IMG/VR virus record: IMGVR_UViG_3300008448_000060
Location: 5,503 to 69,502 of that record
DNA: 64,000 nt
Reading direction: 5' to 3' (one strand)
Origin: a virus
Part shown: one piece after another, positions 1 through 64,000 of the stretch
How positions within the stretch are numbered: the first letter of the stretch is position 1
Layout of the letters: each line of letters begins with the position of its first letter
Made by a program: the position numbers and the translations under genes
The notes under the pieces: generated by a model
Seen by the model: only the letters and a program-made list of their open reading frames with translations
Databases searched by the model: none
What the model was told of the DNA's origin: nothing

Positions 1-2433
1 CGATTACTTTACACAATTCAACGTGGTCATGATCCTGTAGCACAAACATTTGTCGTGTCATCAAAAGGTGGGGCTTTCGTTTCCTCAGTAGATTTATATT
101 TTGAAGAAGCAGGAGCAAGACCTATTATTGTTGAATTAAGAGTGACTAATAATGGTGTACCATCTTCACGTGTAGTTCCATTTACAACTGTGACAAAATC
201 TCCTTCTGAGATTAATACATCAACAAATGGTTCAGCTGCAACTAACTTTAAATTTTTAGCACCTGTATATTTACAAGATAATGAAACTTATGCTATCGTA
301 GTAAGAACAGACGAGCCAGGAGCAAAAATATTTATTTCTGAATTAGGAGAATCTGATTTAATTACTACAAACATTATTACTCAACAACCATTAACTGGAT
401 CTTTATATCTATCACAAAATTCACAAGAATATAAAATTAATCCTTTATTGGATATGAAATTTAAATTATATTCTTGTACATTTGATACAAGTGTTGTTGC
501 TGATGTTGAATTAAAAGCTAATCCACCAATTACATATACATTAGATGAAAATCCTTTTGAATTTACTCCATCAACACCACATGTAAGAGTAAGAGCAAGA
601 AATCATGGATTTAATTTCAATGATGTTGCAATTATATCAGGTGTTGCTCCAGGACTTTATGGTGCAACTTCACCAAATGGTGCACCACATACATTATTAA
701 ATGGATCTCATTTAGTATTAGCTGAAGGATTAACAAAAGATTCTTTCATGATACAATTACAAACTACTGATGCAAATGGTGTAAATTTATTAACAGGATC
801 AACTGCTAACTTTGTAAAATCAAATGTTGGTGGAACAAATGTTTTATGTTCTCGTCAATTAAATGTAGATGCCATTTATTTAAAAACTAACGATTTAATT
901 TTTACAGACACAAGTATAAATTATTTTGTTTCTGCTTCAGATGCTGCTGGTACACCTACTGATTTCTTACCAATAGTTGCGAATGAAAACTATTATTTTA
1001 CGAATAGAAAAGTAATTAAATCTTATGAGAACCAAGTATTACTTTCAACGTCTCCTTTATTAAAGAGACCAAGTTTAAAAATACGTGCTCAATTAAGATC
1101 AAATAATCCAAACATATCACCTGTGATTGATTTACAAAAAGCATCAATTTATGCTATTTCAAATTCAATAGATAATAAAACTGGTTCTAATTTAAATGTT
1201 TCTGGTGTTGATAATCGAAATATATTAGTTAATAACACAATTGTAGATTCAGATACTTTTATTACAGGAACAGGAACAATAACTACAAGCACAGCATCTA
1301 CTACAGTGACTGGTGTTGGCACATCATTTACAACTGAAGCAAGAGTTGGGGATACACTTCGAGTAGGAGATACTGCAATTGGTGTAATTGATACAATTAC
1401 AAACGCAACTACAATCGTATTAACTGCAAATGCTCTTGCAACAAATGCAGTTGGTGTTGCTTACAAAATAGTTGCAAGATCAGTAGTTCAATTATCTCAT
1501 AATGCTTCAGGAAATGGTCAGTTAGTGACTTGGATTGATGCTGCTGATAATTTATTAGCTAATACGCAAATTGGAGCAGAATTAATTTTAACAGGAATTT
1601 ACGCAAATAAATTAGACGGAACATATGAAATAGCAAATGTAGCTGAGGAATTTAGTTTAGATAGATTTGCAGGTTCAGCAGATGGAAATAAAGTGACAAT
1701 TACACTAGATAGACCATTTGTAAATATTCCTACAACAAACACTATGTTCCTTGATGTAGTAAATGACTTTTTAGAATTTAATTTAGATGGTGTTCAAACT
1801 TCTCTTACAAATAGCACTTCTATTACATCAACTGCAGATAATACATCAAAAATTTCAGCAGGTGATATTATTGTATCAACAACGCTTTATGATGTAGTGA
1901 CACCAGATGGTGGAACAGCACAAAGATTAGAGAAAAAAGTAGTTGGAACAGTGACTGCTGTTGCTGCTGGGTCAATTACACTTTCAGCAAATGCTACAGT
2001 AGCAATTAGTGGTGTTGTTATGGCTGTAAGAAAACCATTAGCTTCTTGGAAAATACAACAGTACGATGCTTTTGTTGATGACTATGCTCCAACTGGATCT
2101 ACAAATTTAGCTAACTATATAACTCGTACATTAGCATTAACAAATCCAGCAAATAATATTAAAGTTATATTTGATGCAAATATACCAAACGATACAGATT
2201 TAACTCTTTATTATCGTGCTTGGAACGATGAAGTAAATTTAAATACGTTAAAATTTAATTCAATAACTTTACCTATTACATCAAAAGACTCATTAGATGT
2301 GTTTAGAGAAAGAATTGCTACATTAGAGAATATTGCTGCATTTAAAAACTTACAGGTTAAGTTAGTATTTAAATCAACAAATCCTGTTTATGTACCAAAA
2401 GTTAAAAATTTAAGAGTAATTGCTTATAGTTAA
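1..2433 (+). CDS. Large virion structural protein (VrlC/DUF4815-like), C-terminal part; 5'-truncated by the window
   Basis: Frame is open from base 1 (RLLYTIQRGHDPVAQTFVVSSKGG...). DPxAQTF...SVDLYF motif and C-terminal P.VKNLRVIA are typical of this T4-like structural family. Confidence 0.7.
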   Translation, partial: RLLYTIQRGHDPVAQTFVVSSKGGAFVSSVDLYFEEAGARPIIVELRVTNNGVPSSRVVPFTTVTKSPSEINTSTNGSAATNFKFLAPVYLQDNETYAIVVRTDEPGAKIFISELGESDLITTNIITQQPLTGSLYLSQNSQEYKINPLLDMKFKLYSCTFDTSVVADVELKANPPITYTLDENPFEFTPSTPHVRVRARNHGFNFNDVAIISGVAPGLYGATSPNGAPHTLLNGSHLVLAEGLTKDSFMIQLQTTDANGVNLLTGSTANFVKSNVGGTNVLCSRQLNVDAIYLKTNDLIFTDTSINYFVSASDAAGTPTDFLPIVANENYYFTNRKVIKSYENQVLLSTSPLLKRPSLKIRAQLRSNNPNISPVIDLQKASIYAISNSIDNKTGSNLNVSGVDNRNILVNNTIVDSDTFITGTGTITTSTASTTVTGVGTSFTTEARVGDTLRVGDTAIGVIDTITNATTIVLTANALATNAVGVAYKIVARSVVQLSHNASGNGQLVTWIDAADNLLANTQIGAELILTGIYANKLDGTYEIANVAEEFSLDRFAGSADGNKVTITLDRPFVNIPTTNTMFLDVVNDFLEFNLDGVQTSLTNSTSITSTADNTSKISAGDIIVSTTLYDVVTPDGGTAQRLEKKVVGTVTAVAAGSITLSANATVAISGVVMAVRKPLASWKIQQYDAFVDDYAPTGSTNLANYITRTLALTNPANNIKVIFDANIPNDTDLTLYYRAWNDEVNLNTLKFNSITLPITSKDSLDVFRERIATLENIAAFKNLQVKLVFKSTNPVYVPKVKNLRVIAYS

Positions 2434-2436
2434 TAT

Positions 2437-2652
2437 ATGAAATTTGTTAAAGTGAAAGATCATCCTAATTTAAAAAGGGATATTCATACACAAGCAGTAA
2501 TTAACACATCTAATTCTGAATACGAAGAATATAAAAAAATACAAGAGAATGCAAGTCTTCGTTCAAGAATAATAGAGAATGAAATAAATAGTCTTAAGAA
2601 TGATATATCAGAAATTAAGAATATTTTAAAACAAATAGTACAAGGAAAATAA
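2437..2652 (+). CDS. Small conserved hypothetical protein with coiled-coil C-terminus
   Basis: 71 aa, tightly packed ORF; KVKDHPNLKRD...AVIN motif often follows the VrlC-like gene in T4-like phages. Confidence 0.6.
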   Translation: MKFVKVKDHPNLKRDIHTQAVINTSNSEYEEYKKIQENASLRSRIIENEINSLKNDISEIKNILKQIVQGK

Positions 2653-2655
2653 ACA

Positions 2656-2865
2656 ATGGCAAAACAAGCAGTTGTAAATACTGTATCTCAGGCGAATACG
2701 TTCGATCAATGGCGTGTTCAAACGAATGAAGTAATTACAAAAACTAATAACCAAGAAGATTACATTGGTGATTTAGCATTACTTGATAATGCACAACCAG
2801 ATTTAGTTTCTGGTATAAATGAAGCACGTGGATTTTCTTTGGCTATAACAATCGCACTAGGATAA
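2656..2865 (+). CDS. Small virion/fibre-associated protein
   Basis: NTFDQWRVQTN motif; C-terminal AITIALG; RBS-like AAGGA upstream. Confidence 0.55.
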   Translation: MAKQAVVNTVSQANTFDQWRVQTNEVITKTNNQEDYIGDLALLDNAQPDLVSGINEARGFSLAITIALG

Positions 2866-2869
2866 TAGA

Positions 2870-3193
2870 ATGGCAAATGTATTTACAAATGGTCTAGCAA
2901 GAGACGTAGGAACTTCGCCTGCAACTATATACACAACACCTGTGAGTAAAAAAAGTATCGTAATTGAACTAGATGTATGCAATAAAATAAATGCAGCTAT
3001 TCAAGTTGATGCTTATATAACTTCATCAGGGTCAGATTTTTATCTTGTTAAAAATGCTCCAGTTCCAGCAGGTGGAACTTTGCAGCTTATATCAGGACAA
3101 AAAATAGTATTAAAAGCAAACGAAGTTTTAAAAGTAGTTTCAAACACAGCTACATCAGTTGATGTTGTGGCAAGTGTTTTAGAAGACGTATAA
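2870..3193 (+). CDS. Putative small structural protein (beta-rich)
   Basis: 107 aa ORF with AGGA RBS inside the structural operon. Confidence 0.55.
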   Translation: MANVFTNGLARDVGTSPATIYTTPVSKKSIVIELDVCNKINAAIQVDAYITSSGSDFYLVKNAPVPAGGTLQLISGQKIVLKANEVLKVVSNTATSVDVVASVLEDV

Positions 3194-3212
3194 TAAACTA
3201 AGAAAATAAAAA

Positions 3213-5129
3213 ATGGCTTATATTGGTTCATCAGCAGTATCACCACTTACAACTCAAATTCGTCCAAGAGATGAATTTGTTGGAAATGGTACACAAAGAG
3301 AATATGTTCTTTCACAGGAAGTTCCTGGAGGATTTGAAAGTAATGTTCTTGCTTTTGTTGACAACGTTCCTCAAGAACCAATTAGTGCTTATACTATTAA
3401 AGATATTCAAAGATTAACTCTTTCAAATGCTAGTACAAATAGTGTTAAAAATGTTACAATTGCAAAACCAACTGGAAGTATATACACAGGGGTTGTAGAT
3501 TATTCTTTATCTGGAAATGTATATCAATCAGTTAATGCATTATTAAATGGAACTGGTTCATTTACAGGAAGATCTGCAAACACCTTTAGATTAGAACAAC
3601 GTTTAATTTCAAATAATAATTTAATTGCTTCTATCACTTTAAATAAAACAGATTCACTTACTCAACCAAATCCTTTTGTTGGTATAACTGTATCTGGTAC
3701 ATTTTTAAATAATGGAATCACTGAATATGTAATAATTTATGATGTCACTGCAAATGATTATTTGGCTTTAACACCAAGTGGATTAACTCCGAGAGCAAAT
3801 ACTGGAGCAATATTATCAGATGACAAATATTTTACAGTATTTTCTCATTCTACTGAAATAGAAGCACCTAAAATTTCTGATCTAATAACACAAACTGGTT
3901 CTAATGCAACTGGAATAGTTGCAAATGCTACATCAAGTTATATAGATGTAATTCAAACCTCTACTGCAAATTTTGTCACAGTAGGGAATGGTGGACAATC
4001 TATTTCTTATAAAGAACCAAAATCAGTAAATTATTTAAATGATACAATCACATATGAAAACGTTATAGCTGGAACATTTTCTATAACTGCAGCTTCAACT
4101 TTAAAATTTAAAGCATTACAATTTACAGGTTATCCAAAATTAGGACAAAAAATTTTAATTAACCACATGGGTGGAAGTAATTATCAAATAAATCCTACAG
4201 CTGGAAGTGTCACAGATTTAGCTTTATCAGATAATTTAAAAACTTTTACAGTTGATAAATTTACAGCTACACAAGGTCAACAAACATTTACATTATCAAA
4301 AGTGCCTGTAAGTGTTCAGAGTATTTTAGTGACTCTGAATGGAGTAGTACAAACTGACACAACAGGATACACTTTACAAAATGGGAATGAGTTAGTGACT
4401 CAATCTCCATTAAATGCTGGAGTAAATGTAAATGTACTTCATTTAGGATTTAGCACAGTTTCAAGAAATTCTTTTACAGATGGTTCTATAACTGCGTCTG
4501 CTCTTCAAGATTTAACAATAACTGGAACTAAAATAGCTAATTCAACAATTACAAGTTCAAAACTTGCTGCTGGTGCAGCGATTGCAAATATTGGATATAC
4601 ACCACATAATCCAACATCTGGTAGTACTCAATCATATTCTTCTGCAGTCACTTTTAATGGCGTAATTAATACTAATGGAAATATAGTATTTCCTGGATCG
4701 GCAAATCCAAGTGTAGACGCAAATACACTTGATGAATATAGAGAGGGTGACTTTTCACCTACACTTGTTCCAGCTACGATTGGTGGAACACCAATAGTGC
4801 TTTCAACAACAGCAGGAAAATTTATTAAAATTGGAAGATTAGTTCATATAAGTATTCGTATGGTTATATCTTCGTTAGGAGTAGGAAATTCTGGTTCTAT
4901 TAAGATTGGTAGCTTACCATTTCTAATAAATAATAGTGGTAATATAATAGATGAATATTCGCCTATTTTAACTACAAATACCACTGGTATGACAAATCCA
5001 TATGTCACTACAATACCAAATACATTAACGTTGCAAATTACTACTGATGGTTCAACTGATGCAACAGTTGCAAATTTAACAGGTACAAGTACGTTATTAA
5101 TTAATTTAACGTATATGGCAAACGTATAA
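3213..5129 (+). CDS. Tail fibre/baseplate-associated protein
   Basis: MAYIG start; repeated F.G(N/D)G...F.L / V..NGV.Q modules; C-terminal NTLDEYREGDFSP...GKFIKIGRLV fibre-tip-like domain. Confidence 0.6.
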   Translation: MAYIGSSAVSPLTTQIRPRDEFVGNGTQREYVLSQEVPGGFESNVLAFVDNVPQEPISAYTIKDIQRLTLSNASTNSVKNVTIAKPTGSIYTGVVDYSLSGNVYQSVNALLNGTGSFTGRSANTFRLEQRLISNNNLIASITLNKTDSLTQPNPFVGITVSGTFLNNGITEYVIIYDVTANDYLALTPSGLTPRANTGAILSDDKYFTVFSHSTEIEAPKISDLITQTGSNATGIVANATSSYIDVIQTSTANFVTVGNGGQSISYKEPKSVNYLNDTITYENVIAGTFSITAASTLKFKALQFTGYPKLGQKILINHMGGSNYQINPTAGSVTDLALSDNLKTFTVDKFTATQGQQTFTLSKVPVSVQSILVTLNGVVQTDTTGYTLQNGNELVTQSPLNAGVNVNVLHLGFSTVSRNSFTDGSITASALQDLTITGTKIANSTITSSKLAAGAAIANIGYTPHNPTSGSTQSYSSAVTFNGVINTNGNIVFPGSANPSVDANTLDEYREGDFSPTLVPATIGGTPIVLSTTAGKFIKIGRLVHISIRMVISSLGVGNSGSIKIGSLPFLINNSGNIIDEYSPILTTNTTGMTNPYVTTIPNTLTLQITTDGSTDATVANLTGTSTLLINLTYMANV

Positions 5130-5133
5130 AAAT

Positions 5134-5141
5134 ACTAAATA
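5134..5141 (+). promoter_or_regulatory. Putative gp55-dependent late promoter (ACTAAATA)
   Basis: Variant of the T4 late consensus TATAAATA in an intergenic gap; same octamer at 24505, 29785, 32793. Confidence 0.55.
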
Positions 5142-5152
5142 AGGGAAGTAAA

Positions 5153-5383
5153 ATGCCTATTAGCAAAATTCTTTCGAACTCGATTCAAGACGACCTTAAA
5201 TTTAGAGGAAAAGGTACAGGCTTAGTAGCAGATACAAGCGATAATCGTTCGAATACTCCAACTACAGGAGATATGAGATTTAATACCACTGTGGGCAAAT
5301 ACGAACTTTATAATGGAGCAAAATGGCAAACTGTTGATCCAAGTGAAATTTCAATGGCAATGTCAATCGCTCTTGGTGGATAA
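5153..5383 (+). CDS. Small fibre-associated protein
   Basis: GDMRFNTTVGKYELYNGAKW fibre motif; ends MSIALGG. Confidence 0.55.
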   Translation: MPISKILSNSIQDDLKFRGKGTGLVADTSDNRSNTPTTGDMRFNTTVGKYELYNGAKWQTVDPSEISMAMSIALGG

Positions 5384-5400
5384 CCAATTATTTTCATATT

Positions 5401-6060
5401 ATGAGATTTAAATCGAGTGATGAATGGGATTGGGAAATAGTTTTTAGTAATCGTAAAGATAATTTAGTCCTTCAAAAAGCAACAGGTTTTAAAGATAAAG
5501 AAGGATGGATTGGTATTCCAAACATAGAACTATGTACTCTCACAGTTTTAAAAGAGGGATTAGTTTCAATTCGTGATTGGGACACAAAACAAGATTTAGG
5601 AGTAATGGGACCAAACTTTAGATTCCATTATTCTAATATTATGAAAGGATATGGTGATCGAAAAGATTATTTCGGTAATTCACTTCCTTCAGATGAAGAA
5701 ATACTCAAAACAGCGAGTAAATCTCACGTAAGATTAAAGACTGTATCTGAAAAAAGTATATTTTATTGTGTTTCAGATCCACTCGATAAAGTAATATGGG
5801 ATGGTTATTCAAATATATTGAATAATACACCAGAAATTTTTAAAATAAACAAAAATACATCTTTTTATAGATTTATCTCATTAGATGATAATATAAATAT
5901 AGATGGTAAAACAATTGAAAAATATCGTCCTATTGGTTTGGACATCTATGATAAGAATATAACCTTTACTGGAAAAGGTATGTACTTAATTATAGCACCT
6001 ATTGGTATATACAATAAGAGTGATAATTTAAACCCACGATATGTAATAACTGATAATTAA
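5401..6060 (+). CDS. Hypothetical protein
   Basis: 219 aa ORF filling the gap between structural genes; no recognisable motif. Confidence 0.5.
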   Translation: MRFKSSDEWDWEIVFSNRKDNLVLQKATGFKDKEGWIGIPNIELCTLTVLKEGLVSIRDWDTKQDLGVMGPNFRFHYSNIMKGYGDRKDYFGNSLPSDEEILKTASKSHVRLKTVSEKSIFYCVSDPLDKVIWDGYSNILNNTPEIFKINKNTSFYRFISLDDNINIDGKTIEKYRPIGLDIYDKNITFTGKGMYLIIAPIGIYNKSDNLNPRYVITDN

Positions 6061-6079
6061 ATCCTAAAGGAAACACGCA

Positions 6080-9000
6080 ATGGCAAAAAAACTCTTCTTA
6101 GCATCTGATATTGATGTAGCTCAAAATGCAGTATTACTCGATGGTAATATACCAATCGAAAGACTTTTATTAATCACAAACGTCACAGCTGGCGCAAATA
6201 AAATTGTTTATAACTTTGCAGATAGCACTTTAGGTGCAACTTCATGCGCATACATACCAGCATTAAATCAAACTAGATTAGTTCTTGCTGTAAATTTTGC
6301 AACTGCAGCTGCTGGTCCTATTACAGCTGATTCTAAATTACAAATTTTTATAGAAGAAGAGTTCTCAAGAGTTGGATTCGAAGAAGCCATGATCGATCCA
6401 GTGAACAAATTACGTGTATCAAATCCAGAAAACTTAATCGATACAGACTTTGAATATGGTTCTCAGTCAACAAAATGGGAAACACTTCAAACAGTTTTAA
6501 ATATTCCTACAATTTATTCATCTTCAGGAGATTTGACTCTTGAAGGATTAGTTTCAATTAATACAACAACAAATTCAAAACAAGTAAGATGTGTATTTAC
6601 ACTTCCTCACAATCAAATAGTAGGAAATGCTATTCAAGTCACAGGTGTTAGCAATATCACTTGCGAAGGAGCATTCTTAGTCACAGGTGTTGTTAATTCA
6701 ACAGAATTTTTCTACGAAATAGATCAAACTGCAATTGCAACAGAAAACGTTGCTGGTTCATATACTTCAGTTATTCCTGCTAAATTCTTTGAAGGATCAA
6801 ATTTAATTTTAGATTTAAATGCAAGAGATGCATCAGATAATCCAGTTGCTCCTATTCAAACAAATGGCGCAAGTCCTTCAACACTATCTGTAAGAACACT
6901 AGAGCCACATGGTCTTAAAATTGGAACAAAAATTTATTTAAGACAAACAATTGGTCCTAAAGAATTAACTATCACAGATCCAACATTAACTGCACCAGAT
7001 GGTCGTCCTTACATAGATTCATCTCCAACTATTACTATTACAAACAACGTAGATGGAACTTCTTCTACTGGATCAGCAGATCTTCAATACGATCGTCCAG
7101 TTGTTACATGGGATTGGCAAACTACTTATGGTAAATATTTACAAACTTCAGATATTAACGCAGCTGCAGATGAAATCACTTGGAATAGCCACGGATTAAC
7201 TGCGAATGCAGCATTACTTTTTAACGATCCAGTTCGTGGCGACGACACAACTGCTACAACAAATGGTGGAATGACTGATGGAACAGTTTATTATGCTTCT
7301 ATCGTAGACGCTAACACAATTAAATTAGCAACTGATTATGGTACACTTGCAAGTTTTGTAAATCTTACAGCAATATCTACAACAAGAGGTTATCCTAGAT
7401 TACAATTAGTTTATAAGGTTGAGGGTAGAAGTGATTCTACAAGATATACTGCTTTCTTCTCAAGAAACGTGACTACAGGTGCTACAGGAAATTATGATGT
7501 AGGTTATATCAATAATACAAACACAAACTCATTTACATGGAACGTACAATCTATAATGGGAGCATCTCGTGTTCCAACTCGAGGAATAATTAATCAATTA
7601 TATTTTGAAGGTGCAAACACTGCAGGAAGTCCAATTAATATCACTTACATAGCAAGAAATTATTTAAATCTTGGTAGTGGTAATATTAGTTATTCTCTTG
7701 GTGCTAAAGGTGCATCTCCTGGAAATGAATTCCCTAATACAGATGTAACAAGATGTTTTTATGTTTCAGGTGGAAGTTATTTCATAGATATTCAATATCA
7801 ATTTGGTGCGATTAACAGAGATAAATTTGGTAATCCTACTTCAAACTATCGTCACATTTATTATATAGTAATAGATCACGTACCAACTTCTTTAAATACA
7901 GCACATTCAGGAGCAGATTTAGCTGGAGGACAATTTGGAAAAGGATCACGTGCAGGAAATAGAATTATACGATTCCAAGGTCGAGTTCCGAATGGATCTT
8001 CTACAAATGGTTCATCAGATGGTTTTACATTCCAAGCAAATACAAGAAATAATGGAAGATATGGAACTTCAAATCCTCCATACAATTATCAAGTCAGTGA
8101 TACAACTACACTTGGAAGTTTTATTGTTAATTATCCAGAAACTGGAAATTCAGATTATGCTGCTGGCTCTGAAATATATTACAGTTTCGCTGATGATTTA
8201 ACTGCTTTAAAAAATACATTTTATATTCCAAGTCATGGAATCACAAATAATGAAACTTGTACAATTTCAATTACTGGTGCTGGATATTCTACAACAAATA
8301 GATTCGCATTCGTAAACTCTTCAGCAACAGTTGTTCCTTATACTGTTTCTGAATTTTCTGTGACTGCAAACGTTGTAAACGCAAACTATTTAAGATTTAC
8401 ATCTAAAACTACACCATTTACAAATGATATAGCTTCTTTCCCAGCAGCTTTCAGTGTTGCAAATAACAGAGTAAACACTCTTTATAATACAGTTTATATT
8501 CAAAACCACAAAATATCAGGACAAACAACTGCAACTTATACAACTGCAGGAACACCGATTGGTGGATTAACAAGTGGCACAAACTATTCTCTTCAATTCG
8601 TAAACGATTCTCGTTTAATAATTAAAGCTGCGAATACTAGTGGTTCTGGTACTGCTACAACTGCATCTTTTGGAAGTACAAGCACTGCATTAAACCAAGT
8701 GTTTACTGTAAACATTGAAACTCCATTAGGAACAGCACCGACTCAATGTACTGTGACAATGATACAACATAGAGGAAGATTATCAACATCAAATCGTTTC
8801 TTAAGAACAAGATTTGCTGATAATATAGTATATAACATTGGTGCAGTGAACGGACAAGATTCAAGCATTTTCCAAAATGAACCAACATGGATTCCAAAAG
8901 ATGTTTCATCATTCTTAACTGGTTCTCCAGTTGGTGTGACTGTGACTGTTTCTCCAACATCAGGTGTAAACGCTGCTGTTCCAGGAATGACAAACTGGTG

Positions 9001-11665
9001 GGAACTTAGACTTGTTGTATCAGCTACAGTAGGAACAATTCTTCTTACTTCATCAGGTTCAGGTGTTCAAACATTTAATGTTCTTTCTCAAGATGGTGCG
9101 TATGATGGTATCTATACAATAGCTACTACACCAACTTCTGAGTCATTTACAGTAAATGCTCCATTTAAAATTCCAGCAAGAACATATTCTTTTGATTCTC
9201 GTTCTGATGCGAATAGTGGTGCTGTCAATTCAACAAATGATACAATTGTTTTAGGAACACTAAGTACTCCTTACAATCCTACAAACTTCTATCCAGGAGA
9301 ATTAGTATCATACGTTCCAGGAGCAGGAAACACTGATATAGTTGCAGCTGCTGGAGTAGATAACACTTATCTTTACGCAATCCCTGTATCTGAGATAGCA
9401 ATTTCTTTAGCTAACTCTTATGTTTCAGCGATTGGTGGACAAGTGTTACAATTAACACCAACAGGAACTGCTCAAACTCAGTCTATTCAAACAACAAACG
9501 TTTTGAAAACAACTAAACAAACAGGATCAGTAAGTGGAACACAAAATGCAAGAACAATTATTGGTTCTGGTACAAGATTCTTAAGCAAATTCAAAAGATT
9601 TGATTCAATTTTCATTTATATTGGAGCTAGACTTTATGAATTTATTATTGATCGTGTTGTTTCTGACACAGAAATGTCGATAGATCCAGCACTTGCAGGA
9701 TTCCCATCTACATTTACGACTGCAAACTATGCTACAATTAGTTCTGTAAATTTACGTCCAGATGGTTTCTCTTTACATAAATCATTTGACGGAGGTATTG
9801 ATATAACAGCAGGAACTTCACCAAACAGTAAGATTGTTCGTCAATCACGTAAATACTTTAGATATCAATCTGGTAAAGGTATTCAAAACTCATTTGCGAT
9901 TAACTTTTCGCCTTTGAAAACTTTACAAAAGCTTGAGTATATAAACATTGGTGGTGCTACTCCAAATGCTATAAGAGCAACATGTCAAGAACCACATAAT
10001 TTATCTGTAGGAAACGTAGTAATTATAGATAAAGCTATTGTGACAACTGGAAATAACGTTTATAACGGAACATTCCCAGTTCATTCAGTACAAGATATAA
10101 ACACATTTACATATCTTGTTGGTGCTATACCACAACAACAAAGTGCTGCAGGATTCCCAGAATATGGTAGAGATTCTTGGTCTCAATCAGCTATTCGTGC
10201 AGGTATGTTTGATGATGCGAATGGTTTCTTCTTTGAATATGATGGTCAAAAACTATATGTTGTAAGAAGATCTAGCACACTTCAATTATCAGGAAACGTT
10301 GCTGCGACTAAAAATTCTCAAGTGATAACTGGTAATAATACTTCATTCCAAACACAATTAGTTGTTGGAGATCATGTACAGATAAGAGGTCAAATATATC
10401 GTGTTATCGCAATTGACTCTGATTCTCGTATGGTTGTTCAACCTCCTTATCGTGGAATTACAGCTACTGGAATCAAAGCGACAATTCGCGAAGATGTAAA
10501 AGTAGAACAAGCTAATTGGAATATTGATCCATGTGACGGAACTGGTCCGAATGGATATATTTTTGATATTCATAAAATTCAAATGTGTTATGCTGACTAT
10601 TCTTGGTATGGTGCTGGTAAAATAAGATTTGGTACAAAAGACGCCAAAGGTCATATTCATTACCACCATGAATTTATACACAATAACAAATTAAATGAGT
10701 CATATTTACGTTCAGGAAACTTACCTGCAAGATATGAAATTGAAAACGGAGATGCTCCGACATCAGCTCCTACATTATTCCACTTTGGTACATCTGTTAT
10801 TATGGATGGTACGTTTGATGATGACGATGCTTACTTATTTACAGCACAGTCAAAACCTTTCGTGTTCGCACTTGGATTAACTCAAACTGTAACATCATCA
10901 GCAGCAAGTCAATTCAATGAAATTACATTAAACTCACGTCGTGTGTTTGTGTATTCTTTCCAATGTGCTGAAGCAGATGCTAATAAAGCGATTGTGGGAC
11001 AATTAATTAAAGATGCGACTGGTAATATACCAGATGGTACTTATGTTTCTCAGGTTCAAAAAGCTGGAGCAAGTTCACGTATATTTACTTCTTTCCCTGC
11101 AACAACATCAGTTCCAAACAATCCAGAAATACCAACTAGCACAAGCTTTACAATTGGTGAAAACGCATTCGGAAATGGAGCAGTTGACTTAACACGTCCT
11201 ATTCCTCTTATTTCGATTCGTTTAGCACCTGCAGTTGACTCTGGTATAACTGGTGCAGTAGGTGAACGAGAAATTATAAATCGTATGCAAATGAAATTAG
11301 ACTCAGGTGCTGTCACTACGAATAAATCATTGAACGTGTTTTTCATTCTAAATGGAAACCCATCTAAATTGACTTTTGAAAAAACTCAATCTCCATCTTT
11401 ATCTAACGCAATATCTCATGATACAGGTGACATTATTAAAGATGGAACTGTTATTTTCTCATCTCAAGCTTCAGCTGGTTCAACTAACTTTGTACTTAGT
11501 GGGTTAATTGATATGGGTAATTCGATTTTAGGTGGTGACTCAGTTTATCCTAATGGTCCTGACTTATTAACTATTGCGATTCAACCTACGGATACTTCAA
11601 CGATTACACAAGCTTCACCATTAATCGTGACAGGAAAATTATCTTGGTCTGAATCTCAAGCTTAA
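6080..11665 (+). CDS. Very large virion structural protein (putative tail/baseplate appendage)
   Basis: 1861 aa, T/S/G/N-rich; conserved blocks KLRVSNPENLIDTDFEYG..TKWE, RQSRKYFRYQSGKG, DYSWYGAGKIRFG, RSGNLPARYE; AAGGA RBS. Confidence 0.6.
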   Translation: MAKKLFLASDIDVAQNAVLLDGNIPIERLLLITNVTAGANKIVYNFADSTLGATSCAYIPALNQTRLVLAVNFATAAAGPITADSKLQIFIEEEFSRVGFEEAMIDPVNKLRVSNPENLIDTDFEYGSQSTKWETLQTVLNIPTIYSSSGDLTLEGLVSINTTTNSKQVRCVFTLPHNQIVGNAIQVTGVSNITCEGAFLVTGVVNSTEFFYEIDQTAIATENVAGSYTSVIPAKFFEGSNLILDLNARDASDNPVAPIQTNGASPSTLSVRTLEPHGLKIGTKIYLRQTIGPKELTITDPTLTAPDGRPYIDSSPTITITNNVDGTSSTGSADLQYDRPVVTWDWQTTYGKYLQTSDINAAADEITWNSHGLTANAALLFNDPVRGDDTTATTNGGMTDGTVYYASIVDANTIKLATDYGTLASFVNLTAISTTRGYPRLQLVYKVEGRSDSTRYTAFFSRNVTTGATGNYDVGYINNTNTNSFTWNVQSIMGASRVPTRGIINQLYFEGANTAGSPINITYIARNYLNLGSGNISYSLGAKGASPGNEFPNTDVTRCFYVSGGSYFIDIQYQFGAINRDKFGNPTSNYRHIYYIVIDHVPTSLNTAHSGADLAGGQFGKGSRAGNRIIRFQGRVPNGSSTNGSSDGFTFQANTRNNGRYGTSNPPYNYQVSDTTTLGSFIVNYPETGNSDYAAGSEIYYSFADDLTALKNTFYIPSHGITNNETCTISITGAGYSTTNRFAFVNSSATVVPYTVSEFSVTANVVNANYLRFTSKTTPFTNDIASFPAAFSVANNRVNTLYNTVYIQNHKISGQTTATYTTAGTPIGGLTSGTNYSLQFVNDSRLIIKAANTSGSGTATTASFGSTSTALNQVFTVNIETPLGTAPTQCTVTMIQHRGRLSTSNRFLRTRFADNIVYNIGAVNGQDSSIFQNEPTWIPKDVSSFLTGSPVGVTVTVSPTSGVNAAVPGMTNWWELRLVVSATVGTILLTSSGSGVQTFNVLSQDGAYDGIYTIATTPTSESFTVNAPFKIPARTYSFDSRSDANSGAVNSTNDTIVLGTLSTPYNPTNFYPGELVSYVPGAGNTDIVAAAGVDNTYLYAIPVSEIAISLANSYVSAIGGQVLQLTPTGTAQTQSIQTTNVLKTTKQTGSVSGTQNARTIIGSGTRFLSKFKRFDSIFIYIGARLYEFIIDRVVSDTEMSIDPALAGFPSTFTTANYATISSVNLRPDGFSLHKSFDGGIDITAGTSPNSKIVRQSRKYFRYQSGKGIQNSFAINFSPLKTLQKLEYINIGGATPNAIRATCQEPHNLSVGNVVIIDKAIVTTGNNVYNGTFPVHSVQDINTFTYLVGAIPQQQSAAGFPEYGRDSWSQSAIRAGMFDDANGFFFEYDGQKLYVVRRSSTLQLSGNVAATKNSQVITGNNTSFQTQLVVGDHVQIRGQIYRVIAIDSDSRMVVQPPYRGITATGIKATIREDVKVEQANWNIDPCDGTGPNGYIFDIHKIQMCYADYSWYGAGKIRFGTKDAKGHIHYHHEFIHNNKLNESYLRSGNLPARYEIENGDAPTSAPTLFHFGTSVIMDGTFDDDDAYLFTAQSKPFVFALGLTQTVTSSAASQFNEITLNSRRVFVYSFQCAEADANKAIVGQLIKDATGNIPDGTYVSQVQKAGASSRIFTSFPATTSVPNNPEIPTSTSFTIGENAFGNGAVDLTRPIPLISIRLAPAVDSGITGAVGEREIINRMQMKLDSGAVTTNKSLNVFFILNGNPSKLTFEKTQSPSLSNAISHDTGDIIKDGTVIFSSQASAGSTNFVLSGLIDMGNSILGGDSVYPNGPDLLTIAIQPTDTSTITQASPLIVTGKLSWSESQA

Positions 11666-11683
11666 AAGGAAAGAAACAATCCT

Positions 11684-12382
11684 ATGGCTTACTTGGGTAG
11701 AGATCCAATACATGGTAATTCTGAAATACAAGTGTTTGCTCCGAATGGAAGTTCGACAACATTTGCTTTAGATTTTCCAATTGGTTCAGCAGGAAGCATT
11801 CTTTTAATTAAGAATGGCTTAATTCAAAAACCAAGTACAGATTACACAATTATAAATGGGGGTAGTGCTATTTCTATAGCAGGTGCTCCCATTTTAGCAG
11901 GTGTTAGTCTATTTGCAATTTATCTTTCAACACAATATCTTCAAAATACAATCCCTGACAATTCAATCAGTGCTGATAAACTTTCATCTTCATTAAGAGG
12001 TAAATTTCCTAGTGATGTTATAGTTCCAGCAGTTGGTTCAACAACACTTACTTATGGTGTTGGTAAATTTTTTATTTTAGGGAATGATCTTAATTATAGT
12101 TTAACATTACCAGCTTCTCCTGCGATTGGAGATATGTTTTGGTTAAATAGACCAGCAGGATCAACTGTTGGTGCAATCACTGTGACTATTAATACAAATA
12201 ATCAAAATCTTTCAACAGGACAAGGCACTATAACAGTACAAAATAGTGCTACTGCAACTATTACTATGACAGGACAGTCAGCATTTACAGAAAATGATAG
12301 AAAAACACGTTGGTTTGTGTTTTTAGGAGTAATTGGTGGTACAGATTTTGGTTGGTTTGAGTATAAAATTAATGCTTTTTAA
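11684..12382 (+). CDS. Tail fibre-associated protein
   Basis: MAYLG start; NG...F.L / KNGLIQKP.TDY module; LTLPASPAIGD motif. Confidence 0.55.
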   Translation: MAYLGRDPIHGNSEIQVFAPNGSSTTFALDFPIGSAGSILLIKNGLIQKPSTDYTIINGGSAISIAGAPILAGVSLFAIYLSTQYLQNTIPDNSISADKLSSSLRGKFPSDVIVPAVGSTTLTYGVGKFFILGNDLNYSLTLPASPAIGDMFWLNRPAGSTVGAITVTINTNNQNLSTGQGTITVQNSATATITMTGQSAFTENDRKTRWFVFLGVIGGTDFGWFEYKINAF

Positions 12383-12393
12383 TTTTTAGTTTT

Positions 12394-12401
12394 AATAAAT
12401 A
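12394..12401 (+). promoter_or_regulatory. Putative late promoter (AATAAATA)
   Basis: 7/8 match to TATAAATA in the gap before 12412. Confidence 0.45.
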
Positions 12402-12411
12402 GGTATAAGAA

Positions 12412-12747
12412 ATGGCACAAATAACAGATTTTTTTATAGATCAAGGATCAGATTGGTCTGCTATTTTAACATTCAATAATACTGATGGAACACCAAGAGA
12501 TTTTACAAATTGTACAGTTTCTGGGCAAATGCGAAAAGGTTATGGTTCAACGTCTTATACTGCTATAACTACTACATTTGTTGCTCCAAATACAAGTGGA
12601 AAAATTAAACTTGCATTAGGAAATGCAACTTCGTCAGCGATGAAAGCTGGAAGATATGTGTATGATGTTGAATTGACAGATTCATTCAGCTTAAAAAGTA
12701 GATTAGTTGAAGGAATTATAACAATAACACCAGAGGTCACAAGATAA
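12412..12747 (+). CDS. Conserved virion protein (IDQG...GRYVYDVE family)
   Basis: IDQGSDW, QMRK.Y, AGRYVYDVE, RLVEG.ITITPEVT motifs common in T4-like aquatic phages. Confidence 0.65.
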   Translation: MAQITDFFIDQGSDWSAILTFNNTDGTPRDFTNCTVSGQMRKGYGSTSYTAITTTFVAPNTSGKIKLALGNATSSAMKAGRYVYDVELTDSFSLKSRLVEGIITITPEVTR

Positions 12748-13035
12748 ATGGCTGATACATTAACAGTAAATGTAGACTCACAAGGTAGTACGATTAGTCC
12801 GAGTAATACTACTCTGACAACTTCAACTACAACAGATGGTGGTGGTTCAACAATTACAACAATAGGAATTCAAGGAACGAGTGGTGCTGCAGTACCACTT
12901 TCTGAAAACGTGCAAGTTGATATAGTATCAGAGGGATTAAATAATGGTTCATTATTAGTTTATAAAACAAATACTTCGAAATGGACAGCAACTAAAACAT
13001 TAAATCTACAAACAGTAGACAGTGGGGAATTTTAA
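12748..13035 (+). CDS. Small fibre adaptor-like protein
   Basis: NGSLLVY.....KW motif; ends VDSGEF. Confidence 0.5.
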   Translation: MADTLTVNVDSQGSTISPSNTTLTTSTTTDGGGSTITTIGIQGTSGAAVPLSENVQVDIVSEGLNNGSLLVYKTNTSKWTATKTLNLQTVDSGEF

Positions 13036-13047
13036 TAGGAGAAAAAA

Positions 13048-15639
13048 ATGGCATCAATTATAAGAATTAAACGTTCGACGACAGCAGGTAATCCCGCAAC
13101 ACTTGCAGCAGGAGAACTTGCATATTCAGGTCTTACAAATAACGACTCCAATGGTGGTGATCGTCTCTATCTAGGACTTGGTACAGAAACAAACGGAAAT
13201 GCTGCGAGTCACTTAGTTATAGGTGGAAAGTATTTTACAGATTTATTAGACCACACTCGTGGTACACTAACTGCATCTTCAGCAATTATTACAGATGCAA
13301 ACAGCACAATTGATAACTTAAAAGTAGATAATCTAGATCTAAATGGAAATACAATATCTTCTACAGATGCCAATGGAAATATTGTACTTGATCCAAATGG
13401 AACTGGTTATGTATCTATTCTTGGTACAAATGGAGTTGTAATTCCAGTTGGTACTACAGGTCAAAGAGCACCAGCTATACAAGGTGCAATACGTTATAAT
13501 ACAGACACATCTGCTTTTGAGGGATATTCAGGATCAACTTGGGGATCACTTGGTGGTGTAAAATCAGTTGATGGTTTAACATACATTTCAGCTGAGAGTA
13601 CTCCAGGAGCTTCAAATGACACACTTTCTTTTGTCACTGATGGTGCTGAGAGAATGTCTCTTGATACTGACAGTTTAGATGTTGCAAGCACAATTTTAAC
13701 AACAAATATTAATTCAACTTTAACTTCAACATCAATTACAACTGGAGCATTAGTTGTTGATGGTGGTGTTGGTATTGCTGAAAATTTAAATGTTGGTGGT
13801 GTTATTAATATTGACAATTTAAGATTAGATACAAATACATTATCATCTACAAATTCAAATGGAGACATTACTATTGAACCAAATGGAACAGGTAATGTTA
13901 ATCTTAATACAGATACAGTAAGAATTGGTGATATAAATGCAGACGCTACAATTACAACAAATGGTTCTGGTGATTTAATTTTAAATACAAATTCAGGAAC
14001 AAATTCTAGTTCAATCACAATTGCTGATAATACTAATGGAGATATTTCAATTACTCCAAATGGAACTGGAAAAACAATTATCGGAAATATTCACACAGAT
14101 TCAAGTACATCTCTTGCTGAATTTATTTACGACACAGTTGGTGGTGCAGTCACTTCAGGAACTGGTATTACTGTTACAAATAGTGATGTAGGAAATAGTT
14201 CTACAATCAATATTACAAATACAACTGTCACTGCTGGTTCTTATGGTTCAACTACAGCAATCCCTACATTTACTGTAAATGCACAAGGACAATTAACTGC
14301 TGCTGGAACAGAAAATATTTCAACTACATTAAATATTGCAGGTGATACAGGAACAGATGCGATTGCTCATTTAACAGATACATTAACGTTTAGTGGTGGT
14401 GAAGGAATTGATACTACTGTCACAAATAATGTATTAACAATTGCAGCTGAAGATGCTTCTACATCTAACAAGGGTGTGGCTTCTTTCAATACTGACAATT
14501 TTACAGTTAGTTCTGGCGCAGTTTCTACAAAAAATATTACATTAGGTTCTACAGTTTTAACAAATGGTTCAACTACAAACACATTAGCTGGTGTTCTACA
14601 ATTAGATGTTGATAACATAAGAATTGATGGAAACACAATTAGTGCTACAGATGTAAATGGTGGAATTACACTTGCTCCGAATGGAACAGGTCATATTTCT
14701 GCAAACTTTAGAAGAATTGAAAACATTGATGCACCAGTAAATGCACAAGATGCTGCGAATAAAGCATACGTAGATGCAGTTGCTGAAGGACTTCACGTTC
14801 ATGCATCAGTAAAAGCTGCTACAACAACTACACTTGAAACACATTCTGGTGGAACAGCAACTTACGATAATGGAACAAATGGTGATGGAGCAACAATTAC
14901 TCTTTCGACAGGAATTAGTATATTAGATGGATACTCATTAGTAAATGGCGATCGTATATTGGTTAAAAACCAAGCGAATGCTGCTCATAATGGTATCTAT
15001 GTTCGTACATCTTCAACAGTACTTACACGTGCTTCTGACTTTAATACAATATCTGAAGTTGCGAGTGGAGACTTTTTATTTGTAGCATATGGTACAACAA
15101 ATGGAAAAACTGGTTGGGTACAAACAATTCAGATGGTCACATTTGGTTCTACGAATATTGTATTTGAACAATTTTCTGGAGCAGGAACTTATACAGCTGG
15201 TCAAGGATTAGCATTAACAGGAACAACATTTGATATCGTTTTACAAACAAATGGTGGTTTAGAAATAGTTTCTGACGAATTAGGATTAAAATCTACAACT
15301 GCAGGAAACGGATTAACATTTAGTAATGGTGTTTTAGCAGTAGGTGGAACATCTGATCGTATTTCAGTTGGTGCAGATTCAATTGATATTGCTTCAACTT
15401 ATGTTGGACAAAATTCAATCACAACATTAGGAACAATTTCAAGTGGAACATGGCAAGGTAGTACAGTTGGTACAGTTTATGGTGGTACAGGAAATTCATC
15501 ATATTCAGTAGGCGACATATTAGTTGGTGCTGCAGCAAATGCTCTAAATAAATTATCACTTGGTACAAGTGGACAAGTATTACAATCAAATGGAACGACT
15601 TTAGTGTATGGTGATGTGGACGGAGGATCATACGCATAA
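13048..15639 (+). CDS. Long tail fibre-like protein
   Basis: IRIKRS...LAAGELAY N-terminus; repeated DN(L/I).(L/I)(D/N).NT.S.T..NG.I...PNGTG units; AGGAG RBS. Confidence 0.7.
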   Translation: MASIIRIKRSTTAGNPATLAAGELAYSGLTNNDSNGGDRLYLGLGTETNGNAASHLVIGGKYFTDLLDHTRGTLTASSAIITDANSTIDNLKVDNLDLNGNTISSTDANGNIVLDPNGTGYVSILGTNGVVIPVGTTGQRAPAIQGAIRYNTDTSAFEGYSGSTWGSLGGVKSVDGLTYISAESTPGASNDTLSFVTDGAERMSLDTDSLDVASTILTTNINSTLTSTSITTGALVVDGGVGIAENLNVGGVINIDNLRLDTNTLSSTNSNGDITIEPNGTGNVNLNTDTVRIGDINADATITTNGSGDLILNTNSGTNSSSITIADNTNGDISITPNGTGKTIIGNIHTDSSTSLAEFIYDTVGGAVTSGTGITVTNSDVGNSSTINITNTTVTAGSYGSTTAIPTFTVNAQGQLTAAGTENISTTLNIAGDTGTDAIAHLTDTLTFSGGEGIDTTVTNNVLTIAAEDASTSNKGVASFNTDNFTVSSGAVSTKNITLGSTVLTNGSTTNTLAGVLQLDVDNIRIDGNTISATDVNGGITLAPNGTGHISANFRRIENIDAPVNAQDAANKAYVDAVAEGLHVHASVKAATTTTLETHSGGTATYDNGTNGDGATITLSTGISILDGYSLVNGDRILVKNQANAAHNGIYVRTSSTVLTRASDFNTISEVASGDFLFVAYGTTNGKTGWVQTIQMVTFGSTNIVFEQFSGAGTYTAGQGLALTGTTFDIVLQTNGGLEIVSDELGLKSTTAGNGLTFSNGVLAVGGTSDRISVGADSIDIASTYVGQNSITTLGTISSGTWQGSTVGTVYGGTGNSSYSVGDILVGAAANALNKLSLGTSGQVLQSNGTTLVYGDVDGGSYA

Positions 15640-15689
15640 TTGATATAATATCTTAGATTATATAATCTACTAACAAATAGGAGACAAGT

Positions 15690-15884
15690 ATGGCTAAGAA
15701 GAAAAAACAAACTGTTTCAGATATTATTGATAGAATTGAAGAAGATTTGATGACTCTTCGTGATAAAGTTGAAGAACTTGAAAATCACGAATGTTGCGAA
15801 GAGGAGGACGAAGATGACTCAGAAGAAGATACCGACTGGGATGAAGATTCGGACTCTGATAGCTTTGAGGAAGATGAAGAATAA
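15690..15884 (+). CDS. Small protein with coiled coil and highly acidic tail
   Basis: 64 aa; AGGAG RBS; C-terminal half mostly D/E. Confidence 0.55.
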   Translation: MAKKKKQTVSDIIDRIEEDLMTLRDKVEELENHECCEEEDEDDSEEDTDWDEDSDSDSFEEDEE

Positions 15885-15925
15885 ACAAAATCAAAATAAA
15901 AAAAAGAAAAAATAGGAAATAACTG

Positions 15926-16282
15926 ATGGCGACAATAATTAAATTAAAAGGTTCAGCAGTACCGAATCTTGCGCCATCAGTTAATGATTTAAGTTATAAA
16001 GAAGTTGCGTTAAATTACGCAGACGGAAGATTGTATTATAAGAATGCTGCAGGACAAATAGCATATTTTAGTGCTGGTGCTACAGCAGGTGGTCAAGAAG
16101 GACAAGATGACGATCTATTTAATCAATTAGCGTTTGCAATTAAATTTGGTGCATTCCCTTTAGCTGATTATGGTAATATAACTGACCCAACAAGTGATGC
16201 CTTTGGTCAAGTAGTTTTATTTACTTATGACAATATGGCAACAGAGGGATTAAGAATTATTGACAACGAAGGATTAGTATAA
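15926..16282 (+). CDS. Small fibre-associated protein
   Basis: IIKLKGS...EVALNYADGRLYYKN N-terminal motif typical of phage fibre heads. Confidence 0.55.
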   Translation: MATIIKLKGSAVPNLAPSVNDLSYKEVALNYADGRLYYKNAAGQIAYFSAGATAGGQEGQDDDLFNQLAFAIKFGAFPLADYGNITDPTSDAFGQVVLFTYDNMATEGLRIIDNEGLV

Positions 16283-16283
16283 A

Positions 16284-19200
16284 ATGCCAACACAATTACA
16301 ATTACGAAGAGGAACAACAGCTCAACACTCATCTTTCACAGGTGTAGTTGGTGAAGTCACAATTAATACATCAAAGAAAACAGCAGTCGTACATGACGGA
16401 TCAACAGCAGGTGGTCTTGAATTACTTCGTGCTGATATGTCAAACGTATTCGCTTCAGCAACTCCAACATTCACTTCTTTAAATACATCAGGTGACGTAT
16501 CTGTAGGTGGTAATTTAACTGTCACTGGTACAACTACATTTAATGGTGGCACTATCACTATGGGTGATGCTGACACTGATAATGTTGTATTTGGCGCAGA
16601 TGTAAATTCAAATATATTACCAAATACTGATAACACATACGCATTAGGTAGTTCAGCTAAAAAATGGTCAGATGTTAGATCAGTTTTATTAACTACAACA
16701 AGTGATGCTACAATCGGTGGTGATGTAGCTATTAATGGTGGCGATCTAACAACTTCTCAAACAACTTTCAATTTATTAAATACAACAGCAACTACTCTAA
16801 ACATAGGTGGTTCTTCTACAGCAACTGCAATTGGTTCAAATAGTGGAACTACTACTATTAAAGCAGATTTAACAGTTGATGGTGATGTTCAAGTCAAAGG
16901 TGGTGATTTAACTACTAACCAAACTACATTTAATTTATTAAATACAACAGCAACTACTCTAAACATGGGTGGTGCTGCTACATCTTTAAATCTTGGTGCT
17001 AATTCTGGTACAACAACAGTAAATAATAATTTAACAGTCACAGGAAATTTAACTGTAAATGGTACAACGACAACTGTTAATTCTACAACTTTAACTGTAG
17101 ATGATAAAAATATAGAATTAGCTTCAGTTGCTTCTCCTACAGATATTACAGCCGATGGTGCTGGTATTACAATTAAAGGTGCAACAGATAAAACATTTAA
17201 TTGGGTAGATGCTACAGATGCATTTACTTCATCAGAACATTTAGCACTTGCTTCAGGAAAAAATTTATACTTAAATGGATCAACATCTGGAACAACTACA
17301 CTTACTCCTTCAGCTACTGCTTCAGGAACTTTAACACTTCCAGCTGCAACTGATACATTAGTTGGTAAAGCTACAACAGATACTTTAACAAATAAATCAG
17401 TTTCATTAACTACTAATACCATTACTGGTACATTAGCAGAATTCAATACTGCATTATCAGATGATAATTTCGTTTCATTAACTGGAACAGAAACATTAAC
17501 AAATAAGACATTAACATCTCCTAGAATTAGTTCGATTGTATCAGCTACAACAGTAAATTATAGTTCAGCTGGAGGAGATTGGACATCTAACTCCTTCTAC
17601 GTAGAACCAGAACAAAATCAAATTAGCATAAACACAAATCTTGCTGAACCAAATTTTTCTAATTATCTTGCTGCCACTACAGCAGGAACTGTGTTCGTTG
17701 TCACATATAATAATAGCACGACAGCTACCTTAACACAAAGTGGAAGTTCAAGTTTTTTTGGAGCACAACTGAATATTCCAGTGACAGGAGCAACAGGAGC
17801 ACAACTGAATATTGTTGCAATTTCGATTTCAACAACGAATACTATCACAGTACCATCAGCAACTGACACTTTAGTTGGTCGTGCAACTACAGATACATTA
17901 ACGAATAAATCAATCAATTTAGCTAATAATACAATTACTGGAACTACAGCTCAATTTAATACAGCTTTATCAGATGATAATTTTGTTACAATTAGTGGTA
18001 CTGAAACATTAACAAATAAAACTTTAACTTCACCAGTTATAACAACTATTAACACTACAAGTAATTCTAGCATAGCATTATCACCAAATGGAACAGGAGT
18101 TGTAAATGTTCCTTCTGGTTATACTGGAAGAGCAGGATTTGGTGCTAATTCTCTTGTTCCAAAATCTTATGTTGATGCTCTTGAAGCAGGTCTTCATGTT
18201 CATGCTGCAGTAAAAGCTGCAACAACAGATACACTTGCAAATTTAACAAGTGGTACTGTCACATATGAAAATGGTACAGACGGAGTTGGTGCGACATTAA
18301 CATTACAAAATGCTTTAACAACTTTAGATACATCATACACAGTAGTAAGTGGTGATAGACTTTTAATTAAAAATCAAGCAAATGCTGCTCATAATGGTAT
18401 CTATACTATTGACGCAACAAGAACAATATTAACAAGAGCGACAGATTTTGATTCTGTTTCAGAAGTTGCGAGTGGAGACTTTTTATTCGTATCATTCGGA
18501 ACACAATTTGGAAGTCAAGGATTTGTACAAACAGTTCCAATGGTCACATTCGGAACTACAGATATTTCGTTTACTCAATTTTCTGGTGCTGGTCAAATAA
18601 CAGCTGGAAATGGATTAACAAAAGATGGTAATACAATTGACGCAGTTGGAACTGCAGATCGTATTACTGTAAATGCAAACAGTATTGATATTGCTTCAAC
18701 ATATGCTGGTCAAAACACAATTACAACATTAGGAACAATTTCAAGTGGAACATGGCAAGGCACAGTAATTGCTGGTGAATATGGTGGAACTGGAGTAAAT
18801 AATTCTGGTAAAACACTTACACTTGGTGGCAATTTCACACATAGTGGTGCACATACTCTTAGTTTAACAACTACTGCAAACACATCAATAACTTTACCAA
18901 CAACTGGAACTCTTGCAACTTTAGATGGTTCTGAAACATTAACGAATAAAACATTAACATCACCTGTTATTTCAAGCATTTCTAACACAGGAACTTTAAC
19001 ATTACCAACTTCTACTGATACATTAGTTGGAAGAGCAACTACAGATACATTAACAAATAAAACATTAACATCTCCTAGAATTGGGACTAATATTTTAGAT
19101 ACAAATGGAAATAGTTTATTAGCATTAACAGCAACAGCTTCAGCAGTAAATCAATTAACACTTGCAAATGCTGCAACAACAAATCGTCCTACTATTTCTG

Positions 19201-19529
19201 CTACAGGTACTGATACAAATATTGGAATTAGTATTACACCAAAAGGAACTGGAACAATTGTTGTAGGAAATTCAGTTATACCATCAGCTGATAGCACAAT
19301 GGACTTAGGAGCAACAGGTGCTAAGTTTAGAGATTTATATTTATCTGGGAATTCAATTATTATGGGAACTACGAAAATAATGATGCATGCAGATGGTTAT
19401 TTACAATTCAACACAAACTCAGGAGGAGGATATCCTGCAGGAAGTAATGTGTCTGTCGCAACTGCGGCAAATGGGATTGCCGCAACTAGTGGCACTGCTG
19501 CAGCATTTGCAATTGCCCTTGGAGGTTAA
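16284..19529 (+). CDS. Long tail fibre protein with Mtd_N-like N-terminal domain
   Basis: QLQLRRGTTAQHSSFTG..GEVT......VVHDG.TAGG N-terminus; many TLTNKTLTSP repeats; ends AIALGG. Confidence 0.7.
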   Translation: MPTQLQLRRGTTAQHSSFTGVVGEVTINTSKKTAVVHDGSTAGGLELLRADMSNVFASATPTFTSLNTSGDVSVGGNLTVTGTTTFNGGTITMGDADTDNVVFGADVNSNILPNTDNTYALGSSAKKWSDVRSVLLTTTSDATIGGDVAINGGDLTTSQTTFNLLNTTATTLNIGGSSTATAIGSNSGTTTIKADLTVDGDVQVKGGDLTTNQTTFNLLNTTATTLNMGGAATSLNLGANSGTTTVNNNLTVTGNLTVNGTTTTVNSTTLTVDDKNIELASVASPTDITADGAGITIKGATDKTFNWVDATDAFTSSEHLALASGKNLYLNGSTSGTTTLTPSATASGTLTLPAATDTLVGKATTDTLTNKSVSLTTNTITGTLAEFNTALSDDNFVSLTGTETLTNKTLTSPRISSIVSATTVNYSSAGGDWTSNSFYVEPEQNQISINTNLAEPNFSNYLAATTAGTVFVVTYNNSTTATLTQSGSSSFFGAQLNIPVTGATGAQLNIVAISISTTNTITVPSATDTLVGRATTDTLTNKSINLANNTITGTTAQFNTALSDDNFVTISGTETLTNKTLTSPVITTINTTSNSSIALSPNGTGVVNVPSGYTGRAGFGANSLVPKSYVDALEAGLHVHAAVKAATTDTLANLTSGTVTYENGTDGVGATLTLQNALTTLDTSYTVVSGDRLLIKNQANAAHNGIYTIDATRTILTRATDFDSVSEVASGDFLFVSFGTQFGSQGFVQTVPMVTFGTTDISFTQFSGAGQITAGNGLTKDGNTIDAVGTADRITVNANSIDIASTYAGQNTITTLGTISSGTWQGTVIAGEYGGTGVNNSGKTLTLGGNFTHSGAHTLSLTTTANTSITLPTTGTLATLDGSETLTNKTLTSPVISSISNTGTLTLPTSTDTLVGRATTDTLTNKTLTSPRIGTNILDTNGNSLLALTATASAVNQLTLANAATTNRPTISATGTDTNIGISITPKGTGTIVVGNSVIPSADSTMDLGATGAKFRDLYLSGNSIIMGTTKIMMHADGYLQFNTNSGGGYPAGSNVSVATAANGIAATSGTAAAFAIALGG
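16770..16966 (+). repeat. 35-nt exact direct repeat inside the fibre gene
   Basis: AATTTATTAAATACAACAGCAACTACTCTAAACAT at 16770-16804 and 16932-16966, within a duplicated GGDLTT.QTTFNLLNTTATTLN unit. Confidence 0.85.
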
Positions 19530-19531
19530 TT

Positions 19532-20272
19532 ATGCCTGTCTCTACAAGAGAAGGACTTAAAGATTACGCACTTAGAAAATTAGGTGCACCAGTTGTAGAA
19601 ATTAACGTTGATGATGGTCAATTAGAAGATCGTCTAGATGAAGCAATAGAATATTTCAATATTAATCATTGGGATGGTTCTGAACGTACTTATGTTTCAC
19701 ATCTAATTACAAATCAAGATATTAGCAATAAGTACATTCCTGTTGCTGATATAGTTTATGGTGTGAGTAAGGTGTTCCCTATATATGCAGGGTCATCAAC
19801 TAGTAAAAATATATTTGATTTACAATATCAATTAAGATTAAATGATTTGTATGATTTAACATCTACTTCGATTGTTTATTTTACAACAGTAATGAATCAT
19901 TTACAATTACTTGATACAATATTAAATGGTCAACCTTTATTTCGTTTTAATCGTTTAACAAACAGATTAAATATAGATATTAAATGGGGAACTGCTGTAA
20001 AAGCTGGCGATTATATTATATATGATGGATATAAAGCAATAGATCCTGCTTCATTTACTAAAATGTATAATGAGCCATGGTTGAAATCTTATACCACTGC
20101 TCTTTTTAAAGCACAGTGGGGAACTAATTTAAAAAAATTTTCAGGATTAGAACTTCCTGGAGGTGTGACACTTGATGGTGATAAACTATATGCTGAAGCA
20201 AAAGAAGAAATTAAAGAATTAGAAGACACATTAGTTGGAAAGAACGCACCATTAGAATTTTCAGTAGGATAA
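19532..20272 (+). CDS. gp13: Neck protein gp13
   Basis: LKDYALRKLGAPVVEINV, QWGTNLKKF...LPGGVTLDG motifs; synteny. Confidence 0.92.
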   Translation: MPVSTREGLKDYALRKLGAPVVEINVDDGQLEDRLDEAIEYFNINHWDGSERTYVSHLITNQDISNKYIPVADIVYGVSKVFPIYAGSSTSKNIFDLQYQLRLNDLYDLTSTSIVYFTTVMNHLQLLDTILNGQPLFRFNRLTNRLNIDIKWGTAVKAGDYIIYDGYKAIDPASFTKMYNEPWLKSYTTALFKAQWGTNLKKFSGLELPGGVTLDGDKLYAEAKEEIKELEDTLVGKNAPLEFSVG

Positions 20273-20276
20273 ACAT

Positions 20277-21194
20277 ATGTCTAGAAATGTTTATTTTACA
20301 CAAGGAACTGCTAATGAGCAAAACCTAATAGAAGATTTAATTATAGAATCTTTAGGAATTTATGCTCAAACTGTATATTATATACCAAGAAAATATGTAA
20401 ATAAAGATCAAATTCTTGGTGAAGATACATTAAGTACATTTAATCATGCTTACCCAGTTGAAATGTATTTTGAAAATGTAAAAGATTATGATGGAGCAGG
20501 TTCTTTTGTAAGCAAATTTGGTTTAATGATTGAATCATCAGCTACATTAGTTGTAGCAAGAAGAAGATGGAATCAATTAGTTGGTCAATATGGTAATACG
20601 ATTTTAACAAATCGTCCAGTTGAAGGAGATTTAATTTATTTCCCTTTAACTAAAAGTTTATTTGAAATAAGATTTGTAAAAGATAAAGATCCTTTTTATC
20701 AATTAGGAAAACTTTATACTTATAAATTACAAGTTGAATTATTTCAATATTCTTCTGAAAAAATTGATACAGGTGTACCTGAAATTGATGTATTTGAACC
20801 ATTAAAAACATTCAATACTGATCCTACACGTAATGAAGTAATGTATGTAAATTCTATTACGTTTACGAATCTTGGTGCAGGTTATTTGGTGGCACCAACA
20901 ATAACATTTAATGGTGGAAATCCACTTACAAATGCTACAGCTACTTGTACTATATTAAATGGTAAAATAAATAGTGCTACGATTACAAACGTTGGAAATG
21001 GTTTTAAGAGTGTACCTACAATTTCAATAAGTGCACCACCAGCTGGAGGAATTCAAGCTGTTGCTACTTGTACTTTAAATATGAATATTGATAAACAAGG
21101 TGGCTTTGGTGATAACGTCTCAGTTAAAGTTGAAAGAGATGTGAATAATAATAAAGTGGCATGGTCTGAAAATAATCCATTTGGAGAATTTTAA
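20277..21194 (+). CDS. gp14: Neck protein gp14
   Basis: YYIPR, SKFGL, RPVEGDLIYFP, PFYQLGK, C-terminal SENNPFGEF. Confidence 0.92.
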   Translation: MSRNVYFTQGTANEQNLIEDLIIESLGIYAQTVYYIPRKYVNKDQILGEDTLSTFNHAYPVEMYFENVKDYDGAGSFVSKFGLMIESSATLVVARRRWNQLVGQYGNTILTNRPVEGDLIYFPLTKSLFEIRFVKDKDPFYQLGKLYTYKLQVELFQYSSEKIDTGVPEIDVFEPLKTFNTDPTRNEVMYVNSITFTNLGAGYLVAPTITFNGGNPLTNATATCTILNGKINSATITNVGNGFKSVPTISISAPPAGGIQAVATCTLNMNIDKQGGFGDNVSVKVERDVNNNKVAWSENNPFGEF

Positions 21195-21196
21195 TC

Positions 21197-21958
21197 ATGT
21201 TAAATAAACCACCATATTATCACGAAACAATACGAAATTGTATTATAGGATTTGCAAAAATATTTTCAGATCTTAAAATTGAAAGAAAAAAAGCAAACGG
21301 AACAGTAGAACAAACGTTATTAATTCCAATTGCTTATGCTCCGAAAGAAAAATGGATACAACGTATAGAACAAGATCCTACTCTTTCTAATCAAGTGATG
21401 ACTACTTTACCTCGTCTTTCTTTTGAAATGACTGGGTTGAATTTAGATGCGACAAGAAAAGTTTCACGTATGGCATCTATTGATAAGAATAAAACACTTG
21501 GAGCTGGAGTAAATACAGCAAATAGAGTATTCGCTCCTGTACCATATAATTTAGATATAAATTTATATTGTATATCTAAAAATACAGAGGATGGTTTACA
21601 AATAGTAGAACAAATTCTACCTTATTTTACACCAGAATTCACGATGAGTATTCAATCGATGAAAACACCTCTTGATATTGTCACTGATGTTCCTATTATT
21701 TTAAATAGTGTTACATTTGTAGATGAATATGATGGTACTTTTGAGACACGTAGGTTTGTGACATGGACATTAGGTTTTCAATTAAAACTTAATCTTTTTG
21801 GATATGCAAACCCAGATGGTAAAATTATATCTAAAACGATTGTTGATATTGGCAATCCAGATAGACAAAACACGATAATAGCTAACCTAAATACAGGTGG
21901 AATTACGAGTGAAACATGGGAAGATATATTTAAAACTTCCGAATACGATATAACATAA
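21197..21958 (+). CDS. gp15: Tail sheath stabiliser/terminator gp15
   Basis: IPIAYAPKEKW, LPRLSFE, PVPYNL, QIVEQILPYFTP motifs. Confidence 0.92.
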   Translation: MLNKPPYYHETIRNCIIGFAKIFSDLKIERKKANGTVEQTLLIPIAYAPKEKWIQRIEQDPTLSNQVMTTLPRLSFEMTGLNLDATRKVSRMASIDKNKTLGAGVNTANRVFAPVPYNLDINLYCISKNTEDGLQIVEQILPYFTPEFTMSIQSMKTPLDIVTDVPIILNSVTFVDEYDGTFETRRFVTWTLGFQLKLNLFGYANPDGKIISKTIVDIGNPDRQNTIIANLNTGGITSETWEDIFKTSEYDIT

Positions 21959-21970
21959 TAGGAAACAAAT

Positions 21971-22897
21971 ATGGCAAAACAGATAATTGGAGTTGGTTTA
22001 ACACCAAATGACGGAACAGGTAATACTTTACGTGATGGTGGTGTAAAAATTAATTCTAACTTTGACGAATTATATAACGCATTAGGTGGAAGCACTGTGC
22101 GTGTTGCAATACCATCAACAGCTATTTCAAATGGCGCAACACTTAAATTTGATGGAACTAATTTCGTACCAAACACAGATATAGACACAAATACTACTTA
22201 TGCCATTAGTGCTGAAACAGTAGCAAGTGGTGCAAAAGTAAGATTAACAGGATCAGATGCAACAACTGATGATGTATCAATTTTATCAGCAAATGCTGGA
22301 CTTACAATCACTCGTACTGATGCAAGTACAATAACTGTTACAAATAATAATCCAGCTCCTGTCACTTTTTCTTTAAGTGCTGAAGCTATTCAAGCAGGTC
22401 AAAGAACAATTCGTTTAACAGGATCAAATGCTTCATTATCTGATATTGCGATTATTGCTGGTACTGGTATGTCAATATCAAATCCAACTGCTTCAGCTAT
22501 TACTTTAGATGCTGCAATTTCTTCAGTGAATGGAGCAACTGGTGCAATTATTACAAATAGAACATATTCTTTTGGTGGTGCTACAACTAGTAATTATCTA
22601 GTGACTGGTCCAGGATTGCCTGTAGCTGGATCAAATGACCCAGACATTATTGCGCAAAGAGGTGAAACTATAAGATTTACAAATACACGTTCAGGACAAA
22701 TTTTAGAAATACTTGATTCTTCTAACGTTGCTCCAGCAAACGATTATATTTCATCACAAGGTGCTTCTCCAAATATAGCAGACCAAAATCAAACGATTAC
22801 ATTTACAATACCGATGTCTGCTGCTACAGGAAACACATTTAAATATCGCAGTCAAGCTGAACCTGCGAATATGTTAGGAAATATAGTAGTTATATAA
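21971..22897 (+). CDS. Virion protein with gp9/gp10-like N-terminal domain
   Basis: KQ.I.VG..PNDGTGNTLRDGG.KINSNFDELY motif; internal duplicated (Y/F).(I/L)SAE....G...RLTGS unit. Confidence 0.6.
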   Translation: MAKQIIGVGLTPNDGTGNTLRDGGVKINSNFDELYNALGGSTVRVAIPSTAISNGATLKFDGTNFVPNTDIDTNTTYAISAETVASGAKVRLTGSDATTDDVSILSANAGLTITRTDASTITVTNNNPAPVTFSLSAEAIQAGQRTIRLTGSNASLSDIAIIAGTGMSISNPTASAITLDAAISSVNGATGAIITNRTYSFGGATTSNYLVTGPGLPVAGSNDPDIIAQRGETIRFTNTRSGQILEILDSSNVAPANDYISSQGASPNIADQNQTITFTIPMSAATGNTFKYRSQAEPANMLGNIVVI

Positions 22898-22916
22898 TAA
22901 GGGGTGGTTAGGGCTT

Positions 22917-24500
22917 ATGCCTACAAATTTTTATAATGCAAACACAGCACTTAAAGCTGTTGGCGTAAAAGTAAAATTTACAAAACAAGAAGTACAAGAA
23001 TTTCTTAAATGTAAAGAAGACCCAATTTACTTTATAGAAAATTATTGTAAAATAGTTTCATTAGATTTAGGATTAATTCCTTTCGCTTTATATGATTGTC
23101 AAAAAGAAAAAGTAAGAACAATCATGAATAATCGTAAAGTGATTTTAATGGAAGGAAGACAGCAAGGAAAAACTATTACTTCTGCTGCATGTATTGTTCA
23201 TTATACATTGTTTAATGATAACGTCACTGTTGGTATATTAGCAAATAAAGGAAGTACCGCAAGAGAAGTTTTAGATCGTTATCAATTAATGTATGAAAAT
23301 TTACCTTTATGGTTGCAACAAGGTGTTGTGACTTGGAATAAAGGAGATATAGAATTAGAAAATGGTAGCAAAGTATTTACTTCTGCTACAACGCCAAGTG
23401 CGATACGTGGTAAGTCAGTTAATTGGTTATATATTGATGAAGCTGCAATTATACCAAATCAAATCGCAGAAGAATTTTTTACTTCAGTTTATCCTACTAT
23501 TATGGCAGGAGAAACTACAAAAATATTATTAAGTTCTACTCCATTAGGATATAATCACTTTTGGAAATTTTGGAATGATGCTGTAAATAATAAAAATGGA
23601 TTTAAAAATCTTTTTATTCCTTACGATAAAATTCCAGGACGTGATAAAGCTTGGGCTGAAGCACAAAGAAAATTACTTGGTGATATAAAATTTAATCAAG
23701 AAATACTTTGTGAATTTTTAGGAAGTTCACTTACACTTATTAATGGTGAAACTTTAAGAAATTTATCTCCTAAACCATTTATATATTCTAAAGATGGTTT
23801 AGATATATTAGAAAAGCCTGAACCAAATCATAAGTATGTAATTGTAGTTGATTTGAGTAAAGGAACAGGAAGAGATTATACAGCATTTAGCATTTTTGAT
23901 ATAACAGAAATGCCTTATAAAGTTGTAGGTAAATATCGTTCTAATACAATTAGCATATTACTCATTCCAAGTATTATAGATAAAGTTGGAAGAGATTATA
24001 ATAAAGCTTTTGTGTTGATTGAAATTAATAGTGGTGAAACAGTTCCCTATATATTACATAGTGAATTAGAATATGAGAACATTATCTTTGTTGCAAGACA
24101 TAAGAATGAAGGACAAAGAATTACTGGTGGATTTGGTGATAAATCAAGTGCACTAGGTGTTACAACTGATGTAGCTGTAAAAAGAAAAGGTTGTAGCATA
24201 TTAAAGAATTTAATTGAGAATAATAGTTTATTAATATTTGATTCAACTATTATTAGCGAATTAACTACATTTATCAGCAAAAATGGTTATTTTTCAGCTG
24301 ACGATGGCTATACTGATGATTTAGTGATGACGTGTGTACTCTTTGCTTGGCTTACTGGTGACGTATATTTTAGAGAAATCACTGATGTAAACATAAGAAA
24401 AGAGTTATATAAAAAACAAATACAAGAGATTGAAGAAGAGTTGACTCCATTTGGCTTCTTAAATGATGGAAATGATCGAGAAAACCCTTCGAATTTTTGA
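22917..24500 (+). CDS. gp17: Terminase large subunit gp17
   Basis: KCKEDPIYF, Walker A GRQQGKT, Walker B YIDEAA, SSTP.G.NHFW, nuclease DDLVM. Confidence 0.96.
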   Translation: MPTNFYNANTALKAVGVKVKFTKQEVQEFLKCKEDPIYFIENYCKIVSLDLGLIPFALYDCQKEKVRTIMNNRKVILMEGRQQGKTITSAACIVHYTLFNDNVTVGILANKGSTAREVLDRYQLMYENLPLWLQQGVVTWNKGDIELENGSKVFTSATTPSAIRGKSVNWLYIDEAAIIPNQIAEEFFTSVYPTIMAGETTKILLSSTPLGYNHFWKFWNDAVNNKNGFKNLFIPYDKIPGRDKAWAEAQRKLLGDIKFNQEILCEFLGSSLTLINGETLRNLSPKPFIYSKDGLDILEKPEPNHKYVIVVDLSKGTGRDYTAFSIFDITEMPYKVVGKYRSNTISILLIPSIIDKVGRDYNKAFVLIEINSGETVPYILHSELEYENIIFVARHKNEGQRITGGFGDKSSALGVTTDVAVKRKGCSILKNLIENNSLLIFDSTIISELTTFISKNGYFSADDGYTDDLVMTCVLFAWLTGDVYFREITDVNIRKELYKKQIQEIEEELTPFGFLNDGNDRENPSNF

Positions 24501-24504
24501 AAAA

Positions 24505-24512
24505 ACTAAATA
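24505..24512 (+). promoter_or_regulatory. Putative late promoter for gp18
   Basis: ACTAAATA directly after the gp17 stop. Confidence 0.6.
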
Positions 24513-24572
24513 GGTAAGAGAAATAGCACGTTTGTCAAGAAACGTGTCAATAATTAAAGAGGAGAGAGCAAA

Positions 24573-26282
24573 ATGGCATTCCAATTAAGTCCAGGAGTAA
24601 TTGTCACAGAAAAGGACTTCACAAGCATAGTTCCTAATGTTGCCACAAGTGCAGGTGCATTTGTAGGTAAATTCGCATGGGGACCAATCGAAGATCCAGT
24701 GCAAATTACATCCGAAAACGAATTAGTAGAGAGATTCGGTAAACCAGATGATTCAAATTTTGAATCATTCTTTACTGCAGCTAACTTTTTATCATACTCG
24801 AATAATTTATTCGTAGTAAGAGGAAGTGGCAGTGTAGATAAAAATGCAGTAGTTTCTGGTACCGCAGTTAAAATTAAAAACGCAGAACAATACTTATCAT
24901 CATATGCAGGTGGTCAAGGAACTGTTGGTGAATTTGCAGCTAAATGGGCTGGTTCATTGGGCAATTCATTAAAAGTATCAATGGCAGATAAGTCGACTTT
25001 CACAGGTTGGACTTATGAAACTAGCTTTGATAGATCACCAGACACATCAGCTTGGGCAACATCAAATAACGTATCAAATGACGAATTACATATTATCGTA
25101 ATCGATGAAGATGGGTTATTTACTGGCACAGCTGGTACAATTTTAGAAAAATTTGAATATGTATCAAAAGCAGTAGGTGCTAAAAAATCAGATGGTTCGA
25201 ATAATTATTACAGAGATGTAATTAATTCAAATTCAAAATACATTTGGTGGATGGATCATCCTACTCAAGCAGCAGAAGTAAATAACGTAGCGAATGCTAA
25301 CGCAGTTGCTTGGGGTACTGCTCCAGCAGCACAACCTTACAAAGATATCAACGCAGCAGTAAATGCCTCTTTAACTGGTGGTGTTGATGACTATGCAGGT
25401 ATAACTGCAGGAAACATTCAAACAGGTTATGCATTGTTTGCAAACGATCAGCTTGACATATCGTTAGTCCTTTTAGGAAAAGCGACAGCAGCAACAGCAA
25501 CTTATGTAATTAATAACGTTGTAGAAGTAAGAAAAGATTCAGTAGCTTTTATCTCTCCAGAAGCAGCAGGTGGTTCTTATATTTCTGATTCTTCAGCGAC
25601 TCCAGTAGCAGATATTATAACATATAGAACAGCACTTCCAAGTTCTTCTTATGCTATATTAGATTCTGGTTATAAGTTTCAGTATGATCGTTATAATGAC
25701 AAGTATCGTTATGTCCCATTAAATGGTGATGTAGCAGGTCTTGCCGCAAGAACAGATTATGCTCAAGATCCATGGTATTCACCAGCTGGTGCAAATCGTG
25801 GTCAAATTAAAAATGTTGTTAAACTAGCATTTAATCCAAATAGAACACAAAGAGATTCACTTTATCAAAAAGGTGTAAATCCAGTTGTGACGTTTCCAGG
25901 AGAAGGAACACAATTATTTGGAGACAAAACTTTATTGTCAGCACCAAGTGCTTTCGATAGAATTAACGTACGAAGATTATTCATTGTATTAGAAAAAGCG
26001 ATTTCAATTGCTGCAAAAGCACAATTGTTTGAGTTCAATGATGCTTTCACTCGTGCTCAATTTAAAAATCAAATAGAACCATTCTTAAGAGACGTACAAG
26101 GTCGTCGTGGTATTACTGATTTTAGAGTTGTGTGTGATGAAACTAATAATACAGCAGAAGTAATCGACAAAAATGAATTTGTAGCAAGCATTTTCATTAA
26201 ACCTAATCGCTCAATCAACTTCATTAATCTAACATTTGTAGCAGCAAGATCAAGTGTTAATTTTAGTGAAATCGGTGGCTAA
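24573..26282 (+). CDS. gp18: Tail sheath protein gp18
   Basis: LSPGV...E.D, GKFAWGP, PWYSPAG..RG, GDKT, FDRINVRRLF, PNRSINFI.L.F. Confidence 0.97.
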   Translation: MAFQLSPGVIVTEKDFTSIVPNVATSAGAFVGKFAWGPIEDPVQITSENELVERFGKPDDSNFESFFTAANFLSYSNNLFVVRGSGSVDKNAVVSGTAVKIKNAEQYLSSYAGGQGTVGEFAAKWAGSLGNSLKVSMADKSTFTGWTYETSFDRSPDTSAWATSNNVSNDELHIIVIDEDGLFTGTAGTILEKFEYVSKAVGAKKSDGSNNYYRDVINSNSKYIWWMDHPTQAAEVNNVANANAVAWGTAPAAQPYKDINAAVNASLTGGVDDYAGITAGNIQTGYALFANDQLDISLVLLGKATAATATYVINNVVEVRKDSVAFISPEAAGGSYISDSSATPVADIITYRTALPSSSYAILDSGYKFQYDRYNDKYRYVPLNGDVAGLAARTDYAQDPWYSPAGANRGQIKNVVKLAFNPNRTQRDSLYQKGVNPVVTFPGEGTQLFGDKTLLSAPSAFDRINVRRLFIVLEKAISIAAKAQLFEFNDAFTRAQFKNQIEPFLRDVQGRRGITDFRVVCDETNNTAEVIDKNEFVASIFIKPNRSINFINLTFVAARSSVNFSEIGG

Positions 26283-26302
26283 TAATTAAAGGAGAAACTT
26301 AA

Positions 26303-26896
26303 ATGGCTGATATAGCAGATTTTAAAGCACAAATGACTGGTGGTGGGGCACGTCCCAATCAGTTTCGTGTTGAGTTAATTTTCCCTAGCTACGTTGTTGC
26401 AGGGATTTTGGCAAGTGCGCAAGCTCAATTTTTATGTAAAGCAGCACAATTACCAGCAAGCACAATAGAGAACATTCCAGTTCAATATCGTGGTCGTGCT
26501 GTTAATTTTGCAGGAGAAAGAACATTTGCTCCATGGACTGTCACAATTTATAATGATACAAACTTCAATATAAGAAATGCGATGGAACGTTGGTCAAATG
26601 GTATTCAAAACTATCAAACAACTAATGGTCGTGTAAATCCAAGAGATTATCAAACGGATTTAGTAGTAAGACAATTAGATCGTTCAGGTGCAATTATTAA
26701 ATCATATCGTTTTGTTGATGCTTACCCAATTTCTATTGGTGTAGTTCAATTAGACTATGATACAGCAAATGCAGTTGAAACGTTTGATGTTGAATTTCAA
26801 TACAACTACTTTGATAGTGATACAGCTTCACGTGATGGTGTAGGAGTGAATATTTCAATTGATACACCAGTTGGTTCATTCCCAATTAAAATATAA
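26303..26896 (+). CDS. gp19: Tail tube protein gp19
   Basis: GGARPNQFRV, CKAAQLP, GR....AGERTF..WTVT..ND. Confidence 0.95.
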   Translation: MADIADFKAQMTGGGARPNQFRVELIFPSYVVAGILASAQAQFLCKAAQLPASTIENIPVQYRGRAVNFAGERTFAPWTVTIYNDTNFNIRNAMERWSNGIQNYQTTNGRVNPRDYQTDLVVRQLDRSGAIIKSYRFVDAYPISIGVVQLDYDTANAVETFDVEFQYNYFDSDTASRDGVGVNISIDTPVGSFPIKI

Positions 26897-26933
26897 TATA
26901 ACAGAGTTTCGACAAGGGACTCGGAAATAGATT

Positions 26934-28499
26934 ATGGCAGAATTATTTGGCTTTGAGATTAAAAGAAAAACACCGAAGAAAGAAATTAGTTCGGTAGTCA
27001 CACCATCTAATTTAGATGGTTCGACGTTGGTAGCAGACGCATCGGCTTATTATGGATTAACACTTGATTTAGATGCGAGTATTAAGGGCGAAAACGATTT
27101 AATAAAAAGATATCGTGAAGTTTCTTATTACCCAGATGCTGATAATGCAATTGAAGATATTGTAAATGAATCAATTGTATTAGATAATCAACGTCTTTCA
27201 GTTGACGTAGTTTTGGATGATTTAAAAGCATCAGATAAAATTAAAGAAGCTATAAGAAAAGAGTTCGAAGAAGTTTATAAATTATTAGAGTTTGATATAC
27301 GTGGTCACGATATATTTCGTACATGGTATGTTGATGGAAGACTATACTATCATATAGTTATAGATCCTAAAAATACTAAAAACGGAATTAATGAATTAAG
27401 ATTTATAGATCCACGTAAAATACGTAAGATTAAAAATTATAAAAAAGAAAAAAATGATAAGGGTGTTGACGTAGTAAAAGATATAGAAGAATACTACATT
27501 TACAATGACAAAGGAATCACTGATAGTCTAGCAACAGGTATTAAACTATCTTTAGATTCAGTTGTATTCGCTCCATCAGGATTAACTGATTTAAATTCTG
27601 GTATGATATTATCGCATTTACATAAAGCGATAAAACCAGTGAACCAGTTAAAAATGGTAGAAGATAGTATAGTAATCTATCGTTTATCAAGAGCACCTGA
27701 ACGAAGAATATTTTATATTGATGTTGGTAATCTGCCTAAGTTAAAAGCAGAACAGTATGTAAACGACATCATGAATAAGTTTAGAAATAAAGTTGTATAT
27801 GATGCATCAACAGGTGAAGTACGAGATGATCGTAAACACATGTCAATGCTTGAAGACTTTTGGATGCCAAGAAGAGAGGGTGGTAGAGGAACTGAAATTA
27901 CTACACTCCAAGGTGGACAAAATTTAGGCGAAATAGCTGATGTACAATATTTTCAAAAGAAATTATATCAATCTTTAAATGTTCCTGTTACAAGATTGTT
28001 AAGTGAAACAGGGTTTAATTTAGGAAGAGCAAGCGAAATAAGTCGTGATGAATTAAACTTCCAAAAATTTATTGATAGATTAAGACGTAAATTTAGCACT
28101 ATTTTTTACAGTATTTTAAGAGTGCAATTGATTTTAAAAGGAATTATAAAAGATCAAGAGTGGGAACAATTTAGTCAAGATATTCGTTTTGATTTTTTAA
28201 GAGATAATTTCTTTACTGAATTAAAAGAAAATGAAATATTAGCTCAAAGAATTAATATGTTAAATTCTATTGAACAATATATTGGAAAATATTATAGTAT
28301 CAATTGGGTGCGCAAAAATATTCTGAGACAAACAGAAGATGATATTGCGAAAAATGATAAAGAAATAGCAAGCGAGCAAGGTAAATTACAAGATTTAAAA
28401 GTAGCTCAAACTGCTGAAACTGACGATGAAGCAATAGATACAAAACAAGATGAAATTGATCTTGAAGAACCTTTTGCTAATGAAACTAAAAAGGAATAA
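26934..28499 (+). CDS. gp20: Portal protein gp20
   Basis: WYVDGR, IYRLSRAPERRIFYIDVGNLPK.KAEQY, EDFWMPRREGGRGTEITTL. Confidence 0.97.
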   Translation: MAELFGFEIKRKTPKKEISSVVTPSNLDGSTLVADASAYYGLTLDLDASIKGENDLIKRYREVSYYPDADNAIEDIVNESIVLDNQRLSVDVVLDDLKASDKIKEAIRKEFEEVYKLLEFDIRGHDIFRTWYVDGRLYYHIVIDPKNTKNGINELRFIDPRKIRKIKNYKKEKNDKGVDVVKDIEEYYIYNDKGITDSLATGIKLSLDSVVFAPSGLTDLNSGMILSHLHKAIKPVNQLKMVEDSIVIYRLSRAPERRIFYIDVGNLPKLKAEQYVNDIMNKFRNKVVYDASTGEVRDDRKHMSMLEDFWMPRREGGRGTEITTLQGGQNLGEIADVQYFQKKLYQSLNVPVTRLLSETGFNLGRASEISRDELNFQKFIDRLRRKFSTIFYSILRVQLILKGIIKDQEWEQFSQDIRFDFLRDNFFTELKENEILAQRINMLNSIEQYIGKYYSINWVRKNILRQTEDDIAKNDKEIASEQGKLQDLKVAQTAETDDEAIDTKQDEIDLEEPFANETKKE

Positions 28500-28502
28500 T
28501 TT

Positions 28503-28685
28503 ATGGATATGAAAAACAAAATTAAAGACTTAATTGATAATATTGAAATAGGAAATGCTGATGCAATTAATGCATCGTTTTCAACAGTAATGGCTGAAAA
28601 AGTATCAGCAAGATTAGATAGTTTAAAGCAAGAAGTTGCTAATACGATATTTAAAGATAAAATAACAAGCAACGATAAAAACTAA
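28503..28685 (+). CDS. Small prohead core-type protein (gp67 position)
   Basis: 60 aa helical ORF between gp20 and gp21; call is by synteny. Confidence 0.5.
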   Translation: MDMKNKIKDLIDNIEIGNADAINASFSTVMAEKVSARLDSLKQEVANTIFKDKITSNDKN

Positions 28686-28701
28686 TTAGGAGTTTAATCA
28701 A

Positions 28702-29124
28702 ATGGCAGTCACAAAGACTATATTGAAAAAATCAAAAAATGAAGTTGTAGTGAAATTTGCAAATACTGGTGGTACGAATCAAACAGCCACTTTTGATTTA
28801 GATGTCGATGCTTTGCTAAGTACAGAAGTTATTGAAGGCACAGTAAAAATTAATATTGTAGCAATAACTTTTACTGGTGTTAATGGATCTTCATTTCGTC
28901 TAACAAGAGACAATGTAGGCATATTTGCTGCTCCTTGTGACCAACCAGATCAATTTTTCTTTGATGGCTGGGTTGATGGAATTAATAATACACATGATAT
29001 CGTTTGCAGTATGTCAGAAGAATCTTATGTGTATTTAACATTACGTAAGAATTCAGGATTTGAAACTAAGATAGAATTATCGACATTCGGTTCTTATGAT
29101 GATCCGAACGCTAGAGGTAGTTAA
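28702..29124 (+). CDS. Hypothetical head-region protein
   Basis: 140 aa ORF with AGGAG RBS, upstream of gp21. Confidence 0.55.
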   Translation: MAVTKTILKKSKNEVVVKFANTGGTNQTATFDLDVDALLSTEVIEGTVKINIVAITFTGVNGSSFRLTRDNVGIFAAPCDQPDQFFFDGWVDGINNTHDIVCSMSEESYVYLTLRKNSGFETKIELSTFGSYDDPNARGS

Positions 29125-29128
29125 TTAA

Positions 29129-29785
29129 ATGAAACTTATAAGAGAATTTACAGAATCAGTAAAATATTTAGTTGAAACTCCAAAAGGAGAAACATCAAAA
29201 ACCTATTTTATTGAAGGAGTATTTTTACAAGGTGAAATTAAAAATCGTAATGGTAGAATATATCCAATGGATGTAATGAAAAAAGAAGTTGAAAGATATA
29301 CAAAAGAAAATATTGAAAAGAATCGTGCGTATGGTGAATTAGGTCATCCTGATTCTCCTACTATTAATTTAGATAGAGTGTCGCACATGATAAAAGAATT
29401 GAAGCTTGATGGCAATAATTATGTCGGAAAAGCAAAAATAATGGACACACCTTATGGTAAAATCGTTAAAAGTTTAATTGACGAGGGTGCTAATTTAGGT
29501 GTTTCATCTAGAGGGATGGGATCGTTAAGAGCAAAAAATGACGGAACTCAATTAGTACAAGATGACTTTATGCTGGCTACTGCTGGTGATATAGTTGCTG
29601 ATCCATCAGCACCAGACGCATTTGTGCGTGGTGTTATGGAAGGAAAAGAATGGGTATTCGTTGATGGTAAATTTGTTGAAAAGGATATAGAGCAAGTAAG
29701 AAAAGAGATAGCAAGTACAAACAGAATAGCACTTGCTGAAGCTCAAGCAATACAATTTGCTAAGTTCCTTGACAAAATAAAATAA
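29129..29785 (+). CDS. gp21: Prohead protease gp21
   Basis: KNRNGRIYP, GELGHP, LGVSSRGMGSL, DIVADPSAPDAFV. Confidence 0.96.
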   Translation: MKLIREFTESVKYLVETPKGETSKTYFIEGVFLQGEIKNRNGRIYPMDVMKKEVERYTKENIEKNRAYGELGHPDSPTINLDRVSHMIKELKLDGNNYVGKAKIMDTPYGKIVKSLIDEGANLGVSSRGMGSLRAKNDGTQLVQDDFMLATAGDIVADPSAPDAFVRGVMEGKEWVFVDGKFVEKDIEQVRKEIASTNRIALAEAQAIQFAKFLDKIK

Positions 29786-29792
29786 CTAAATA
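29785..29792 (+). promoter_or_regulatory. Putative late promoter for gp22/gp23
   Basis: ACTAAATA at the gp21 stop. Confidence 0.6.
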
Positions 29793-29837
29793 TGAATGGA
29801 AATCCATTCTTTATATATTTAAATTAGGAGAATATAA

Positions 29838-31430
29838 ATGAAAATCGAAGAAACAATCGCAAAGCTGTTAGCTGAAGCGAAGAAAGCTAAAACTCTTTTA
29901 TCTGAACAAGATAAAGAGGGTAGTGCTTATGCTATTGGTATGGCAAAAGCAAAAGAAATTACAGGTGATGAACCACCTCTTGAAAAAGAAACAATTAAAA
30001 AAGCACACGAAATTGCTAAAGGTATTCTTAAGAAAGAAGAAATCAGTCCATTCACAGGTCAAGCATTAAAAACTGAAGAAACTGAAGAAGAAAAGAAAAA
30101 AAGAGAAGAAGAAGAAAAGGCAAAAGCAGAAGCAGAAAAAGCATCTACTAAATCTGAATCAGAAGTGGCTCCTAACACAGATGATAAGAAAAAAGAAGAT
30201 GAAAAAGCTAAAGAAAAAGAAATCGTAAAAGAAACAGAAATGACTGACGACGAAAAGAAAAAAGCTGAAGACGAAGCAAAAGCTAAAGCTGAAAAAGAAA
30301 AAGCTGACGCAGTTAAAGAACAAGAATTAACAGATAAACAAAAAACTTTACCACCAGAATTGCAAAAAGCAATTAAGGATAAAGAAGAAAAGAAAGATGC
30401 TGTTAAAGAAGAAACTGAAGAAGAAAAAGCTAAAAGAGAAGCTGAAGAAAAAGCTAAAGCTGAAAAAGAAAAAGCTGAAGTAAAAGCAGTATCTGAGTCT
30501 GAAGACGAAAAAGAAGACGAATCTGAAGATGATGAGTCTGAAGAAGAAGATGATGATGAAGAAGAAAAAGAAATGAAATCTGAGTCTGAATCTGAAGATG
30601 ATGAAGAAAAAATTAAAGAAAAAAATGCTAAAAAACCAGATGAAGTGAAAATGAACGAAAAAACTAATGAATCAATTAAAGTAGATGTATCTGCTGATGT
30701 TGATGCATTATTAAAAGGTGAAACACTTTCTGAAGAGTTTAAAGCAAAAGCAAAAGTAATATTCGAAAACGTAGTAATTAATAGAGTAAAAGATGAAATT
30801 ACTCGTGTTTCAAATGAATTGAGAACTGAAAATGTTAAAAACATGGCAGTTATCAAAGAGAGCCTGATTGAAAAAGTTGATGGATATCTCAGCTATGTAG
30901 TTGAGCAGTGGGTCTTACAAAATGAAATCGCTCTTGAATCAGGTATTAAGACTGAAATACTTGAAGACTTTGTAAGTGGTTTAAGAAATTTATTCGAAGA
31001 CCATTACATTGAAGTACCAAATGAAAGATTTGATGTACTTTCTGATCTTCAAGATCAACTTAATACTACCAAGAAAAAACTTGATGAAGCAACAGCTGAA
31101 AATGCTAAAATTTCAAAAGCATTTAGTGATTTACGAAAAAATGAAATCATAACAGCAGCTTCAAAAGATCTAGTGTCAACAGATGCAGAAAAACTTAAAT
31201 CATTAGCTGAAGAGCTAACGTTTGAAGATGATGCGTCTTTTGAGAGAAAAGTACAGACAATAAGAGATAATTATTTCTCAGCAGTGTCTGCGACTCAAAA
31301 TTCTACTAAAACAATAGTAGATACAATAGTGACTGATGAGCCAATCGTTATTAACGAGTCAGTTAAAATAACTGACGTAAAAATAGCTGCATATGCAGAC
31401 CTATTAAATCGCTCAAAGAAACAAATTTAA
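29838..31430 (+). CDS. gp22: Prohead scaffold gp22 with long E/K-rich N-terminal region
   Basis: LSEEFK.KA..IFE, KVDGYLSYVVEQW, LRNLFEDHYIEVP; lies between gp21 and gp23. Confidence 0.9.
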   Translation: MKIEETIAKLLAEAKKAKTLLSEQDKEGSAYAIGMAKAKEITGDEPPLEKETIKKAHEIAKGILKKEEISPFTGQALKTEETEEEKKKREEEEKAKAEAEKASTKSESEVAPNTDDKKKEDEKAKEKEIVKETEMTDDEKKKAEDEAKAKAEKEKADAVKEQELTDKQKTLPPELQKAIKDKEEKKDAVKEETEEEKAKREAEEKAKAEKEKAEVKAVSESEDEKEDESEDDESEEEDDDEEEKEMKSESESEDDEEKIKEKNAKKPDEVKMNEKTNESIKVDVSADVDALLKGETLSEEFKAKAKVIFENVVINRVKDEITRVSNELRTENVKNMAVIKESLIEKVDGYLSYVVEQWVLQNEIALESGIKTEILEDFVSGLRNLFEDHYIEVPNERFDVLSDLQDQLNTTKKKLDEATAENAKISKAFSDLRKNEIITAASKDLVSTDAEKLKSLAEELTFEDDASFERKVQTIRDNYFSAVSATQNSTKTIVDTIVTDEPIVINESVKITDVKIAAYADLLNRSKKQI

Positions 31431-31454
31431 TTAACAATAATAAGGGAGAATAAC

Positions 31455-32726
31455 ATGGCAGATCGTAAAGATCTTTTAAAAAAATGGGCTCCAGTATTAG
31501 ATCACGCAGGTGTAGCACCTATTAAAGATGCTTACCGAAAAGAAGTGACAGCTGTTCTATTAGAGAACCAAGAACGTTCTATTAATGAAGAAAAGCAAGC
31601 ACTTTTTGAAGCAACTCACGCGAATGCAGCTGGTGCTTTACCAGATACTTCAGGAGTAGCTAAATTTGATCCAGTATTGATCTCATTAGTACGTCGTGCA
31701 ATTCCACAAATGATCGCTTATGACGTTTGCGGAGTACAGCCGATGACACAACCAACTGGCTTAATATTCGCTATGAAAAGCAGATATACAGCACAGAATG
31801 GAACAGAAGCTTTATTTAACGAAGCTGATTCAGACTTCGGTGGTACAGGTACACATGCTGGTTCAAATCCAGTAAGTGGTGCTTATACAACTGGTTCTGG
31901 ATTATCAACAACTGATGCTGAAGGATTAGGCGATTCAGGAACGTTCAATCAAATGGCGTTTTCAATCGAGAAAACTTCAGTGACTGCGAAAACTCGTGCT
32001 TTAAAAGCTGAGTACACAGTTGAATTAGCACAAGATCTAAAATCAGTTCATGGTTTAGATGCTGAAAGTGAATTGTCAAATATCCTATCTACTGAAATCC
32101 TAGCGGAAATCAATAGAGAAGTTATTCGTACAATTTATGGAGTAGCTAAAACAGGAGCACAAGTAGGTACAGCAGCAGCTGGTACTTTTGATCTTGATGT
32201 AGATTCAAATGGAAGATGGTCAGTTGAGAAGTTCAAAGGGTTATTATTCCAAGTAGAGAGAGAAGCAAATGCGATCGCTCAACAAACTCGTAGAGGAAAA
32301 GGTAATTTCATTATTGCTTCTTCTGATGTAGCGAGTGCGTTAGCAATGTCAGGTGCTTTGGACTATGCTCCAGCTCTTTCAACTAATCTAAATGTAGACG
32401 AAGCTTCTACAACTTTTGCTGGTGTCCTTAATGGTCGCTACAAAGTGTTTGTAGATCCATATTCTGCTAACTCAGCTTCAACTCAGCTGTTATTAGTAGG
32501 ATATAAAGGTAGTTCAGCATTTGATGCTGGAATATTCTATTGCCCATACGTACCATTACAATTAGTACGTGCAGTAGATCCTTCTACATTCCAACCTAAG
32601 ATCGCGTTCAAAACAAGATACGGAATGGTGTCAAACCCATTTGTACAACTTGATGGTAATAACACGAACTTACAAGCAGCTTCTAACTACTACTACAGAA
32701 AAGTTGCAATTACAAATTTAATGTAA
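31455..32726 (+). CDS. gp23: Major capsid protein gp23
   Basis: LLENQE, DPVLISLVRRA, GVQPMTQPTGLIFAM, RALKAEYTVELAQDLK, FYCPYVPL, FKTRYG. Confidence 0.98.
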   Translation: MADRKDLLKKWAPVLDHAGVAPIKDAYRKEVTAVLLENQERSINEEKQALFEATHANAAGALPDTSGVAKFDPVLISLVRRAIPQMIAYDVCGVQPMTQPTGLIFAMKSRYTAQNGTEALFNEADSDFGGTGTHAGSNPVSGAYTTGSGLSTTDAEGLGDSGTFNQMAFSIEKTSVTAKTRALKAEYTVELAQDLKSVHGLDAESELSNILSTEILAEINREVIRTIYGVAKTGAQVGTAAAGTFDLDVDSNGRWSVEKFKGLLFQVEREANAIAQQTRRGKGNFIIASSDVASALAMSGALDYAPALSTNLNVDEASTTFAGVLNGRYKVFVDPYSANSASTQLLLVGYKGSSAFDAGIFYCPYVPLQLVRAVDPSTFQPKIAFKTRYGMVSNPFVQLDGNNTNLQAASNYYYRKVAITNLM

Positions 32727-32751
32727 TTTGTAAGGTTGATTATATAATTTT

Positions 32752-32785
32752 AAAGGGGGGAGATGTAAAAGTCTTCCCCCTTTTT
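32752..32785 (+). terminator. Rho-independent terminator after gp23
   Basis: AAAGGGGGGAGA-8 nt loop-TCTTCCCCCTTT stem (one G-U pair) running into a T tract. Confidence 0.85.
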
Positions 32786-32792
32786 CATTTAT

Positions 32793-32800
32793 ACTAAATA
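32793..32800 (+). promoter_or_regulatory. Putative late promoter for gp3
   Basis: ACTAAATA just downstream of the gp23 terminator. Confidence 0.55.
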
Positions 32801-32808
32801 ATTATAAT

Positions 32809-33372
32809 ATGACTCTTAAAACTTCAAATAAACCATCTAATATTAATCCACTTAATCCTAACGGATTTTCTTTTTCATTTGCACGTATTCCAAATGTAAA
32901 TTATTTCGTTCAGTCGATTAATATACCTGATCTTACATTAGGTGAGATTGCTCAAGGAACACCACTTTCAGATGCTTACATTCCAGGAGAAAAAATTACT
33001 TATGGTGTTTGTAATTTAGAATTTATCGTAGATGAAGATATGGAAAATTATCTTGCACTTTATCGTTGGATGGTTGCCCTTGGCAAACCAAGAAATTATG
33101 AACAATATTTAAATTTTCCAACCACTGATACTGAAGCTTATAAAGCAAATTTAAAAGAATTAGCAAAAAATTTTTCAGATGGTACACTTTTAATACTAAA
33201 TAATAATAACGCAATTAGTAAAATAATTACGTTTAGAGATATGTTTCCAACAGGGTTGTCGTCGATGATATTCGACTCTAAAAGTACCGATGTGACTTAC
33301 ATTACAAATACTGTGACTCTAAGATATAGTTATTTTACAATACAGAGTCCTTCTTCTTCGACAGTCTACTAA
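32809..33372 (+). CDS. gp3: Tail completion protein gp3-like
   Basis: NPL.PNGF.F, FIVDEDMENY...Y.W, SDGTL.IL, F.D.FP..LS motifs; follows gp23. Confidence 0.8.
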   Translation: MTLKTSNKPSNINPLNPNGFSFSFARIPNVNYFVQSINIPDLTLGEIAQGTPLSDAYIPGEKITYGVCNLEFIVDEDMENYLALYRWMVALGKPRNYEQYLNFPTTDTEAYKANLKELAKNFSDGTLLILNNNNAISKIITFRDMFPTGLSSMIFDSKSTDVTYITNTVTLRYSYFTIQSPSSSTVY

Positions 33373-33396
33373 AATAAATTAGAAAGAGACTGTTAA

Positions 33397-33762
33397 ATGC
33401 AAAAAAATATATTCATATTATTTTTATCATTTTTGCTTACTATTGGAGCAGGGCGAAGCTTTGCACAAGGATTGCCACAAAGTGATAAGTATCCAGATTC
33501 ATCTTGGATTGAAGAAATACCAGTAATTTGTAATGACTCAACAACACTTCATGCTTTTTTAGAATCTAAGGGTTGGATTATGTCAAAAACATACACTGGA
33601 AGAACTGGTGCCGAAAGCAATGGAAATCCAGTCTTTATTATAGCACACTATAAGAATGCAAAATCACCAAAAGCAATTATAGAAACAATCACTGTTCCAT
33701 CAGGTGAATCTTGCATAATGTATCAAGGATTTGACGAAAAAAATACTTCAAATAAAGCTTAA
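33397..33762 (+). CDS. Hypothetical exported protein
   Basis: Signal-peptide-like N-terminus ending SFA; two Cys (PVIC, ESCI). Confidence 0.55.
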   Translation: MQKNIFILFLSFLLTIGAGRSFAQGLPQSDKYPDSSWIEEIPVICNDSTTLHAFLESKGWIMSKTYTGRTGAESNGNPVFIIAHYKNAKSPKAIIETITVPSGESCIMYQGFDEKNTSNKA

Positions 33763-33767
33763 AACCC

Positions 33768-33796
33768 TTTACTTACAAGCTTTTTTATAGTATAAT
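33768..33796 (+). promoter_or_regulatory. Sigma70-type promoter (TTTACT-N17-TATAAT) upstream of uvsY
   Basis: Exact 17-nt spacer; member of a repeated promoter family. Confidence 0.7.
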
Positions 33797-33803
33797 ATGA
33801 ATT

Positions 33804-34241
33804 ATGACACTTGAAGAAATACAAGAACAATGGAAACAAGACTGTATTATAGACGATAATCATTTAGATCGAGAATCTGTTCGTACACCAGTCTTACATT
33901 CAAAATATTTAAACTTACTCATTTCATATAAACATCGTATTACATCAGCACAATCTGAATATAATAGTATGCGTGTAAAAAAATTTAGATATTATCGTGG
34001 TGAAATGAGTAAGGGTGAATTAGAACTTGCTGGTTGGGAACAATGGCAAGGTATAAAACCATTAAGAAATGAAATGGATGAATTTCTAAATGGTGATGCT
34101 GATTTAATTAAAGCCAAACTTAAAATTGAATATTTAACGAGCATACAGGAACTTCTTGAATCTATATTACAACAGATCAAGTCACGAGATTGGATAATAA
34201 GAAATTCATTAGAGTGGAAAAAGTTCGTTAGTGGTGCTTAA
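33804..34241 (+). CDS. uvsY: Recombination mediator UvsY
   Basis: W..D..ID, LHSKYL, K..YY.G, I..R.W.I.N..EW.KF..G. Confidence 0.9.
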   Translation: MTLEEIQEQWKQDCIIDDNHLDRESVRTPVLHSKYLNLLISYKHRITSAQSEYNSMRVKKFRYYRGEMSKGELELAGWEQWQGIKPLRNEMDEFLNGDADLIKAKLKIEYLTSIQELLESILQQIKSRDWIIRNSLEWKKFVSGA

Positions 34242-35797
34242 TGTCCGAAGATAATAAATCCCAAATTACAATCGAAAACTATACTGAAACGCACGTTCGT
34301 GTATTCTCAGATGATTTAGGTATAGAAAAAGAATTATCAGACTATTTTACGTTTTATGTTCCAGGAGCCCATTTTACACCACAATACAGAGCACGTATAT
34401 GGGATGGTAAAACACGTCTTTATGATTTACTTCGTAAGACAGTTTATACTGGTTTAATTCCTTATGTACGCAAATTTGCCTTTGAACGTGGTTATACCAT
34501 ATCTGAATTAGGGTTTCCAAAGTATATTGAACCTATAACAGAAGAAGAGGTTAAAACCTTTATAAATTCATTAAATATAACCTCTAAAAACGACTCAGAC
34601 CTATCAGTAAGAGACTATCAATATAATGCGGTTTATTCCGCTTTAAAGCGACGAAGAGCCCTATTGTTGAGTCCAACTGCCAGTGGGAAGAGTCTAATAA
34701 TGTATTCTATATTACGTTGGTATTCAACATTAAAAAACAATAAGAAATGCTTAATTATAGTTCCAACAACTAATCTAGTTGAACAGTTATATAAAGACTT
34801 TGATGATTATTCAACTAAAAATGGTTGGAAAGTAGATACTCATATTCAAAAGCTTTATGCAGGGTTTTCAAAAGAACTTACAAAAAATATATTAATTACT
34901 ACTTGGCAAAGTATTTACAAATTACCAAAATCATTCTTCGAGCAGTTTGATGTAGTTTTCGGAGACGAAGTCCATAAATTTAAGGCAAGAAGTCTTATTA
35001 CAATAATGGAAAAATGTAATAAGATAAAATTTCGTATTGGTACAACTGGAACAATCGATAACAGTAAAATAAATAAATTAGTACTCGAAGGACTTTTTGG
35101 AATCGTAGAAAAAGTCACAACTACATCTGATTTGATTGACCAGAAAAAATTAGCAGACTTAAAAATTATTTGTTTACTCCTTTCATATGATGATATATCA
35201 CGCGAAGGAAGAAAAAATAACGTTTATTCAGACGAAATAGATTGGCTAGTTTCTTGTGATAAAAGAAATAACTATATTACCAATCTTGCTCTTAACTGTA
35301 AAGGTAATACTTTAATACTTTACCAATACGTAAAGAAACACGGAATCCCTTTATATGAAAAACTAAATAGATTAGAGAAGAAATATAATAAAAAAATATA
35401 TTTAATCTCTGGTGATACAATCGTTTCTGATAGAGAACAAGTAAGAGATATTGCAGCAGATACAAACAATTGTATTATAGTCGCAAGTTATGGAACTTTC
35501 AGTACAGGTGTGAATATACCAAGTATTGAAAACATTATATTAGCAAGTCCGATTAAGAGTAAAATACTTAATTTACAAAGTATTGGAAGAGGACTACGAT
35601 TAAATAAGAATAAAACTACTTGTAATTTGTTTGATATTGCTGATGACTTATCTTATAAGAAATGGAAAAATCATACTTATAGACATTTGTTGTCAAGAAT
35701 GCAAACTTATGATGAGGAAAAATTTAACTATTCATTAGTAGAGGTAAAATTAGATGCATCAAAAATCATCGACACCGAGAATAATAAAATCGAATGA
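34241..35797 (+). CDS. uvsW: DNA helicase UvsW
   Basis: WDGK.RL, SPTASGKS, GDEVH, GTTGT, STGVNI, LQSIGRGLR. Confidence 0.95.
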   Translation: MSEDNKSQITIENYTETHVRVFSDDLGIEKELSDYFTFYVPGAHFTPQYRARIWDGKTRLYDLLRKTVYTGLIPYVRKFAFERGYTISELGFPKYIEPITEEEVKTFINSLNITSKNDSDLSVRDYQYNAVYSALKRRRALLLSPTASGKSLIMYSILRWYSTLKNNKKCLIIVPTTNLVEQLYKDFDDYSTKNGWKVDTHIQKLYAGFSKELTKNILITTWQSIYKLPKSFFEQFDVVFGDEVHKFKARSLITIMEKCNKIKFRIGTTGTIDNSKINKLVLEGLFGIVEKVTTTSDLIDQKKLADLKIICLLLSYDDISREGRKNNVYSDEIDWLVSCDKRNNYITNLALNCKGNTLILYQYVKKHGIPLYEKLNRLEKKYNKKIYLISGDTIVSDREQVRDIAADTNNCIIVASYGTFSTGVNIPSIENIILASPIKSKILNLQSIGRGLRLNKNKTTCNLFDIADDLSYKKWKNHTYRHLLSRMQTYDEEKFNYSLVEVKLDASKIIDTENNKIE

Positions 35798-36296
35798 AGA
35801 TTTTGTTATTGTAAGATTATCTACAGGTGAATCAATATTAGCGATTCGTTTAAAAGAAGACGAAAAAGAAATTACTATTGAATATCCATTTGCTCTTAAA
35901 AATTATCCAAGAATTACAAAACAAGGTGGAATTATAGAACAAGTGACTGCAGGACCATATTGTAGTTTCGCCGAAAATAGAGTTTTTACATTTCCGAAAA
36001 AAGACGTTTTTTTCATAAAGAAACTTCATTCGTTCGCAATACCATTCTTTATGTCATTGTATAATCAACATGAAAGATTAGTTGCAATGGGATCTTATGA
36101 AGATTTAATGGATAGATTTATGGATAAACAAGAAATGGCTGATTTGAGACATGACGAACAATTTCCAGATCCAGAACCAGAAGAATATACAAGTAATTAC
36201 GATACAGAAACAGAAGAACTAACTACTGAAGAGATTGATGGTATAAGAGAAATTTACAATCAGATTAAGAATAAAGATAAGAAAGTAATCCATTAA
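35754..36296 (+). CDS. Conserved hypothetical protein (Sm-like fold) between uvsW and gp55
   Basis: VRLSTGESILA motif; synteny with T4-like aquatic phages. Confidence 0.6.
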   Translation: MHQKSSTPRIIKSNEDFVIVRLSTGESILAIRLKEDEKEITIEYPFALKNYPRITKQGGIIEQVTAGPYCSFAENRVFTFPKKDVFFIKKLHSFAIPFFMSLYNQHERLVAMGSYEDLMDRFMDKQEMADLRHDEQFPDPEPEEYTSNYDTETEELTTEEIDGIREIYNQIKNKDKKVIH

Positions 36297-36369
36297 TATT
36301 AATATTTCAAACCCCAACAGGTGTTATTATAATGTGGAAAAAATTGAAAGTAAAGGCATATTGAAACAC

Positions 36370-36398
36370 TTTACTTACAATATATTTTAGAGTATAAT
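36370..36398 (+). promoter_or_regulatory. Sigma70-type promoter upstream of gp55
   Basis: TTTACT(36370)-N17-TATAAT(36393). Confidence 0.7.
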
Positions 36399-36436
36399 TG
36401 CAGTCTATTTACTCTTTAATATTTAAATCCTTTACA

Positions 36437-37036
36437 ATGAATAAAAAAACTAAAGAAACAAAAATACATTACGTCAATAATGCTGAATTTCTTAAAGCAT
36501 TAATTCAATGGAAAAAAGATTGTGTTGACGCAGAAGATAGTGGAGAAGAACATCCACCAAGAATTCCTAATTATATAGGTGAATGTATTTTAAAAATAGC
36601 AACACGTCTTTCTACACGTCCAAATTTTAACAATTATACATATCGTGACGATATGATATTAGATGGTATTGAAAATTGCATTCAATATCTTCATAACTTT
36701 GATCCTACCAAATCTAAAAATCCCTTTGCTTATTTTACTCAAATCATATACTATGCATTTTTAAGACGTATTATGAAAGAAAGAAAACAAGCTTATATTA
36801 AAACTAAAATTCTTACTTCTCTACCACCTACTTTTTTTCAAGAACTTGGTATGAGTGATGATGAAATTTCAGAGTCAGAAAGAAACTTTGATAAATTCGT
36901 CAATAAGATGAGTCAAGCAATAGAAAGCCAAAATAACTTTGATGAATGGCTAGTTAAAAAATCTGTTGCTAGAAAAATAAAAAATAATATTGAAACGATT
37001 GATTTAGATGATGACAAAGATAGCGATTATAACTGA
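36437..37036 (+). CDS. gp55: Late sigma factor gp55
   Basis: HYVNNAEFL, YIGECILKIA..LS.RPNF.NY.YRDDMI.DGIENC, NPFAYFTQI.YYAFLRRI. Start moved to ATG 36437 because the track start overlaps the promoter. Confidence 0.95.
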   Translation: MNKKTKETKIHYVNNAEFLKALIQWKKDCVDAEDSGEEHPPRIPNYIGECILKIATRLSTRPNFNNYTYRDDMILDGIENCIQYLHNFDPTKSKNPFAYFTQIIYYAFLRRIMKERKQAYIKTKILTSLPPTFFQELGMSDDEISESERNFDKFVNKMSQAIESQNNFDEWLVKKSVARKIKNNIETIDLDDDKDSDYN

Positions 37037-38078
37037 TACACATTTTGGTGTACGTAATGACATTAGTCACTTTTTAGAATCTCAAAATAAGTTTTTTGAT
37101 ACAACGTTTTTTCCTAAAATAGACGAACTAAAGATAGACACATTACTACACTTAGGTGACATATTTGATAGACGCAAATATATCAATTATTACACATTAA
37201 AACAGAGTAAAACATTTTTCTTCGATAAATTAAGAGAAAGAAACATTACTATGTATGTTGTAATTGGTAATCACGACACATACTTCCGAAACACTAATGA
37301 GATTAATAGCATATCTCTACTCTTAACTGAATATCCAAATATAAAAATTCTATACGAACCACAAACAATCCAAATAAAAGAAACACTATTTTGTAATATT
37401 CCATGGATATGTGAAGACAACAAAGATAAATGTTGGGAAGAAATTAAAAATACAAAAGCAGAAGTTTGTATTGGACACTTTGATATTCAAGGATTTGAAA
37501 TGCATACTGGTGCACCATCCAAAGATGGAATACCAAAAGATAAGTTTATGAAATTTGATTTACTTATGTCAGGGCATTTTCATCATCGTTCACAAAATGA
37601 TAATATTACTTATTTGGGTGCTCCATATGAAATGACTTGGTCTGATTATAATGACAAAAAAGGTTTTCATATATTTGATACAGCAACTCGTAAATTAGAA
37701 TTTATACAAAACCCAAACACTATGTTCTTAAAAGTAGAATATGATGAATCTTATTTTGCTGAGAATCCACCAAATTTTGAAGATTATAGAAACAAGTATA
37801 TAAAAGTAATTATAACAAATCGTAAAAATTTATTGAAGTTTGATACATTTATAAAAAATTTACATAATCATAATCCATATGATGTGAAAATACTTGAAAC
37901 GTTTGTTGACTTTTCATCTGCTAACGTATCTGATGAAATTAACGTAGAAGACACTACTAGCATATTAAATGGTTATGTTGATACAATCACAACTAGTATT
38001 GAAAAAAATAAACTTAAATTATATTTAAACTCGTTGCATGCTGAAGCAATTGCGAACGAGACTATTGTTAAAGAATGA
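37008..38078 (+). CDS. gp47: Recombination endonuclease subunit gp47 (Mre11-like)
   Basis: ITDTHFG, HLGDIFDRR, GNHD, SGHFH metallophosphoesterase motifs. Confidence 0.95.
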   Translation: MMTKIAIITDTHFGVRNDISHFLESQNKFFDTTFFPKIDELKIDTLLHLGDIFDRRKYINYYTLKQSKTFFFDKLRERNITMYVVIGNHDTYFRNTNEINSISLLLTEYPNIKILYEPQTIQIKETLFCNIPWICEDNKDKCWEEIKNTKAEVCIGHFDIQGFEMHTGAPSKDGIPKDKFMKFDLLMSGHFHHRSQNDNITYLGAPYEMTWSDYNDKKGFHIFDTATRKLEFIQNPNTMFLKVEYDESYFAENPPNFEDYRNKYIKVIITNRKNLLKFDTFIKNLHNHNPYDVKILETFVDFSSANVSDEINVEDTTSILNGYVDTITTSIEKNKLKLYLNSLHAEAIANETIVKE

Positions 38079-39787
38079 TAATATTTCATAAATTGAAATG
38101 GCGTAATTTCCTCTCAACAGGCAATGTTTGGTGCGAAATACAATTGAATAAAACAAGAAGTACAATCGTGGTAGGAAAAAATGGTGATGGTAAATCTACT
38201 ATGCTTGATGCTCTTACATTTGTTTTATTCGGTGAACCATTTAGACAAGTAAAAAAGAATCAATTAATTAACTCAATTAATGGTAAAAATGCTGAAGTAG
38301 AAATTGAATTTTCTTCTGGAACGAATACCTATAAAATAAGAAGAGGAATTAAGCCTAATATATTTGAGTATTATGAAAATGGTGTGTTACAAAATCAATC
38401 AGCAGCAATCAGTGATTGTCAAAAGAAAATAGAAGAACAAATACTTAAAATTAATTATAGAACATTCTGTCAAGTTTGTATTTTAGGATCTGCTTCTTAT
38501 ATTCCTTTTATGCAATTACCTACAAATCAACGTAGATTAGTAATTGAAGATATTTTAGATATAGGTATATTCAGTAAAATGAATGATATACTTAAAATAA
38601 GAGCAGTTGATACTAAATTAGCATTAGTCGATGTAAATAAAGATATAGAAATAGCTAAATCAAATATACAAGCTCAAAAAACTATACTTGAAAATTTATC
38701 AGTATCTAAACAAGAGAATATAATTAAGATAGATGAAAAGATAGAAAAGTATAGAGAAGATATAAAAGAAATACAAAACAAAATAACTATATTAAATAAA
38801 AAACTTTTAGAGATTGATAGTTTAACAATTGACTCAGTAGATGTATTTGATCGTGTAGACAAAGCAAGAAAACTAATCGCAATAAATGAAAGTCGTATTG
38901 CTGAGATACAAGAAAAAATAATGTTCTTTAATGAGAACGAAAATTGTCCTACTTGCGAATCACCTATACAACATAAACAGCATGCATTAAGTAAATTAGA
39001 AAAAGAAAAAGAAGATATAAAATCTAGACTTTCTAAATTATTAGAAGCTTTGACTGCTGGAGAAACTAGATCAAGAGAAATAAGAACATTATTTAATGAA
39101 AAAATAGAAATTAATAATGAAATATCTAATTTAAATACTAGTGTAAAATTTACTGAAACTAATATTGAAAACAGTATAGCTGAAAAACGAACACTATCAG
39201 ACACAACTAGTGATACCAACAAATATAAAGATAAAATTAAAGAACTAGCTGAACTAGCATTAGTTAATGTTGATAAAAAGAATAGTTTAATGCAAACAAT
39301 AGAAATAGAAAATACTTCTAAATTACTCTTACAAGATTCAGGTGTTAAAACTGCTATTATTCGAAAGTATTTACCTGTAATGAATAAATTGATTAATAAA
39401 TATTTACAAGCGATGGACTTTTATGTTCATTTTGAATTAGATGAGAACTTCACTGAGACGATACGTTCAAGACATAGAGATGAATTCACCTATGATAGTT
39501 TTTCAGAGGGTGAAAAAATGCGTATTGACTTAGCTATATTGTTCACATGGCGACATATAGCAAAAATGAAGAACAGTATTAATACATCTTTATTAGTACT
39601 GGATGAAATATTTGACTCATCTTTAGATGCATCAGGTGTAGATTATTTCTTAAACCTAATTTCGCAACTAGATTCTCAAGTCAATGTTTTCGTAATTAGT
39701 CATAAGGGTGATACTCTAATTGAAAAATTTATGAGTACAATTAAATTTGAGAAGAAAAACGACTTCTCTACAATCGTAAATGCATAA
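38075..39787 (+). CDS. gp46: Recombination ATPase gp46 (Rad50-like)
   Basis: NFLSTGN, GKNGDGKST, CPTC zinc hook, FSEGEKMRIDLA, LDEIFDSSLD. Confidence 0.96.
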   Translation: MIIFHKLKWRNFLSTGNVWCEIQLNKTRSTIVVGKNGDGKSTMLDALTFVLFGEPFRQVKKNQLINSINGKNAEVEIEFSSGTNTYKIRRGIKPNIFEYYENGVLQNQSAAISDCQKKIEEQILKINYRTFCQVCILGSASYIPFMQLPTNQRRLVIEDILDIGIFSKMNDILKIRAVDTKLALVDVNKDIEIAKSNIQAQKTILENLSVSKQENIIKIDEKIEKYREDIKEIQNKITILNKKLLEIDSLTIDSVDVFDRVDKARKLIAINESRIAEIQEKIMFFNENENCPTCESPIQHKQHALSKLEKEKEDIKSRLSKLLEALTAGETRSREIRTLFNEKIEINNEISNLNTSVKFTETNIENSIAEKRTLSDTTSDTNKYKDKIKELAELALVNVDKKNSLMQTIEIENTSKLLLQDSGVKTAIIRKYLPVMNKLINKYLQAMDFYVHFELDENFTETIRSRHRDEFTYDSFSEGEKMRIDLAILFTWRHIAKMKNSINTSLLVLDEIFDSSLDASGVDYFLNLISQLDSQVNVFVISHKGDTLIEKFMSTIKFEKKNDFSTIVNA

Positions 39788-39790
39788 ACT

Positions 39791-40102
39791 ATGAGAAAAA
39801 AAAGAAAAGAAAAAGTAGAAATAAACCCTTTCACAAATAAACCAAGCAAAAAACCAATTCGTGAAGGAGTATCAACACAAACAAATGATGTCGACAGAAA
39901 AGATGAATCTAAAACTGTTCTTAGAGATAAACAACATCATTTACATTTTAAGTTAAAATTAATTGAAAACTGGATATATGAAAAAAAGCATAGTAAGTTT
40001 TTATCTGATTCAGAACCAAATCTAAAAGACTTAGAATTAAAACAACATAATATGAAGCATGAATATGATCGTGTGTCTAAATTATTAAAGGAAAGCAAGT
40101 AA
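39791..40102 (+). CDS. Hypothetical basic protein
   Basis: 103 aa ORF whose stop overlaps the def start (TAATG). Confidence 0.5.
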   Translation: MRKKRKEKVEINPFTNKPSKKPIREGVSTQTNDVDRKDESKTVLRDKQHHLHFKLKLIENWIYEKKHSKFLSDSEPNLKDLELKQHNMKHEYDRVSKLLKESK

Positions 40103-40890
40103 TGACTGATGTAAAAGAAGTTGTCTGGGATTCAGTGGATGAAAATGGTAATCCTATAAACCCAAGACTAGCTACAGCTGAAGAAGTAGAAGCAAAAAAG
40201 AAATCAAAATCACTTCCTATTATAGAAGAATCTTTTGATAAACGTATTTTAAAACCAGAACCAACTGTAGTACAAGTTGAAAAGCTAACAAGTAGTTTAG
40301 ATGGAAAAGAAATTATAACACCAGTAAGAACTACTGATGGTTTAATTCCATGGAACGATCCACGTTTAAAAACACCACCAAAAGAATGGGACTTTAAAAA
40401 ACCAGTAGAAGAAGCAGCACAATTAGGATTATTATTGATTAAAGTATCACAAAAATTAAATGGTGCTGGTCTTTCAGCTAATCAAATAGGAATAGATGCA
40501 AAAGTGTTTGCAATTACAGTTATTGAAAACTATCAATATGCTGTTTTTAATCCAGAAATATTAGAATCTTCAGAAGAAGTTGAATTAATGGAAGAAGGAT
40601 GTTTATCTCGTCCAGGATTATGGCTAAAAATATCAAGACCAAAAAAAATTAAAGTTAAATATTTTACATTCAAAGGCGAAGAAGTTCGTACCGAATTAGA
40701 TGGGTTTCATTCAAGAGTATTTCAGCATGAATATGACCATATGTTAGGAATAGACTTTACTCAGAGAGTAGGTAAATTAAAATTAGATATGGCTTTAAAG
40801 AAATTAGATAAACAATTAAGAAAAGCAGCAACTACTCAACAACTAGAATATGAAGCGAAATTAAGACCTAAATTAAGAATTCCTGATTAA
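40102..40890 (+). CDS. def: Peptide deformylase with N-terminal extension
   Basis: All three PDF motifs: GAGLSANQIG, EGCLS, QHEYDH. Confidence 0.93.
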   Translation: MTDVKEVVWDSVDENGNPINPRLATAEEVEAKKKSKSLPIIEESFDKRILKPEPTVVQVEKLTSSLDGKEIITPVRTTDGLIPWNDPRLKTPPKEWDFKKPVEEAAQLGLLLIKVSQKLNGAGLSANQIGIDAKVFAITVIENYQYAVFNPEILESSEEVELMEEGCLSRPGLWLKISRPKKIKVKYFTFKGEEVRTELDGFHSRVFQHEYDHMLGIDFTQRVGKLKLDMALKKLDKQLRKAATTQQLEYEAKLRPKLRIPD

Positions 40891-40922
40891 TTTACTTCCA
40901 AGAAATTTTATAGTATAATATA
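40891..40922 (+). promoter_or_regulatory. Sigma70-type promoter; 32-nt exact copy at 51143-51174
   Basis: TTTACTTCCAAGAAATTTTATAGTATAATATA (TTTACT-N17-TATAAT). Confidence 0.75.
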
Positions 40923-40955
40923 TACTTAATCAACTAAAAAGGTACTTTTATTATT

Positions 40956-41129
40956 ATGGACTCAAGATTTGACCACATTAATTCCCTTCAAAAACAAAAA
41001 CAAGCATTCGAACACCAATTAAGATTACAAAAAGAAAGAGACGCGATGTATGCTGAATTATCTCGTGTTGGTATTATATTTGGTGTTGGTTTTGCAGCAG
41101 GATTATTATTTAATGTTATATTCTTTTAA
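40956..41129 (+). CDS. Small membrane protein (57 aa; not in ORF track)
   Basis: MDSRFDHINSLQKQKQAFEHQLRLQKERDAMYAELSRVGIIFGVGFAAGLLFNVIFF; directly after a promoter; C-terminal TM helix. Confidence 0.6.
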   Translation: MDSRFDHINSLQKQKQAFEHQLRLQKERDAMYAELSRVGIIFGVGFAAGLLFNVIFF

Positions 41130-41274
41130 ATCACATAACGAATTAAATAAAAATTTGACTGATTATATTTCAACAGTCACTGATAAAAAAGACATTTCTA
41201 AAATACCGATCGAATCGATCAATGATTTTTTAAATGGTTTAGAGTCATTTTTAGAAGAATCAGCAAGCAATTAA
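41113..41274 (+). CDS. Hypothetical protein (53 aa)
   Basis: 3' part of track ORF 41050..41274 starting at ATG 41113 (MLYSFKSHNEL...). Confidence 0.4.
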   Translation: MLYSFKSHNELNKNLTDYISTVTDKKDISKIPIESINDFLNGLESFLEESASN

Positions 41275-41298
41275 GGCGAAATTAAGGCGACTTTAATA

Positions 41299-41369
41299 TA
41301 AGTCACTGATTTATATACCTTTTTTATTTTCTCCTAATTATATACTTTTAGATCATTTTATAGTAGAAT
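41299..41369 (+). promoter_or_regulatory. IHF-like site plus TATACT-N17-TAGAAT promoter upstream of the CobT-like gene
   Basis: Minus strand reads A6-N8-AATCAGTGACTTA (WATCAR-N4-TTR); -35 at 41341, -10 at 41364. Confidence 0.6.
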
Positions 41370-41382
41370 ATATGTATATATT

Positions 41383-43590
41383 ATGAATAAAAAAGATTTA
41401 TTAGCGAAACTACTTTCTACTGAAAATATAACTGTTTTAAGACAGCCTGTTGCGACTGCATCTTTTAACGTTGAAACTAGAGTTCTTACTCTTCCTGTCT
41501 GGAAGAACCTTTCCGAAAATATCGAAAATATGTTGATTGCCCATGAAGTAGGGCATGCTCTTTACACTCCATTTAGAAAATCAGAAACAGAAGAATTTAA
41601 TAATAATAAACTATTACATTCTTGGGCGAATGTTATTGAGGATGTTAGGATTGAAAAGAAAATACAAAACGAATATCCAGGATTGAAAAAAGACTTTGTT
41701 TCAGCTTATAAAGAATTAGTTGATAGAAATTTTTTTGGTGTTAAAGGTAGAGATTTAGTGAAAGAACAATTTATTAATAAAGCAAATTTATTTTATAAAG
41801 CTGGTTATAATTGTGGTGTTAAATTTACAGCAGAAGAATATGGTTATATAAAAGAAATTGATAATTGCGAAACGTTTGATGATGTTATGAAGTTAGCGAA
41901 AAAACTTACTGCTTATTCTGTTGCTAAAAAAGAATTAGAAAAACAAGCTTTAGAAAAACTTGCTGCACTGTACTTACAAAATGGTGATGAGAATGAACAA
42001 GGTGAACAACTTAAAGATTCTTTAAAAGGTCTTCTTATGGATGAACTGGACGCAGATGGAAATAAAATAGGTGGTTCTAAATCTAATCCTGAAACAACTG
42101 TTCTTGAAACTGATAATACTACTGAAGAAACAATTCAAGATAAGTTTGATAATATGTTATCAAAACATACAAGTAATAATGAATTTGTTATTGTTGACTA
42201 TAATCCAAAATTTGTAGGATTTGATCCTTATGTACCATATAAAAAATATATGACAGATGTAGATGCTTGGTTAGCAATTAGAAAAACTAAGGAAGATTTA
42301 GAATTAGCGAATGCTAAAAAAGCAGGTCACGGAGGATGGGAAACTACTGAAGATAAAATAAGATTAGCGAGCATTGAATTCAATTCATATCTACAAGAAA
42401 CCAAAAAAGAAGTAAATTACTTGCTTAAAGAATTTGAAATGAGAAAATCAGCAAATCAATATTATAAAACAAAAGAACATAAAACTGGTGTAATTGATAT
42501 TAGGAAATTAGCATCTTATAAAATTAAAGAAGAAATATTTAAAACTATCCAATCATTACCAAAGGGAAAAAATCATGGAATGGTTATGTTAATGGATTGG
42601 TCTGGTAGTATGAGTGGCATATTAAAAGACGTTATTAAACAAGTTTATTTGATGACTAGTTTTTGCAAAATAGCAAATATACCATTTACTGTTCTTGCTT
42701 TCACTAATGGTATATCTGACTCTAATCCTGAGAAAGCATTATGTGATGTTGAAAGAACAAAACAATTTGGTGAAAGATATATACCCTATGATGATAAACT
42801 ATCGCCTGAAGAAAATCAAGCTAGAAAGTCAATTACAAATCAATTAGATGTTGAGATGTTTAGAGTTGTTGAAATTTTATCTAATAAAATGAACAAAGAA
42901 GAATATAATAAAATGGGTGCTTTATTATTCTCTGAAGTATATAAAAATGTTTCTAATTATAAATTAGCATCAACACCTTTAAATGAATCTTTATATTATA
43001 TGATTGATTTCTTACCAAGATTTAAAAAATTAAATAATGTTCAAAAACTTTCTTTTATAGTATTAACAGATGGCGAAGGACATAGCATCCAGCCAAGACG
43101 TTTTGAATCTTACAGTTATTCTATAAAAAAACATTTATATCTTAGGAAAGATAATAAAGAATATGAATTTAAAACATATATGCAAACTGGTACTTTAATT
43201 AAAATAATAAAAGATCAAGATCCAAATACAACTTGTCTTGCGTTTTCTTTAATAAGAAACAATAGAAGACATATAAGCAATACATTATCTCATTTAAACA
43301 GTTATACAAATGATGGTCAGTTTGGAAATGCTGACGAATCTACAGTAATTAAAATAGCAAAAGATTTTAAAGAATTAGGTGCTTCTGCATTAAAACAAGT
43401 TAATTCTTATGATGAATATTATTTAATCCCAATAGAAAATATTAAACCTGAAGCTTTAAATATTGTTAATGATTTGACTTCTACAAAAGAAAAAACAGCA
43501 AATCAAATAGCAAAATCATTTACTAAGCTTTTAAAACAAAATAGAAATAGTAGATTCTTATTAACTTCTTTTGCAAAGCAGGTAGCATAA
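41383..43590 (+). CDS. CobT-like protein: N-terminal HExxH domain plus C-terminal vWA domain
   Basis: AHEVGHAL..., NVIED.RIE; vWA MIDAS DWSGSM, TPLNE, LTDGE. Confidence 0.8.
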   Translation: MNKKDLLAKLLSTENITVLRQPVATASFNVETRVLTLPVWKNLSENIENMLIAHEVGHALYTPFRKSETEEFNNNKLLHSWANVIEDVRIEKKIQNEYPGLKKDFVSAYKELVDRNFFGVKGRDLVKEQFINKANLFYKAGYNCGVKFTAEEYGYIKEIDNCETFDDVMKLAKKLTAYSVAKKELEKQALEKLAALYLQNGDENEQGEQLKDSLKGLLMDELDADGNKIGGSKSNPETTVLETDNTTEETIQDKFDNMLSKHTSNNEFVIVDYNPKFVGFDPYVPYKKYMTDVDAWLAIRKTKEDLELANAKKAGHGGWETTEDKIRLASIEFNSYLQETKKEVNYLLKEFEMRKSANQYYKTKEHKTGVIDIRKLASYKIKEEIFKTIQSLPKGKNHGMVMLMDWSGSMSGILKDVIKQVYLMTSFCKIANIPFTVLAFTNGISDSNPEKALCDVERTKQFGERYIPYDDKLSPEENQARKSITNQLDVEMFRVVEILSNKMNKEEYNKMGALLFSEVYKNVSNYKLASTPLNESLYYMIDFLPRFKKLNNVQKLSFIVLTDGEGHSIQPRRFESYSYSIKKHLYLRKDNKEYEFKTYMQTGTLIKIIKDQDPNTTCLAFSLIRNNRRHISNTLSHLNSYTNDGQFGNADESTVIKIAKDFKELGASALKQVNSYDEYYLIPIENIKPEALNIVNDLTSTKEKTANQIAKSFTKLLKQNRNSRFLLTSFAKQVA

Positions 43591-43907
43591 TGGCTGAAAC
43601 AATATCATTAAAAGATAAAATTATAGAGTTAAGATCTAAAATACTTATACATTCTTATATGTATTGGTATAAAGATAATCCTCTTGTGTCTGATACTTTA
43701 TTTGATGCTTGGAAAAAACAATTAGTTGAATATCAAGCTGAACATAAACAAAAATTTCCTAATGAGAGAATAGAATTTTTTGAAACTGCATTTATTAATT
43801 GGGATGGCACTAATTCAAAAAGTCTTCCTTTGTTTGATGAGTGGATTACGAATAGAGTTGAAGTGCTTGACAAATATAAAAATGCGACTCCATATTTTAA
43901 TATTTAA
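43590..43907 (+). CDS. Stand-alone protein resembling domain Ia of NAD-dependent DNA ligase
   Basis: LR..I..H.Y.YW.KDNPLVSD..FD motif matches the LigA N-terminal YY..D.P..SD..YD pattern. Confidence 0.6.
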   Translation: MAETISLKDKIIELRSKILIHSYMYWYKDNPLVSDTLFDAWKKQLVEYQAEHKQKFPNERIEFFETAFINWDGTNSKSLPLFDEWITNRVEVLDKYKNATPYFNI

Positions 43908-44064
43908 ATTTATGATATTACTATCCTTATCTGGTTGTTTTGGTTCTACACTATTTACTTTGGGTGAAATTAAAATAACCACTGGGGATGTAATGACAAA
44001 AATAGTTAAAATTATACCAAAAAACGATGAAAATCTAGAAGACTACGAAAATAAAAAACTATAA
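43882..44064 (+). CDS. Small putative lipoprotein
   Basis: From ATG 43882: MRLHILIFKFMILLSLSGC, hydrophobic stretch plus LSGC lipobox. Confidence 0.45.
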   Translation: MRLHILIFKFMILLSLSGCFGSTLFTLGEIKITTGDVMTKIVKIIPKNDENLEDYENKKL

Positions 44065-44070
44065 TATGAC

Positions 44071-44140
44071 TAAACCATTGAAATATATATCTTTTTTATT
44101 TTCTGGAAGTATATACTTTTTCAACGAATTATGCTATAAT
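44071..44140 (+). promoter_or_regulatory. IHF-like site plus TATACT-N17-TATAAT promoter upstream of the CobS-like gene
   Basis: Minus strand A6-N8-TTTCAATGGTTTA (one mismatch to consensus); -35 at 44112, -10 at 44135. Confidence 0.6.
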
Positions 44141-44142
44141 AT

Positions 44143-45342
44143 ATGTATAAACCAACTAAAAAAGGCAAATATATGATGAATAATGCGAATATAAAAAAGT
44201 TTGTAGAATCTCTACATAAATCTTATTCCAATGATGAGAATAAATTTAATTGGAAACAGATTGTTAAAGTTTTTAAAACTACTAAGTTTGACAACAAATC
44301 AGAAGTTTATAACTGGGTGAAAGCCCAAAAAACTGGGAGAGGATCTTATATTATTCCTCTTTCAAGTGTTTCTTCTTCAGTGACAAATAATGTTGTTAAA
44401 ATTGATACTGTAAAATCTGAATCTTCTAATTTAGATGTTAAGTCTTTAGTTCCAATTAGAGATAGTAATTATGTCCCATTCGGAAATTATAAAGACTTAG
44501 AAACTATCATAACTTCTAGACAATTTTATCCAACATTTGTGACTGGACCGACTGGTAATGGTAAATCTACTTCGATTGAACAAATTTGTGCAAAACATAA
44601 AATTTCTTTAATTAGAGTTAATTTAAACAGCTTAACAGACGAAGATCAATTAATCGGTACTAAAACACTTGTCGATGGTAATATACAAATCGTAGAGGGA
44701 CCAGTTGTTATAGCAATGAGATTAGGAATCCCATTATTGCTTGATGAGATCGATGCTGGTGGTGCTAATACTCTATTATGTTTACAACCAATTCTAGAGG
44801 GTAAGCCATTCTACTTTAAATTAAAGAACGAGATTATCGTTCCAAAAAATGGTTTTAATATATTCGCCACAGCGAATACCAAAGGCAAAGGTTCAGAAGA
44901 TGGAAGATATATTGGTACGAATGTTTTGAATGAAGCATTTCTAGAGAGATTTGCTGTGACATTCCAACAAGAATATCCAACACCATCGATTGAATTAAAG
45001 ATTGTTAAAAATCTGATGGACTCTTATAAATGTAAGAATGATAAATTCGCTCAGACTCTAGTTAAGTGGGCTGATGTGATTAGAAAAACAAATGAATCAG
45101 GTGGTGTTGATGAAACAATTACTACAAGAAGATTGGTTCATATTGTAAGAGCATATTCAGTATTTAAAGATATTGATAAATCTATACAGTTATGTACAAA
45201 TAGATTCGATGAAGCAACAAGACTTGCTTTTATTGATTTGTTTGACAAAGTATCAAATAACAGAGAAACTTCGGCTCCGAAACCATCAGAGTCTGAAGTT
45301 GCGAGTGCTGTAGTTAATCAACAACAAACAGTGAGTGCTTAA
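44143..45342 (+). CDS. CobS-like/MoxR AAA+ ATPase
   Basis: GPTGNGKS, LLLDEID, ATANTKGKGSEDGRYIGTNVLNEAFLERF, ITTRRLVHI; true start may be a Met about 10 codons downstream. Confidence 0.9.
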   Translation: MYKPTKKGKYMMNNANIKKFVESLHKSYSNDENKFNWKQIVKVFKTTKFDNKSEVYNWVKAQKTGRGSYIIPLSSVSSSVTNNVVKIDTVKSESSNLDVKSLVPIRDSNYVPFGNYKDLETIITSRQFYPTFVTGPTGNGKSTSIEQICAKHKISLIRVNLNSLTDEDQLIGTKTLVDGNIQIVEGPVVIAMRLGIPLLLDEIDAGGANTLLCLQPILEGKPFYFKLKNEIIVPKNGFNIFATANTKGKGSEDGRYIGTNVLNEAFLERFAVTFQQEYPTPSIELKIVKNLMDSYKCKNDKFAQTLVKWADVIRKTNESGGVDETITTRRLVHIVRAYSVFKDIDKSIQLCTNRFDEATRLAFIDLFDKVSNNRETSAPKPSESEVASAVVNQQQTVSA

Positions 45343-45707
45343 TGCTAACTTGGAATTCACTTACTAAATCACAAAAACGTTGGGTAGAAAACGTTTCTAA
45401 AATTCTACCCGATTGTGTAAGTAAAGGGTATATTACAGCAACACAATGTTATGACTCTTTTAAGCAATTAGAAAAACAAAGAGTTTCAGGTAGTCCAAAA
45501 ATTGGATATCCAAATTGGTTGTTTAAACTTAATAAAATTAAAAGAGGAATATACTTATTTCCAGCAGAGGGAGTGACAGTACAAAAAGCATCTCAATCTT
45601 TAAATGGTAAAGCTGAACCAATTGTTATTACTAGTAGAGTATCAGAAGAAGATAAATCATTTTTAAATGATTTAAAAGCTTTTGGTATTGATATAAGAGT
45701 TTCTTAA
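45342..45707 (+). CDS. Hypothetical protein, paralogue of 45807..46154
   Basis: Shares K.Q..WV, G.I.A..CY, KIGYPNWLFK.NKI..G.Y.FPA.G and EEDK.F. Confidence 0.7.
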   Translation: MLTWNSLTKSQKRWVENVSKILPDCVSKGYITATQCYDSFKQLEKQRVSGSPKIGYPNWLFKLNKIKRGIYLFPAEGVTVQKASQSLNGKAEPIVITSRVSEEDKSFLNDLKAFGIDIRVS

Positions 45708-45771
45708 TGGGAGTTTTTATTAAATTGTAAAGTGGGAGTCCCATATAAGAAATTATCCTTTTTTCTCCCAC

Positions 45772-45800
45772 TTTACTTACAATAAAATTTATAATATAAT
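45772..45800 (+). promoter_or_regulatory. Sigma70-type promoter
   Basis: TTTACT(45772)-N17-TATAAT(45795). Confidence 0.65.
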
Positions 45801-45806
45801 ATTGAT

Positions 45807-46154
45807 ATGATAACATACGATAATGCTTCTAAAGCTCAAAGAAAATGGGTTGATGCAGTAATTACAATTTTCCCAAATCTTGAGAAAACTGGAGTAATTT
45901 CAGCAGCAGAATGTTATTCGGCTCATATGAATTTATTAAAAAATCGTAAAGCAGATTCAGATAAAATTGGATACCCAAATTGGTTGTTTAAAACTAATAA
46001 AATAAGTCCAGGAGTTTATTTTTTTCCTGCGAAAGGATTAAATCCTGATAATATAGTTAAAACTATTCCAGTGGGAGATTCTAATATAAGAGCAGAAGTA
46101 TCAAAAACAGAAGAAGATAAGCAATTTTTTAAAGATGTATTAACTAATGTATAA
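45807..46154 (+). CDS. Hypothetical protein, paralogue of 45342..45707
   Basis: Same motifs as its upstream paralogue. Confidence 0.7.
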   Translation: MITYDNASKAQRKWVDAVITIFPNLEKTGVISAAECYSAHMNLLKNRKADSDKIGYPNWLFKTNKISPGVYFFPAKGLNPDNIVKTIPVGDSNIRAEVSKTEEDKQFFKDVLTNV

Positions 46155-46428
46155 ATTTAACGAAGATAAACTATTAAAAGAATTTAAACAATATATTGAC
46201 CAAACATATAAAGGTCATTATTCTAAAAAGAAATTTCAATCAACAGAGTTCATCGTTGATTGTGGTCATGGTCTAGGATTTACACTAGGCAATGTTTTAA
46301 AATATGCTCAAAGGTATGGGCATAAAGATGGACAAAATCGTAAAGATCTTTTAAAGATTTTACACTATGCTCTTCTTGCTTTATATATACACGATCAAGG
46401 AGAAAAACTTAATAATGAAAAGGAGTGA
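46147..46428 (+). CDS. DUF3310-like conserved phage protein
   Basis: TY..HY, GF.LGNVLKYAQRYG.KDG..RKDLLK..HYA. Confidence 0.75.
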   Translation: MYKFNEDKLLKEFKQYIDQTYKGHYSKKKFQSTEFIVDCGHGLGFTLGNVLKYAQRYGHKDGQNRKDLLKILHYALLALYIHDQGEKLNNEKE

Positions 46429-47132
46429 GAATGAAACTAAGTAAAGAAACAATTGCGATTATGAAAAACTTCGCAGGAATTAATGCCAATCTAATGTTAA
46501 AGAATGGTAATAAAATATCAACAATATCGCCAGCAAAAAGTGTAATGGCTGTAGCACAAATTTCAGAGAATTTGCCAATCAATGGTTCTGGAAATTTTGG
46601 CATATACGAATTAAACGATTTTTTATCAGCTTATACATTAATGGAAGATGCAGATTTAACATTTGGTGATAATTTTTGTATGATTTCTAAAGGTCATCAA
46701 AAAATTAAATTCTATTCAGCAGCAAGTGAAATGCTACTTGTTCCATCAAAAGAAAGTTTGCCTGTTTCTAATGATGTATCTTTTAATTTAAAAGCAGCAG
46801 ATTTAGATATGATTTCAAAGTCAGCAGCAATTTTAAAAGTAAGCGATATATCAATCGTATCAAAAGATGGTAAAGTAAGTGTTGAAGTTGCTGATAAAAA
46901 AGCACAACAAGCTGCAAAATCAGGACAATCAACAGCTAATGCTTTTAATCTAGATATTGGTACGTCAGATAAAGAGTTTAAAGTAAATATGAAAGTTGAA
47001 AATTTACAAAAAATTGTACTTACAGATTATGTAGTGACAGTTGATAGCAAAAAACTATCTAAGTTTTCAGCAACTAAAGGTTCGCTAGTATATTACATCG
47101 CAATCGAATCTGATTCTGTAATCGGCAAATAA
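46425..47132 (+). CDS. gp45: Sliding clamp gp45
   Basis: MKLSKET...KNFA.IN, FGIYELN.FL, YYIA.E.DS; upstream of gp44. Confidence 0.92.
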   Translation: MRMKLSKETIAIMKNFAGINANLMLKNGNKISTISPAKSVMAVAQISENLPINGSGNFGIYELNDFLSAYTLMEDADLTFGDNFCMISKGHQKIKFYSAASEMLLVPSKESLPVSNDVSFNLKAADLDMISKSAAILKVSDISIVSKDGKVSVEVADKKAQQAAKSGQSTANAFNLDIGTSDKEFKVNMKVENLQKIVLTDYVVTVDSKKLSKFSATKGSLVYYIAIESDSVIGK

Positions 47133-47134
47133 TT

Positions 47135-47157
47135 TAATGGGAGGAATACTCCCATTA
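47135..47157 (+). other. 9-bp hairpin between gp45 and gp44
   Basis: TAATGGGAG-GAATA-CTCCCATTA; no T tract, so function is unclear. Confidence 0.5.
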
Positions 47158-47174
47158 TACATCTATATTATATT

Positions 47175-48128
47175 ATGATAAACACATCTGAAAATCAATT
47201 TGTTTGGGTTGAGAAGTATCGTCCTCGTACAATCAACGAATGTATCTTACCTAAAAATTTTAAACTTACATTAAAGTCTTTCATTAAAGGAGGACAGATA
47301 CCACATTTTCTATTTTATGGTACAGCAGGAGTTGGTAAGACTACTGTCGCTCGTGCATTATGTGATGAAATTGGTGCTGAGTATATAATCATAAATGGTT
47401 CAGAAGAGGGTCGTATGATTGACACTCTAAGAGTAAAGATTAAAGGATTCGCTTCAACTGTATCTTTGACTGCAGCAAAAAAAGTTATTATCCTAGATGA
47501 AGCTGATTATATGACTCCGAATATAATGCAACCAGCTTTAAGAGCATTTATAGAAGAGTTCTCTTCTAATTGTAGATTTATACTTACTTGTAATTTTAAG
47601 AATAAAATTATTGATCCGATTAAATCAAGATGTTCTGTAGTTGACTTTAAAATACCAACTGATGAAAGAGCAATTATTGCTGCTGATTTTTTCAATAGAG
47701 TTATTGAGATTCTTGATAAAGAAAATATAAAATACGATAAGAAAGTAGTCGCTACTCTTATACAAAAGTTTTTTCCTGATTTTAGAAAAACATTAAACGA
47801 ACTACAAAGATATTCTGTAGGTGGTACTATCGATACAGGAGTTCTTGTAGGTGTATCAGACGAGTCTTATACAAAACTATTTAAATATTTAAAGAATAAA
47901 GAGTGGGATAAAATGCGTGAATGGGTTGATCTTAATTCAGATATTGATACTACAAATTTATTCTCAGAGATATTTGAAAAGTGCCAACCAGCAATTGAAA
48001 AGAATTCAATACCAGAGTTGGTTTTAATACTAGCAGATTATCAATACAAGTCAGCTTTCGTAGCAGATGCGAATATTAATAAGATTGCTGCAATGACAGA
48101 GATAATGAAAAAATGTCAGTGGAAGTAA
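47175..48128 (+). CDS. gp44: Clamp loader large subunit gp44
   Basis: WVEKYRP, GTAGVGKTT, ILDEAD, FILTCN, SRC. Confidence 0.96.
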   Translation: MINTSENQFVWVEKYRPRTINECILPKNFKLTLKSFIKGGQIPHFLFYGTAGVGKTTVARALCDEIGAEYIIINGSEEGRMIDTLRVKIKGFASTVSLTAAKKVIILDEADYMTPNIMQPALRAFIEEFSSNCRFILTCNFKNKIIDPIKSRCSVVDFKIPTDERAIIAADFFNRVIEILDKENIKYDKKVVATLIQKFFPDFRKTLNELQRYSVGGTIDTGVLVGVSDESYTKLFKYLKNKEWDKMREWVDLNSDIDTTNLFSEIFEKCQPAIEKNSIPELVLILADYQYKSAFVADANINKIAAMTEIMKKCQWK

Positions 48129-48523
48129 AAAAGTATAAAACGAATCCATTTAAGTTCGTCACAGCTATCAATTACAGTAAAGAAAACCTACACGAAACAG
48201 AGACTTTCGAAGAAGATTATTTGCCTTATATTATTAATAGATCTCTCTCTATGTTCCCAGATACAGTCCAAATAGCTAATGAAATCAACATTTTGCACTA
48301 TGTTCCAAAGAAATGGCAATTTCTATTTTACCTAAATATAGTCGCTAAGAAGAAAAGATATTCGAATAAAAAGTGGGCAAAAAAATCTAAAGATTCTAAT
48401 GAACCCTTTATTATGGAATATTATAACGTTTCTGCTCAAAAAGCAAAAGAGATATTATCCCTTTTAAAACCAGAGCAGATTGAAATTATCAAATCAAAAT
48501 TTTATAAAGGTGGCACGCAATGA
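48113..48523 (+). CDS. gp62: Clamp loader small subunit gp62
   Basis: Y.PYIINRSLS.F.DT...ANE.N, EYY.VS..KA...L; synteny. Confidence 0.9.
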   Translation: MSVEVKKYKTNPFKFVTAINYSKENLHETETFEEDYLPYIINRSLSMFPDTVQIANEINILHYVPKKWQFLFYLNIVAKKKRYSNKKWAKKSKDSNEPFIMEYYNVSAQKAKEILSLLKPEQIEIIKSKFYKGGTQ

Positions 48524-48987
48524 GTGAAATTGAAAATAAACAAGAGTCATTAGAGACTGTAAAAGAAGATTCAAATAAGTCTGTTCCATATGCATGGAGT
48601 CCAGACAAAATGTTAGAAGTTTTTCTGATCGAACCAGATAACTTTTTAAAAATTAGAGAAACATTAACACGTATCGGTATCGCAAGTCGTACTGATAAAA
48701 AACTATATCAATCTTGTCATATATTACATAAACAAGGAAGATATTTTATCGTTCATTTTAAAGAATTATTTTCTTTAGATGGAAAAGAATCTAATATTAC
48801 TACAAACGATATTGAAAGAAGAAATACAATAGCTGTATTACTGGCTGATTGGGGATTATTAAAAATTAAAGATCTTGCTCAAATTTCATCCAAAGCTTCT
48901 TTAAGTCAAATCAAAGTTTTAGCACATAAAGACAAAGCAGGTTGGGAACTTGTGGCTAAATATAACATTGGAAAAAGAGCGAAATAA
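48520..48987 (+). CDS. regA: Translational repressor RegA
   Basis: FLKIRETLTRIGIAS...KLYQSCHILHKQGRYFIVHFKELF.LDG. Confidence 0.96.
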   Translation: MSEIENKQESLETVKEDSNKSVPYAWSPDKMLEVFLIEPDNFLKIRETLTRIGIASRTDKKLYQSCHILHKQGRYFIVHFKELFSLDGKESNITTNDIERRNTIAVLLADWGLLKIKDLAQISSKASLSQIKVLAHKDKAGWELVAKYNIGKRAK

Positions 48988-48988
48988 T

Positions 48989-49396
48989 ATGAAAAAAATA
49001 ATAACATGTATAGCAATTTTATTGTCTATATTTTCTATAAACTTTATCACTAACACAGCGAGTGCAGCTGACAACAATGGTCATGGATTTGTCTATCATC
49101 GTTCAGACTGTTCTCCAGGATGGGTAAGATTGTATGGGGATGGTGGTCGTATGCGTGGCACTGAGTGTGGGCAATGGCTGAGTGAGTTTGCAATGGAAGT
49201 GATACACACAACAGATTACAATTTTAATGTGGATCAACTGACGTGTTTGGGCACACAATTCAGTTTTCAAAATTATTGGGCGAATTATCATATCTCAGAT
49301 GATGAACTTAGAAATTGCAATCTAGAAGTATTGATCAATCCAGAATTTAAAAAACTTTTTAATAAAAAAGTGCGTTTTAATAGACTAAGCGATTAA
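48989..49396 (+). CDS. Hypothetical exported protein
   Basis: From ATG 48989: MKKIITCIAILLSIF...ASA signal peptide; four Cys in the mature part. Confidence 0.55.
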   Translation: MKKIITCIAILLSIFSINFITNTASAADNNGHGFVYHRSDCSPGWVRLYGDGGRMRGTECGQWLSEFAMEVIHTTDYNFNVDQLTCLGTQFSFQNYWANYHISDDELRNCNLEVLINPEFKKLFNKKVRFNRLSD

Positions 49397-49397
49397 T

Positions 49398-49553
49398 ATG
49401 TTTTATATTTGGCATACTTTATTAATAGTTGCTTTTATAGTTATGGCATTCTTTATGGGTCTTATTTTAGGTAAGAAAATAGACTCAAAGACACGAAATT
49501 TAAGCTTATTGAATAAAAAAAAAGATAATAAATTCAATAACTTGAATAAATAA
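49398..49553 (+). CDS. Small membrane protein (51 aa; not in ORF track)
   Basis: MFYIWHTLLIVAFIVMAFFMGLILGKK...; TM helix followed by a basic tail. Confidence 0.5.
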   Translation: MFYIWHTLLIVAFIVMAFFMGLILGKKIDSKTRNLSLLNKKKDNKFNNLNK

Positions 49554-49696
49554 TATTGTATAGGTACTAGTAATTTTAAAAATAATACCTATATAATAGT
49601 GTATATTCGATCGTTGTATCGAATATAACACACCTGATTGTTCCAATAGTGGAAAGTCAGTAGTAAATAATAACCTTGCTTTCATAGGAGGATATA
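49554..49696 (+). promoter_or_regulatory. Multi-hairpin leader ending in a ROSE-like RNA thermometer
   Basis: Hairpins at 49554-49598, 49599-49631, 49634-49660; last hairpin CCUUGCU-UUCAU-AGGAGG (49674-49691) sequesters the SD with a bulged G. Confidence 0.7.
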
Positions 49697-49900
49697 ATGA
49701 TAGCACACATAAACCAAGCGATTGACACTCTGTCAAACGCACAAAAGTCTGTTGTTGAAACATTCATCAAAGACTCAAAAGTAGCAGAACCAGTAAATTC
49801 AATTATTGATGCTACTCAAACTTTTAGCAAAACATTAGCAAAATCATTCGTAAGCTTAGGCGAAACATTTGTTGCGAACGTTAGCAAAGGAGGAAAGTAA
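49697..49900 (+). CDS. Small amphipathic-helical protein, translationally coupled to hsp20
   Basis: AGGAGG RBS; stop overlaps the hsp20 start (TAATG). Confidence 0.65.
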   Translation: MIAHINQAIDTLSNAQKSVVETFIKDSKVAEPVNSIIDATQTFSKTLAKSFVSLGETFVANVSKGGK

Positions 49901-50352
49901 TGACTAGACTTCCTACTTTTTTTAATGACGCATTCAAAGACTTCGATAAGTTTTTCGTAGGATTCGATGATCAATTAGCACGATTCCACGATATACACGA
50001 GTCATTTGGAAAAATGATACCAAACTATCCACCATACAACTTAAAAAAAGTTGATGATAACAAATATGTTATTGAAGTGGCTGTTGCTGGGTTTGCAAAA
50101 TCAGATATTGAAATCACATTAGAAGATGACAAATTAATCATCAAAGGTGAATCAAAATCTGACGAAACAAAATCAGATTCAAAAGATATTGAACTATACA
50201 AAGGTATAGCAAATCGTGCATTCGAAAGATCGTTTGCATTATCTGATAACATCGAAGTAAAAGATGCTCAGTATCTAAATGGTATGTTAAAAGTTGTTCT
50301 AGAAAGAATAATCCCAGAACACAAAAAACCAAAAAAAATAGCAGTAAAATAA
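49900..50352 (+). CDS. hsp20: Small heat-shock protein (Hsp20/IbpA family)
   Basis: PNYPPYN, IEVAVAGF, KGIA.R.F.RSF.L, A...NGML...LE..IPE.KKP. Confidence 0.95.
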   Translation: MTRLPTFFNDAFKDFDKFFVGFDDQLARFHDIHESFGKMIPNYPPYNLKKVDDNKYVIEVAVAGFAKSDIEITLEDDKLIIKGESKSDETKSDSKDIELYKGIANRAFERSFALSDNIEVKDAQYLNGMLKVVLERIIPEHKKPKKIAVK

Positions 50353-50368
50353 TAATACTGTTTTAAGA

Positions 50369-50400
50369 GGATTGGTAGAGTTTAATTATTCTACCAATCC
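50369..50400 (+). terminator. Hairpin after hsp20 (probable terminator or stabiliser)
   Basis: GGATTGGTAGA / TCTACCAATCC perfect 11-bp stem; weak T tract. Confidence 0.6.
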
Positions 50401-50424
50401 AAACTTATTAAGAGATAAAATAAA

Positions 50425-50589
50425 ATGATTCCTTATAACGTTTGTGAAAACAAATGGGTAAGTAATACTAAAAAAATTGTTAAAAATAATTGGGATAAAC
50501 TTCCAATCATTTGTCAAATAACAGTCTATATGATGGTTATTTCAATTTTTGTTTTAGGTATGCTTACAGCATTTAAAAGTTTTCTATAA
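50425..50589 (+). CDS. Small membrane protein (54 aa; not in ORF track)
   Basis: MIPYNVCENKW...IICQITVYMMVISIFVLGMLTAFKSFL with C-terminal TM helix. Confidence 0.45.
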   Translation: MIPYNVCENKWVSNTKKIVKNNWDKLPIICQITVYMMVISIFVLGMLTAFKSFL

Positions 50590-50591
50590 AA

Positions 50592-50774
50592 ATGAGCAAT
50601 CTCTCAAGAGATTGTATTTTTCGTCTTGAATCTTTGGGCATTCCTTGTTGTTTGCTTAAAGGTTGCAAGTGCGAAGAATCTTTCAATCTTGAAAAAGAAA
50701 CAAAAACCCCAGATAAATCTATTCCAAAAACACCATCAGAATTACTCCAGGATGAATTAGAGCCGATTCTTTAA
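50592..50774 (+). CDS. Hypothetical Cys-rich small protein
   Basis: 60 aa; C...CC...CKC. Confidence 0.45.
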   Translation: MSNLSRDCIFRLESLGIPCCLLKGCKCEESFNLEKETKTPDKSIPKTPSELLQDELEPIL

Positions 50775-50777
50775 ACC

Positions 50778-50806
50778 TTTACACACAAGTATTTTTATAG
50801 TATAAT
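50778..50806 (+). promoter_or_regulatory. Sigma70-type promoter
   Basis: TTTACA(50778)-N17-TATAAT(50801). Confidence 0.65.
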
Positions 50807-50813
50807 ATAGTCT

Positions 50814-51134
50814 ATGAATCAAAATAATCCACAAGTTAAAATAATCGTATTGTTAAATGGTCAACATATGATTGGTAAAGTAATTAGAGAAGATGAAAAA
50901 GAACTTATTGTTGAAGCACCTGCTGTTATATTAACAGGTGAAGATAATAAAGAACCAAAAAGAATGTCATTAGCATTCGCACCATTTCTACCCTTTTCAT
51001 CTGATAAAACATTTACTTTTAGATCAGATATGATATTAACAACATCAATTCCAGCAGAAGCATTAACTAACGAATATAATCGTATGTTTGGTTCTGGTTT
51101 GGATATTATAACAAAACCATCTTTAATAGTATAA
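50814..51134 (+). CDS. Conserved hypothetical protein (Sm-like fold)
   Basis: L.NG..MIGKV, FAPFLPF, EYNRMFGSG..I; typically lies between hsp20 and gp43. Confidence 0.7.
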   Translation: MNQNNPQVKIIVLLNGQHMIGKVIREDEKELIVEAPAVILTGEDNKEPKRMSLAFAPFLPFSSDKTFTFRSDMILTTSIPAEALTNEYNRMFGSGLDIITKPSLIV

Positions 51135-51142
51135 TTAAAGGT

Positions 51143-51174
51143 TTTACTTCCAAGAAATTTTATAGTATAATATA
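51143..51174 (+). promoter_or_regulatory. Sigma70-type promoter; exact copy of 40891-40922
   Basis: 32-nt identity. Confidence 0.75.
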
Positions 51175-51225
51175 GGGAGTAAAGTAAAAAATAAACAATA
51201 TAGTATAACAAGGAGTAAATATATA

Positions 51226-51576
51226 ATGACTATACTAAGAAAAATATTTGGTTCAAGAACTTCTACAAGAAGAACTATGAAACAAGTATCAAAAAAAGAA
51301 CAAGTGCTTAACCTTTTATCAAAAGGTAAAAACGTTGCATGGCAGACAATTAGAGACAGATTTGATCTAGAGTCTCCAAGAGCGATGATTGATACATTAA
51401 GAGCAGAGGGTCATATGATTTATGGCAATAAAATTGCTGGTAAAACATATTACAGACTTGGCAATCCAACAAGAGCAATTATTGCTGCTGGGATTGAAGC
51501 TTTATATGGTACAAAATTCAAATATTCTAATTGGAAAAATCCAGTAAGAAAATCTGAATTATCACCAATTAACTAA
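51226..51576 (+). CDS. Putative winged-helix DNA-binding protein
   Basis: VLNLL..G......IR.RF.L..PRA.I..LR.EG..IY.N......YRLG.P pattern; AAGGAG RBS. Confidence 0.6.
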   Translation: MTILRKIFGSRTSTRRTMKQVSKKEQVLNLLSKGKNVAWQTIRDRFDLESPRAMIDTLRAEGHMIYGNKIAGKTYYRLGNPTRAIIAAGIEALYGTKFKYSNWKNPVRKSELSPIN

Positions 51577-51584
51577 TTAAAGAA

Positions 51585-51690
51585 TTTACTGAGAGGGCTA
51601 AATCCTCGCCAGTAAATAGTGGTGTGCCTTTATCTTCTTCTTCTTAGAGCGAAGAAATTTGTTATGTGCCTTCAAATGTGGCACACCACT
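51585..51690 (+). other. Structured intergenic RNA element upstream of gp43
   Basis: Hairpin TTTACTG..CAGTAAA (51585-51616), then an 11-bp stem AGTGGTGTGCC/GGCACACCACT enclosing a TTCTTC/GAAGAA stem. Confidence 0.55.
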
Positions 51691-51731
51691 CATTAATAAA
51701 AAGGTTGCGATATATTCGCGAGAAAGACTAA

Positions 51732-54236
51732 ATGAATTCTAAAATAGGTACAAATTTTTACACTAACGTTTCCACTACAGCCAACGATGTGCTCGTTCGA
51801 GCAATCACTGACGTTGGTACTCGAATCCAAGAAAGAATCCCATTTAAACCACACTGTTATATTACCAAAGGAACTGGTAATACACCCTATAAAACACTAG
51901 ACGGAAAACCTTGTTATAGAGTTAATTTTGACTCTATGAAACATGCGAGAACATTCTTTGATGAATTTAAAACGATTTCTAATTTTGACGTGCATGGAAT
52001 GCTTTCATTCACTCATCAATATATTAATCAAGCATATCCTGAAGCAAGTTTAGATTTTGATTATTACAAAATAAGAATCTACTCTTTAGATATAGAAACA
52101 ACAACTGAGAATGGTTTTCCAGATGTAAATAATCCAACCGAATCTATTATACTTCTTTCAGTACAAGACATTCATACTAAAAAAATCATTACATGGGGAT
52201 TAAAAAAATATACAGGAGAACGTACAGATGTTGAATATCGTGCTTTCCCTGATGAGAATGCTATGCTTGATGACTTCATTAAGTGGTGGCATAAAAATTG
52301 TCCAGATATTATTACTGGTTGGAATGTAGGTGCATTTGACACAGTTTATCTTTATAAAAGAATTCAATTATTACTAGGTGATTACACTGCTAAAAAACTA
52401 AGTCCATGGTCTTTTATTTCATCTAAAACAGTTTCAGTAAGAAATAAACAAACAACATATATTGATTTTGAAGGAACATCTCTTTTAGATTATATGAGTT
52501 TGTATAAAAAATATACTTACACAAACAAAGAATCTTATAAACTTATTGATATAGCACAAGATGAATTAGGTGTGACTAAATTAGATCATAGTGAATATGC
52601 TTCATTTAAAGAATTTTACACAAAAAACTGGAATAAGTTTGTTGATTATAACATAAGAGATACTGAATTAATTACTCAACTAGAAGATAAAATGCGTCTT
52701 TTAGAATTAATTGTCACTTTTGCATATAAAGCGAAAGTTAATTTTACTGATGTTTATTCTCAAGTAAGAACTTGGGATATGATTATTCATAATCATCTTA
52801 TACAAAAAAATATTATTATCCCACCTAAAAAGCCAGTGGGGAAAAGTCAACAGTTTGAAGGAGCATATGTAAAAGACCCAATCTTAGGAATGCATAAATG
52901 GGTTGTTGGGTTTGACTTAACTTCACTTTACCCACATTTAATTATGCACTATAATATCTCGCCAGAAACAATTCAAAATAAAACTTACAAATCAGGAGTA
53001 GATCATTATCTAAACAATCCAGCTGAGTTTCAAGATGATGAAACTGTAGCAGCAAATGGTTCAGTTTATACAAATAAAATTGAGGGGATGCTTCCTAATA
53101 TTATGAACACTTTTTATGCTGAGAGAGATGTTGCTAAAAAGAAAATGATAGAAGCTGAAAAACAATTTCAAACAACTAAAGACCCTAAGCTTAAAAAAGT
53201 TATATCAAAATATAATAATGAACAAATGGCTTACAAGATCGCTTTAAATAGTGCTTATGGTGCGATAGGTAATGAACATTTTAGATATTTCGATATACGT
53301 ATGGCTGAAGCAATCACACTTGGTGGACAACTTGCTATAAAATGGATTCATAATAAGATGAATGATTATATGAACAAAATTTTAAAAACTGAAAATAAAG
53401 ATTATATTATTGCTGTTGATACAGATTCAATTTATGTAAATTTTGAAAAAATAGTAGAGAAAGCATTTTTAGATGCACCTGATAGATCAAAAATTGTAGC
53501 ATTTATAGATAAAATTTGTAAAGATAAAATTATACCATATATTAATACTTGTTATGATGAATTGGCAAAACGTCATAATGCTAAGAATAAAATGATAATG
53601 AAACGAGAGAGTATTTCTGATAGAGCAATATGGACTGCTAAGAAAAGATATATTCTTTCAGTATTAGATCAAGAGGGTATTTCTTATAGTACACCTAAAT
53701 TTAAAATAATGGGTTTAGAAATTGTTAAATCAAGTACACCTATGATTGTAAGGAAAAAACTTAAAGATGCTCTTCCTATTATATTATATGGCAATCAATA
53801 TGAATTATTTAATTTTATTAACAACTATAAAAAAGAATTTTATAATTTAACACCAGAACAGATTGCATTCCCTAGATCATGTCAAGGAATAAATGAGTAT
53901 GCAGATCCTGTTAAAATTTATAAACTGTCAACACCAATGCACACTCGTGGTGCTTTAATGCATAATCATTTTGTAAATAAAATGAAACTAACAAAGAAAA
54001 TAGAACTTATAAGAGAAAGCGATAAAATCAAATTCATTCATCTTAAAACACCAAACCCTTTACAATCTACAAATGTGATTGCTTTTTTAGATACATTACC
54101 AACTGAGTTTAAAGTACATCAATATATCGACTATGATACAATGTTTCAAAAAGTATTTTTAGATGCTTTAAAGTTAATTATTACACCATTGGGGTGGAAA
54201 ACTGAAGAAACGAGTAGTTTAGAGGATTTCTTTTAA
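51732..54236 (+). CDS. gp43: Family B DNA polymerase gp43
   Basis: Exonuclease DIET, TGWN...FD, YN..D; polymerase FDLTSLYP, KIALNSAYG, DTDS, KKRY. Confidence 0.97.
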   Translation: MNSKIGTNFYTNVSTTANDVLVRAITDVGTRIQERIPFKPHCYITKGTGNTPYKTLDGKPCYRVNFDSMKHARTFFDEFKTISNFDVHGMLSFTHQYINQAYPEASLDFDYYKIRIYSLDIETTTENGFPDVNNPTESIILLSVQDIHTKKIITWGLKKYTGERTDVEYRAFPDENAMLDDFIKWWHKNCPDIITGWNVGAFDTVYLYKRIQLLLGDYTAKKLSPWSFISSKTVSVRNKQTTYIDFEGTSLLDYMSLYKKYTYTNKESYKLIDIAQDELGVTKLDHSEYASFKEFYTKNWNKFVDYNIRDTELITQLEDKMRLLELIVTFAYKAKVNFTDVYSQVRTWDMIIHNHLIQKNIIIPPKKPVGKSQQFEGAYVKDPILGMHKWVVGFDLTSLYPHLIMHYNISPETIQNKTYKSGVDHYLNNPAEFQDDETVAANGSVYTNKIEGMLPNIMNTFYAERDVAKKKMIEAEKQFQTTKDPKLKKVISKYNNEQMAYKIALNSAYGAIGNEHFRYFDIRMAEAITLGGQLAIKWIHNKMNDYMNKILKTENKDYIIAVDTDSIYVNFEKIVEKAFLDAPDRSKIVAFIDKICKDKIIPYINTCYDELAKRHNAKNKMIMKRESISDRAIWTAKKRYILSVLDQEGISYSTPKFKIMGLEIVKSSTPMIVRKKLKDALPIILYGNQYELFNFINNYKKEFYNLTPEQIAFPRSCQGINEYADPVKIYKLSTPMHTRGALMHNHFVNKMKLTKKIELIRESDKIKFIHLKTPNPLQSTNVIAFLDTLPTEFKVHQYIDYDTMFQKVFLDALKLIITPLGWKTEETSSLEDFF

Positions 54237-54237
54237 A

Positions 54238-54306
54238 TAAGCTATTGATTTTATTAACTTTTTTCTTTGAAAAAAACTTTACTTTTAAGAAAAAATATGG
54301 TATAAT
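54238..54306 (+). promoter_or_regulatory. IHF-like site plus TTTACT-N17-TATAAT promoter
   Basis: Minus strand A6-N8-AATCAATAGCTTA, perfect WATCAR-N4-TTR; -35 at 54278, -10 at 54301. Confidence 0.7.
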
Positions 54307-54315
54307 ATAGGTTGT

Positions 54316-54531
54316 ATGAGTAATAAAAATATATTAAAAACTGAAGATATATTAACTGCTATTGATGTTTGTTCAAATATATTAATAGATACATTAAAAG
54401 ACGTTGAATATCTTGAAGTTAAAAAAGCAGAGGGTGATCTTACTGATAGTGAATATCAAGACTTACATTATGCTCGTGGATATTCTGATGCTATTCGTAC
54501 AACAATAAAATATCTAGAAACAATAAAATAA
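54316..54531 (+). CDS. Hypothetical protein
   Basis: 71 aa ORF right after the promoter. Confidence 0.55.
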   Translation: MSNKNILKTEDILTAIDVCSNILIDTLKDVEYLEVKKAEGDLTDSEYQDLHYARGYSDAIRTTIKYLETIK

Positions 54532-54534
54532 ACT

Positions 54535-55080
54535 ATGAAATATATTGACACAGATCTACCAATAAAAAAAACTACCTTTAAACCAAATTACAAAAGTCAA
54601 AAAACAAAATTCAATAATGGAAATGAAGCATATATTCTTAGTGTAGTCAATTCTGTTGAAGCTGTTAATAAATTATATGGTGAATTTACCTTAGTGACTG
54701 GTAGATATTCTGTATATGATACTGTATCTAAGACACACATAGCTGAATTAAAAACTAGAACCTTTGGTTTATACGATGAACATAATGAAAAGAAACTACA
54801 TCCATTTATATTAAGAGGGTTGATGATTGAAAAGAAAAAATATGACAATCTAATGAGGGTTTCAAAACAATTTAATAAACCAGCTTTGTATATTAATCAT
54901 TTACAAGGCGATCATTTAATTATTTTTAATTTAAATGAAATTGATCCTACAAAATTAAAATTAACTAATATGAAAGTGAAAGATAAAATAACTCAACAAA
55001 TTATAATGAAACCGAGTTATCTACTCAACTATACACTTGGATCGTTTTATATTAATCAATTAGAAACACAATATGTTTAA
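54535..55080 (+). CDS. Putative PD-(D/E)xK-type nuclease
   Basis: E...YSVYD......AELKTR....LMIEKKKYD.L pattern (D...ExK). Confidence 0.45.
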   Translation: MKYIDTDLPIKKTTFKPNYKSQKTKFNNGNEAYILSVVNSVEAVNKLYGEFTLVTGRYSVYDTVSKTHIAELKTRTFGLYDEHNEKKLHPFILRGLMIEKKKYDNLMRVSKQFNKPALYINHLQGDHLIIFNLNEIDPTKLKLTNMKVKDKITQQIIMKPSYLLNYTLGSFYINQLETQYV

Positions 55081-55315
55081 ATTTATATTTAAAGTTTTAT
55101 TAGTATTTTGTGTTGTATTCACAATCCATAGTTTGGCTCGTAAGAATCCAACCTATGATGCAGTAGTTTTGAATTTAATTCCAAACAGCTGTGATCGTGA
55201 ATGTAAGAAAAAACTATTTGAAGCAGAGATGGAAGAATCTATGCAACAAATGGCTCGTAGTATTATGAGCGAATTACTACATCAAACAAAACAATTAACT
55301 AAGGAGAAACAATAA
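55073..55315 (+). CDS. Hypothetical exported/membrane protein
   Basis: Hydrophobic N-terminus; CDREC. Confidence 0.5.
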   Translation: MFKFIFKVLLVFCVVFTIHSLARKNPTYDAVVLNLIPNSCDRECKKKLFEAEMEESMQQMARSIMSELLHQTKQLTKEKQ

Positions 55316-55797
55316 TGAACACCAAAAATTTTGGAAGACATTTAGAAAATCCCAAAGTAAATGAAGAATCGTTTGAGAATAGAGAAAAAATGAGCACTCA
55401 TAGAGAATGGGATTGGCAACCAAAAATTAAAATATCAAAATATACTAATCATAAAACTGATTTAATCGGTGCGATTATATTTGCAATTATATTAGTATTA
55501 CTTTTAACTTTTATGCCAAAATCTTCATATTCTTCTGAAAAACCAATTAAAGATGAAATTACAGAGTGGTACGAAAACACAACAATTTCTATTGCGAATG
55601 AAATAATTTCTTTAGGAAACTTTGTAGTTAATGTTCCTGATAAAATAGGAACTGGATTATCTAATTTCTGGCAAGAAACAAAAACATATCAAATTGAAAG
55701 CTGGTCTAAAACAAGAGAAGAAAACCCACAAATATTTGATACTGTAAATAAAATTAAAGAATATTTTATTCCAACTGTAGAAACTAAAAAAGAATAA
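55315..55797 (+). CDS. Hypothetical membrane-anchored protein
   Basis: TM segment LIGAIIFAIILVLLLTF; AAGGAG RBS. Confidence 0.55.
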   Translation: MNTKNFGRHLENPKVNEESFENREKMSTHREWDWQPKIKISKYTNHKTDLIGAIIFAIILVLLLTFMPKSSYSSEKPIKDEITEWYENTTISIANEIISLGNFVVNVPDKIGTGLSNFWQETKTYQIESWSKTREENPQIFDTVNKIKEYFIPTVETKKE

Positions 55798-56010
55798 ATG
55801 TATATGTTGTATAATAAAATATTTACGCATAAACTAGTTGAAGATTTAGATGACGTAAGAGACTATGTTGAAAATGGTATGGCGATTGCTGCAATCACAA
55901 GAATTAATTTAATTAAAAAAGATATATTAAAAGCATCAGATGCTATTCAACAACAAACTAAAATTAGAGGTAAGGTGACTGCAATTAGAAGAAAAGGAAA
56001 CCATTGCTAA
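55798..56010 (+). CDS. Hypothetical protein
   Basis: 70 aa ORF abutting its neighbours. Confidence 0.5.
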   Translation: MYMLYNKIFTHKLVEDLDDVRDYVENGMAIAAITRINLIKKDILKASDAIQQQTKIRGKVTAIRRKGNHC

Positions 56011-56402
56011 TGAAAAAATTTATTTTTTTAACTTTATTTTATTTTGTGCTTAGTCTTTTCCTTGCGAAAGTAGTGAACGCACAAGCGATAGTAAGATCTT
56101 TCAATTCAGATGCATTTGTCACAGCTTATATTAATGGCAATGCGTATGGGTACGATGCTGATAGAATTAATCGACAATCTGGTCCGAGAAATTCCTGCAT
56201 TTATGAAAGTCAAGAGAGAACCAAAGATGGTGTAGTTATTGGCAGAGATGAAATAAAGCGATGCCACGAAGAAGTAAAAACTGGTGAAAGTGATTCTTCT
56301 TTTATAAAAGATTTGATTACATCACCTCTTGGTGAAACATTGATAGTACTAACATCTTCTCTTTTATTACAAAGAGTTGCTGCTGGTGCATCTACTAGAT
56401 AG
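56004..56402 (+). CDS. Hypothetical exported protein
   Basis: MKKFIFL...VNA signal peptide; two Cys; hydrophobic C-terminus. Confidence 0.55.
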   Translation: MLMKKFIFLTLFYFVLSLFLAKVVNAQAIVRSFNSDAFVTAYINGNAYGYDADRINRQSGPRNSCIYESQERTKDGVVIGRDEIKRCHEEVKTGESDSSFIKDLITSPLGETLIVLTSSLLLQRVAAGASTR

Positions 56403-56417
56403 AAAGGAGGAAACGAT

Positions 56418-56870
56418 ATGAAAAAAATATTATTAGTTGGTTCGTTAATGTTCTTAGGAGCATGTGCTGGTAATTTGTCTAAATTAGATGGCAAAGCATC
56501 AGTTGACGGAAACGAAGATTTAATTAAAGTTGCAGCATTAGTATGTAATGAATTTAAATCTACTGATACAGTATTATATGGCTGTGGTTCTGGTATATCT
56601 TCTGATATGGAGTTATCAAAATCAAAAGCAATATTAAATGCTAAAATTTCAGTTGCTGACGTGTTATCAAACAGCTTAACAAAGCAAGAAACAATGGCAA
56701 CGACTGAAAGTACAAAAGACGGAGTAAATCGTCAGTATCAGTCAACCGAGAAAAACCAAACATTTGAACAATCTTTGACAAAATATAAAGTTGTTTATGA
56801 TAAACAATTTTTAGATCAAGGAAGATTCAGATCTTTTATAGTGATTGAGTATAAAGTAAAATCTCTATAA
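56418..56870 (+). CDS. Putative lipoprotein (LPP20-like)
   Basis: LGAC lipobox; YG.G.G.S.D..LS..KA..NAK..VA motif; AGGAGG RBS. Confidence 0.65.
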   Translation: MKKILLVGSLMFLGACAGNLSKLDGKASVDGNEDLIKVAALVCNEFKSTDTVLYGCGSGISSDMELSKSKAILNAKISVADVLSNSLTKQETMATTESTKDGVNRQYQSTEKNQTFEQSLTKYKVVYDKQFLDQGRFRSFIVIEYKVKSL

Positions 56871-56877
56871 TCCCATC

Positions 56878-56906
56878 TTTACTTGCAATTAAAAATGGGG
56901 TATAAT
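56878..56906 (+). promoter_or_regulatory. Sigma70-type promoter upstream of the uvsX operon
   Basis: TTTACT(56878)-N17-TATAAT(56901); -10 lies within a 10-bp inverted repeat. Confidence 0.65.
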
Positions 56907-56930
56907 ATATCTATACCCCATAAAAATATT

Positions 56931-57098
56931 ATGAAAACCTTAAAAGAATTAAAAATAGAATTAAAAGAACTTCAAAAAGAACACGAGTTTGAATCAACCA
57001 ATTTTCTAAAAAACAATTATAATCTTAAAAAAATAGAAGAAGATATAGTTGAATTACAAGACACAATCAATAAAAGGGAGAAATATACAAATGCCTGA
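56931..57098 (+). CDS. Small coiled-coil hypothetical protein
   Basis: From ATG 56931 (MKTLKELKIELKELQKE...); the track start overlaps the promoter. Confidence 0.5.
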   Translation: MKTLKELKIELKELQKEHEFESTNFLKNNYNLKKIEEDIVELQDTINKREKYTNA

Positions 57099-58188
57099 TT
57101 TTTTAAAAGACGTAATAAAAGATATTAATAACGAATATGCTGGTACAGCTGATGGTGATTTAGTAGGAGATTCTACATCATTTGTAGATACTGGATCTTA
57201 TATATTCAATGCTTTATTATCTGGTAATATCTATGATGGATTGCCAGCAAACAAAATTACTGCATTAGCAGGAGAACCATCAAGTGGAAAAACATTCTTC
57301 ACATTAGGAATTTGTAAAACATTTCAACAATTAGGAAAACAAGCAGGCATTATATACTTTGAAACAGAGGGTGCTATTACTAAAGACATGCTTGCTGAAA
57401 GAGGAATAGATCCTAAAAGATTTGTATTAATACCTGTATCGACTGTACAAGAATTTAGAAATCAAGCTACAAAAATTTGTGACAATGTTGACAAAGTTCC
57501 ATTAGAAGCAAGACATCCTATTTTGATTGTATTAGATTCTCTTGGCAATCTTTCAACTGAAAAAGAAGTGAAAGATATTATTGAAGGAAATGATACTCGT
57601 GATATGACAAGAGCACAATTAATTCGTGGTGCTTTTAGAGTACTTGCTTTAAGATTATCTAAATTACAAATTCCTATGATTGTGACAAATCACACATATG
57701 ATGTAATTGGTGCTTATGTACCAACAAAAGAAATGGGTGGTGGATCTGGCTTAAAATATGCTGCATCAACAATCGTATATTTAAGTAAATCAAAAGACAA
57801 AGACTCTGATAAAAATATAATTGGTAATATCATAAAAGCTACATTACAAAAATCTAGATTTACAAGAGAATTTTTGAAAGCTGAAATAAAACTTTCATAT
57901 GAAACAGGTCTTGATAGATATTATGGATTAATTGACGTTGCAGTTGATGCTGGTATATGGAAAGATGAGGGTGGCAGAATTGATGTTGGTGGAACTAAAG
58001 TATTTGGTAAAGCCATTAAAGAAAACCCTGAGAAATATTTTACAAAAGAAGTATTAGATAAAATAAATGAATATACTCAAAAAGCATTTAGATATGGTTC
58101 TACTATCGAACTATCAGATAAGGTGAGTGAAATACAACCAGAAGACAAAAAAGATGGTGGACGAAAAACAAAATCAAAATCCGAATAA
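57091..58188 (+). CDS. uvsX: RecA-like recombinase UvsX
   Basis: DTGSY.FNAL.SG, AGEPSSGKTF, LDSLG.L, TNHTY, MGGGSGLKYAAS; start at ATG 57091 with GGGAG RBS. Confidence 0.95.
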   Translation: MPDFLKDVIKDINNEYAGTADGDLVGDSTSFVDTGSYIFNALLSGNIYDGLPANKITALAGEPSSGKTFFTLGICKTFQQLGKQAGIIYFETEGAITKDMLAERGIDPKRFVLIPVSTVQEFRNQATKICDNVDKVPLEARHPILIVLDSLGNLSTEKEVKDIIEGNDTRDMTRAQLIRGAFRVLALRLSKLQIPMIVTNHTYDVIGAYVPTKEMGGGSGLKYAASTIVYLSKSKDKDSDKNIIGNIIKATLQKSRFTREFLKAEIKLSYETGLDRYYGLIDVAVDAGIWKDEGGRIDVGGTKVFGKAIKENPEKYFTKEVLDKINEYTQKAFRYGSTIELSDKVSEIQPEDKKDGGRKTKSKSE

Positions 58189-58666
58189 ATCGGAAATTCC
58201 AGCTACAAGGGAAAATTTATTCCCTTTTATTGATCCCAATTCATATGAATCTAAAGAAGCATATGAAGCAGCAAGGGATGAATATCTTAAATCTAAACCA
58301 GTAAGAGTACCACCATATGAAACTTTAGAAACTAAAGGTAAATATGGTTCAAATCATATTAAATTCCAAAATGGAATACTTGAAAATGTAGTTGTTTCAT
58401 TTGGCAAAGTATCATTTGAAAATCAAACAGATGGTAATATTAAATTATTCTACGAATATGATGCTAATGTAGAAAAATCATTACACCAATTTAATGTAGA
58501 TATACCAGAAAGCAAACAATTACTTGAGAGACACTTAGGTGATTTTCTTATGGCTTGTATAGAAGAACAAGTAAGAAATAAAACCATTTTATTCAAAGGT
58601 GGTAAAGAAGAAATGGAAGCATATACAAAAACTAAAACTGATGAGAATAGAAACAACAATACTTAA
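58154..58666 (+). CDS. Hypothetical protein in the gp40 position
   Basis: Between uvsX and gp41; V.FGKV.F...L.YEY...LGD.L pattern resembles gp40-like proteins. Confidence 0.5.
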   Translation: MVDEKQNQNPNKSEIPATRENLFPFIDPNSYESKEAYEAARDEYLKSKPVRVPPYETLETKGKYGSNHIKFQNGILENVVVSFGKVSFENQTDGNIKLFYEYDANVEKSLHQFNVDIPESKQLLERHLGDFLMACIEEQVRNKTILFKGGKEEMEAYTKTKTDENRNNNT

Positions 58667-60044
58667 AAATTTACTTCACGATGAAGATTATGCTCGTAAA
58701 GTTGTACCACATTTACGTGAAGAATATTTTCAAGATAAAATTGAAAGAGCAATTGCTAGTCAAATACTAAAGTTTTTTACTAAATTTAATAAACCAGCTA
58801 CAGTTGAAGTTATTGATATTGAACTTGGTAATGATAAAACTTTATTTGAAACTGACTATCAACAAGCACAAGCTTATACTAAAGAATTAAAGAATAAAGA
58901 AGACATAAATTCTAAATGGTTAGTTGATGCTACTGAGAAATTTTGTAAAGATAAAGCTGTCTATAATTCTATTATGGATAGTATTAAAATTATAGATGGT
59001 CGTGATAAAGTAAGAAAACAAGATAGTATTCCTTCTTTATTATCTGATGCACTTGCAGTTTCTTTCGATAAATCAGTCGGTCATGATTATCTCGAAAATG
59101 CTGATGATCGTTTTGATTTTTATAAACGCACAGAAGAAAAAATACCATTTGATATAGACTTATTTAATACAATTACACGTGGTGGTGTAAGCAATAAAAC
59201 TTTAAATGTTGCCTTAGCAGGAACAGGAGTTGGTAAATCTTTATTCTTATGTCATTTTGCGTCAGCAAATTTAATGAACAATCTTAATGTACTCTATATA
59301 ACTTTAGAGATGTCTGAAGAAAAAATTGCTGAACGTATTGATGCGAACTTATTAAATGTCACTATGGATGAGTTAAAAATCCTAGAGAAAATAGATTTTA
59401 CTTTACGTGTTGATAGAGTGAAAGAAAAAACTAAAGGAAAACTTGTTATAAAAGAATTTCCTACAGCAACAGCCCACGTTGGTCATTTTAGAGCATTACT
59501 TGATGAACTAAAAATGAAAAAAGACTTTAAACCAGATATCATTTACATAGATTATTTAAATTTATGTGTTTCTGCTAGATTAAAATATGGTGGAAATAAT
59601 AATTCTTATACAATTATTAAAAGTATAGCAGAAGAATTAAGAGGACTAGCAGTACAATATGATTTACCTATAATGACTGCTACTCAAACAACAAGACAAG
59701 GATATACTTCTTCTGATTTAGGATTAGAAGATACTTCTGAGTCATTTGGTCTTCCAGCAACAGCTGACTTTATGTTTGCGATTATTGCTACTGAAGATAT
59801 GATTAAAGAAGGAATAGCAAGTGTGAAACAATTAAAGAATCGTTATAACGATCCTAATTACTATAAAAGATTTGTCGTTGGTGTTGAAAGAAATAAGATG
59901 AAAGTCTATAATCTTGAAACAGAACATATGAAAAGACATATGGCACTAGCTGACGCAGGAGATTCTACACCTGTATTTGATAAAGGAAGTATAGGTGAAA
60001 GAATAAAGGCAGAAACAACATCATCGTTTAAATTCGATGAATAA
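58641..60044 (+). CDS. gp41: Replicative helicase gp41
   Basis: ALAGTGVGKSLF, YITLEMSEE.IAERIDAN, IDYLN, ATQTTR.G, SESFGLPATAD, KQLKNRY. Confidence 0.96.
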   Translation: MRIETTILKNLLHDEDYARKVVPHLREEYFQDKIERAIASQILKFFTKFNKPATVEVIDIELGNDKTLFETDYQQAQAYTKELKNKEDINSKWLVDATEKFCKDKAVYNSIMDSIKIIDGRDKVRKQDSIPSLLSDALAVSFDKSVGHDYLENADDRFDFYKRTEEKIPFDIDLFNTITRGGVSNKTLNVALAGTGVGKSLFLCHFASANLMNNLNVLYITLEMSEEKIAERIDANLLNVTMDELKILEKIDFTLRVDRVKEKTKGKLVIKEFPTATAHVGHFRALLDELKMKKDFKPDIIYIDYLNLCVSARLKYGGNNNSYTIIKSIAEELRGLAVQYDLPIMTATQTTRQGYTSSDLGLEDTSESFGLPATADFMFAIIATEDMIKEGIASVKQLKNRYNDPNYYKRFVVGVERNKMKVYNLETEHMKRHMALADAGDSTPVFDKGSIGERIKAETTSSFKFDE

Positions 60045-60059
60045 CATAAAGGAAAAAAG

Positions 60060-61358
60060 ATGACAACAAAAGTGATAACCGCAGCAACTAAGATTGATTG
60101 TGAACATTTGCTTGCGACTTTTGTAGATCATTCACACTATGACACTTTGGTGGAATATGATTGTGATTTCTATGCTCCATCTGTTGATGGGATAAACAGC
60201 GAGAAAAACATTCTGTTTAAATTTAGAAAAAATTGGTTTACGAAAGAGCAACAAGACTTAGCATATAAAGGTCTTAGAGAAGCAGCAGTCGAAACACAAA
60301 ATCGTGGCATAGCAGCAGGACCAAAAGGTTCAAAACTTGGTGGTCGTGACTGGGTGACGGAATATCAAGAAGAAATGCTTGAAGCATTATCTAAGTATGA
60401 AACTACACTTGATGGTTCTAATCCTATAACAACAATCACAGAAAAATATAAAAACAAAGATAAAACAGCAGCAGGATCTAGAGGATCTGTATGGCTTAAG
60501 AATAAAGTCACTGATGAAGGATTTATCTTTGAAGAGTGGTTAAATGAAATAAAATCATTACCTCGTGATGAGATAGTTAAAGAAGCAATACGAGTGAAAA
60601 CTAAATTGACTTCAACAACTTCATACGCACAAGCAGTGTGGTCTGGTATTGCTGGATATTTTGATAGATATCCTCGTATTCCTTATGGAAGAGCAACATC
60701 TTTCACTGAAAAGAATCCTGAGAAATTTGCTATGGGATTCCCATTCTTACAAAAACTTTCAGATGGTTTTAAACAATTACTGCCTGAACGTTATGCGAAA
60801 CAAAAAGAAGCATGTGATAAAATGGATCCAAAGTTTATTATTCCAGGAACTGTATTTACTACAGCGACTGTAAATAAAACTTTTAGAACAGCAGCACATA
60901 GAGATGCTGGTGATTTAAATGAAGGATTCAGTAATCTTACAGTAGTATCAAACAATGGTAAGTACAAAGGAGGTTATCTAGTACTGCCAGAATACAGAGT
61001 TGCTGTAAATATACGTCCAGGAGATTTATTATTAATTAATAATCACGAGGGTATTCATGGAAATACTGAAATGATTGTTGAAGATCCTGAAGCAGAACGT
61101 ATTTCTTTCGTATGTTATTTCAGAGAAAAGATGCTAGAACTTGGCTCTTGGAATTATGAATTAACAAGAAAAAATTACGTCGAGGACAGACGTAGAAATA
61201 AAAACCACCCATTACAAAGAGAACTTTGGAATGGAGTTTCAGAAAATATGTGGAAAGATCAAGAATGGTATGATTATCTAACATCTAAATTAGGTAAAGA
61301 AACATTATACAAATACCATCCTGAAGCAAATAAATCTTCACTTGAAGCATTTTTTTAA
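60060..61358 (+). CDS. TET/JBP-family 2OG-Fe(II) dioxygenase (putative DNA base oxidase)
   Basis: FTT.TVN..FRTAAHRDAGD (HxD), GGYLVLPEY.VAV....GD.L....H..IHGNT (distal His), RISFVCYFRE (2OG-binding Arg). Confidence 0.85.
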   Translation: MTTKVITAATKIDCEHLLATFVDHSHYDTLVEYDCDFYAPSVDGINSEKNILFKFRKNWFTKEQQDLAYKGLREAAVETQNRGIAAGPKGSKLGGRDWVTEYQEEMLEALSKYETTLDGSNPITTITEKYKNKDKTAAGSRGSVWLKNKVTDEGFIFEEWLNEIKSLPRDEIVKEAIRVKTKLTSTTSYAQAVWSGIAGYFDRYPRIPYGRATSFTEKNPEKFAMGFPFLQKLSDGFKQLLPERYAKQKEACDKMDPKFIIPGTVFTTATVNKTFRTAAHRDAGDLNEGFSNLTVVSNNGKYKGGYLVLPEYRVAVNIRPGDLLLINNHEGIHGNTEMIVEDPEAERISFVCYFREKMLELGSWNYELTRKNYVEDRRRNKNHPLQRELWNGVSENMWKDQEWYDYLTSKLGKETLYKYHPEANKSSLEAFF

Positions 61359-61360
61359 CC

Positions 61361-62365
61361 ATGTCTCTCCATGAATTTTTAGGAGAGGAACGAGCACTAG
61401 ATTGGTATTATACTGCTAATTCTTCAAACAAGGGATTAAAACTTGGTTATCGGAGAGTATCTGGTAAAATAGGATTAACAAATAAAGAATCTGGTGTTCG
61501 TGGTGCATGGGTAGAGAAAAGAATTGCACTCTTTAAGAACTTATTTGCATCTGGTTATTCAATAATTCCTTTTTCAACACCAACAGAAGCAACAGCAGCA
61601 GATGGATTTACATCTGTCGATGAATACACAAATTGTGATATTCTTTTATTAGAATTTGGTGGAACAAATCTACAATTTTATAAAAAAGATTGGGATAAAA
61701 CAGTTGAACTAATTAAATCACATTCTGGAAAAATAATATTCATTAATGACGATCCTGACTTACCATTTCTTTGGGAATTACTACCAAATGAAAAATGGGA
61801 TAGATGGATAGTTGCAGCAAATGCGACTAATTCTGCAGAAGTATCAACAATTCTTAAATGCCCAATGGGTGTAAGAGTTGTAGATTTACCAATGGCAAAT
61901 GGAATGACGTTTGAATCTTTCTCAAATGGTAATATAGATAAAACTGTCTACATTGGAAGACCGAATGGAAGAACAAAATATTTTAAAGAATTTTTAAAGT
62001 CACCAAATCTTGAGATATCAGGAAAACCAAAAGAGTGGACTGATTTTGATGTAAATGTTATTGAAAATCCACAACAAAAAGATCGAAGAAAATTTTATAG
62101 AAATTATAAAGGTTGTTTAACTGTTTATGACAGTAAACATAAAATATCTGGATGGAGAACTGGTCGTGCTTTCCATGCACTTTATGCTGGTATTCCAGTT
62201 TGCGCACCATCAGGAAATAATGGTTTAAACTGGACATATCCTGTAGAGACTGCAGAAGATTTAACTAAATTTACATCTTTATCAGATGAAAAACGTAAAT
62301 TAATTTGGGAAAAACAAAAATCAATTATCCAAAATGAAACAAATATAGATTTAATTTTATTATGA
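61361..62365 (+). CDS. Putative GT-B glycosyltransferase (beta-glucosyltransferase-like)
   Basis: Two Rossmann-like halves; FINDDPDL, VYIGRPNGR, C-terminal GWRTGRAFHALYAGIPV; adjacent to the TET/JBP gene. Confidence 0.55.
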   Translation: MSLHEFLGEERALDWYYTANSSNKGLKLGYRRVSGKIGLTNKESGVRGAWVEKRIALFKNLFASGYSIIPFSTPTEATAADGFTSVDEYTNCDILLLEFGGTNLQFYKKDWDKTVELIKSHSGKIIFINDDPDLPFLWELLPNEKWDRWIVAANATNSAEVSTILKCPMGVRVVDLPMANGMTFESFSNGNIDKTVYIGRPNGRTKYFKEFLKSPNLEISGKPKEWTDFDVNVIENPQQKDRRKFYRNYKGCLTVYDSKHKISGWRTGRAFHALYAGIPVCAPSGNNGLNWTYPVETAEDLTKFTSLSDEKRKLIWEKQKSIIQNETNIDLILL

Positions 62366-62811
62366 TAGTATCTTATGATATGGATGGTGTTCTTGCACTT
62401 AACCCACCACCAAATACAAAAAAATGGGGGCATATGAATGGGGTTGAAAGAAGAGCAAGAAAAGAATTTCTATATGATTGGTATAATTCTGCTGAACCAT
62501 TATATAAACCGACTGAAGATAAATTTCATGTAATTTCAGCAAGGAAAAAAGACCAACGTACATGGGAAATAACGATGAATTGGTTAAATAAATACTTTCC
62601 TGGAAGAGTAATTTCATTATCTTTATTAAATGTGCCAAGAACTGTAAATAATGTAGTAAAGTTTAAGAATGATGCAATCAATTCAATTGGTGCAGTTGAA
62701 CATACTGAAGATAATAAAAAAGTATTAAGAGGTATTTCAAAAATTAATAAAAATATTAAGTTATATTTTTGGGAAAAGGATATGGTAAATAAGGAAGTAT
62801 TTAATGGCTAA
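62362..62811 (+). CDS. HAD-superfamily phosphatase
   Basis: Motif I YDMDGVL, motif II ISAR, motif III K, motif IV EDN. Confidence 0.75.
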   Translation: MIVSYDMDGVLALNPPPNTKKWGHMNGVERRARKEFLYDWYNSAEPLYKPTEDKFHVISARKKDQRTWEITMNWLNKYFPGRVISLSLLNVPRTVNNVVKFKNDAINSIGAVEHTEDNKKVLRGISKINKNIKLYFWEKDMVNKEVFNG

Positions 62812-63394
62812 AAATTATTTTCATTTAAAACTTCCTTTCAAAGACCCTTTAAACGAAGATGGCATGAAGTGGTTTTTTGATTTACCACCTTGTTTTATAC
62901 AAGTACCAAAAAAATATTTTAATGAAGAAGCTGTTAAATTTTTTGAATCTAAAAAATTATTATATTGGGATGCTGAAGTTTTTTCATTTCCTGCAAACTA
63001 TACAATGGAAATACACGTTGATGCTGTTGAGTTTACAGAAAAATGTAAATTAAATTGGGCTTATAGTAAGGGAGAACATCATAATCTTTGGTTTAAACCA
63101 AAACCATCTTGGATACCAAGAGCAACTGACGGAGAACAAGATGATGGACGTTATGATGATTATAGCTACACTTTCGAAGAAAATGAAGTTGAAGAAGTGG
63201 AAAGAACTACTGTAAGAACACCAACTTGTATAGTTAGTGGTCAGCCACATAGTGTACGAACATATAGTGAACCAAGAAAAGCAATTTCTGTCACTTTATA
63301 TCCACACGGAACTAATCCACCAGCTTTACCAAAAGATTGGGGAATACCAATATCAAATATGAGAGAGGTTTTAAATGATTACATCATTGATTAG
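62804..63394 (+). CDS. Putative double-stranded beta-helix (cupin/2OG-Fe(II)) oxygenase
   Basis: IHVD ... PHSV ... RKAISV (HxD...H...RxxxS pattern). Confidence 0.5.
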   Translation: MAKNYFHLKLPFKDPLNEDGMKWFFDLPPCFIQVPKKYFNEEAVKFFESKKLLYWDAEVFSFPANYTMEIHVDAVEFTEKCKLNWAYSKGEHHNLWFKPKPSWIPRATDGEQDDGRYDDYSYTFEENEVEEVERTTVRTPTCIVSGQPHSVRTYSEPRKAISVTLYPHGTNPPALPKDWGIPISNMREVLNDYIID

Positions 63395-63554
63395 AGCAAT
63401 CCTTTGGGGATTTGTTAATATTTTATTCTGGATAGTTATAGCGATACTATTTTCTCTTATGATATGTACAATATTCATAGGGTATGCACTTGAAAGAATA
63501 GGAACTTTTATAGACTGGGTATTTGAAAATGACGAAAAGAAATCCAGTAGCTAA
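63375..63554 (+). CDS. Small membrane protein (59 aa; not in ORF track)
   Basis: MITSLIRAILWGFVNILFWIVIAILFSLMICTIFIGYALE...; GAGG RBS. Confidence 0.5.
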   Translation: MITSLIRAILWGFVNILFWIVIAILFSLMICTIFIGYALERIGTFIDWVFENDEKKSSS

Positions 63555-63666
63555 ATCTTTAAGAACACCAAAGTTTAAACAAAAAATTGTAAAGAATAAA
63601 AAACAGTATAGCAGAAAAAATAAAACAATAGAAGAAATTAATCATCACTTTGAAATATATGAATAA
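63529..63666 (+). CDS. Small basic ArfA-like protein (45 aa; not in ORF track)
   Basis: MTKRNPVAKSLRTPKFKQKIVKNKKQYSRKNKTIEEINHHFEIYE. Confidence 0.55.
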   Translation: MTKRNPVAKSLRTPKFKQKIVKNKKQYSRKNKTIEEINHHFEIYE

Positions 63667-63817
63667 ACAATATAATGAATATGATTCGTTCGATTCTAAT
63701 TGGTCAGCTGAAATAGAATCAATAAATCCATCAGGACAAAGTCAAGGAAATGAAGAAATTGACAAGTACAAAACATCATCATTTTGGGAAGTTATTAAGG
63801 ATATATTTAAATGGTAA
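63659..63817 (+). CDS. Hypothetical protein (52 aa; not in ORF track)
   Basis: MNKQYNEYDSFDSNWSAE...FWEVIKDIFKW; overlaps both neighbours in phage-operon fashion. Confidence 0.4.
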   Translation: MNKQYNEYDSFDSNWSAEIESINPSGQSQGNEEIDKYKTSSFWEVIKDIFKW

Positions 63818-64000
63818 AAGATCGTTTAAACAAAGCTTGGGAGTTTGAAATAATCTTTAACGATAGTAAAAATAAAATAAAATCTTGGTTTTATTCTGAT
63901 ACTGAAGAAGATGCGAGAAATAGAATTGAAAATTATATGAATGCCAAAATTATTTCTTTAAAAGAAATACCAAAGCCAGAAATATATTATGCTGATAATA
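63811..64000 (+). CDS. Hypothetical protein, 3'-truncated
   Basis: MVKDRLNKAWEFEIIF... open to the window end; AAGGA RBS. Confidence 0.45.
   Translation, partial: MVKDRLNKAWEFEIIFNDSKNKIKSWFYSDTEEDARNRIENYMNAKIISLKEIPKPEIYYADN

Follow-up and report, generated by a model that had tools for sequence, protein, structure and literature searches.

A T4-like aquatic phage carries, directly behind the gene for a gp41-type replicative helicase, a cassette that is probably a post-replicative system for thymine hypermodification, in which ORF1 oxidises thymine, ORF2 glycosylates the product, ORF3 serves the sugar step and ORF4 is an accessory protein. The conserved unit consists of three genes, those of the dioxygenase, ORF2 and ORF3. 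This kind of system has already been published, as phage thymine dioxygenases with glycosyltransferase (GT) partners (O'Toole et al., PNAS 2026, PMC13229309; Pyle et al., 10.1101/2023.12.21.572611). The scheme is known; the enzyme families and the product of the cassette are uncharacterised. A preliminary description of this DNA had put forward a glycosylated pyrimidine made after replication, and this remains the best reading.

In the proposed pathway, ORF1 would act on thymine in phage DNA, hydroxylating its C5-methyl group to form 5-hydroxymethyluracil (5hmU). ORF2 would then move a sugar from a nucleotide-sugar onto the 5hmU hydroxyl, which would give a base-J-like glycosyl-5hmU. For the other two proteins we infer supporting roles: ORF3 may take part in producing the activated sugar donor, or it may strip the phosphate from a transferred phosphosugar, and ORF4 may be a lineage-specific partner of the dioxygenase. 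The product could be an undescribed base, and the modification likely serves to shield the DNA from host nucleases.

The locus and its four genes

The cassette spans positions 60060-63394 of the window (the whole stretch of 64,000 nt that was analysed) in record IMGVR_UViG_3300008448_000060, which is 69.5 kb long and 39% complete. The preliminary description had placed four ORFs with recognisable motifs after gp41; all four were confirmed in translation on the + strand, and the motifs are conserved across their families. The gp41-type helicase gene itself (58599..60044, +; DnaB_C, 7.8e-17; phrog_19, 5.6e-117) is the conserved upstream anchor of a variable cassette slot. ORF1 and ORF2 are separated by a gap of 2 nt, while ORF2 overlaps ORF3 by 4 nt and ORF3 overlaps ORF4 by 8 nt. 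No terminator-like sites were found on the + strand within the four-ORF block, and no nucleotide-sugar synthesis gene adjoins the cassette.

ORF1 (60060..61358, +; 432 aa) is a long-form TET/JBP (5mYOX) Fe(II)/2-oxoglutarate (2OG) dioxygenase with intact catalytic residues. Pfam Tet_JBP (PF12851) matches residues 197-356 with an E-value of 1e-23 and 83.8 bits (cut-off 34.9), covering positions 2-164 of the 164 in the profile, and was found again at 4.3e-26 in a search of the record; phrog_24024 matches the full length of the protein (2.2e-174). The iron triad (H280-R-D282 and H333) and the 2OG-binding R347 are at least 97% conserved among 62 distinct long and short dioxygenases, and the clade profile matches the TET2 chains 5d9y, 4nm6 and 9hxv (5.5e-6 over 81 positions). 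Together, the Pfam score, the conserved residues and the TET2 match bear out the earlier assignment of ORF1 to this family. In IMG/VR, its dioxygenase clade is represented by at least 569 confirmed stretches. Relative to the short ParB-type forms, ORF1 contains additional segments, namely residues 1-17, 20-56, 95-112, 153-164 and 402-432. Among the loci examined, ParB occurs only beside short or 326-aa dioxygenase forms; a ParB query matched none of the 72 long-form loci, and ParB_N was not found at E <= 0.1 in G001, a complete relative of the phage. Assignment of ORF1 to the ParB-dependent 5mYOX subclass (PMC13229309) was rejected, as its neighbourhood holds no cognate ParB-like gene. ORF1 is a probable thymine dioxygenase making 5hmU in DNA.

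ORF2 (61361..62365, +; 334 aa) is less easily placed. It has no Pfam match at E <= 0.1, its 156 homologues are all unnamed and free of Pfam domains, and its glycosyltransferase identity is invisible to both Pfam and PHROGs. The backing for the earlier label "GT-B-like" comes instead from profile-profile comparison and from a language-model lead. When the ORF2 family was compared by hhalign with 8 homologues of beta-glucosyltransferase (beta-GT), the two aligned over 263 columns (E 2.8e-4, probability 41%), collinearly across both domains, with ORF2 residues 55-328 facing beta-GT 24-337. The 27 controls, which included 5 pairs of unrelated alignments as well as beta-GT alignments that had been reversed (1) or column-shuffled (20), gave E >= 0.066 and at most 79 columns without exception. 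The invariant D131 of ORF2 pairs with the invariant D100, the catalytic aspartate of beta-GT (10.1101/2023.12.21.572611), and the invariant ORF2 motif DDPDLPF stands opposite TDIRLPF, which holds D100. Further aligned motifs are YIGRPNGR with YGGSFRGGxR and TGR269 with TxR269. Against T4 beta-gt alone, the family reached a probability of 5%. Among named Atlas clusters, those of PF09198 come nearest (score 0.96, the language-model lead); the PF09198 model matched none of 60 family members and nothing in a single-record search at E <= 10, and the profile-profile match is a similarity that does not prove membership in PF09198. Glyco_trans_1_2 is touched by only 2 of the 60 members, and TAGT (PF20691) neither matches ORF2 at E <= 0.1 nor appears among the families that the 60 members match. 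ORF2 is probably a GT-B DNA glycosyltransferase with a distant likeness to T4 beta-glucosyltransferase, and DNA is its presumed acceptor.

ORF3 (62362..62811, +; 149 aa) appears to be a small HAD-type phosphatase. Across 27 sequences with 48-95% identity to ORF3, the residues D6-M-D8-G9, S59, K102 and E116-D117-N118 are invariant, and by our own assignment these residues make up the full set of four motifs of a HAD phosphatase (DxD, S/T, K and the acidic pair). Family-level matches are faint: Pfam gave none for ORF3 itself, HAD_SAK_2 was matched weakly by 4 of the 27 family members (best 0.064), and the polynucleotide kinase family phrog_415 by 7 of the 27 (best 7.6e-5). The HAD_PNKP and NT5C models, which were the Atlas leads (0.92-0.93), found nothing in the record. 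The HAD call made earlier therefore stays at the level of motifs. ORF3 bears no resemblance to GmhB (probability 0.5%).

The last gene, ORF4 (62804..63394, +; 196 aa), has 378 distant relatives at E <= 0.001. Its HxD...H...R pattern is well kept, with H71-V-D73 and H149 invariant and R158 at least 90% conserved in 74 sequences that average 23% identity. The protein had been described as a second oxygenase. The motif stands; similarity to the known 2OG oxygenase families does not, since ORF4 matched nothing in Pfam, PHROG or the PDB sequences, and hhalign comparison with TET/JBP, and with the 2OG oxygenases of the phages P-SSM7 and Melnitz-2, gave probabilities of at most 0.4%. From its residue pattern, which does not define a family, ORF4 is possibly a metal/2OG-dependent enzyme.

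A conserved trio in a variable slot

The dioxygenase gene adjoins ORF2 in 76 of 80 distinct contigs, in which ORF2 identity ranges from 45 to 100%, and ORF3 follows ORF2 in 66 of 70. The trio is kept down to 45% ORF2 identity, also where gp41 is no longer near; gp41 lies within 43 of the 80 ORF2 loci, and among the dioxygenase loci with at least 1100 nt downstream, 47 of 72 contain it. Of 66 ORF2 contigs, only 13 carry ORF4, so that of the "four-gene cassette" of the preliminary description three genes are conserved as a unit and the fourth is not. A reverse census of dioxygenase loci counted ORF3 in 11 and ORF2 likewise in 11. The presence of ORF3 is tied to that of ORF2; this equality and the published case of HAD-dependent heptose transfer described below both speak for a role of ORF3 in the sugar step.

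ORF4 keeps different company. It adjoins the dioxygenase in cassettes of the amino-acid:DNA transferase (AADT) type or of minimal type that have no ORF2-type glycosyltransferase (L131, L132 and L136). A role in tailoring the sugar, as had been suggested, is unlikely for this reason, and ORF4 would appear to be lineage-specific and to travel with the dioxygenase rather than with the glycosyltransferase.

The slot behind gp41 is variable, and in sister phages an AADT cassette takes the place of ORF2-ORF3. The Cr30-type AADT (PF18724) is found in 46 of 72 loci of ORF1's dioxygenase clade, and in L131 a dioxygenase 90% identical to ORF1 belongs to an AADT cassette in the same slot. The GT-HAD and AADT modules substitute for one another; 11 such switches were inferred on the tree of the dioxygenases. 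ORF2-ORF3 is also paired with ParB_N and a short Tet_JBP protein in some relatives. One dioxygenase clade thus feeds interchangeable tailoring modules in a single slot, which is useful for mining and engineering DNA hypermodification, and the census helps to predict in which environmental phages the DNA will withstand restriction enzymes or sequencing chemistry.

Thymine or 5-methylcytosine, and other readings

No C5-methyltransferase (C5-MT) and no hydroxymethylase was found in the whole 69.5-kb record. The incompleteness of the record means that this absence alone proves little, but both are likewise absent from the complete relative G001 (144,834 bp), whose ORF2 is 96% identical; what had been noted for the window holds beyond it. 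PF00145 is absent from all four complete genomes with a long-form dioxygenase (G001, DLP_6, Cr30 and C48C1), in a search whose positive control, Melnitz-2, was found at 2.2e-56. A ThyA-family gene was found in none of the record, G001, DLP_6 and C48C1. AADTs are known machinery of thymine hypermodification, and the ParB-dependent 5mYOX class was shown to produce 5hmU (PMC13229309). Given the complete genomes, the frequent presence of AADT in the clade, and the pairing of ORF2-ORF3 with ParB and short 5mYOX, thymine is favoured over 5-methylcytosine (5mC) as the substrate, in line with the base-J-like route first suggested. A dioxygenase that oxidises 5mC made by a host or a divergent phage methyltransferase, followed by glycosylation of 5-hydroxymethylcytosine (5hmC) by ORF2, is accordingly an outside chance. 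Phage clade A/B TETs do act on 5mC, and TET89 is a dual-activity enzyme (PMC8256090); T4 beta-GT, of the family nearest to ORF2, acts on 5hmC, and published phage C5-MT/TET/GT clusters follow the same scheme. In Melnitz, the nearest cultured relative, a weak TET-like gene even has a C5-MT immediately upstream, but the Melnitz enzyme shares only 27.6% identity with ORF1 over 30% of its length, and the Melnitz C5-MT, used as a query in the form of a partial protein, matched none of the 72 loci. To this is added that the dioxygenase clade is mostly coupled to AADT, that is, to thymidine chemistry.

It could also be argued that oxidation is the only step, with 5hmU as the final mark, and that ORF2 and ORF3 act on a small molecule, a lipid or a protein, or that ORF2 is no glycosyltransferase at all. 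Pairs of a GT-B enzyme and a HAD phosphatase are the usual scheme for compatible solutes (trehalose or sucrose phosphate), which would suit such a reading, as would the lack of a curated GT model matching ORF2, the modest probability of its beta-GT match and the existence of ORF2 homologues in a recombination context without a dioxygenase or HAD gene (L103 and L081). Nevertheless, ORF2 stands beside a TET/JBP gene in nearly all contigs, with two very different dioxygenase types and in differing genome contexts; its motifs for catalysis and phosphate binding align with those of beta-GT, which itself acts on DNA, and it is a DNA-acting AADT cassette that fills the slot in sister phages. We regard an oxidation-only cassette as doubtful. 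Very improbable is a chance assemblage of neighbours behind gp41 with an ORF1 that is inactive without another partner. It would agree with the variability of the slot and with the finding, which also weighs against the favoured reading, that for some of the ParB-less clade C1 enzymes activity on neither 5mC nor T could be detected in E. coli (PMC13229309), but not with the conservation of the catalytic residues, the survival of the trio at low identity and away from gp41, or the overlapping start and stop codons. Finally, a bolder version would make ORF2-ORF3 a two-step DNA glycosylation device acting on 5hmU and ORF4 the founder of a metal-dependent family, which we consider unlikely as a whole. 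ORF2 would move a phosphorylated sugar, or one whose donor needs a dedicated phosphatase, onto 5hmU, and the HAD enzyme would carry out the last step, giving a chemically new base-J-like thymine derivative in a widespread aquatic T4-like lineage. ORF4 would have 5hmU-containing DNA as its target, independently of the kind of tailoring module beside it.

Relation to known hypermodification systems

The favoured reading, oxidation of thymine followed by glycosylation, has close parallels in phages. Phage T-dioxygenases fall into ParB-independent and ParB-dependent subclasses and mostly occur without a C5-MT; GTs are the domain most commonly co-occurring with them (31%), and HAD is also among the partners (PMC13229309). 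The TET/JBP enzyme of the cassette resembles them in having no neighbouring C5-MT and in its hypermodification neighbourhood. At 432 aa it is longer than the enzymes tested in that study (~290-300 aa), it has the additional segments noted above, and it lacks ParB. Pyle et al., who mined roughly 25,000 contigs, describe 5mYOX-associated DNA glycosyltransferases of the GT-B type, in subclass III clusters with GT53, GT66 and GT94 (10.1101/2023.12.21.572611). In these, as here, a T4-beta-GT-like GT-B candidate adjoins a 5mYOX, but their 5hmC comes from a C5-MT/TET pair, and the present cassette has no C5-MT. In their contig 53 cluster, the betaGT-like GT-B needs both a HAD-like enzyme and a cytidylyltransferase for heptose to be placed on DNA (10.1101/2023.12.21.572611); the HAD protein of our cassette, in contrast, stands alone, with no adjacent kinase or nucleotidyltransferase. 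As described in these two studies, phage T-dioxygenases yield 5hmU and the GT partners were assayed on 5hmC; glycosylated 5hmU from a phage dioxygenase/GT pair does not figure in the parts of either that are drawn on here (PMC13229309; 10.1101/2023.12.21.572611). The cassette is a compact candidate for this missing step, with three small overlapping genes and no methyltransferase to supply.

In kinetoplastids, base J arises by the same two-step logic: the thymidine hydroxylases JBP1/2, of the TET/JBP family, convert T to 5hmU, which is then glycosylated by JGT. JBPs carry a J-binding domain, and we know of no HAD partner in the base J pathway. Whereas JGT groups with GT-A (10.1101/2023.12.21.572611), ORF2 looks like GT-B.

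The comparison with T4 that had been drawn earlier is apt. There, the gene order is 42, b-gt, segA, uvsX, 40, 41, which places the enzyme that makes the hydroxymethyl-pyrimidine next to a glycosyltransferase of the beta-GT type within the uvsX/gp41 replication module. The predicted counterparts in our phage are arranged likewise, and nuclease protection is the likely purpose in both. However, T4 hydroxymethylates the nucleotide before replication through a ThyA homologue (gene 42, dCMP hydroxymethylase), while the cassette would use a dioxygenase at the level of DNA. The AADT cassettes of the type found in Caulobacter phage Cr30 share the long-form dioxygenase clade and the slot after gp41; their tailoring step is amino-acid transfer, whereas glycosylation is predicted here. 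In Cr30, a neighbour gene weakly matches TAGT PF20691 (8.5e-4).

The gene block behind the gp41 helicase

The viral record is 69.5 kb long and 39% complete according to CheckV, and the window forms its final 64 kb. All large genes of the window lie on the + strand, with a structural block followed by a replication block. The uvsX-gp41 DNA is ~67% identical to that of Pelagibacter phage HTVC008M and of the Methylophilales Melnitz phages, which marks the virus as T4-like and of the aquatic pelagiphage/cyanophage type. On this strand, UvsX (57049-58188) lies upstream of a gp41-type helicase (58599-60044), and four ORFs follow directly: ORF1 (60060-61358, 432 aa), a Tet_JBP dioxygenase; ORF2 (61361-62365, 334 aa), which resembles T4 beta-glucosyltransferase (beta-GT) in a profile-profile match; ORF3 (62362-62811, 149 aa), with HAD motifs; and ORF4 (62804-63394, 196 aa), with an HxD...H...R pattern. 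ORF1 and ORF2 are separated by 2 nt, while ORF2 and ORF3 overlap by 4 nt and ORF3 and ORF4 by 8 nt. Both the coordinates and the order match exactly the four ORFs which the preliminary description placed after gp41. No terminator-like site was found on the + strand within the block, and promoter-like matches in the region show no excess (32 versus 40.9 expected from shuffled sequence). The contig stops ~600 bp 3' of ORF4.

The assignment of ORF1 to the TET/JBP family, proposed at the outset, is borne out by a Pfam Tet_JBP score of 83.8 bits (cut-off 34.9), by at least 97% conservation of H280, D282, H333 and R347 across 62 aligned, distinct homologues, and by a PDB match to the TET2 catalytic domain (5.5e-6) with a profile of seven long-form dioxygenases. 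A PHROG match covers its full length (2.2e-174). Using tblastn, 13 phage records were found, 6 of them at 80% coverage or more, with identities of 55% for DLP_6, 47% for Cr30 (two records), 45% for C48C1 and 31% for S-CBWM1 (two records); several of these records label the homologue 'SNF2 DNA repair protein'. In IMG/VR the long-form clade comprises at least 569 confirmed stretches.

Some minor features of the region were also recorded. Between UvsX and gp41 lies a 179-aa ORF (58127-58666), at the spot of gene 40 in T4 and in an interval that holds a 2OG-Fe(II) oxygenase in marine T4-like phages. It belongs to no Pfam or PHROGs family, and it was rejected as a counterpart of the same-position Melnitz-2 oxygenase, to which BLASTP finds no similarity. 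In one related locus, whose dioxygenase is 100% identical to ORF1, gp41 (L126:3665-4982) is split into a 298-aa and a 123-aa ORF where the window has a single 481-aa ORF; the split is a frameshift, insertion or assembly error in otherwise near-identical sequence. AT skew has a clear maximum of 0.312 at 30001-32000, with the remaining 2-kb windows at 0.01-0.20, and a 530-aa ORF (29838-31430) overlaps this peak.

A candidate glycosyltransferase and its partners

ORF2 has no Pfam or PHROG match and no tblastn match in 50,697 phage records. Its 156 homologues, which extend down to 38% identity, are named only 'hypothetical' or 'uncharacterized' and contain no Pfam domain, and profile searches of the PDB returned interleukin-2 noise alone. 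The ESM Atlas neighbours of ORF2 are clusters bearing PF09198, the beta-GT family (score 0.96, 193 shared features), which we take as a lead only. With T4 beta-gt as the query, viral contigs yielded just 5 close relatives, and the beta-GT alignment holds eight homologues, 31-100% identical to the T4 enzyme. Against these profiles, hhalign matched the ORF2 family with an E-value of 2.8e-4 over 263 collinear columns (probability 41%), spanning residues 55-328 of ORF2 and 24-337 of beta-GT. All controls, consisting of five unrelated alignment pairs together with one reversed and 20 column-shuffled beta-GT alignments, gave E-values of at least 0.066 and at most 79 columns. Within the match, Y-I-G-R-P-N-G-R of ORF2 is aligned to Y-G-G-S-F-R-G-G-x-R and T-G-R269 to T-x-R269 of beta-GT, whose arginines contact the UDP phosphates. 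The invariant ORF2 stretch D130-D131-P-D-L-P-F is aligned to T99-D100-I-R-L-P-F, in which Pyle et al. (10.1101/2023.12.21.572611) identify D100 as the catalytic aspartate. With T4 beta-gt alone, the probability is 5%. The Pfam PF09198 model has no match in ORF2, in 60 family members or, at E <= 10, in the record, and Glyco_trans_1_2 is touched by 2 of 60 family members. Two genes of roughly 340 aa downstream of the C48C1 dioxygenase were also compared with ORF2 and show no likeness to it.

The neighbourhood of ORF2 was then surveyed in a forward census, for which 102 viral stretches were confirmed from the ORF2 family and the best 80 kept; these lie on 80 different contigs and are 45-100% identical to ORF2. 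Among these best 80 of 102, a TET/JBP gene is present in 76, the exceptions being three loci with ORF2 at the edge (L081, L092 and L096) and one with full flanks (L103). Where 500 nt or more are available downstream (70 loci), ORF3 comes next after ORF2 in 66, the four without it being L047, L081, L082 and L103. In contrast, just 13 of the 66 loci that extend 1100 nt or more downstream contain ORF4, and all 13 belong to the lineage of at least 80% ORF2 identity. Of the four-gene hypermodification cassette originally proposed, it is therefore the trio of dioxygenase, ORF2 and ORF3 that recurs, with ORF4 confined to a minority of loci. Since just 43 of the 80 loci have gp41 close by, the trio outlasts a change of surroundings. 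In L103 and L081 the ORF2 homologue adjoins ERF and PDDEXK recombination genes, with neither a dioxygenase nor a HAD gene.

Residues D6, D8, S59, K102 and E116-D117-N118 of ORF3 are invariant throughout a set of 27 family sequences whose identity to ORF3 is 48-95%, and we read them as the four motifs of a putative HAD enzyme. At the level of models, phrog_415 (polynucleotide kinase) is matched by 7 of the 27 (best 7.6e-5) and HAD_SAK_2 by 4 (best 0.064), and Atlas neighbours carry HAD_PNKP or NT5C (0.92-0.93), which weakly suggests the same. ORF3 itself matches nothing in Pfam, PHROGs, the 50,697 phage records (tblastn) or PDB profiles, and Pfam PF25109 and PF06941 find nothing in the record at E <= 10. 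A GmhB-like identity was discarded, E. coli GmhB matching the ORF3 family with a probability of 0.5%. The Cr30 neighbourhood includes a 149-aa gene near the dioxygenase; it has the same length as ORF3 and no likeness to it.

A deep profile search with ORF4 gave 378 relatives of ~180-200 aa. In 74 of these, with an average identity of 23%, the sole invariant residues are H71, D73 and H149, while R158 is at least 90% conserved. This pattern is that of a 2OG/Fe(II) site and by itself would make ORF4 a candidate oxygenase. ORF4 has no Pfam, PHROG or PDB match and no tblastn match in the 50,697 phage records, and ten relatives looked up are 'hypothetical protein' wherever named. Its family aligns with TET/JBP, and with the 2OG-Fe(II) oxygenases of the uvsX-gp41 interval in P-SSM7 and Melnitz-2, at a probability of 0.4% or less. 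The earlier suggestion of a second oxygenase thus retains its conserved motif but gains no profile similarity to either group. A second, ORF4-like copy lies downstream in the related locus L131 (10070-10465), and a 227-aa protein (P0198) that matches the ORF4 profile at 4.2e-19 occurs on long contigs of the lineage, including a 68,128-bp relative; the window contains no such paralogue. NCBI copies of ORF3, ORF4 and ORF4-like proteins (P0127, P0138, P0163 and P0345) are credited to 'bacterium' or 'Candidatus Elulimicrobium humile', on what appear to be phage contigs assigned to a bacterial genome bin.

Exchange of modules around the dioxygenase

A reverse census starting from the dioxygenase kept 80 loci of the at least 569 stretches, 55-100% identical to ORF1, 72 of them with 1100 nt or more of downstream sequence. 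A Cr30-type amino-acid:DNA transferase (AADT; Pfam ADDT 1.3e-52 for the Cr30 protein) is present in 46 of the 72, ORF2 in 11, ORF3 in 11 and ORF4 in 10, and 15 have neither ORF2 nor AADT. The 72 loci gave no match to the Melnitz C5-methyltransferase (partial query), to ParB, to the beta-GT profile, or to the sugar genes flanking the C48C1 and DLP_6 dioxygenases. The slot of the window lineage reads dioxygenase, ORF2, ORF3, ORF4 (60060-63394). In L131:4162-9699, where the dioxygenase is 90% identical to ORF1, it reads dioxygenase, genes of 227, 334 and 143 aa, AADT, a 184-aa gene and ORF4, so that an AADT cassette replaces ORF2-ORF3 while ORF4 is kept. The 334-aa gene occupying the place of ORF2 there proved unrelated to it, and PDB searches with two AADT-cassette genes returned nothing. 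Elsewhere, ORF4 follows the dioxygenase and a 179-aa gene (L132:12-2429) or immediately precedes AADT (L136:4998-10009). ORF4 travels with the dioxygenase, and ORF3 with ORF2.

The history of these exchanges was followed on a FastTree phylogeny of 125 distinct dioxygenases and five named ones, with the Melnitz-2 enzyme as the root. Under Fitch parsimony, 11 switches between glycosyltransferase and AADT are needed over 109 labelled leaves, with 21 unlabelled leaves omitted; 500 label shuffles needed 35.2 on average and never fewer than 24. The 14-member clade that includes the window's dioxygenase (support 0.966) is mixed, with 12 glycosyltransferase-type and 2 AADT-type members. Together these results argue for modules that are inherited yet repeatedly exchanged.

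The dioxygenase varies as well. Twelve forward-census loci have only a weakly matching dioxygenase; in two it is cut by the locus edge, and the other ten encode a short enzyme of 266-300 aa, ~22% identical to ORF1. The partner of the short enzymes is a ParB_N protein of 205-223 aa, found in 12 loci by single-linkage clustering, and direct BLAST gives the order ParB, dioxygenase, ORF2, ORF3 in 7. That this partner is a split-off N-terminus of ORF1 was refuted by comparison. Pfam ParB_N scores 29.6 bits in L110 (cut-off 26.3) and 25 bits in L082, and the short enzymes match Tet_JBP at 6.8e-11 and 7.2e-10, with L110 at 1.7e-6, under the cut-off. Such pairs stand beside ORF2-ORF3 homologues of 45-60% identity in L110:4474-7370, L082:3423-5760 and ten further loci, in two gene orders. 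Two loci combine ParB with a 326-aa dioxygenase, 41% identical to ORF1. Compared to the short forms, ORF1 is longer by five segments (residues 1-17, 20-56, 95-112, 153-164 and 402-432), and it has no ParB partner, none being found in the 72 long-form loci or in the complete 144,834-bp relative G001. According to O'Toole et al. (PMC13229309), a subclass of short 5mYOX enzymes converts T to 5hmU solely with co-expressed ParB. Judged by their genes, the ParB loci look like a combination of this class with a glycosyltransferase module. The ORF2-ORF3 pair would accordingly be served by dioxygenases of two kinds.

Substrate and proposed pathway

PF00145 (C5-methyltransferase), PF00303 (ThyA family) and PF02511 (ThyX) are absent from G001 and four partial relatives. 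No C5-methyltransferase was found in DLP_6, Cr30 or C48C1 in a search that detects the one of Melnitz-2 at 2.2e-56, and among these four phages Cr30 alone has a ThyA-family gene. In Melnitz-2 (L125:1-1755), an annotated HhaI-type C5-methyltransferase lies directly 5' of a 328-aa 'hypothetical' gene with a weak TET/JBP match, likely a 5mC-to-5hmC pair in a cultured phage. This classic 5mC arrangement differs from the window lineage, in which no methyltransferase was found. Given this absence, the Melnitz contrast, the coupling to AADT and the ParB-type relatives, we consider T the probable substrate of ORF1. Alternatively, a very divergent phage methyltransferase or host methylation may supply 5mC. 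O'Toole et al. also report a subset of ParB-less clade C1 enzymes to be inactive in E. coli (PMC13229309).

With T as the substrate, ORF1 would oxidize T in DNA to 5hmU, its family being established and its substrate inferred. ORF2 would then glycosylate the 5hmU hydroxyl, a role suggested by its similarity to beta-GT and its tight linkage to the dioxygenase. ORF3 may serve the sugar step, acting on the donor, the product or nucleotides; this is proposed because it strictly accompanies ORF2 and because a published case of heptose on DNA required a HAD-like enzyme (10.1101/2023.12.21.572611). ORF4 would be accessory. Taken as a whole, this four-part scheme is one towards which we lean modestly.

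Systems of this kind are already published. Existing reports describe phage T-dioxygenases whose commonest neighbours are glycosyltransferases, with few C5-methyltransferases and with HAD among the co-occurring domains (PMC13229309), betaGT-like GT-B enzymes that accompany 5mYOX in IMG/VR sequences (Pyle et al., 10.1101/2023.12.21.572611), and TET89, which makes 5hmU (PMC8256090). Supplementary datasets aside, these texts on phage 5mYOX describe no ParB-less form of 432 aa, no ORF2 family constantly paired with a HAD protein, no swapping of glycosyltransferase and AADT cassettes within a single slot and no demonstrated glycosyl-5hmU product.

A possible sugar source lies further downstream. 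G001 encodes a 768-aa protein (L024:15153-17459) with an N-terminal 'cytidyltransferase' region (phrog_3041, 1.1e-61), ~4.5 kb downstream of ORF4 and beyond the window's contig end, which recurs in 19 of the 80 forward-census loci. It could supply a nucleotide-sugar, but is just a weak lead because it is not adjacent to the cassette and such genes are presumably common in marine T4-like phages. In C48C1 (L003:5908-9355) the dioxygenase and a 344-aa gene are followed by GLF (UDP-galactopyranose mutase), and in Lactobacillus phage ATCCB (L121) a thymidylate-synthase homologue and a beta-glucosyltransferase precede the same mutase. These two phages are unrelated, and in both the mutase neighbours genes for DNA modification, which hints that galactofuranose decorates their DNA.
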